Source of the DNA: Candidatus Falkowbacteria bacterium
Lineage (GTDB): Bacteria; Patescibacteriota; Patescibacteriia; Patescibacteriales; JALSMD01
DNA: 26,496 bases
Reading direction: 5' to 3'
NCBI GenBank assembly: GCA_026987855.1
Contig: JALSMD010000005.1
Coordinates: forward strand, 1-26,496
A program made the position numbers and the translations under genes. Shown piece after piece: positions 1 to 26,496 of this stretch (the first letter of the stretch is position 1; each line of letters begins with the position of its first letter). Below the pieces are notes generated by a model, which was not told the origin of the DNA, made no database searches, and saw only the letters and a program-made list of their open reading frames with translations.

Positions 1-141
1 ATTTTCCCAAAAAAAATAATCCGCAAATTTTTAGAGCACTTTAGAATAAAATATCATTAGAGAAAAAATATTGGAAACATTTTAAATTAAAAAAGACTTT
101 TATTTACTAGACAAAGCGAGTAATAATCTAAAAAACATTTA

Positions 142-172
142 AAAAAGAGCTCCTTTAAAAGGAGCTCTTTTT
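142..172. terminator. Rho-independent terminator-like hairpin, probably bidirectional
   Basis: Perfect 14-bp inverted repeat AAAAAGAGCTCCTT / AAGGAGCTCTTTTT with A/T tracts on both ends, 19 nt past the stop of 192..1004. Confidence 0.85.
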
Positions 173-191
173 ATTAAATATAAATTTAAAA

Positions 192-1004
192 TTAAAACAA
201 CCAACCAAATAAGAATCCTATTAGACCATTACTTTTTTCTTCCTTATCAGCTAACTGTTTTAATCTTATTTGTTCCTGTTCAATAGTTTGAATTTCTTCT
301 TTTAACATTTCTTTTATTTGTTCATCACAATCAGTACATTCTTGATAAACTTTTTTTAGCTCTTGAATTCTTTTTCTGTTTTGTTGTACCTCACGTTTAA
401 TTTCTGCAGCTGCTTTTTTGTCTCCTCCTACAAAAAATCTAATAATGCGATTACGGTTTTGAATTTTCTTTTCAGCCATGATAGTAGCTTTTACAGAACT
501 ATCTAGCTGTTTAGCTATTTCTGCCGCTTTTGGTCCTAATTTTTCTCCTAAGAAATTTTGCATACCAAAAATGGTTTGAGCGGCTAGTTTTACTCTATAT
601 TGATGTTGATAAATATTTTTTTCTTTGTTGTTTTTATTGCGTAAAGAAGCTTTTAACTCTTTTGCTTTTTCATTGACCATTTTTTTAAATTCTTCTGGAG
701 TTTTTGTCATTACCTTTAATTGTTCTTGTAATTTTAATTGCTGTTCTTCTCCTTGATTCTTTGTTTTGGTTTCTTGTCTGGTTTGGATAGTTTTTTGAGC
801 ATCAGGGTTTTTGCTTTGAAAATTTTCTTTGCCCTGAGCTTTCTCTTTTTCTTGGTCGGCTTGTTTTGGTTTAACAGAAGTTTGTCTTTGAATAACAGGA
901 TTTTCCTCTGGGCTTTGACTTTTTTCTTTAGAGGAAGCTGCTTGGGTCGCCATAGCTCCTGCCATAAAAATGATTAAAGTGGCTACTAATGTTTTTTTAT
1001 GCAT
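192..1004 (-). CDS. Secreted coiled-coil hypothetical protein (270 aa)
   Basis: N-terminal signal peptide (MHKKTLVATLIIFMAGAMATQA), Q/E/K-rich low-complexity region, helical C-terminal half, hydrophobic end GLIGFLFGWLF. Has its own promoter, an SD-like motif and a terminator. Confidence 0.85.
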   Translation of the reverse strand: MHKKTLVATLIIFMAGAMATQAASSKEKSQSPEENPVIQRQTSVKPKQADQEKEKAQGKENFQSKNPDAQKTIQTRQETKTKNQGEEQQLKLQEQLKVMTKTPEEFKKMVNEKAKELKASLRNKNNKEKNIYQHQYRVKLAAQTIFGMQNFLGEKLGPKAAEIAKQLDSSVKATIMAEKKIQNRNRIIRFFVGGDKKAAAEIKREVQQNRKRIQELKKVYQECTDCDEQIKEMLKEEIQTIEQEQIRLKQLADKEEKSNGLIGFLFGWLF

Positions 1005-1013
1005 ATTTTTTGA

Positions 1014-1049
1014 CTCCTTCCTAAAAATTATTTATTTTTAGGAAAAGAG
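1014..1049 (-). promoter_or_regulatory. 5' leader hairpin covering an SD-like AGGAAGGAG
   Basis: Perfect 11-bp stem (1018-1028/1034-1044), extendable with G-U pairs across AGGAAGGAG, which ends 9 nt before the ATG at 1004. Confidence 0.55.
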
Positions 1050-1084
1050 CATTAATTTTTATATCAACGGATCTCTTTTTTTAT

Positions 1085-1113
1085 ATTATATAACTTTTTC
1101 CAAAAAATAGCAA
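1085..1113 (-). promoter_or_regulatory. Sigma70-type promoter for 192..1004
   Basis: TTGCTA-N17-TATAAT on the minus strand. Confidence 0.7.
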
Positions 1114-1165
1114 TTCTTCCGCCTTCTTATTAGATTTTTTCGCTTCTGCTTGATAGTATAAACAT

Positions 1166-1206
1166 AAAACAAAAAGAGCCAAAACCTAAATGGCTCTTTT
1201 TGTTTT
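1166..1206. terminator. Rho-independent terminator ending the nrd operon
   Basis: Perfect 16-bp inverted repeat AAAACAAAAAGAGCCA / TGGCTCTTTTTGTTTT with a 9-nt loop, downstream of 1234..1533. Confidence 0.85.
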
Positions 1207-1233
1207 TAAGATATCCTAATATAATTTCAGAAA

Positions 1234-1533
1234 TTATTTAGTAAGCATTTTTAATAATTCTGGGTTTATTTTGCTAGGGTCTATATTTTCTACACCACCA
1301 ACATTAAGACCTGACTTTAGGTTTAATAATTCTTGATATTGAGCAAAAACATCTTTAAGTAATGGTGGCAAATAGATAATACCCAAAATAATAGGAACAA
1401 TTATTAAGACTAATTTTAAAAATCCAATAATCTGGGAAAATATAATATATCTCCTTATATATTTAGTCATTTTATGAATTTCTTTAGTTAGTTTTAAATT
1501 TTCCTCTAAAAGATTCTTAATGTCATTCTCCAT
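1234..1533 (-). CDS. Small membrane hypothetical protein (99 aa)
   Basis: Charged N-terminal helix, then a hydrophobic stretch (IIFSQIIGFLKLVLIIVPIILGIIYLPPLL); 20 nt downstream of nrdG. Confidence 0.8.
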   Translation of the reverse strand: MENDIKNLLEENLKLTKEIHKMTKYIRRYIIFSQIIGFLKLVLIIVPIILGIIYLPPLLKDVFAQYQELLNLKSGLNVGGVENIDPSKINPELLKMLTK

Positions 1534-1553
1534 ATTTTTATTTTAATTATTAT

Positions 1554-2267
1554 TTAGCCACGTAATTCACATAATTTTACATATTTATTGCCAATATTTT
1601 TCATTTCTAGTAATTCTTCTTCAGAATAAGATGGTATTCCTTCAAAATTTTTATTAACTAGCTGGGTATCTGAACGAAATTGCTGTAAATACCATTTTTC
1701 TGCGCCATTGATAGTTTTTCCTATATTTTCTATATCATCTTTGTTTAGTAATTGAGGAACAATAGTAGTTCTAAATTCATAGGCAACATAACCTTTCATT
1801 AATAAATGAATGCTTTCCATAATTCTTTCCATATCTGGCTGAACTCCAGTCACTAAATCATATTTATGTAATGGGGCCTTAATATCCATTGCAATATAAT
1901 CAATTATTTTATCTTTGATCAAACTATCTATTAGTTGTGGATTTGTCCCATTGGTATCTAACTTTACTTTAAATCCTATCTCTCTCATTTTTATTATAAA
2001 CTCAGGCAAATCTGTATGAAGTGTTGGTTCACCGCCAGTAATAACTACGGCATCCAATTTCCCTATACGTTTTTTAAGAAAATCAAGAAGATCATCCTCC
2101 TTGATTATGGGATGATCTTCTTGATTTCTATCGCCTGTGCTAGGCCAGACAAGCATGGGGTTATAACAAAAATGACAACGAAAATTACAATTTTTAGTAA
2201 AAATTACTGCTGCTAAATGTCCAGGATAATCAATTAAACTAAATTTTTCTAAGCCGCCTATAATCAT
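1554..2267 (-). CDS. nrdG: Anaerobic ribonucleoside-triphosphate reductase activating protein (radical SAM)
   Basis: CNFRCHFC radical-SAM motif, N-terminal SLIDYPG, ITGGEPT, DTNG and YEFRTT motifs; adjacent to nrdD. Confidence 0.95.
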   Translation of the reverse strand: MIIGGLEKFSLIDYPGHLAAVIFTKNCNFRCHFCYNPMLVWPSTGDRNQEDHPIIKEDDLLDFLKKRIGKLDAVVITGGEPTLHTDLPEFIIKMREIGFKVKLDTNGTNPQLIDSLIKDKIIDYIAMDIKAPLHKYDLVTGVQPDMERIMESIHLLMKGYVAYEFRTTIVPQLLNKDDIENIGKTINGAEKWYLQQFRSDTQLVNKNFEGIPSYSEEELLEMKNIGNKYVKLCELRG

Positions 2268-2273
2268 ATTATA

Positions 2274-2423
2274 TTAATAGGACTCTCTTAACTGCTTATC
2301 AAAAGTTTTTCTGTCATTAAATTCACTCTTCTTACCTTTATTCCAATTTTTTACCGGAGTAAGCCAACCTACTACCCGGCTATAAACAATACATTCTTGT
2401 CTTTGTGTTTGTTTTGGAGACAT
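2274..2423 (-). CDS. Stand-alone NrdD C-terminal glycyl-radical domain (49 aa), absent from the ORF track
   Basis: Manual translation: MSPKQTQRQECIVYSRVVGWLTPVKNWNKGKKSEFNDRKTFDKQLRESY*. YSRVVG(W)L.PV..WN.GK..EF.DRK matches the C-terminal glycyl-radical segment of class III RNRs. ATG at 2423, TAA at 2274-2276. Confidence 0.92.
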   Translation of the reverse strand: MSPKQTQRQECIVYSRVVGWLTPVKNWNKGKKSEFNDRKTFDKQLRESY

Positions 2424-2434
2424 ATTTATTAAAC

Positions 2435-4507
2435 TTAATTATTAATTATTTTTGTATTTATTGTAGTATTTTCTTCTTCTTTTATATAACCAATTTCAGC
2501 ATCACATTTAGGACAATATTTATGTTCTCCAGGCAAATATCCATGTTTAGGACAAATAGAAAATGTAGGTGTAATAGTAAAATAAGGTAGATGGTAGTTT
2601 TCAGCGATTTTCTTTATTAACCTTTTACAAGCTTCTGGATCGCTAATACGCTCTCCAATAAATCCATGTAATACAGTTCCTCCTGTATACTTAGTTTGTA
2701 ATTCATCTTGCAAATCAAGGGCCTCAAAAATGTCATCAGTAAAATTAACTGGCAAGTGAGATGAGTTTGTATAATACGGATCCGCCCCTCTCTCTTTAAC
2801 AGCCTCATCATTGGCTACTATGATATCTGGATATAATTCTTTATCTTTCTTGGCAAAACGATAAGTGGCGCCTTCCGCAGGAGAAGCTTCTAAGTTATAT
2901 AAATTATTTGTTTCATTTTGATAATCCATCAACCTCTCCCTCATCCAATCTAATACTTCTAAAGCAAATTTTCTGCCACTATATGTAGTAATATCTTGAC
3001 CAATAAAGTTGATTAAAGCTTCATTCATCCCATTAATTCCAATTGTGCTAAAATGATTCTTCCAATAAGAGCCAAAACGTTTTTTAATATCTGATAAATA
3101 ATATTTTGAATAAGGATAAAGACCGCCTTCGGTTAATTTTTCTATAATTTTTCGTTTAATTTCTAAACTTTCTTTAGCCAAATCCATCAATCTGTATAAC
3201 CTTTCCTTAAAATCGTCTTTATTTTTTGATAAATAACCAATGCGTGCTAAATTAATAGTTACTACTCCCAAGCTGCCAGTTAGAGGGTTAGCTCCAAATA
3301 AGCCGCCTCCTCTTTTTCTTAATTCTCTATTATCAAGACGCAAGCGACAACACATACTGCGCGCGTCATCTCTACTCATATCAGAATTGATAAAATTAGA
3401 AAAATATGGAATGCCATATTTTGCTGTCATTTCCCAAACAGGTTTTAAGCATTCGCGGTTCCAATCAAAATTTTTGTCAATGTTATAAGTGGGTATAGGA
3501 AAAGCAAACACTCTGCCACTCGCATCACCTTCAATCATTACTTCTGCAAAAGCCTTATTAAAAATATCCATCTCCTCCTGAAAGTCTTTATATTTCTCTG
3601 GCATTATCTGACCACCAATAATTACATTTTCTTCTCCCATTTGTTCTGAAGGAATTACATCTAACGTAACATTAGTAAATGGTGTCTGAAAACCGACACG
3701 AGTGGGAACATTTACATTAAACATAAACTCCTGTAAACATTGCTTTACCTCTTTATACGACAAATTATCATAACGAATAAAAGGAGCTAAATAAGTATCA
3801 AAATTAGCAAAGGCTTGAGCGCCTGCTGCTTCGCCTTGCAAGGTATAAAGAAAATTGACAATTTGTCCTAAAGCGCTGCGAAAATGTTTTGGGGGTTTGC
3901 TTTGAACTTTATCTTTCACGCCGCCAAAGCCCTTTATTAAGAGATCACGCAAATCCCAGCCACAACAATAAGGAGCTAACATTCCCAAGTCATGGATATG
4001 AAAATCCGCGTTAATGTGAGCTTCTCTAATTTCTTTTGGATATAACTTATTAAGCCAATAACGAGCAGAAACAGAAGAAGCAATATAATTATTGAGTCCC
4101 TGAACAGAAAAGCTCATATTACTATTTTCATTTAATCTCCAATCAAGCTTTCCCAAATAATCTTCAACAAGTTTATCTTCATTAAGAGCTTTTATATCAC
4201 GTAATTGTCTGCGTTGGTCTCTATACAATATGTAAGCTTTTGCTATTTCAATTTCTTTATTTTTTATTAAAACTCCTTCTACAATATCCTGAATTTCTTC
4301 AACTGCTGGAATACTTCTTGAATGAAATTTTTTATTTAACTCTTTAACAACTTGTTCGCTTAATTTTTTGGCTAGTTCTTTATCATCACCTCCGACCGCT
4401 TTGATTGCTTTAAAAATAGCGTTTGTAATCTTGTCTTGGTTAAAATCTACGATCTCTCCAGACCGTTTAATAATTTTTTTAATAGTATTATCTTTTTTAT
4501 TTGGCAT
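2435..4507 (-). CDS. nrdD: Class III (anaerobic) ribonucleoside-triphosphate reductase, large part lacking the glycyl-radical motif
   Basis: N-terminal ATP cone (IIKRSGEIVDFNQDKI), HIHDL, YCCGWDL, finger-loop SMCCRL, LEASPAE, YTGGT and metal site CPKH...CPKC. Ends 22 residues after CPKC with no RxxGY motif. Confidence 0.95.
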   Translation of the reverse strand: MPNKKDNTIKKIIKRSGEIVDFNQDKITNAIFKAIKAVGGDDKELAKKLSEQVVKELNKKFHSRSIPAVEEIQDIVEGVLIKNKEIEIAKAYILYRDQRRQLRDIKALNEDKLVEDYLGKLDWRLNENSNMSFSVQGLNNYIASSVSARYWLNKLYPKEIREAHINADFHIHDLGMLAPYCCGWDLRDLLIKGFGGVKDKVQSKPPKHFRSALGQIVNFLYTLQGEAAGAQAFANFDTYLAPFIRYDNLSYKEVKQCLQEFMFNVNVPTRVGFQTPFTNVTLDVIPSEQMGEENVIIGGQIMPEKYKDFQEEMDIFNKAFAEVMIEGDASGRVFAFPIPTYNIDKNFDWNRECLKPVWEMTAKYGIPYFSNFINSDMSRDDARSMCCRLRLDNRELRKRGGGLFGANPLTGSLGVVTINLARIGYLSKNKDDFKERLYRLMDLAKESLEIKRKIIEKLTEGGLYPYSKYYLSDIKKRFGSYWKNHFSTIGINGMNEALINFIGQDITTYSGRKFALEVLDWMRERLMDYQNETNNLYNLEASPAEGATYRFAKKDKELYPDIIVANDEAVKERGADPYYTNSSHLPVNFTDDIFEALDLQDELQTKYTGGTVLHGFIGERISDPEACKRLIKKIAENYHLPYFTITPTFSICPKHGYLPGEHKYCPKCDAEIGYIKEEENTTINTKIINN

Positions 4508-4530
4508 GGGGATTAAAGTTAATTTTTATA

Positions 4531-4998
4531 TTATATTTTCTGTTTTCTCTTCTTAAGTAATTTATTTAGTTCTCTTTGAAAAGTATGAACATCTTTAAAA
4601 GATTCATAAACGCTAGCAAAACGTATATAAGCAACCTGATCAACCTTTTTTAAGTTTTTCATCACTATTTTTCCTACCTGTTTAGAGGTTATCTCGTTCT
4701 TTTTCAACTTTTGTAAATCTCTTTCAATAGCATTAACTAATTTTTTAAACTTTTCTTCTGTAATTGGTCTCTTTTCTAATGATTTTTTTAAGCCATTTAT
4801 TAACTTTTCTCTGCTATATGCTTCTCTCCTACCATCTCTTTTAACAATAATTAAATCTAAAATTTCTATTCCTTCGTATGTAGAAAACCTAAAACCACAT
4901 TTCAGACATTCTCTTCTGCGCCTAATAGAAAAACCATCATTAGAGGCTCTAGAATCAACTACTTTCGTATCATCATGATAACAGATTGGACATTTCAT
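4531..4998 (-). CDS. nrdR: Transcriptional repressor NrdR
   Basis: Zn ribbon MKCPIC...RRRRECLKC, ATP cone (VKRDGRRE), VAYIRFASVY. Start set at ATG 4998 rather than the track's TTG at 5004. Confidence 0.96.
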   Translation of the reverse strand: MKCPICYHDDTKVVDSRASNDGFSIRRRRECLKCGFRFSTYEGIEILDLIIVKRDGRREAYSREKLINGLKKSLEKRPITEEKFKKLVNAIERDLQKLKKNEITSKQVGKIVMKNLKKVDQVAYIRFASVYESFKDVHTFQRELNKLLKKRKQKI

Positions 4999-5064
4999 AA
5001 ACAAAAAAACACCTAGTTATTTAAACCAAAAAATTTATAAAATATTCTAAGTGTTTTTAAAACA

Positions 5065-5080
5065 ACACTATATATTGTGT
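5065..5080. promoter_or_regulatory. NrdR box 1
   Basis: ACACTATATATTGTGT matches the NrdR-box consensus acaCwAtATaTwGtgt at all positions. Confidence 0.9.
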
Positions 5081-5097
5081 ATCTAATCTTTATTTAA

Positions 5098-5113
5098 CTA
5101 CTATATATTGTAT
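5098..5113. promoter_or_regulatory. NrdR box 2
   Basis: CTACTATATATTGTAT has an intact core CTATATATTG; starts 33 nt from box 1 and abuts the predicted transcription start. Confidence 0.8.
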
Positions 5114-5121
5114 CTATTTAT

Positions 5122-5149
5122 ATAATAGCATTTTTAATAAAAAAGTCAA
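5122..5149 (-). promoter_or_regulatory. Sigma70-type promoter of the nrdR-nrdD operon
   Basis: TTGACT-N16-TATTAT with an extended -10 (TGc). Confidence 0.7.
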
Positions 5150-5233
5150 TATCCCTAATCTTATTTAATTTTACAACAAATTTTTTAAAAAGCTACTTAG
5201 ATATGTTTAGCTATACAAAAAAAGAAAAAAATC

Positions 5234-5242
5234 TGTGGATAA
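5234..5242 (-). promoter_or_regulatory. Single perfect DnaA box
   Basis: TGTGGATAA on +, i.e. TTATCCACA on -, in the recR-nrdR intergenic region. Confidence 0.5.
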
Positions 5243-5338
5243 GTAATATCAGAAAGCTTAAAGGCACAAATAAGTTCTAACTTTTATATATCTATGTATT
5301 ATGTGCTATAAATAGTGGTTTTTATATAATTATAAGTT

Positions 5339-5929
5339 TCATCTCCTATATCTCAAAGCGTTAGAAATTGTTAAGTCGTCAGCATACTCTAAATCACTGC
5401 CACTAGGTAAGCCCCTTGCCAAGCGAGTAGTTTTAATTTTATAAGGAGAGATAATTTTTTCTAAATACATAGCTGTGGTCTCTCCTTCAATAGTTGGACT
5501 TAAAGCCAATATTATTTCCTTAATCTTCTCTTCTTTAAAGCGTAAAAGTAGTTGTTTAATGGTTAAGTTGTCTGGTTTTATATCTTCCAGAGAATTTAAA
5601 ACACCCCCTAACACATGATAAAGTCCATTATATTGTCTGGTATTTTCAATGGCTAACATATCACGTGTATTAGCTACTATACATATAATATTTTGGTTTC
5701 TTTTAGGGTCAGAGCAAATATCGCAAAATTTTGTACTAGAAACAGAACAACATCTTTGGCATATCTTAATGCCGCGCTTTAAATCTTGAATTGCCTTAGC
5801 AAAAAGTTCTAATTCTTTGTTGGGCTGATTTAATAAATAAAAAACATACCTTTCAGCAGTCTTTGGCCCAACACTAGGCAGTTTAGTAAAATAATCAATT
5901 AAATTTTGAATAGAATTAGGATAATTCAT
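5339..5929 (-). CDS. recR: Recombination mediator RecR
   Basis: LPSVGPKTAER HhH motif, C4 zinc finger CQRC...CDIC, YHVLGG, Toprim ALSPTIEGETT, RLARGLP. Start set at ATG 5929 (MNYP) rather than TTG 5947. Confidence 0.95.
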   Translation of the reverse strand: MNYPNSIQNLIDYFTKLPSVGPKTAERYVFYLLNQPNKELELFAKAIQDLKRGIKICQRCCSVSSTKFCDICSDPKRNQNIICIVANTRDMLAIENTRQYNGLYHVLGGVLNSLEDIKPDNLTIKQLLLRFKEEKIKEIILALSPTIEGETTAMYLEKIISPYKIKTTRLARGLPSGSDLEYADDLTISNALRYRR

Positions 5930-5936
5930 ACACAAA

Positions 5937-6215
5937 TTAAGCACCAAATCCAGGCAAGCCCCCTAGTTGCTGGATCTTAGTTGCTGCCACTCTTTGCGCT
6001 TTTTGGACAGCATCATTAAAACAATCTGTTAATATTTCTTCCAATTTTTCTTTGGATAATTCTTCGTTAATAGTTAAAGATTTTATCTTAAAACTGCCAT
6101 CCATCTCAATTCTTACACCCTTTTTTTCAACAGTAATTATTTCTTCTGCCAAAGCATTTTGAATCGTCTTTGCTTGATTTCTTAACTCCTTAAATTGTTT
6201 TAATTTGTTGAACAT
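5937..6215 (-). CDS. ybaB: YbaB/EbfC-family nucleoid-associated protein
   Basis: 92 aa, pattern MFNKLKQFKELRNQAK...LEEILTDCFNDAVQKAQ...GGLPGFG, canonical position upstream of recR. Confidence 0.88.
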   Translation of the reverse strand: MFNKLKQFKELRNQAKTIQNALAEEIITVEKKGVRIEMDGSFKIKSLTINEELSKEKLEEILTDCFNDAVQKAQRVAATKIQQLGGLPGFGA

Positions 6216-6259
6216 AATTTTAATTTTAATTATTAACTTTTAAACAAATTTAAATAGTT

Positions 6260-7648
6260 TTAAAATTCTGGTGGCTCTTCTAGCCCGCTGCGATCCAAAT
6301 TTTTAAAACTAACAGTTCCTTCATCAAAAAACAATTCAACTTTACCTGTGGGTCCATTTCTATGTTTAGCTATATAAATCTCTGCTAAATTTCTTTCATA
6401 CTCACTTAAATCTTCTTTATTATATCCTCTATCAGCAGCTTTACGATAAATAAACATAACCACATCGGCGTCTTGCTCAATAGAACCAGATTCACGTAAA
6501 TGCGATAATTTGGGGATTGCTGGCTTGCTTTGTTCAACATTACGTGATAACTGCGACAAAGCAATTAAAGGGATATTTAACTCGCGCGCCAAACCCTTTA
6601 AGCCTCTAGTAATTTCGGCTATTTCTTGAACACGATTATCTCCATACTTACCCCTCCCTTCCATCAATTGTAAATAGTCAATGATTATCAAATCCAAACC
6701 CCTCTCCATTTGTAAGCGGCGGGCTTTAGTTCTAATTTCCATTACCGAGGCATTGGGAGTATCATCTATATAAATATTAGATTCTGAAAGCCGTCCCATG
6801 GCTTCTCCTATGCGAGAAAAATCATTGTCTTCTTCTTTATCTGACAATCTTCCTGTTCTCATCTTCCAAAGACTAACGTTAGCTTGAGCACACAAAATTC
6901 TATCTACCAACTGTTCTTTGCTCATCTCTAAAGAAAAAATGCCAACACTTTTTCTGGTCTTAATAGCTGTCTGTCTAGCAATATCCAAAGCTAAAGAGGT
7001 TTTACCCACGCTAGGACGTGCTGCTAAAATTATTAAATCTGACTTTTGTAAGCCTCCTAAAATATTATCTAGATCTACAAAGCCAGTCGGCAATCCTCTT
7101 AATTGGCCACTCTGTTTATGTAATTCGTCAATACGTTCGAACGCTTCTGTTAATAAATGGTCAATTGGCAAAAAAATATTTTTTAAATATTTTTGTGATA
7201 CGCTAAACAATTTTTGTTCAGCTTTATCTAAAATATTATCTACATCCTCATCTTCTTTATATCCTAGCTCTACTATTTCGTTAGCGGCGTTAATTAAACG
7301 GCGGTAGGTAGCTTTACGTTTTACAATGTGAGCGGCCTGGACTACTTGAGAAGAAGTAGCTACCATATTAGACAGAGAAGCCAAATAAGTTCTGCCGCCA
7401 ATTTTGTCCAATAGTTTCTTCTCTTTTAAACGATTGGTTAAACACAAAATATCAATTGGTTCATGTTTGGCATACAATTCTTTCATTATCTCATAGATAA
7501 TTCTGTGAGCGTCTTTATAAAAATCATCTTCATTGATAATATCTGCTATTTTGATAATAGCGTTTTTGTCAATCAATAGACTACCTAGCAATATTTGTTC
7601 TGCTTCAATATTTTGCGGCGGAATTTTTTCTTTTATTTCTTCTGTCAT
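6260..7648 (-). CDS. dnaB: Replicative DNA helicase
   Basis: PPQNIEAEQ, Walker A AARPSVGKT, FSLEM, IDYLQL, SQLSR, LRESGSIEQDAD, KHRNG; no intein. Confidence 0.98.
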   Translation of the reverse strand: MTEEIKEKIPPQNIEAEQILLGSLLIDKNAIIKIADIINEDDFYKDAHRIIYEIMKELYAKHEPIDILCLTNRLKEKKLLDKIGGRTYLASLSNMVATSSQVVQAAHIVKRKATYRRLINAANEIVELGYKEDEDVDNILDKAEQKLFSVSQKYLKNIFLPIDHLLTEAFERIDELHKQSGQLRGLPTGFVDLDNILGGLQKSDLIILAARPSVGKTSLALDIARQTAIKTRKSVGIFSLEMSKEQLVDRILCAQANVSLWKMRTGRLSDKEEDNDFSRIGEAMGRLSESNIYIDDTPNASVMEIRTKARRLQMERGLDLIIIDYLQLMEGRGKYGDNRVQEIAEITRGLKGLARELNIPLIALSQLSRNVEQSKPAIPKLSHLRESGSIEQDADVVMFIYRKAADRGYNKEDLSEYERNLAEIYIAKHRNGPTGKVELFFDEGTVSFKNLDRSGLEEPPEF

Positions 7649-7654
7649 ACTTTT

Positions 7655-7683
7655 ATATTAATCTAGTTAAATAAAAAAATCAA
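7655..7683 (-). promoter_or_regulatory. Candidate dnaB promoter giving a leaderless transcript
   Basis: TTGATT-N17-TAATAT, with the -10 hexamer ending 6 nt before the ATG. Confidence 0.5.
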
Positions 7684-7715
7684 GAAAAATTTATTAACTT
7701 TTCATTAACTATTTA

Positions 7716-7753
7716 TACACAAAAAGCCCCCATAAAAAGGGACTTTTTGTGTA
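7716..7753 (-). terminator. Rho-independent terminator after 7777..9552
   Basis: TACACAAAAAG-C-CCC / GGG-A-CTTTTTGTGTA; the single mismatch becomes a G-U pair on the minus strand. Confidence 0.8.
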
Positions 7754-7776
7754 TTATTTTTTTCTTATATCTCTTT

Positions 7777-9552
7777 TTAATTAGTGTTTTCTACACTATT
7801 TTCTTCTGTAGAAGTAGCACTGTTACTTTCTTCTGTGTTCTCATTAGTCTCTTCCTCTACCACTATTTCTTCTTCTGTGTCAGTAGTCGTATCTTTATCA
7901 TCAACAACTATTTCGCTTACAAGCTCATTAATATCATCTAAAGGAGTGTCTAAAGAATCTTCAATTTCAGGCAATGAGCTAACTACTACAATTTTATCGG
8001 CAATAATAATTTTTTCATTTTCCTCTTCTCTCATTATTCCTCTAACTCTTACTTTATCTCCTATTTTAATGTCACTTAAAGAAGCCTCGTTATTTACCCC
8101 TACTATAATCTTTGTATCATCAGTAATTTTTACTTTAACCGTCACTGTTTCTCCTCTTCGGATTAGGTCTCCTAACTTTATTCCCGCATGTCTAATACGT
8201 TCAATCTTTACTTTTTTATTTCTAATTCTACGAATAAATTTACCAACTTTATCCGGCGCTAAATTTCTGATCCTTTCTTGTAAAGTATTTCTAAGTTGTA
8301 TTGACTGAAAATGATTTTTAATTCTAGATTTAATTCTAGCTAACACTGAATTATTAGCAACACTTCCTGTTGTTGTACCCAACAACTGAGCATTAACTGC
8401 GCAATTAGAACATTCTTGTAATTTCTGTTTTAGTTGTTTGCGCATTATATGTCTGATTGGGGTCCAATCTACTAATAAATAATTTTCTTCTGAGTTTATC
8501 TCTTTTACAATGCCGGGATATCCTCTTAAAGTCGTTTTCCAAACAGAATTATTTTTTATTACCTTAGCATCAACAGTGCCGTCGTCATTAACGCGTCCCA
8601 CGATCATCAACTCGTCGCCAATAGCAAATTCATCAAGAGTGGTTATGCCAAAATATTTTCTTACCAATCTTGTATCTTCGGTAACATTAACTGTCACTAA
8701 TGTGCCCTCTGTTCCTATTAAGTTATTAACATCGTTTGCTCTTAATCCTGGGGTTTTTTCAATTTTTACTTGGATGGTTGTAGGAATAACAGTGCTATCC
8801 ATTCGTACTAAAGTAGCGCGTGGAGTAAAAGTTCTAATTTTCATAAATAAATTTTTGCCTCTTCTCAAAACTACCACAATTTTAGCTAAAGGCAATTCAC
8901 CCTCTCTAACCAGTAAACGAGCTCTAATTCTATCGTTAATTTGCAAATCATCTACGCTAGCTGGATTTTTTAAACCAGCAACAAAATGTGTGTTTTCATC
9001 GTATTTAAAAGTATGTTCTTGATTCATCCATTGATAAGTAATTTCTTGTTTTTCTTTGTCAATTTTAGTAATCCAACCATTAGCGCCTAAATTGCTGCGC
9101 AAAGAAATAGAAAGATTAATCAAAATGGTTGCTTCAATGTTTCCTGTGTTCTCGTTTTTTACGCCAATTACTCTGATTTGATCCCCTGGTATCCAATCAG
9201 ATAATTTTGTTTCTTGTCCTCTTCTTTGGCCTAAAATAGTATCATTGCTTACACTAACTGTATAATCATGTTGAGTAGCATTGTCCCTAATAATTAAGTT
9301 TGTAGGAATATCTGTTGATCCTACCTCAATCAACATGCCAGCAAAATTAACCTCATTAGTAGCCTCATATAATTTTGATTCGTCGTTAACATCTACGCAA
9401 GCAAAATTATAAGACACATCTACACCTGCTGCTTCAGCCGCTTCCACAGAGTCATAGGTGTTACCATCAATTCCGCAGACAGCAGCCTGAACAGACAGGG
9501 CAGATAAGGAGATAACTAAAACCATTAAAACAAATATGGCTTTTTTAAACAT
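7777..9552 (-). CDS. Secreted multidomain protein: Kazal-like remnant, four DUF5666-like beta repeats, acidic tail (591 aa)
   Basis: Signal peptide ending VQA; VCGIDGNTY...AGV...C; four repeats of pattern (V/Y)xx(D/N)T...L(S/D)D/E..(I/P)GD.(I/V)(R/M)(V/I).G; D/E/T-rich C-terminus. Domain names assigned by eye. Confidence 0.8.
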   Translation of the reverse strand: MFKKAIFVLMVLVISLSALSVQAAVCGIDGNTYDSVEAAEAAGVDVSYNFACVDVNDESKLYEATNEVNFAGMLIEVGSTDIPTNLIIRDNATQHDYTVSVSNDTILGQRRGQETKLSDWIPGDQIRVIGVKNENTGNIEATILINLSISLRSNLGANGWITKIDKEKQEITYQWMNQEHTFKYDENTHFVAGLKNPASVDDLQINDRIRARLLVREGELPLAKIVVVLRRGKNLFMKIRTFTPRATLVRMDSTVIPTTIQVKIEKTPGLRANDVNNLIGTEGTLVTVNVTEDTRLVRKYFGITTLDEFAIGDELMIVGRVNDDGTVDAKVIKNNSVWKTTLRGYPGIVKEINSEENYLLVDWTPIRHIMRKQLKQKLQECSNCAVNAQLLGTTTGSVANNSVLARIKSRIKNHFQSIQLRNTLQERIRNLAPDKVGKFIRRIRNKKVKIERIRHAGIKLGDLIRRGETVTVKVKITDDTKIIVGVNNEASLSDIKIGDKVRVRGIMREEENEKIIIADKIVVVSSLPEIEDSLDTPLDDINELVSEIVVDDKDTTTDTEEEIVVEEETNENTEESNSATSTEENSVENTN

Positions 9553-9584
9553 ATTTTTGGTTTTTAATAATTAATTAATAATAA

Positions 9585-12077
9585 TTAGTATAATCCCTTA
9601 AATTGCTGTTCAACCATTGCTTTTGATTGGGGATCTTGTAACACATTTAACAATCTTTTAACCATAGACTTGGCTTTTTCTGTCTTGCCTGTTTTTTGGT
9701 AAAGCAGAGCTAAACTATATAAAGAATTAGCATGATTTTTGTTATGAGAAAGAATTCCTAAGAAAATTTGCTCCGCTCTGCGTAAATCATCATTAAATTC
9801 TATTTGACCACTTTTTATTTTGTTTGGTTTAACACTTAATTCTTCGTTGACAACTTCTTCCCCGTTAGCATTAGCCGCAGCCTCAATTTCATTTTCTGTT
9901 ATCTTTTTAGTTGCATCTTGCTCTATACTAGATTGAGAAACCCCCCTATTAAAATAAAGTCTACCTAATTCAAAAAAATAATCTAAATTATTACTTGAAA
10001 AAACAGTAGCATTTTTTAGTTCATCAATTGCTTTATTAAGATCATTCAATTTTTCATAAGCAATTGCCTTACCATAATAGGCTGAAGCTAAATCGTTCTT
10101 TTTCTCAAGAGCCTCATCATATTTTTTAATAGCTTCTTTAATATAATACTCTTTTTCAGAAGCATCTTGTTCTGAATTGGCTCTAGCCATATTAATGAGA
10201 GCTATCCTTAAATAAGGAGTAGGATTATTAGGATCTAATTCAATTTCTTTATTATAATATTTTTCTGCCCACTCTAAAGCTCCCCTAGTATAAAAAGAGG
10301 CGTTTTCATAAATTAAACCAAGAGCTTCATTGTTTTTTGCTTTATTAGGGGAAATTTCTACTGCCTTTTTGCCATTTTCAATTGCTAAGCCTAAATTATT
10401 CTGTACGGCGGTTTGATCTTTATTGCTAATTGCCGCCTTGTTAGCTAAAGCCATATAATTGTTGGCTAGATCAATATAATAATTATCCTGATAAGATGCC
10501 AGCTGTACTGCTTTATTTAAATTTTCAATTTTCTTATTAATATTATCAATATCTAGTGCTTCTTTAACATAAACATCAGCCAAATAAAGCTTTAATCCCA
10601 TAGTAAATAAAATAACTACGCCAGCACTAACACACAAAAAAATAGCAGCCAAAGCCAAAGCATATTTAGGGGAAGTCCTAAAAGACAAAGTAAGGGTTTC
10701 AAATCTTTCTGGATAAGAAATAATACCGACTACTACAGTTAAAATAGCTAATAAAACATACATTAAAATTAAGGAGTTGCTAAAAGAAAATAAGAAAGAC
10801 AAAATTACTGCAGCTGCTGATCCAGCAAACAAGGCAAGCGCAATAGAATGAATTTCTTTCTTGTCGGTTTTAATAAGAGAGAGGAAACTGATGGAAGCGC
10901 CTACTAACAAAAGGACGACAAAAGCTAGAGTTCCTAAAATTCCCACTGTTGCTAAAAGTTCATAAAGAATGCCTGATGCGCTGTCAAAACGAACATTCCA
11001 TAATGGAGATAAATTAAAATCTAAACTTTTGTACTTGGAAAAATCATAATAAAAAGTAGACGGGCCTGAACCAAAGAATGGATCATGTTTAATGCTTTCT
11101 TTAGCAATATTCCAAGATGCCTTCCTAGAAAGACTAACCTCAGCAGGTAAATTTAAATTAGTTATATTAAAATTACCTAAAACCAATAATACGATAAGCA
11201 ACAAAAAAGAGGCAATTGGGATTACTAAATTATTGCTGCTAATTTTGATAACCTTAGATAAGAAAAACATTAAAATTATTACAGCGCTAACAATAGCGGC
11301 TGGCCAAAAAGTAAATCCATTTAATAAGGCTAAGACCACAAAACCAGCAATAGCAGCTATGCCTAATAATATTTTCAAAATAATGGCAAAGCCTTTGCTA
11401 AGGCGGGGATGAATTTCTTTAATCTGCGCAATAGCGACAATTAACAAAGGCAAGGTAATTAAAATAAACATTGTCAAAGAAGAAAGTGAACCTAAAGGGT
11501 TAAAACTAATGCTCTTAGTAAAAACAAAAGGTAATACAAAAATCTTTTTAAGTTGCAATAAAGTAAAAATATAAATAATAGCGCTTGAAAAAGTAAAACA
11601 CCAGAAAGCAATTTTAATCTTTTTGCTATTTAAGTTATTAACTGCTAAATAATAAAACAAAGTAAAAAGATATAAAGCAGCTATACCCTTAGCAGAACTT
11701 CCATAAACTCCGATAATGCTGTCTTTAGTGTCAATAGACAAAAAAGCCGATAAAGTAAAAACAGCCAATAAAATTAAAATTGGCATATCCAAAGGAGTTT
11801 TTTTGAGTCTTAATTCTCCAACAACAACCCCCTTGGTAACCCAAGCTACCACGCCGACTAACACTAAGAAGAAAAATAAAATCATTTTCTCGAAACCAAG
11901 CCCCTGAACAACTAAACCAGTAAAAAATGGGGGGACCAATAAAAACACTAAATAGATAGACAAACTTATAATAATATCAAGCCCTTTTGTAGAAATTTTT
12001 TTCGTTAGATTATGTTTTGATTTGCTTTGATTCAGTGATTTTTGAGGACTTGCTAAGTTCTCTTTTTCTTCCATCAT
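9585..12077 (-). CDS. Polytopic O-antigen-ligase-like (Wzy_C-type) membrane protein with C-terminal TPR repeats (830 aa)
   Basis: About a dozen hydrophobic segments, loop FFGSGPSTF...RFDSASG...TVGILG, TPR-like helices (AVEISPNKAKNNEALG, ELDPNNPTPYLRIA, YGKAIAYEKL). Confidence 0.8.
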   Translation of the reverse strand: MMEEKENLASPQKSLNQSKSKHNLTKKISTKGLDIIISLSIYLVFLLVPPFFTGLVVQGLGFEKMILFFFLVLVGVVAWVTKGVVVGELRLKKTPLDMPILILLAVFTLSAFLSIDTKDSIIGVYGSSAKGIAALYLFTLFYYLAVNNLNSKKIKIAFWCFTFSSAIIYIFTLLQLKKIFVLPFVFTKSISFNPLGSLSSLTMFILITLPLLIVAIAQIKEIHPRLSKGFAIILKILLGIAAIAGFVVLALLNGFTFWPAAIVSAVIILMFFLSKVIKISSNNLVIPIASFLLLIVLLVLGNFNITNLNLPAEVSLSRKASWNIAKESIKHDPFFGSGPSTFYYDFSKYKSLDFNLSPLWNVRFDSASGILYELLATVGILGTLAFVVLLLVGASISFLSLIKTDKKEIHSIALALFAGSAAAVILSFLFSFSNSLILMYVLLAILTVVVGIISYPERFETLTLSFRTSPKYALALAAIFLCVSAGVVILFTMGLKLYLADVYVKEALDIDNINKKIENLNKAVQLASYQDNYYIDLANNYMALANKAAISNKDQTAVQNNLGLAIENGKKAVEISPNKAKNNEALGLIYENASFYTRGALEWAEKYYNKEIELDPNNPTPYLRIALINMARANSEQDASEKEYYIKEAIKKYDEALEKKNDLASAYYGKAIAYEKLNDLNKAIDELKNATVFSSNNLDYFFELGRLYFNRGVSQSSIEQDATKKITENEIEAAANANGEEVVNEELSVKPNKIKSGQIEFNDDLRRAEQIFLGILSHNKNHANSLYSLALLYQKTGKTEKAKSMVKRLLNVLQDPQSKAMVEQQFKGLY

Positions 12078-12125
12078 AAATTTATTACTTTAATTTTTAT
12101 TTATAATTAAACACAATTTATTAGT

Positions 12126-12154
12126 ATTTTATCAAAAATACAAAAAAATGTCTA
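12126..12154 (-). promoter_or_regulatory. Sigma70-type promoter for 9585..12077 and 7777..9552
   Basis: TAGACA-N17-TAAAAT with an extended -10 (TGa). Confidence 0.6.
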
Positions 12155-12163
12155 TATACAAAT

Positions 12164-13315
12164 TTATCGTAAGTTTTCCCATAATTCAAGATATTCTTTA
12201 GCAGTTTTTTCCCATGAATATTTTTTCGCTTGTTTTAAACCTCTTTTAACAAATTCTTGCCGCAAACATTGGTTGGTTCCCAAGATAAAAATCGCCTGAG
12301 CTAAATCTTTAATATTGTGGGGGTCAACTAAAATAGCCGCTTTATTTAAAATTTCTGGCAAACTAGCGTAAGCGCTAGCAACAACTGGTGTACCGCAGGC
12401 CATCGCCTCCAAAGGCGGAAAACCAAACCCTTCATAAAAAGAAGGAAAAACAAATAAATTAGCTAAATTATATAAAAAAGGCTTATCTCTTTCGGAGACA
12501 TACCCTAAAAACTTTATTTTATCTTGATAGAAAGATTTTTTATAAATTTTGAAAATATTTTTATATTTCCAAGCAGGAGCGCCAGCAATAACCAAAGAGA
12601 AATTAAATTGTTTATTTTTCCATAGATATTCACAAGCTTTTATTAAACTAATAATATTTTTGCGTGGCTCCAAATTTCCTAAAAATAAAATAAACTTATC
12701 TGGCAATTTGTATTTATTTTTTATTTTATTTTTTTCTTGCTGGTTGTTGGCAAAAAAATATTTATCATCTAATCCTGAATAAATAACTTTTATTTTCGTA
12801 GGAGAAATATTTAATAGCTCTATTATATCTCTTTTAGTATTTTCGCTGATAGCGACCACTATATCAAAATTTTTAATCATCTTTTGTATATTCAAAGATC
12901 GGTGCCAAAAATTTTTTCGTTTTGAAAAAAATTCAGGAAAACGCAAAAAAGATAAATCATGAATAGTAATTACGCTTTTACATTTACGAGACAAGCTAAT
13001 AAAATTAATGTGCGGCGCCCAAAAAATATCAAGAGGGGCATTTATCTTTTTTTCTAAAATTCTATCAATTTTAGGCCAAGAAAAATTTTTAATCAGAACA
13101 TAGTTTAAAAGTTTGTTTGGATAACGTTGAATTACGTTTTGATAACAATTGCTCTTAAAATCTGGTAGTGATCTTTTTTTAAAAAAATTATAAAAAAGAA
13201 TGTATTTATACTCCGGCCTTACTTTAAAAAAATTTTTAATTAAATTATAAGCATATCCAGATACACCACTATACCTTTTGTCCATTAACACTCTAGCGTC
13301 TATGCCTACACGCAT
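12164..13315 (-). CDS. Glycosyltransferase family 4 (GT-B)
   Basis: MRVGIDAR, VITIHDL, FLGNLEPRKN, FVFPSFYEGFGFPPLEAMACGTPVV (EX7E motif). Confidence 0.93.
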   Translation of the reverse strand: MRVGIDARVLMDKRYSGVSGYAYNLIKNFFKVRPEYKYILFYNFFKKRSLPDFKSNCYQNVIQRYPNKLLNYVLIKNFSWPKIDRILEKKINAPLDIFWAPHINFISLSRKCKSVITIHDLSFLRFPEFFSKRKNFWHRSLNIQKMIKNFDIVVAISENTKRDIIELLNISPTKIKVIYSGLDDKYFFANNQQEKNKIKNKYKLPDKFILFLGNLEPRKNIISLIKACEYLWKNKQFNFSLVIAGAPAWKYKNIFKIYKKSFYQDKIKFLGYVSERDKPFLYNLANLFVFPSFYEGFGFPPLEAMACGTPVVASAYASLPEILNKAAILVDPHNIKDLAQAIFILGTNQCLRQEFVKRGLKQAKKYSWEKTAKEYLELWENLR

Positions 13316-13316
13316 A

Positions 13317-14453
13317 TTAAATATTTAAAAAATTATTATACTCTTTTTGGATAAAATGTTTAACCTCTTTTTTAAAGCGATCTAAAGAAAATTTTTTAGC
13401 ATGGTCTCTAATTAGATGGGGATCAAAATTGCTGGCATCAAAACGATAAATAATTTTCACAATATCTTCTACGCTCTGTTTGTCAAAAAACATTCCGCTT
13501 ACCCCTTCTGCCACTGTTTCAGTTGCTCCTCCACGGCGATAAGCAATAACTGGCCGCCCTGATGCCATTGCTTCTACTGCCGTAATGCCAAAATCTTCAT
13601 CTTGAGGATTAAGAAAAGCAAGGCAACGGCTATATAATTCCTGCTTTTCCTTATCCGATACACGGCCCAAAAATTCAATATTTTTACTATTGCCAGCTAT
13701 TTCGCGTAGACGTTTTATGTCTACTCCATCACCAAAAATTTTTAATTTTAATCCTAATTTTTTAAAAGCTTTTATCACAATATCTACCCTTTTATATGGA
13801 GACAAACGCCCACCAATCAAAAAATAATCATCTTGTTTTTCGCTGATGTAAAATTTATCCACTTCAACAGGCGGATAAATTACAGTAGAGTTTCTACGAT
13901 AATATTTTTTAATTCTCTTTTGAACAGTTTTTGAATTGGCAATAAAAATATCAACCCTATCAGCAGCTGCTCTGTCCCAAACCCTAATCCTGCTTAATAC
14001 CAGAGAAATAACTTTTTTAAAATACTTATTATATTTAAGTTCATTAATATACTGATGTGTATAATCCCATAAATACCTTGTTGGCGTATGGCAATAACAA
14101 ATATGCAAAGTTTCCGTAGGCGTAATAACTCCTTTGGCAAAGGCGCTAGCGTCAGATAAGACCAAATCATATTTTGTCAGATCAAAAAATTCTACTGCGA
14201 GAGGCATAAGAGGCATATACCATTGATAATATTTTACTCCACCGGGAAGCCTCTGAATAATTGAGGTCTTAATTTGATGTCCAGAAAAATTTTTAACATT
14301 ATCTTTCTCATAAAGCAGTGTATAAATAGTTGCTTTAGGAAAAATCTCAGCAAAAGCCTTCAAAACTTTTTCAGCGCCTCCGTCTTGCGCCAAATGATCA
14401 TGAATTAAGGCTATGCGTAAATCTTCTATTTTCTTATTTGTTGTTCCGTTCAT
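13317..14453 (-). CDS. Glycosyltransferase family 4 (WbaZ-like)
   Basis: IALIHDHL..DGGAEKV, YCHTPTRYLW, GRLSPYKRVD, EDFGITAVEAMASGRPVIA. Confidence 0.93.
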   Translation of the reverse strand: MNGTTNKKIEDLRIALIHDHLAQDGGAEKVLKAFAEIFPKATIYTLLYEKDNVKNFSGHQIKTSIIQRLPGGVKYYQWYMPLMPLAVEFFDLTKYDLVLSDASAFAKGVITPTETLHICYCHTPTRYLWDYTHQYINELKYNKYFKKVISLVLSRIRVWDRAAADRVDIFIANSKTVQKRIKKYYRRNSTVIYPPVEVDKFYISEKQDDYFLIGGRLSPYKRVDIVIKAFKKLGLKLKIFGDGVDIKRLREIAGNSKNIEFLGRVSDKEKQELYSRCLAFLNPQDEDFGITAVEAMASGRPVIAYRRGGATETVAEGVSGMFFDKQSVEDIVKIIYRFDASNFDPHLIRDHAKKFSLDRFKKEVKHFIQKEYNNFLNI

Positions 14454-15258
14454 ATTTTCTTAGTCCCCATTTCTTTAAGTATTTTAACCAAGAAATAACA
14501 TGCTCTCTGCTAGCTTTATTAAGAAAAAATTTATACCATCTTTGTTTTGCGCTCTGTCTTTGATGATTGTGAATAATAGTAGCTTCTGGATAATATACTA
14601 CTTTCCATCCTGACTGCCAAAAACGACGACAAAGGTCAGTGTCCTCAAAATAAAGAAAAAACCTTTCATCAAAAAATCCAACTTCTTTTAAAGCTTTGGC
14701 GCGACAAAATAAAAAAGAACCCAAAAGCCAATCTACTTCTTTAGTGGAATTATGATCAAAGTCTTTCATTAGAAAACGATCTAAATCCTTCTGAGCAATC
14801 TTTAGTCTGCCTAAAGGAGTACGACGATATAAAGGAGTTAACAAACCATACCAGCGATAACAAGAGTTTTGCACTGTCATATCTGTATTATATTGTTTTG
14901 GACCAACAACTCCCACTTCTGAATTTTCTTCCATAAATTGATATAATTTGATAAAAGTATCTTCAAAAACTACTGTATCTGGGTTCATAATAACAATATA
15001 ATTACCTTTCGCCCTTTTAATGCCCACATTATTTCCTGCGCCCATCCCAACATTACGATTATTTTGGATAAAAATAACCTCTGGATATTTCGTTGCTAAT
15101 TCTTCGCCAATATTATCTCCTGAATCATTATCAACCACAATTATTTCATACTTTAATTCTTTTTCACCAAAAACAAAATTTGCCTTATAAATAGAGGCTA
15201 AACATTCAAAAGCTAATTCTTTGCTTTTATAATTTAAAATAATAAAGCTCAAATCCAT
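14434..15258 (-). CDS. Glycosyltransferase family 2
   Basis: SFIILNY, VVDNDSGD, NVGMGAGNN, MNPDT, FFLYFEDTDLCRR. Confidence 0.93.
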   Translation of the reverse strand: MDLSFIILNYKSKELAFECLASIYKANFVFGEKELKYEIIVVDNDSGDNIGEELATKYPEVIFIQNNRNVGMGAGNNVGIKRAKGNYIVIMNPDTVVFEDTFIKLYQFMEENSEVGVVGPKQYNTDMTVQNSCYRWYGLLTPLYRRTPLGRLKIAQKDLDRFLMKDFDHNSTKEVDWLLGSFLFCRAKALKEVGFFDERFFLYFEDTDLCRRFWQSGWKVVYYPEATIIHNHQRQSAKQRWYKFFLNKASREHVISWLKYLKKWGLRKYERNNK

Positions 15259-15282
15259 AATTTTGGGCTAATAATTATATAT

Positions 15283-16554
15283 CTATTCATTCCATTCTGT
15301 AGATATATTACGTAATTTTTTAATAATGGGAGGCAATACTCTAATAACTTTATCAATTTGAACACTAGTGGTATGTCTTCCTAAGGTAAAGCGAATAGAG
15401 CTATGTGCTATCTCCTTTTTAATACCCATCGCCAATAAAACATGAGAAGCCTCTAGATTGGATGAAGCGCAAGCAGATCCAGTAGAAACTGCTATACCCT
15501 CTAAATCTAATAATAATAATACCGACTCCCCTTCTACGCCGGGAAAAATAAAATTAGCGTGAGCAGGAGTAGAGTCATTTAAATCTGTGTTCAGCTTTGC
15601 TTGAGGTATATTAGCTAAAATTCCTTTGACAAGCCTATCTCTTAAACAAGAAATTTTTTTATTATATTTTTCCTGTTTTGTTGTTATATTTCCCTTATCC
15701 CTTCTTTTTCCCAATAACTTAATAGCCGCTCCCAAACCAACAATACCCGGAACATTTAAGGTTCCGCTACGGCGATTTCTTTCCTGATGTCCTCCTAACT
15801 CAATAGGATAAATAGGCACGCCTTCACGCACATAAAGGGCGCCTATACCTTTGGGGCCATATATTTTATGCCCAGACAAAGAAAGCATATCAATATAATT
15901 CCAAGCTACATCGCAATTAAAAAAGTTTACAGCCTGAACAGCATCAGTGTGAAAATAAATTGGCTCTGGCCTCTGTCCTCTCTCACTAACCCTAGTATTT
16001 CGCCATTCCCTATCTCTCTTTTCGTTAATCTTCTTAATTAATTTTCCAATTTTTCTAATAGGTTGTACTGAACCAACTTCATTGTTTACATACATTATAG
16101 AAACTAAAACTGTATTGTCCTTAATAGATTTTTCTAATGCACCCATTTTTATTATTCCTTTTCTATCTACAGGTAAATATGTTACCTCAATGCCTTGCCT
16201 TTCTAATTCACGGCAAGGCTCTAAAATTGCTGGATGTTCAATGGAAGAAGTAATAATATGCATCTTGTAATCATCGCCCCTTCTCTTTTTTAGAGCTTTT
16301 ATCAACCCTCTTATAGCCAAATTATTAGCTTCGGTAGCCCCGGAAGTAAAAACAATTTCACTAGTCTGACAATTAAGAAAATCGGCTAAAATCTGTCGCG
16401 CTTCATCAACGCCGGTTAAGGCCTCTTGCCCAAATGAATGAATTGAGTTAGGATTGCCAAATTTATCTGTCAAAAAAGGCATCATAGCCTCTAAAACTTT
16501 AGGTTCTAGAGGTGTTGTGGCGCTATGATCTAAATATATCCTTCTAGCAGACAT
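15283..16554 (-). CDS. iscS: Cysteine desulfurase, IscS/NifS type
   Basis: IYLDHSATTP, FTSGATEANN, HTDAVQA, PLP-lysine motif SGHKIYGPKG, catalytic loop STGSACAS. Confidence 0.95.
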   Translation of the reverse strand: MSARRIYLDHSATTPLEPKVLEAMMPFLTDKFGNPNSIHSFGQEALTGVDEARQILADFLNCQTSEIVFTSGATEANNLAIRGLIKALKKRRGDDYKMHIITSSIEHPAILEPCRELERQGIEVTYLPVDRKGIIKMGALEKSIKDNTVLVSIMYVNNEVGSVQPIRKIGKLIKKINEKRDREWRNTRVSERGQRPEPIYFHTDAVQAVNFFNCDVAWNYIDMLSLSGHKIYGPKGIGALYVREGVPIYPIELGGHQERNRRSGTLNVPGIVGLGAAIKLLGKRRDKGNITTKQEKYNKKISCLRDRLVKGILANIPQAKLNTDLNDSTPAHANFIFPGVEGESVLLLLDLEGIAVSTGSACASSNLEASHVLLAMGIKKEIAHSSIRFTLGRHTTSVQIDKVIRVLPPIIKKLRNISTEWNE

Positions 16555-16781
16555 AAATTTAAGTTAAAATAAATAACGTGCAGATTCTAATAAATTAAAA
16601 AACTATTATAATCGAGAATTAAAGATAAATTTAATAACCATTCAATCTTTGTTTATATAACACTTTAAACAAATTGTAAATTCTAAATTATGAGAATTAT
16701 TATTTTTTGTTTCTAACTTTCCACTTTTGATTTTTATATCTTTTGTCGCATTATTACATTACTTGTAGATGATTTTACTTT

Positions 16782-17015
16782 TTAAATACTTATTACCTCT
16801 TTTACCTCTGGCACTTGGCGTTTTAGCTCCTCCTCAATGCCTTGCTTTAAGGTAATTTTAGCCATAGGACAACCAACACACATACCTAAAAGCTTAACAT
16901 TTACTATGCCTTTCTTTTCGTCATAAGAAACAAATCGCACATCTCCACCATGTGCTTGTAATGATGGTTTTATATTATCAATAACCTCTTTTATTTTCTC
17001 TTCAATGTTTTTCAT
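16782..17015 (-). CDS. NifU C-terminal / Nfu-type Fe-S carrier (77 aa)
   Basis: IKPSLQAHGGDV...LLGMCVGCPMAKITLKQGIE, with the Nfu CxxC motif. Confidence 0.92.
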   Translation of the reverse strand: MKNIEEKIKEVIDNIKPSLQAHGGDVRFVSYDEKKGIVNVKLLGMCVGCPMAKITLKQGIEEELKRQVPEVKEVISI

Positions 17016-17042
17016 AGTTTTTTAATATAAAATTAAAAGTTA

Positions 17043-17423
17043 TTAATTTTTGTTCTGATATTGTTTAATTGCTTCATGTAGGGTATCTACCCCCAACATT
17101 GAACAATGGATCTTTTGTGCTGGCAACCCTCCCAATTCTTTTACTATTTCATCTTTGTTTAATTGTAAAGCTTCTTCTAAAGTTCTGCCTTTTACCATCT
17201 CTGTTAAAATTGAAGTGACAGCGATAGCAGCAGCGCAACCAAATGTTTCAAATTTAATATCTTCAATAATTTTTTTATCGTCATTTTCACCAATTTTTAA
17301 ATATATTCTCATCACATCTCCGCAAGCTGGGTTACCCTTTTCACTAACGGCATCAGCATTGTTTATCTTTCCTTGATTGCGTGGATTACGGAAGTGGTCA
17401 ATAACCTTCTGTGTATATTTCAT
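17043..17423 (-). CDS. iscU: Fe-S cluster scaffold, IscU/NifU N-terminal type
   Basis: HFRNPRNQG, GNPACGDVM, FETFGCAAAIA, KIHCS: three Cys plus the conserved Asp and His. Confidence 0.95.
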   Translation of the reverse strand: MKYTQKVIDHFRNPRNQGKINNADAVSEKGNPACGDVMRIYLKIGENDDKKIIEDIKFETFGCAAAIAVTSILTEMVKGRTLEEALQLNKDEIVKELGGLPAQKIHCSMLGVDTLHEAIKQYQNKN

Positions 17424-17427
17424 AAAT

Positions 17428-17841
17428 TTATATTTTATTTTTTAGTATTTGTTCCAAAGTGATTTTTGCTAAATTATCTTTGATTAAATTCTGGATTTTT
17501 AACAAAATGGGCGCCACCCTACATTTGTGTTTTTGCTTGCAATAAACTTTTCCATCACTCTTAATACAATAGAAGGGGCTTACTTCTCCTTCTAAAGAAT
17601 TCAGAACCTCTAATAAAGTAATTTTGTTCGGCTCTTTAGCCAATTTATATCCTCCTAGAGATCCTTTGGAGGCAACAACTATTTTATTTTTCTTTAAATC
17701 CATAAAAATTCTTTCTAAATAATACAAAGATATCTTCTCTTCTTTGGCAATTTTAGACAAAGAAACATTACCTTTGCCCCACAAAGAAGCTAATTTAACC
17801 AAAGCACGCAAACCATAAGTTAAACGCGTAGAAAACCTCAT
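17428..17841 (-). CDS. Rrf2-family transcriptional regulator, IscR-like, three Cys
   Basis: STRLTYGLRAL, YLERIFMDL, KGSLGGYKLA, and C-X8-C-X5-C near the C-terminus. Confidence 0.92.
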   Translation of the reverse strand: MRFSTRLTYGLRALVKLASLWGKGNVSLSKIAKEEKISLYYLERIFMDLKKNKIVVASKGSLGGYKLAKEPNKITLLEVLNSLEGEVSPFYCIKSDGKVYCKQKHKCRVAPILLKIQNLIKDNLAKITLEQILKNKI

Positions 17842-17846
17842 ACAAT

Positions 17847-17865
17847 TCCGACTAAATTACTCTGA
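17847..17865. promoter_or_regulatory. Candidate IscR-type operator
   Basis: TCCGACTAAATTACTCTGA, an imperfect palindrome resembling the IscR type-1 core (YYGACTRwwwYAGTCRR), between the promoter and the rrf2 ATG. Confidence 0.65.
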
Positions 17866-17869
17866 TATT

Positions 17870-17898
17870 AATATAACACCCATCTATTTTTTAGTCAA
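17870..17898 (-). promoter_or_regulatory. Sigma70-type promoter of the rrf2-iscU operon
   Basis: TTGACT-N17-TATATT with an extended -10 (TGt). Confidence 0.7.
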
Positions 17899-17912
17899 CA
17901 GATACAAAAAAT

Positions 17913-17947
17913 CAATAAAAAACGAGCTATGGGCTCGTTTTTTATTG
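17913..17947. terminator. Rho-independent terminator after 17964..20174
   Basis: Perfect 15-bp inverted repeat CAATAAAAAACGAGC / GCTCGTTTTTTATTG with a 5-nt loop. Confidence 0.85.
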
Positions 17948-17963
17948 TTGCGATATGTTTTGT

Positions 17964-20174
17964 TTAGTTGGTGTTATCTTCTAGTTGATGAATAAATTCA
18001 TCAACATATGATTGTAAACTAGGCTTTAACTCGGCTGCCTTTTTAGCTGCTTTAATAGATTTTTTACTTTCTCCCAGTTGTTTATAAAGTTTAGCTAGGT
18101 TAATCCAATTTTCTTCATTTTTGGGTTCTAACTTGGTCAAACGGTTATAAAGTGCAACAACCCTTTTCCAATCCTTTTTTTCTATATAATGCTTCAACAG
18201 GCCTTTTATAAAACTTTTAGGCCCTAAAATACGAGCTCCTCCTTTATCAATACATTCATCAGCCCATTTTAAGCCGTTTTCCCTGTCATTATAATAAAAA
18301 TAAACCTTTGAAAGTTGACAAGCGCTGTCAAAATAATCAGGGTTTAAATTATAAGCATATTGTAGAGTCTCTAAGGCTTTTTCTTTTTCTCCACGGGTAA
18401 TATAAATTTGCGCTTTCTGAAAATATATTGGTATTCTCTTGGGACTAGCTTCAATTGATTTATCAATTGCTTCTAAGGCTCGGTTTGAATAATAACTAAA
18501 TTTCTCAGAGTTTTTGGGATAAAACATTGAAGCCTCATTTAGAACCTGGGCAAGCAGCATTTGGTTCAAACTGTCGCGTGGATTATAATCAACATTTTTT
18601 TCTGCTAACGTAATAGCATAATTTAGAATTTCCTCAGCTTTACTATGGTCAATTTTATGTAAAGCGCCTGGATTAGATAGTATTAATCTTATAAAACTCG
18701 TCCTGCTATCTCTATCTAAAACAGTGTTATAACTCAAAGCTTTTTGATACTCTTCATAACTTTTAATCATATTTCCCTGATAATAAGCTATTTGACCGCT
18801 GATAGTTTTGTCCAACATTTTATAAACTTTCCAATTATATTGATATAAGATGGTTAACAAAATGACGGCACTAAAAAACAAAGCATAAACTTCTTTATTT
18901 TCCCACTCTCGCCCCTTTTCTTTAATTTCTTCAATTGTTTCTTTATTAACCAACCAGTAAATATATCCCAAAGTAAACATTAAAGCTATATAAGTGACAA
19001 AAGAATCAAATACAGCTAAATTTTGTATAAAATAAGCTATAATCAAAGAACTAACCAGGATAAATTCGTGGATATTGATTTTGCCTCGTTTAAATCCTGT
19101 TATTAGATAGTAAGCCAAAGAAATAAAAATTGACAGATAAGCCGCTAGGCCAATAATGCCTGTAGTAGAAGCTATATCAATTAAATTATTATGCGCTCTA
19201 TCAAAATAGGTTTCTGAACGAGTATAATTATAAAATTTTGGATCAAAATATTTATCAAAAATAATAGCATAATTACCATGTCCGGTCCCTAATATAGGGT
19301 GATTCTTAAAATCTTTCAAAGCCGCTCGCCAAGAAATTAAACGAGTTTGAAAAGTATTTTTCTTAAAAGAAATTTCCGTAGCCACTCTTAAAACAGAATT
19401 GTGTTTTACAAAATTACTATCTTTATATACAAATAATAAAGTAATTAAGGCTGTTAGAATAATAAAAGTAACCAAAGAATATTTTTTAACTTTTTTATTT
19501 TTACTTAAAATTACATATAAAAATAATAATACTAAGACACTAAAACCCAAACCAACAAAAGCTCCCGAAGTATTTGCCTTATTAAATTCTAACAACATCG
19601 GAATTATGGCTATCAAATACAAGGGTTTTAAAGCTGTCATTTCTTCTTTGACAAATAATAGCCAGGCAAAATAAATGTTAAAAATAAGATAACCGCTTAC
19701 ATAAGCAGTATTACCGATTGTGCTATAATCTTTCCCAGCCAAGCCCTTAAAGCTAACAAGGTCGGCAATAACAATTGAGATAATAAATAAAATCTTCCAG
19801 TCTTTCCATTCTCTAAATACTGTAATAACAATAAAATAAAACATAATAAAATGAGCAATGTGAAACACGCCCAACATCCTTTCTATATCACCCCAAAAAC
19901 TTAAATTAAAATCAACGCCAGTAAAACAACTAATAGTAATAGCTGCTAAAAACATTAGGAGTCCAAAAGAAATCCATGATTTTTTTGGTCTGTACTCCGG
20001 ATATTTAATAATAAAAGCGACCCAAAAAATTGTTAGAATTTCTACCAATATATTAAACGGTATCTGTTTTGAGGTAATAAAAGGAAAAAGCAAGTTTTTA
20101 AAAACAAAAAAAACAATAATAAGAGATAAATAAATACCAAATCTTAAAATATTAAGATAAATTTTTGGGGACAT
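17964..20174 (-). CDS. O-antigen-ligase-family membrane protein with C-terminal TPR repeats (736 aa)
   Basis: Many transmembrane segments, FWGDIERMLG, TIGNTAYVSGY, TRLISW, ILGTGHGNY...FDRAHNNLIDIASTTGIIG; TPR-like C-terminus. Confidence 0.85.
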   Translation of the reverse strand: MSPKIYLNILRFGIYLSLIIVFFVFKNLLFPFITSKQIPFNILVEILTIFWVAFIIKYPEYRPKKSWISFGLLMFLAAITISCFTGVDFNLSFWGDIERMLGVFHIAHFIMFYFIVITVFREWKDWKILFIISIVIADLVSFKGLAGKDYSTIGNTAYVSGYLIFNIYFAWLLFVKEEMTALKPLYLIAIIPMLLEFNKANTSGAFVGLGFSVLVLLFLYVILSKNKKVKKYSLVTFIILTALITLLFVYKDSNFVKHNSVLRVATEISFKKNTFQTRLISWRAALKDFKNHPILGTGHGNYAIIFDKYFDPKFYNYTRSETYFDRAHNNLIDIASTTGIIGLAAYLSIFISLAYYLITGFKRGKINIHEFILVSSLIIAYFIQNLAVFDSFVTYIALMFTLGYIYWLVNKETIEEIKEKGREWENKEVYALFFSAVILLTILYQYNWKVYKMLDKTISGQIAYYQGNMIKSYEEYQKALSYNTVLDRDSRTSFIRLILSNPGALHKIDHSKAEEILNYAITLAEKNVDYNPRDSLNQMLLAQVLNEASMFYPKNSEKFSYYSNRALEAIDKSIEASPKRIPIYFQKAQIYITRGEKEKALETLQYAYNLNPDYFDSACQLSKVYFYYNDRENGLKWADECIDKGGARILGPKSFIKGLLKHYIEKKDWKRVVALYNRLTKLEPKNEENWINLAKLYKQLGESKKSIKAAKKAAELKPSLQSYVDEFIHQLEDNTN

Positions 20175-20207
20175 ACTCTTAAAAAATTATTAGTTAGTTT
20201 ATATTTA

Positions 20208-20236
20208 ATTATAACAAAGCTAATAACAACTAGCAA
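20208..20236 (-). promoter_or_regulatory. Sigma70-type promoter for 17964..20174
   Basis: TTGCTA-N17-TATAAT with an extended -10 (TGt). Confidence 0.7.
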
Positions 20237-20260
20237 GGATATCATTTTAAAAATTTTTAT

Positions 20261-20289
20261 TTCCCAAATAAAAACTTCTATGTTACAAT
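20261..20289 (+). promoter_or_regulatory. Candidate promoter for 20325..20951
   Basis: TTCCCA-N17-TACAAT with an extended -10 (TGt). Confidence 0.5.
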
Positions 20290-20324
20290 AATTTTAAATT
20301 CTAATTATAAATATTATTTTTAAT

Positions 20325-20951
20325 ATGTATTATCTTGATCTCTTGGGGACATTGGCTTTTGCTATTTCTGGTGCTTTTAAGGCTAAAGGACAAAAACTGA
20401 ATATTTTTGGGGTAATATTTTTGGGTATAATTACAGCTGTGGGCGGGGGCACAATTCGTGATTTAATCATTGGACGTACTCCCCTATTTTATCTTTTAGA
20501 TAAAAATTACTTAATTATTGCTATCTTGGGAGGGGTGCTTGCCTATTTTGTGCCTACCTTTTTTAAAAGAAGGTATTCTCTCTTTCGCTTTCTAGACTCA
20601 ATTGGTTTAGCGACCTTTGCTATTATCGGAACTGCTATTTCTTTTAAATATCTCTATCACGACATAAATATAATTTCTACTATTTCTTCAATTTCTCTAG
20701 GAGTGTTTACGGCTAGTGGTGGCGGCATTTTAAGGGACGCTATAATGGGCGATGTTCCTTATGCTCTAAAACATGGTTCTAACTATATTAAATCTGCTTT
20801 TTGGGGGTCCCTAATATTTTTTGCGCTTATGAATATAAACCAAGTTATTGCTGTCATTGTCTCAATGAGTATAGTAATATTATTAAGAGAATTTATTAGT
20901 CATTATGGTATATATCATAAAATATTCTTAAACTCAAAACAAATGTACTGA
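20325..20951 (+). CDS. TRIC / UPF0126 (YadS-like) membrane protein
   Basis: Internal duplication GTLAFAISGA...TAVGGGTIRDLIIG and DSIGLATFAIIG...TASGGGILRDAIMG; about seven transmembrane segments. Confidence 0.9.
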   Translation: MYYLDLLGTLAFAISGAFKAKGQKLNIFGVIFLGIITAVGGGTIRDLIIGRTPLFYLLDKNYLIIAILGGVLAYFVPTFFKRRYSLFRFLDSIGLATFAIIGTAISFKYLYHDINIISTISSISLGVFTASGGGILRDAIMGDVPYALKHGSNYIKSAFWGSLIFFALMNINQVIAVIVSMSIVILLREFISHYGIYHKIFLNSKQMY

Positions 20952-21476
20952 TTTTAATTTTCTTCTTAGTTGTTTGTACTCAGGAATTGTTATTTTAACT
21001 AAATTCCAAAAATCTGCTGAATGATTAAATTCTTTTAAATGACAAAGTTCGTGTACAACAATATAATCTCTTAAATCAGGGGACAAAAAAACAATTCTAT
21101 AATTAAAATTCAAATTACCAAGATGCGAACAGCTTCCCCATCTTGTTTTTTGATTTTTGATAAAAATACGGTTAAATTTAAAATTATAAATTTTGTTAAA
21201 AAAATCAAGTCGTTTTTTAACTAAATTATAAGCGGCTTTTTTATATTTAATATACTCTTGGTAATCATTTTTTGTTGTAGAATTACACTTTTTTAATATC
21301 CAGTCAGTTTTAGTCTTTAAAAATTTTAAAGCCTCTTCTTCTTGAACAAAAAACGGCCGAGTAATAACTACTCTGCCGTCTAGATAAACGCTTAAACGAA
21401 TATATTTAGCACGATAACTTGTCTTTACTAAACAATTTATCTTCTTATTTCTAAGTTTTATTACCTTAATCTCCAT
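20934..21476 (-). CDS. M48/YgjP (DUF45)-like HExxH metal-dependent hydrolase
   Basis: KNQKTRWGSCS, YIVVHELCHLKEFNHSADFW. Confidence 0.9.
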   Translation of the reverse strand: MEIKVIKLRNKKINCLVKTSYRAKYIRLSVYLDGRVVITRPFFVQEEEALKFLKTKTDWILKKCNSTTKNDYQEYIKYKKAAYNLVKKRLDFFNKIYNFKFNRIFIKNQKTRWGSCSHLGNLNFNYRIVFLSPDLRDYIVVHELCHLKEFNHSADFWNLVKITIPEYKQLRRKLKSVHLF

Positions 21477-21482
21477 TGCGCT

Positions 21483-22706
21483 TTATTTCATTTCCCCCAA
21501 TGTAACCTTTATTTCTTTCTCTTCTCCCTTATGTAAAACTTTTAACGTTATTTCATCTCCTGGTTTAAACTGGCTAATAACCTGGGCTAATGGATTCTTC
21601 TCATCGATTTTCTGTCCGTTAACTTCCAAAATAATATCATTTTCTTCTAAACCAGCTTTATCAGCAGGCGACCCTGGAATTACAGCTAAATCTGTTCTTT
21701 TTTCTCCTCTAATAATAAGGGCACCGTAGTTGACATCTAATTTATTTTCTTTAGCAATTTCTTTGTTAATTTGGATATAACGGACACCTAACCAGGGCCT
21801 TATTATTCTTCCATGTTTACGAACACTGTCAATAGTATTTTTTACTTCATTTATAGGGATAGCAAAACCAATGTTCTCAGCTCCTTGAGCTATAGCTGTG
21901 TTTATGCCAATAACTTGGCCCGCTAAATTAACTAGTGGCCCGCCAGAATTGCCAGGATTGATAGAAGCGTCAGTTTGGATTACTCCGCTTAATCTCTCGC
22001 TCAAGCCACCACCTCCAGCAGTGATAGAACGAGATAAACCTGAAATTACTCCAGTAGAAACAGTGTTACTAAATTCTCCTAAAGCATTACCAATAGCTAT
22101 AACGGTTTGGCCTACTTTTAGTTTTGAACTATCTCCCAATTCAACTGTCGGCAAATTATGGGCATCAATTTTTAAAATAGCCACATCATTAATCGGATCG
22201 CGAGCTAATACTTTTGCTTCATATTTGGTTCCATCATTCATTATTACTGTGTATTCTGCTTTCTCGTCATAAACAACGTGTTTATTGGTAACGATATAAC
22301 CATCTGTAGAAACAATAAAACCAGTGCCACCCCCTATTTCTCTTTTTTCTGTTCCCTTTTGTCTATATTGAGGTATACCAAAACCAAAAAAATCGCCAAA
22401 ATCATCGCCGAAAAAATTTCTAAAAAAATCTGAACCAAAAGGATCATAATAATATTTTTCAATAATAGGTAAATCTTTGGTAATAATAATACTAACTACT
22501 GCAGGAGAAACTTTTTCAACAGCGGCAATAACTGCTGATTCTTCACTTACCTTAACAATTTCCTGTTCTTGACTATTATTAGAAGTGAGGTGTCTTTCCG
22601 GCAAATAATTTAAAACAAAATATGACCCTAAAGAACCAAAAGAAAAGCTAACAATAATAGAAGTAATTAAAGTAATAAGATAAAATTTTTTAAATTCGTT
22701 TTGCAT
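21483..22706 (-). CDS. htrA: HtrA/DegP-family serine protease with N-terminal membrane anchor and one PDZ domain
   Basis: Catalytic triad motifs TNKHVV, DVAILKI, INPGNSGGPL; GIGFAIP-like GFAIP; PDZ region SPADKAGL..NDIIL. Confidence 0.93.
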   Translation of the reverse strand: MQNEFKKFYLITLITSIIVSFSFGSLGSYFVLNYLPERHLTSNNSQEQEIVKVSEESAVIAAVEKVSPAVVSIIITKDLPIIEKYYYDPFGSDFFRNFFGDDFGDFFGFGIPQYRQKGTEKREIGGGTGFIVSTDGYIVTNKHVVYDEKAEYTVIMNDGTKYEAKVLARDPINDVAILKIDAHNLPTVELGDSSKLKVGQTVIAIGNALGEFSNTVSTGVISGLSRSITAGGGGLSERLSGVIQTDASINPGNSGGPLVNLAGQVIGINTAIAQGAENIGFAIPINEVKNTIDSVRKHGRIIRPWLGVRYIQINKEIAKENKLDVNYGALIIRGEKRTDLAVIPGSPADKAGLEENDIILEVNGQKIDEKNPLAQVISQFKPGDEITLKVLHKGEEKEIKVTLGEMK

Positions 22707-22715
22707 AAATTTAAA

Positions 22716-22768
22716 AGTAGAAATATAGTAATATCATTCTTAAAAAATAACAATACTATATTTCCACT
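22716..22768 (-). promoter_or_regulatory. Long hairpin in the htrA 5' leader
   Basis: 15-bp stem AGTGGAAATATAGTA / TACTATATTTCTACT with one G-U pair on the minus strand, ending 9 nt before the ATG. Confidence 0.6.
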
Positions 22769-22774
22769 AATATA

Positions 22775-22802
22775 ATTTTATTAACCATTTTTATTTTAAC
22801 AA
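22775..22802 (-). promoter_or_regulatory. Candidate htrA promoter
   Basis: TTGTTA-N16-TAAAAT; predicted +1 near 22768. Confidence 0.45.
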
Positions 22803-22823
22803 ACTTCTATTAAAATCACAACA

Positions 22824-22860
22824 AACAACAAAACAGGATAAACAATCCTGTCTTGTTGTT
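22824..22860 (-). terminator. Rho-independent terminator after rplA
   Basis: 16-bp inverted repeat AACAACAAAACAGGAT / ATCCTGTCTTGTTGTT; the single mismatch is G-U on the minus strand. Confidence 0.8.
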
Positions 22861-22882
22861 ATAAAAATGTATGAAAACCAGA

Positions 22883-23599
22883 TTAAACAACACTAACTTT
22901 TATTCCTGGCCCCATTGTAGAACTAATAGTTACATTGCGCAAATAGACCCCTTTAGAAGTAGGTGGTTTTGCCTTTTTAAGCGCATCAATCAAAACTTTA
23001 AAATTCTCTTTTAGTTTTTTATCTTCAAATGAGAGCTTTCCAATAGCTACATGAATGTTGCCTGTATCATCATTTTTAAAACTTACTTTACCTTTTTTTA
23101 GTTCTTTTATAGTTTTTGCTGGTTCAGTAGTAACAGTTTCGTTTTTAGGAGATGGCATTAAACCGCGTGGACCTAAAATTTTAGCAATAGGCGCTAGAAA
23201 TCTCATCATTGCTGGCTCGGCTATTGCTACCTCAAAGTTAGTTTTCGTTGTTTTTTTGATTTCTTCAATTAAATCTTCGCCTCCAACCAAATCAGCGCCT
23301 GCTTCTTTTGCTTCTTTTTCTTTTTCTGGAGTAACAAAGGCAGCTACTCTAACAGTTTTGCCTGTTCCATATGGCAAACTAACAGCCCCTCTCACCTGTT
23401 GATCTCCCTTTCTGGGGTCTATACCTAAACGAATATGAACCTCTAGAGATTCGTCAAATTTAGCTCTGGCTAATTTTTTTGCCCAAATTATAGCTTCATC
23501 AATAGTATAGACTTTGCTCTTGTCAAATTGATTTTGGTTGTTTTCTTTTTCTTGTATTTTTTCTTTTTTATCTTCTGGTTTTTTGTTCTTTTTTGTCAT
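22883..23599 (-). CDS. rplA: 50S ribosomal protein L1
   Basis: AKFDESLEVHIRLGIDPRK, LGPRGLMPSPK, SSTMGPG; lysine-rich N-terminal extension. Confidence 0.98.
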   Translation of the reverse strand: MTKKNKKPEDKKEKIQEKENNQNQFDKSKVYTIDEAIIWAKKLARAKFDESLEVHIRLGIDPRKGDQQVRGAVSLPYGTGKTVRVAAFVTPEKEKEAKEAGADLVGGEDLIEEIKKTTKTNFEVAIAEPAMMRFLAPIAKILGPRGLMPSPKNETVTTEPAKTIKELKKGKVSFKNDDTGNIHVAIGKLSFEDKKLKENFKVLIDALKKAKPPTSKGVYLRNVTISSTMGPGIKVSVV

Positions 23600-23605
23600 A
23601 ATTTT

Positions 23606-23642
23606 GTGGTGCGAACAGCGTTTTTTCTAAAACGCCTCCCAC
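23606..23642 (-). promoter_or_regulatory. L1-binding autoregulatory mRNA element between rplK and rplA
   Basis: GTGGGAG-GCGTTTT-AGAA-AAAACGC-TGTTCGC-ACCAC: the GUGG/CCAC closing helix, GGAG internal loop and capping hairpin typical of L1 leaders; ends 6 nt before the rplA ATG. Confidence 0.8.
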
Positions 23643-23668
23643 ACTTATTTATTATTAGTTAAAAATAA

Positions 23669-24091
23669 TTATTTAATTTCTACGCCCATCTGTCTAGCTG
23701 TACCAGCAACAATTTTCATTGCCTTTTCAATGTCATCAGTATTAAGGTCAGGAAGTTTAATTTCAGCAATTTCTCTTAATTGTTCCTTAGTAATACTGCC
23801 AACCTTTTCTGCCAATGGTTTGCTAGAACCTTTTTTAATTTTAGCGTATTTTTTAATCAATTCAGCAGCCGGTGGGGTTTTCATTATAAAATCAAAACTC
23901 CTGTCTTCATAAACAGTGATTTCCACTGGTACAATATCTCCCATTCTATCCTTAGTAGCCTCATTAAATTTTGTGCAAAATTCTTGAATATTTAACCCGT
24001 GCTGGCCAAGAGCCGGACCGACAGGGGGAGCAGGATTGGCTTGGCCTGCTGGAATTTGTAATTTAATTTTAGTTACTTCTTTTTTAGGCAT
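23669..24091 (-). CDS. rplK: 50S ribosomal protein L11
   Basis: [39 protein letters not shown]. Confidence 0.99.
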
Positions 24092-24128
24092 ATTTTTGAT
24101 GATTAATTAATTGTTAATTATTGTACTC

Positions 24129-24674
24129 TTATATTTTTTTGATCTGTAAAAAATCTAGCTCAACTGGTGTTTCCCGACCAAACATTGAAACCAAAACCTT
24201 CACCTTTCCTTTGTCTTCATCAATATTAGTTATTTTTCCTTCTAAATTTTTAAATGGGCCGTCAACAATTCTTACTGGCGAACCAACAGAAACATCAATC
24301 TTAAATTTAGGTTCTTCAACTCCCATGCGCTTTTGTAAAGCCTTAATTTCTTTCTCACTAATAGGAGTAGGGACAGTACCAGTACCAACAAAACCTGTTA
24401 CATTAGGGGTATTACGAACAACATACCATGACTCATCTGTAACAATCATCTCTACCAAAACATAACCTGGAAAAATTTTTTCTTCAATAATCTTTCTTTT
24501 TCCGTTTTTTATTTTAATCTTTTTCTCTTTTGGTATTAAAATATTAAAAATTTTATCTCCCATATCCATTGATTCTATTCTTTGGCGCAAATTATGAGCT
24601 ACATTTTCTTCATACCCTGAATAAGTGTGTAAAACATACCAACGTCGGCCTTGATTTAATGTTTGTTTAGCCAT
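24129..24674 (-). CDS. nusG: Transcription termination/antitermination factor NusG
   Basis: WYVLHTYSGYE, FPGYVLVEM, VRNTPNVTGF, KOW motif VRIVDGPF, FGRETPVEL. Confidence 0.99.
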   Translation of the reverse strand: MAKQTLNQGRRWYVLHTYSGYEENVAHNLRQRIESMDMGDKIFNILIPKEKKIKIKNGKRKIIEEKIFPGYVLVEMIVTDESWYVVRNTPNVTGFVGTGTVPTPISEKEIKALQKRMGVEEPKFKIDVSVGSPVRIVDGPFKNLEGKITNIDEDKGKVKVLVSMFGRETPVELDFLQIKKI

Positions 24675-24729
24675 ATTCTTAATATGCTACCAATCTCTTT
24701 TTATATGAAATATAAAAAGGATGGTAACA

Positions 24730-24915
24730 TTACTTTATTAGTAATTCCAAACCCAAAGTAAAAATATAATCCAAAGCCCCCAAAAAAGCGGCCACTCCCA
24801 AGCTAATACCAATAACTAAAAGAGTATAATTGTAGGTCTCTTTCTTTGTTGGCCAAGTAACTTTTTGCATCTCTTCTATTGATTCCTTGATGTAATTTTT
24901 TATTTTTACAAACAT
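24730..24915 (-). CDS. secE: Preprotein translocase subunit SecE
   Basis: EMQKVTWPTKKET followed by one transmembrane helix; directly upstream of nusG. Confidence 0.96.
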   Translation of the reverse strand: MFVKIKNYIKESIEEMQKVTWPTKKETYNYTLLVIGISLGVAAFLGALDYIFTLGLELLIK

Positions 24916-24973
24916 ATTATTAAATTTAGGTAATTAAAAACCGCCCCCTTTGCGGCAGTTCTTCTTAATTTTA

Positions 24974-25002
24974 ATATTACAAAAAAAGTTTTTGTTTGTC
25001 AA
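24974..25002 (-). promoter_or_regulatory. Sigma70-type promoter of secE-nusG-rplK-rplA
   Basis: Perfect TTGACA-N17-TAATAT. Confidence 0.75.
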
Positions 25003-25066
25003 TATATACCTTGTTAATGCGTACAATATATAATAATTTTTACGAAATTATAAAAACAACTTATGC

Positions 25067-26230
25067 CTAAAACATGTTTCTAAGATATAACATTTTTGTT
25101 TTCTGTATCATTTTCTTAAAGCTAAAGTGTTGTTGTACATTATTTTTAGCTTTTTCTCCTACTTTTTCCCTTAAACTAGGGTCATCAATTAATATTTTAA
25201 TTTTTTCTGACAAGCTATTATAATCCTTTGTTTTTACCAAAAAACCACTAACATTATCTCTTATTAATTCGGCGTTTCCTCCTACATTAGTAGCTACAAT
25301 TGGCCTCGCAGCCTGCATTGCTTCAAGTATGGTATAAGAAAGACCTTCTTTAAGCGAAGAACAAACATAAACATCAAACCCTTTTAATAATTTCCAAGCA
25401 CTTTTAATGCGTCCAACTAAAAATACATTGTCTAGAAGTCCATTTTTTGTAATTATATCTTCTAAAAATTTTCTTTGAATGCCATCGCCAATAATTACAA
25501 AAATAGTATCAGGATTATATTTAACTATCTTTTTGGCTGCTTTTATTAAATACTTAAACCCTTTATTAGGATAAAGGTTGCCAATTGACCCTATAACTAA
25601 TTTATTATCTAAGTCCTTTTTAATTAAGCTGGCTAACTCTAAACGCGCTTTTTCTTTTGGGTAGAAAGAAAGTTCAGGAATGCTATTATAAATAACAACT
25701 AACTTATTTTGGGGAATAATATTCTTATTTAAGGCAACTTGATAATCAAATTCAGATACGCAGATAATTTTATCTTTAAAATAAGCAGTAAATTTTTCTA
25801 TATATTCATAAAAAACCTTTTTAATAAAGGACAAAGGCTCATTAAAGACCCAACCATGCGCTGTATAAACAATCAACAAATTTTTCTTCTTTATCTTTTT
25901 AATTAAAAAAGCTGCTAATGATCCCAAAATAGAAACCTTTGAACTGTTCAGATGTACAACATCTGGTTTTATCTTATTGATTAGTTTTAACAAATTAAAA
26001 AAAGCCGCGATATCGCTTATTAAAGAAATTTTGCGCACCAAATACGGCACAACATAATAATCAACATTTATTTCTTCTAATCTCTTAGCAAGCTCTCCTT
26101 TCCCCCCTTGTTCACCAAAAGCGACTAGCACCTTGAACTCATCTTTTAGACTATTTACTAAATCAAAAACATAACGTTGTGCTCCCCCTAATTCTGATTG
26201 GGTTATAATATATAAAATCGTTCTTCTCAT
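25067..26230 (-). CDS. Glycosyltransferase family 4 (GT-B)
   Basis: ITQSELGGAQRYV, PDVVHLNSSK, YTAHGW, EGLSYTILEAMQAARPIVATNVGG. Confidence 0.93.
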   Translation of the reverse strand: MRRTILYIITQSELGGAQRYVFDLVNSLKDEFKVLVAFGEQGGKGELAKRLEEINVDYYVVPYLVRKISLISDIAAFFNLLKLINKIKPDVVHLNSSKVSILGSLAAFLIKKIKKKNLLIVYTAHGWVFNEPLSFIKKVFYEYIEKFTAYFKDKIICVSEFDYQVALNKNIIPQNKLVVIYNSIPELSFYPKEKARLELASLIKKDLDNKLVIGSIGNLYPNKGFKYLIKAAKKIVKYNPDTIFVIIGDGIQRKFLEDIITKNGLLDNVFLVGRIKSAWKLLKGFDVYVCSSLKEGLSYTILEAMQAARPIVATNVGGNAELIRDNVSGFLVKTKDYNSLSEKIKILIDDPSLREKVGEKAKNNVQQHFSFKKMIQKTKMLYLRNMF

Positions 26231-26307
26231 ATTTGATTATATTTGACTTATACCATATTTTATTTAATAATAACTTATAGATAAACATAAATCAAGGAAA
26301 ATTATCT

Positions 26308-26496
26308 ATGAATAAACAAAGCAAAATAATCGGTTTTATTGGCCAAGGCTGGATTGGTAAACATTATGCTGACAATTTCGAAGAACGGGGTTATACTGTT
26401 ATTCGTTATAGCCTAGAAGAACCTTATATTAAAAATAGGGACAAAATTTCTGAATGTGATATTGTTTTTATTGCTGTTCCCACTCCAACAAACCCC
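26308..26496 (+). CDS. UDP-glucose/GDP-mannose dehydrogenase family protein, 5' part truncated by the window end
   Basis: Manual translation: MNKQSKIIGFIGQGWIGKHYADNFEERGYTVIRYSLEEPYIKNRDKISECDIVFIAVPTPTNP, with Rossmann GxGxxG and the AVPTP family motif. Not in the ORF track. Confidence 0.85.
   Translation, partial: MNKQSKIIGFIGQGWIGKHYADNFEERGYTVIRYSLEEPYIKNRDKISECDIVFIAVPTPTNP

Follow-up and report, generated by a model that had tools for sequence, protein, structure and literature searches.

The window, that is, the whole 26,496-nt stretch of DNA analysed here, carries on its minus strand four genes in the order nrdR, NrdD core, 49-aa glycyl-radical ORF and nrdG. The first gene of the putative operon, nrdR (4531–5004, minus strand), encodes a 157-aa repressor with a zinc ribbon and an ATP-cone (PF22811, 9.3e-22; PF03477, 2.1e-20). 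It is followed by the gene of the nrdD core subunit (2435–4507, minus strand; 690 aa, PF13597 and NF006126 matches) and, after a junction of 11 nt between the core stop, a TAA at 2435–2437, and the next ATG (2424–2434, minus strand; stops in all three frames just upstream), by the gene of the glycyl-radical subunit, or tail (2274–2423, minus strand; 49 aa, radical glycine G19). The nrdG gene (1554–2267, minus strand) starts 6 nt downstream of the tail and encodes a 237-aa radical SAM protein (TIGR02495 NrdG2, 202 bits with a cut-off of 131; PF04055), the dedicated activase whose presence nearby is one of the marks of a class III ribonucleotide reductase (RNR). The coordinates, frames and gaps given for core, tail and nrdG in the original prediction all held in an ORF re-check and in profile searches.

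The PF13597 match of the core (2.1e-186, 621 bits) covers positions 1–529 of the 562 in the profile, the ORF being ended by a TAA stop, and its score of 1068 bits against NCBIfam NF006126 (cut-off 548) places the protein within the curated NrdD family (NF006126/TIGR02487). Besides an ATP-cone (PF03477), the core contains the YCCG motif (180–183), the SMCCRL finger loop (384–389), an NxN flap (N126/N128) and the metal knuckles CPKHG (652–656) and CPKCD (665–669), and both the finger-loop cysteines and the C-terminal metal knuckles required of an NrdD are present. At its C-terminus, which consists of an unconserved 21-aa extension, the profile and motif check found no RVxG[YFW] glycyl-radical motif; RVVGW sits on the separate 49-aa ORF. 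A 690-aa NrdD retaining the ATP cone, YCCG, SMCCRL and the metal site and lacking RxxG(Y) is what had been predicted, and the profile match does end at 529.

The missing segment, expected on the 49-aa ORF in another frame, was indeed located there: the tail matches exactly positions 530–562 of the Pfam NRDD profile (E = 1.1e-8), PF13597 being the only Pfam family matched. Core and tail tile the 562-position profile without overlap, and this tiling of one profile by two ORFs, together with its recurrence in 70 of 111 related genomes, is far beyond chance. The sequence of the tail follows the pattern MSPKQTQRQE-C11-IVYSRVV-G19-W..., in which the conserved 10-aa leader corresponds to MSPxxTxRQE. 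Stand-alone tails form 138 clusters at 90% identity, measure 44–72 aa, share the MSP N-terminus and are in many cases carried by contigs longer than 50 kb. Residues R8, C11, Y14, S15, R16, V17, V18, G19 and W20 are invariant among these homologues, and the tail genes show a dN/dS of about 0.08 over 176 pairs; the tail is under purifying selection. When representative proteins were searched with the tail, the best 150 matches were all short (47–123 aa), a result kept out of the counts as contig-end fragments and the HMMER length correction could cause such a bias.

Just upstream of nrdR lies a pair of NrdR boxes (5065–5113, minus strand), the one at 5065–5080 matching ACACWATATATWGTGT perfectly and the one at 5098–5113 with 3 mismatches, 33 bp apart. 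These adjacent boxes are the only matches in the 26.5-kb window; since 16 of 100 shuffles give at least two matches anywhere, the weight rests on their position and pairing and not on their count. The NrdR regulon is marked by such pairs of 16-bp boxes, spaced by about three helical turns and preceding an nrd operon. A candidate sigma-70-like promoter with a TG extension (TTGACT-16-TATTAT; 5122–5149, minus strand), directly upstream of the boxes, does no more than match the consensus; the region contains as many sites of this kind as shuffled sequence would. The best explanation of this layout is that nrdR, nrdD(core), nrdD(tail) and nrdG form an operon that would be controlled by NrdR.

A profile search of the host genome, an 86%-complete assembly, found no class I or class II RNR, no other NrdD and no PF01228 match. 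The split NrdD is the only detectable RNR of this genome, which, being incomplete, may encode another reductase. A single tail gene is present in the 86%-complete assembly, and as the sole copy of the radical segment the tail is the regular subunit and not a spare.

To place the split among its relatives, 401 Patescibacteria genomes were sampled, 111 of which contained a tail match: 70 carry the split form only and 36 the fused form only, one has both and one combines a fused NrdD with an extra tail, these genomes being related and the tallies therefore not independent events. The split is the majority form among the sampled NrdD-bearing Patescibacteria. It also occurs in Halanaerobiales (cultured Halanaerobium and Orenia), in Synergistota and in DPANN archaea. 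The tabulation thus bears out the suggestion that the split may not be unique, and the relatives are not all fused. On a tree of 109 cores, the split and fused states require 4 changes versus 32.6 in shuffles, which indicates that the state is inherited across deep branches. The relative with the extra tail (L032) possesses a complete fused NrdD and, between nrdD and nrdG, a stand-alone knuckle-and-tail ORF.

The weakest alternative is that the real or ancestral nrdD is a single fused gene and that the 49-aa ORF is a pseudogene remnant, created by an error in sequencing or assembly or by a frameshift that inactivated the gene recently. One-off indels towards the 3′ end of genes are common artefacts in low-GC, homopolymer-rich MAGs, and one relative (L094) resembles a gene broken mid-barrel. 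However, the tail frame is closed upstream by TAA TAA at 2439–2444, including the TAA at 2439–2441 that had been pointed out, and all three frames have stops within the last 60 nt before the ATG at 2423, so that no single indel could fuse the core and tail frames. The junction, around which an indel had been thought worth checking for, is the same and free of indels in the contigs of four sequencing runs from two studies at a depth of up to 76. This comparison was based on assembler contigs, and the DNA analysed here may itself derive from two of the four runs. With the agreement of these four assemblies, the three closed frames, the split in 70 of 111 related genomes, the conserved start codon, the dN/dS of 0.08 and the inheritance of the split over deep branches, assembly error and simple frameshift were rejected as having next to no probability.

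Programmed recoding, whether by frameshifting, stop read-through or bypass, could also join the two ORFs into a single chain, as could protein splicing. The gap is just 11 nt here, and 18 of 71 relatives have their ORFs in the same frame, some with a single stop between them. Across the 71 split junctions (including that of the genome with both forms), however, the relative frames are distributed 27/26/18, the gaps range from -35 to +428 nt, the three stop codons are all used, and no conserved slippery or bypass element was found. In other lineages, including Halanaerobium saccharolyticum, Orenia metallireducens and Acetomicrobium, the order is core, nrdG, tail; an entire gene separates the two parts, which makes the tail an independent cistron. 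Many tails come with a GGAGG and an ATG of their own, and an SD-like motif is found in 28 of the 71 split junctions; in the window, none was found upstream of the tail ATG, nor upstream of nrdG. As for splicing, the extensions of core (21 aa) and tail (10 aa) fall far below the length of split-intein halves, and they lack the HN/C junction. Neither a mobile-element ORF nor intein halves were found at the break, in the 11-nt gap or the two extensions, and an Rfam search of the window gave no matches, hence no known recoding or riboswitch element. Given the variable frames and gaps, the short extensions and the lack of an HN/C junction, read-through and a split intein were rejected, and production of one chain by any of these routes is very improbable. 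The view that the arrangement is not a simple read-through stands, all three frames being closed upstream and the relatives varying in both frame and gap.

Co-folding, which had been suggested for NrdD, peptide and NrdG together, was run with core residues 110–690 and the tail; it gave a predicted complex with an ipSAE of 0.87, whereas the highest-scoring of 3 controls had 0.00. Of 80 solved complexes, 55 reach the mark applied, as do 3 of 110 mismatched pairs. The pass may reflect model memory of single-chain NrdD structures, and it shows likeness and not binding. In the model, tail residues 7–45 contact the knuckles (core 648–669) and the NxN flap (126–132). According to PDB sequences, just about 5 residues separate CxxCG from RxxGY in solved NrdDs, and the split point lies in this linker of about 5 residues, which runs from the second CxxC knuckle to the RVxG motif. 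The glycyl-radical domain of the Prevotella copri NrdD shows high mobility and, in the presence of dATP, complete disorder (PMC11226230).

We also considered Cys11 of the tail, which is invariant, as a candidate fourth metal ligand that might complete the zinc site. The co-fold places tail residues 7–23 against C652, C665 and C668, which favours the idea in the model. Also in its favour, a cysteine upstream of the radical motif is kept in 71 of 71 split tails and missing in 12 of 40 fused proteins. On the other hand, the histidine of CPxH is replaced by a cysteine in some relatives (L076, L081 and L101), which suggests that the core already has four ligands and argues against Cys11 as a ligand.

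Taken together, we estimate a probability of about 0.85 that the locus encodes an obligate two-subunit class III RNR whose radical glycine is borne by a separate small chain. As a structural claim, the two-component RNR proposed originally is strongly supported: the split is conserved, the tail is under purifying selection, independent assemblies agree, the junctions vary, and the co-fold passes its controls. The analysis shows the gene structure, its conservation, the purifying selection on the tail and a predicted interface; we infer that the two chains are translated separately and assemble non-covalently, that the radical is installed on the small one and that the complex is catalytic. The 690-aa core would provide the ATP-cone and the ten-stranded barrel as well as the thiyl-radical finger loop and the metal knuckles, while translation of the 49-aa tail would start at its own ATG. 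The tail would then dock at the mouth of the barrel, against the NxN flap and the region of the knuckles, replacing the C-terminal glycyl-radical domain of single-chain NrdD. With SAM, NrdG would take a hydrogen from Gly19 of the tail, and the resulting Gly19 radical would create the catalytic thiyl radical in the core. The break lies in the linker joining the core to a module known as mobile in single-chain enzymes.

A further reading, which extends the two-subunit enzyme and does not exclude it, is that the tail serves as a replaceable radical carrier: the fragments of a tail cleaved by O2 at Gly19 would leave, and a fresh tail activated by NrdG would restore the same core, so that repair would cost 49 aa. 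By analogy this is plausible, although we consider it unlikely. For pyruvate formate-lyase (PFL) with GrcA/YfiD, it is established that O2 cleaves the chain at the radical glycine and that rescue occurs in trans (PMC8683613, PMC13450708), the glycyl-radical domain is mobile in single-chain NrdD, and the layout of L032, with its extra knuckle-and-tail ORF, is that expected of a true spare. Against this, the genome has one tail gene, and the tail is the regular part of the enzyme; a neutral fission in a tolerant linker, subsequently locked in, is equally possible; and fused enzymes are kept by many strict anaerobes. Put more specifically, the tail might be a dissociable, exchangeable cartridge, charged by NrdG and with O2-cleaved copies swapped, whose release would also switch the enzyme off, an analogy-based proposal that we regard as doubtful. 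If true, the split NrdD would be the first case of a spare-part mechanism built into a glycyl-radical enzyme other than the formate-lyases, and subunit dissociation would constitute an allosteric switch.

To our knowledge, all characterised glycyl-radical enzymes bear the radical glycine on the catalytic chain, and the only radical carriers that stand alone are GrcA/YfiD and Y06I, spares for PFL. Full-text literature searches and a reading of RNR and glycyl-radical enzyme reviews gave no account of a split NrdD; only split class II enzymes and PFL spare parts appear there. A 2026 review treats as undetermined whether glycyl-radical enzymes other than PFL possess spare-part proteins (PMC13450708). 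Here, an essential enzyme has its radical segment encoded as a separate protein of 5.8 kDa, and this is the normal condition in most sampled NrdD-bearing Patescibacteria and in cultured Halanaerobium and Orenia. The split NrdD opens to experiment the charging of a free glycyl-radical module by an activase, the docking of such a module and its possible exchange after O2 damage. RNR phylogenies use size filters, for instance 400–1100 aa (PMC9531940). Such filters drop the tails, and the cores may then pass for truncated or non-functional proteins.

With the single-chain NrdD/NrdG systems (phage T4, Thermotoga maritima 4COI/4U3E, P. copri 8P23), the split enzyme shares the family profile, the ATP-cone, the finger-loop cysteines, the knuckles, the RVxG radical motif, an adjacent radical-SAM activase and NrdR control. 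It differs in that the last 33 profile positions and the radical glycine are on a 49-aa polypeptide, that the core carries the unconserved 21-aa extension and the tail its conserved 10-aa leader, and that in the subfamily of the split tail the radical glycine is followed by Trp and not Tyr. The NrdA of Aeromonas phage Aeh1 is an RNR catalytic subunit working as two polypeptides, split by a homing-endonuclease gene; that split is due to a mobile endonuclease gene, whereas the 11-nt gap of the split NrdD holds no mobile element. In NrdJa/NrdJb of Pseudomonas aeruginosa, as cited in PMC9669993, an RNR catalytic chain is likewise divided between two neighbouring ORFs, whose products must assemble, but it is a class II, B12-dependent enzyme with another break point, and NrdJb is a large folded C-terminal domain rather than a 49-aa radical carrier. 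Finally, GrcA/YfiD of E. coli and Y06I of phage T4 are, like the tail, small free-standing glycyl-radical-loop proteins that act in trans to complete a large barrel enzyme (PMC8683613, PMC13450708). GrcA, however, is homologous to the PFL C-terminus (PF01228) and is a spare beside a full-length PFL, whereas the split tail, one third of the size of GrcA, is of the NrdD type (PF13597) and provides the only radical segment of its enzyme.

The NrdD locus lies on the minus strand of the window, where four genes are closely packed: nrdR (4531-5004; zinc ribbon and ATP-cone), a 690-aa NrdD core lacking the glycyl-radical motif (2435-4507), a 49-aa tail ORF bearing this motif, with Gly19 as the radical glycine (2274-2423), and nrdG (1554-2267; TIGR02495 match, 202 bits). 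The core retains the ATP-cone, YCCG (residues 180-183), the finger loop SMCCRL (384-389) and the C-terminal metal-binding knuckles CPKH (652-655) and CPKC (665-668). One Pfam NRDD model is tiled by the two ORFs with neither overlap nor gap, the core matching profile positions 1-529 of 562 and the tail positions 530-562. The core stops at a TAA, the tail ATG follows 11 nt on in a different frame, with stops present in all frames within 60 nt upstream of it, and nrdG starts 6 nt downstream of the tail. For genes, motifs, gap, frames and the position of nrdG, the original prediction was correct in all particulars. Upstream of nrdR, two NrdR-box palindromes, a perfect consensus match (5065-5080) and one with 3 mismatches (5098-5113), are the only matches in the window and are adjoined by a -35/-10-like site.

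An obligate heteromeric class III reductase is the best-supported reading of this locus, to which we assign a probability of about 0.85. Gene structure, conservation, selection and predicted docking lead us to infer an assembled, active enzyme whose core and tail would be separate translation products of a single NrdR-regulated transcript. The tail would dock at the site of the C-terminal domain in single-chain enzymes, NrdG and SAM would form the radical on its Gly19, and this radical would generate a thiyl radical on the finger loop of the core.

The junction was compared over 1500-5100 in assembler contigs, not raw reads, of four public runs from two studies in which the window DNA is present; one run is labelled hydrothermal vent metagenome, and two of the four may be the source of the window. 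No inserted or deleted letters were found over this stretch in the contigs of the four runs, and the two single-base differences lie away from the junction. The whole stretch was spanned by single contigs at depths of 76 and 65, and the junction was also crossed by separate contigs of the other two runs. The same junction, free of the indel that the original prediction had proposed to look for, rules out an artefact.

The tail was used as query against 401 genomes of the same phylum; about 8 kb was fetched per match and the loci were classified by script, giving 111 genomes with a match. The split state, core and tail as separate ORFs, was the only one in 70 genomes including that of the window, bearing out the earlier suspicion that the split is not unique, and a fused, single-chain NrdD was the only one in 36. 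One genome held a fused and a split paralogue, one a fused NrdD with an extra free tail, two were cut by a contig end and one was broken mid-gene. Across 71 split loci (the 70 split-only genomes and the split paralogue), the tail starts in relative frame 1 in 27 cases, 2 in 26 and 0 in 18, the spacing between core stop and tail ATG ranges from -35 to +428 nt (median 27), the core stops are TAA (52), TAG (12) and TGA (7), and a GGAG-type motif lies within 18 nt of the start in 28 tails. Such varied frames, gaps and stops exclude a single indel, a slippery site or read-through.

On a maximum-likelihood tree of 109 core sequences, from which the tail columns had been removed, the split/fused label needs 4 changes, at least three of them forced by well-supported branches, versus 32.6 in label shuffles. 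The split or fused state has thus been passed down through deep divergences, with only a few origins or reversals. The break position varies by clade. In that of the window, both knuckles stay on the core, and about 10 residues precede the motif on the tail. In family f52 (loci L070, L098, L100, L103 and L110), the break falls within the second knuckle, the core ending in ...GEHYEC and the tail starting with M.SKCGKKTLVYSR, while in a very divergent clade (L112, L114, L120-L122) the whole second CxxC (CPFCGS) is on the tail; any metal site in these two groups must draw on both chains.

Several other loci of the comparison have unusual structures. At L094 (genome G078), a mid-barrel break divides NrdD between two overlapping frames (434 and 340 aa); this resembles an ordinary frameshift or error of assembly and offers a useful contrast to the conserved tail split. 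Two NrdD paralogues stand side by side at both L024 (G346) and L028 (G207); in G346, the first is a fused 774-aa copy and the second a cone-less core whose 46-aa tail is split off, and in both genomes the fused ATP-cone copy has Gly-Lys, not Gly-Tyr, at the radical site. Core frames of 1004-1557 aa instead of the usual ~700 (split: L015, L020, L033, L043, L052, L058; fused: L023, L065) probably reflect inteins or other barrel insertions.

The tail behaves as a conserved gene. In a search restricted to proteins of similar length, it matched 138 clusters (90% identity) of proteins 44-72 aa long; many of these come from contigs of 50-500 kb, and some carry the source name 'anaerobic ribonucleoside-triphosphate reductase'. 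The stand-alone tail has no model of its own in Pfam or NCBIfam, where it matches just the ends of full-length NrdD models, below cut-offs. Alignment of 37 sequences from these clusters revealed a nearly invariant M-S/A-P start and invariant R8, C11, Y14, S15, R16, V17, V18, G19, W20, P23, N28, G30, K31, E34, D37 and R38. For 31 tail genes of the window's subfamily (the window's own and those from the genome collection), dN/dS is ~0.08 at a mean dS of 1.7 (176 pairs). The Trp following the radical glycine (Gly19-Trp20, 2364-2369) is invariant in the 37 sequences, across the whole Falkowbacteria-type subfamily; among 111 NrdD tails of the phylum sample, this residue is Tyr in 103, Lys in 2, Phe in 2 and Trp in the window alone, and was not read in 3.

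When the tail alignment was run against bacterial and archaeal genomes, one per species, 594 stretches were confirmed; of the best 80 loci kept from these, 68 are split and 8 fused, and the other 4 are free tails lacking an NrdD within 3.5 kb. Among these best 80, the window's type (MSP...RVVGW) occurs in MAGs named Candidatus Falkowbacteria, Parcubacteria or Patescibacteria group. Split loci are also found in cultured Orenia metallireducens MSL40 and Halanaerobium saccharolyticum, in Acetomicrobium, Pyramidobacter and other Synergistota, in Bacillota MAGs, and in DPANN archaea (Iainarchaeum, Micrarchaeota, Woesearchaeota). The gene order in Halanaerobiales and Synergistota loci is core - nrdG - tail, so that the tail is plainly an independent cistron there. 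Longer free tails with their own CxxC knuckles were seen in a Thermodesulfobacteriota MAG (L198:3212-3632, ..KCEPCFEK..) and in Olavius algarvensis symbiont Delta 3 (L200:3104-3635, ..KCNTCYEK..), neither with an NrdD core or nrdG within 3.5 kb on either side. TPA_asm contigs (L129, L131, L135, L139 and others) labelled 'uncultured Gammaproteobacteria bacterium' have a split nrdD of the Falkowbacteria type whose tail is 74-85% identical to that of the window; these labels look unreliable.

The window's genome (750 kb, 86% complete) contains exactly one NrdD core and one tail. Neither a class I/II RNR catalytic domain nor a pyruvate formate-lyase (PFL)-type glycyl-radical domain was matched in this 86%-complete genome, control genomes being positive for both, and the two-piece enzyme is the sole de novo deoxynucleotide route found in it. 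Co-folding of core residues 110-690 with the tail (three runs, three controls) gave ipSAE values of 0.87, 0.86 and 0.87 versus 0.00 for the best control. In the reference sets, 55 of 80 solved complexes reached the mark, as did 3 of 110 mismatched pairs. The model supports, rather than shows, core-tail binding, and it may be informed by single-chain NrdD structures that the predictor has learned. On the core, the predicted interface takes in residues 648-669 around the knuckles, 126 and 129-132 of the NxN flap, and parts of the barrel; on the tail, it takes in nearly all of residues 7-45. A cysteine just before the motif is present in 71/71 split tails and absent from 12/40 fused proteins, and the co-fold places the Cys11 segment on the three core cysteines. 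Against a role of Cys11 as fourth metal ligand, however, some relatives have Cys in place of the first-knuckle His, suggesting that the core is already supplied with four ligands.

In solved NrdDs, the linker from the CxxCG knuckle to the RxxGY motif is ~5 residues. Cryo-EM and HDX of Prevotella copri NrdD showed a highly dynamic glycyl-radical domain, fully disordered once dATP occupies the ATP-cone (PMC11226230). The break therefore falls at the hinge of a module that has to move anyway. As a reason for the split, the original prediction's idea of a cheap replacement part after oxygen cleavage at the glycine appears unlikely: it is chemically reasonable, with GrcA/YfiD, the free spare part of PFL, as precedent (PMC8683613), but the tail in the window's genome is the regular part, not a spare. 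Neutral fission in a tolerant hinge, locked in later, explains the data equally well. At L032:1925-5437 (G077), the operon runs from nrdR through a fused 764-aa NrdD, complete with its own glycyl-radical tail, and a 69-89-aa ORF (4342-4611) to nrdG; besides two CxxC pairs, the small ORF contains a nearly identical copy of the tail (TEVYSRVVGYIRPVEQWNKGKRTEF). Such a layout is what one would expect if a class III reductase had a true GrcA-like spare part.

Split NrdD is widespread, piecemeal in database annotation and uncharacterised; no description of it was found in the literature searched on ribonucleotide reductases and glycyl-radical enzymes, and the existence of spare-part proteins beyond PFL is yet to be determined according to a review (PMC13450708). 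Split class II reductases are known (NrdJa/NrdJb; PMC9669993). Like GrcA/YfiD, the tail of the proposed heteromeric reductase is a free radical-bearing peptide; unlike it, the tail lies outside that family, with no PF01228 homology, and has no full-length parent enzyme beside it in the window's genome. The two-piece enzyme would work in the same way as NrdD-NrdG, but it departs from one defining feature of the family as described, a radical glycine on the catalytic chain, by having this glycine on a separate peptide.
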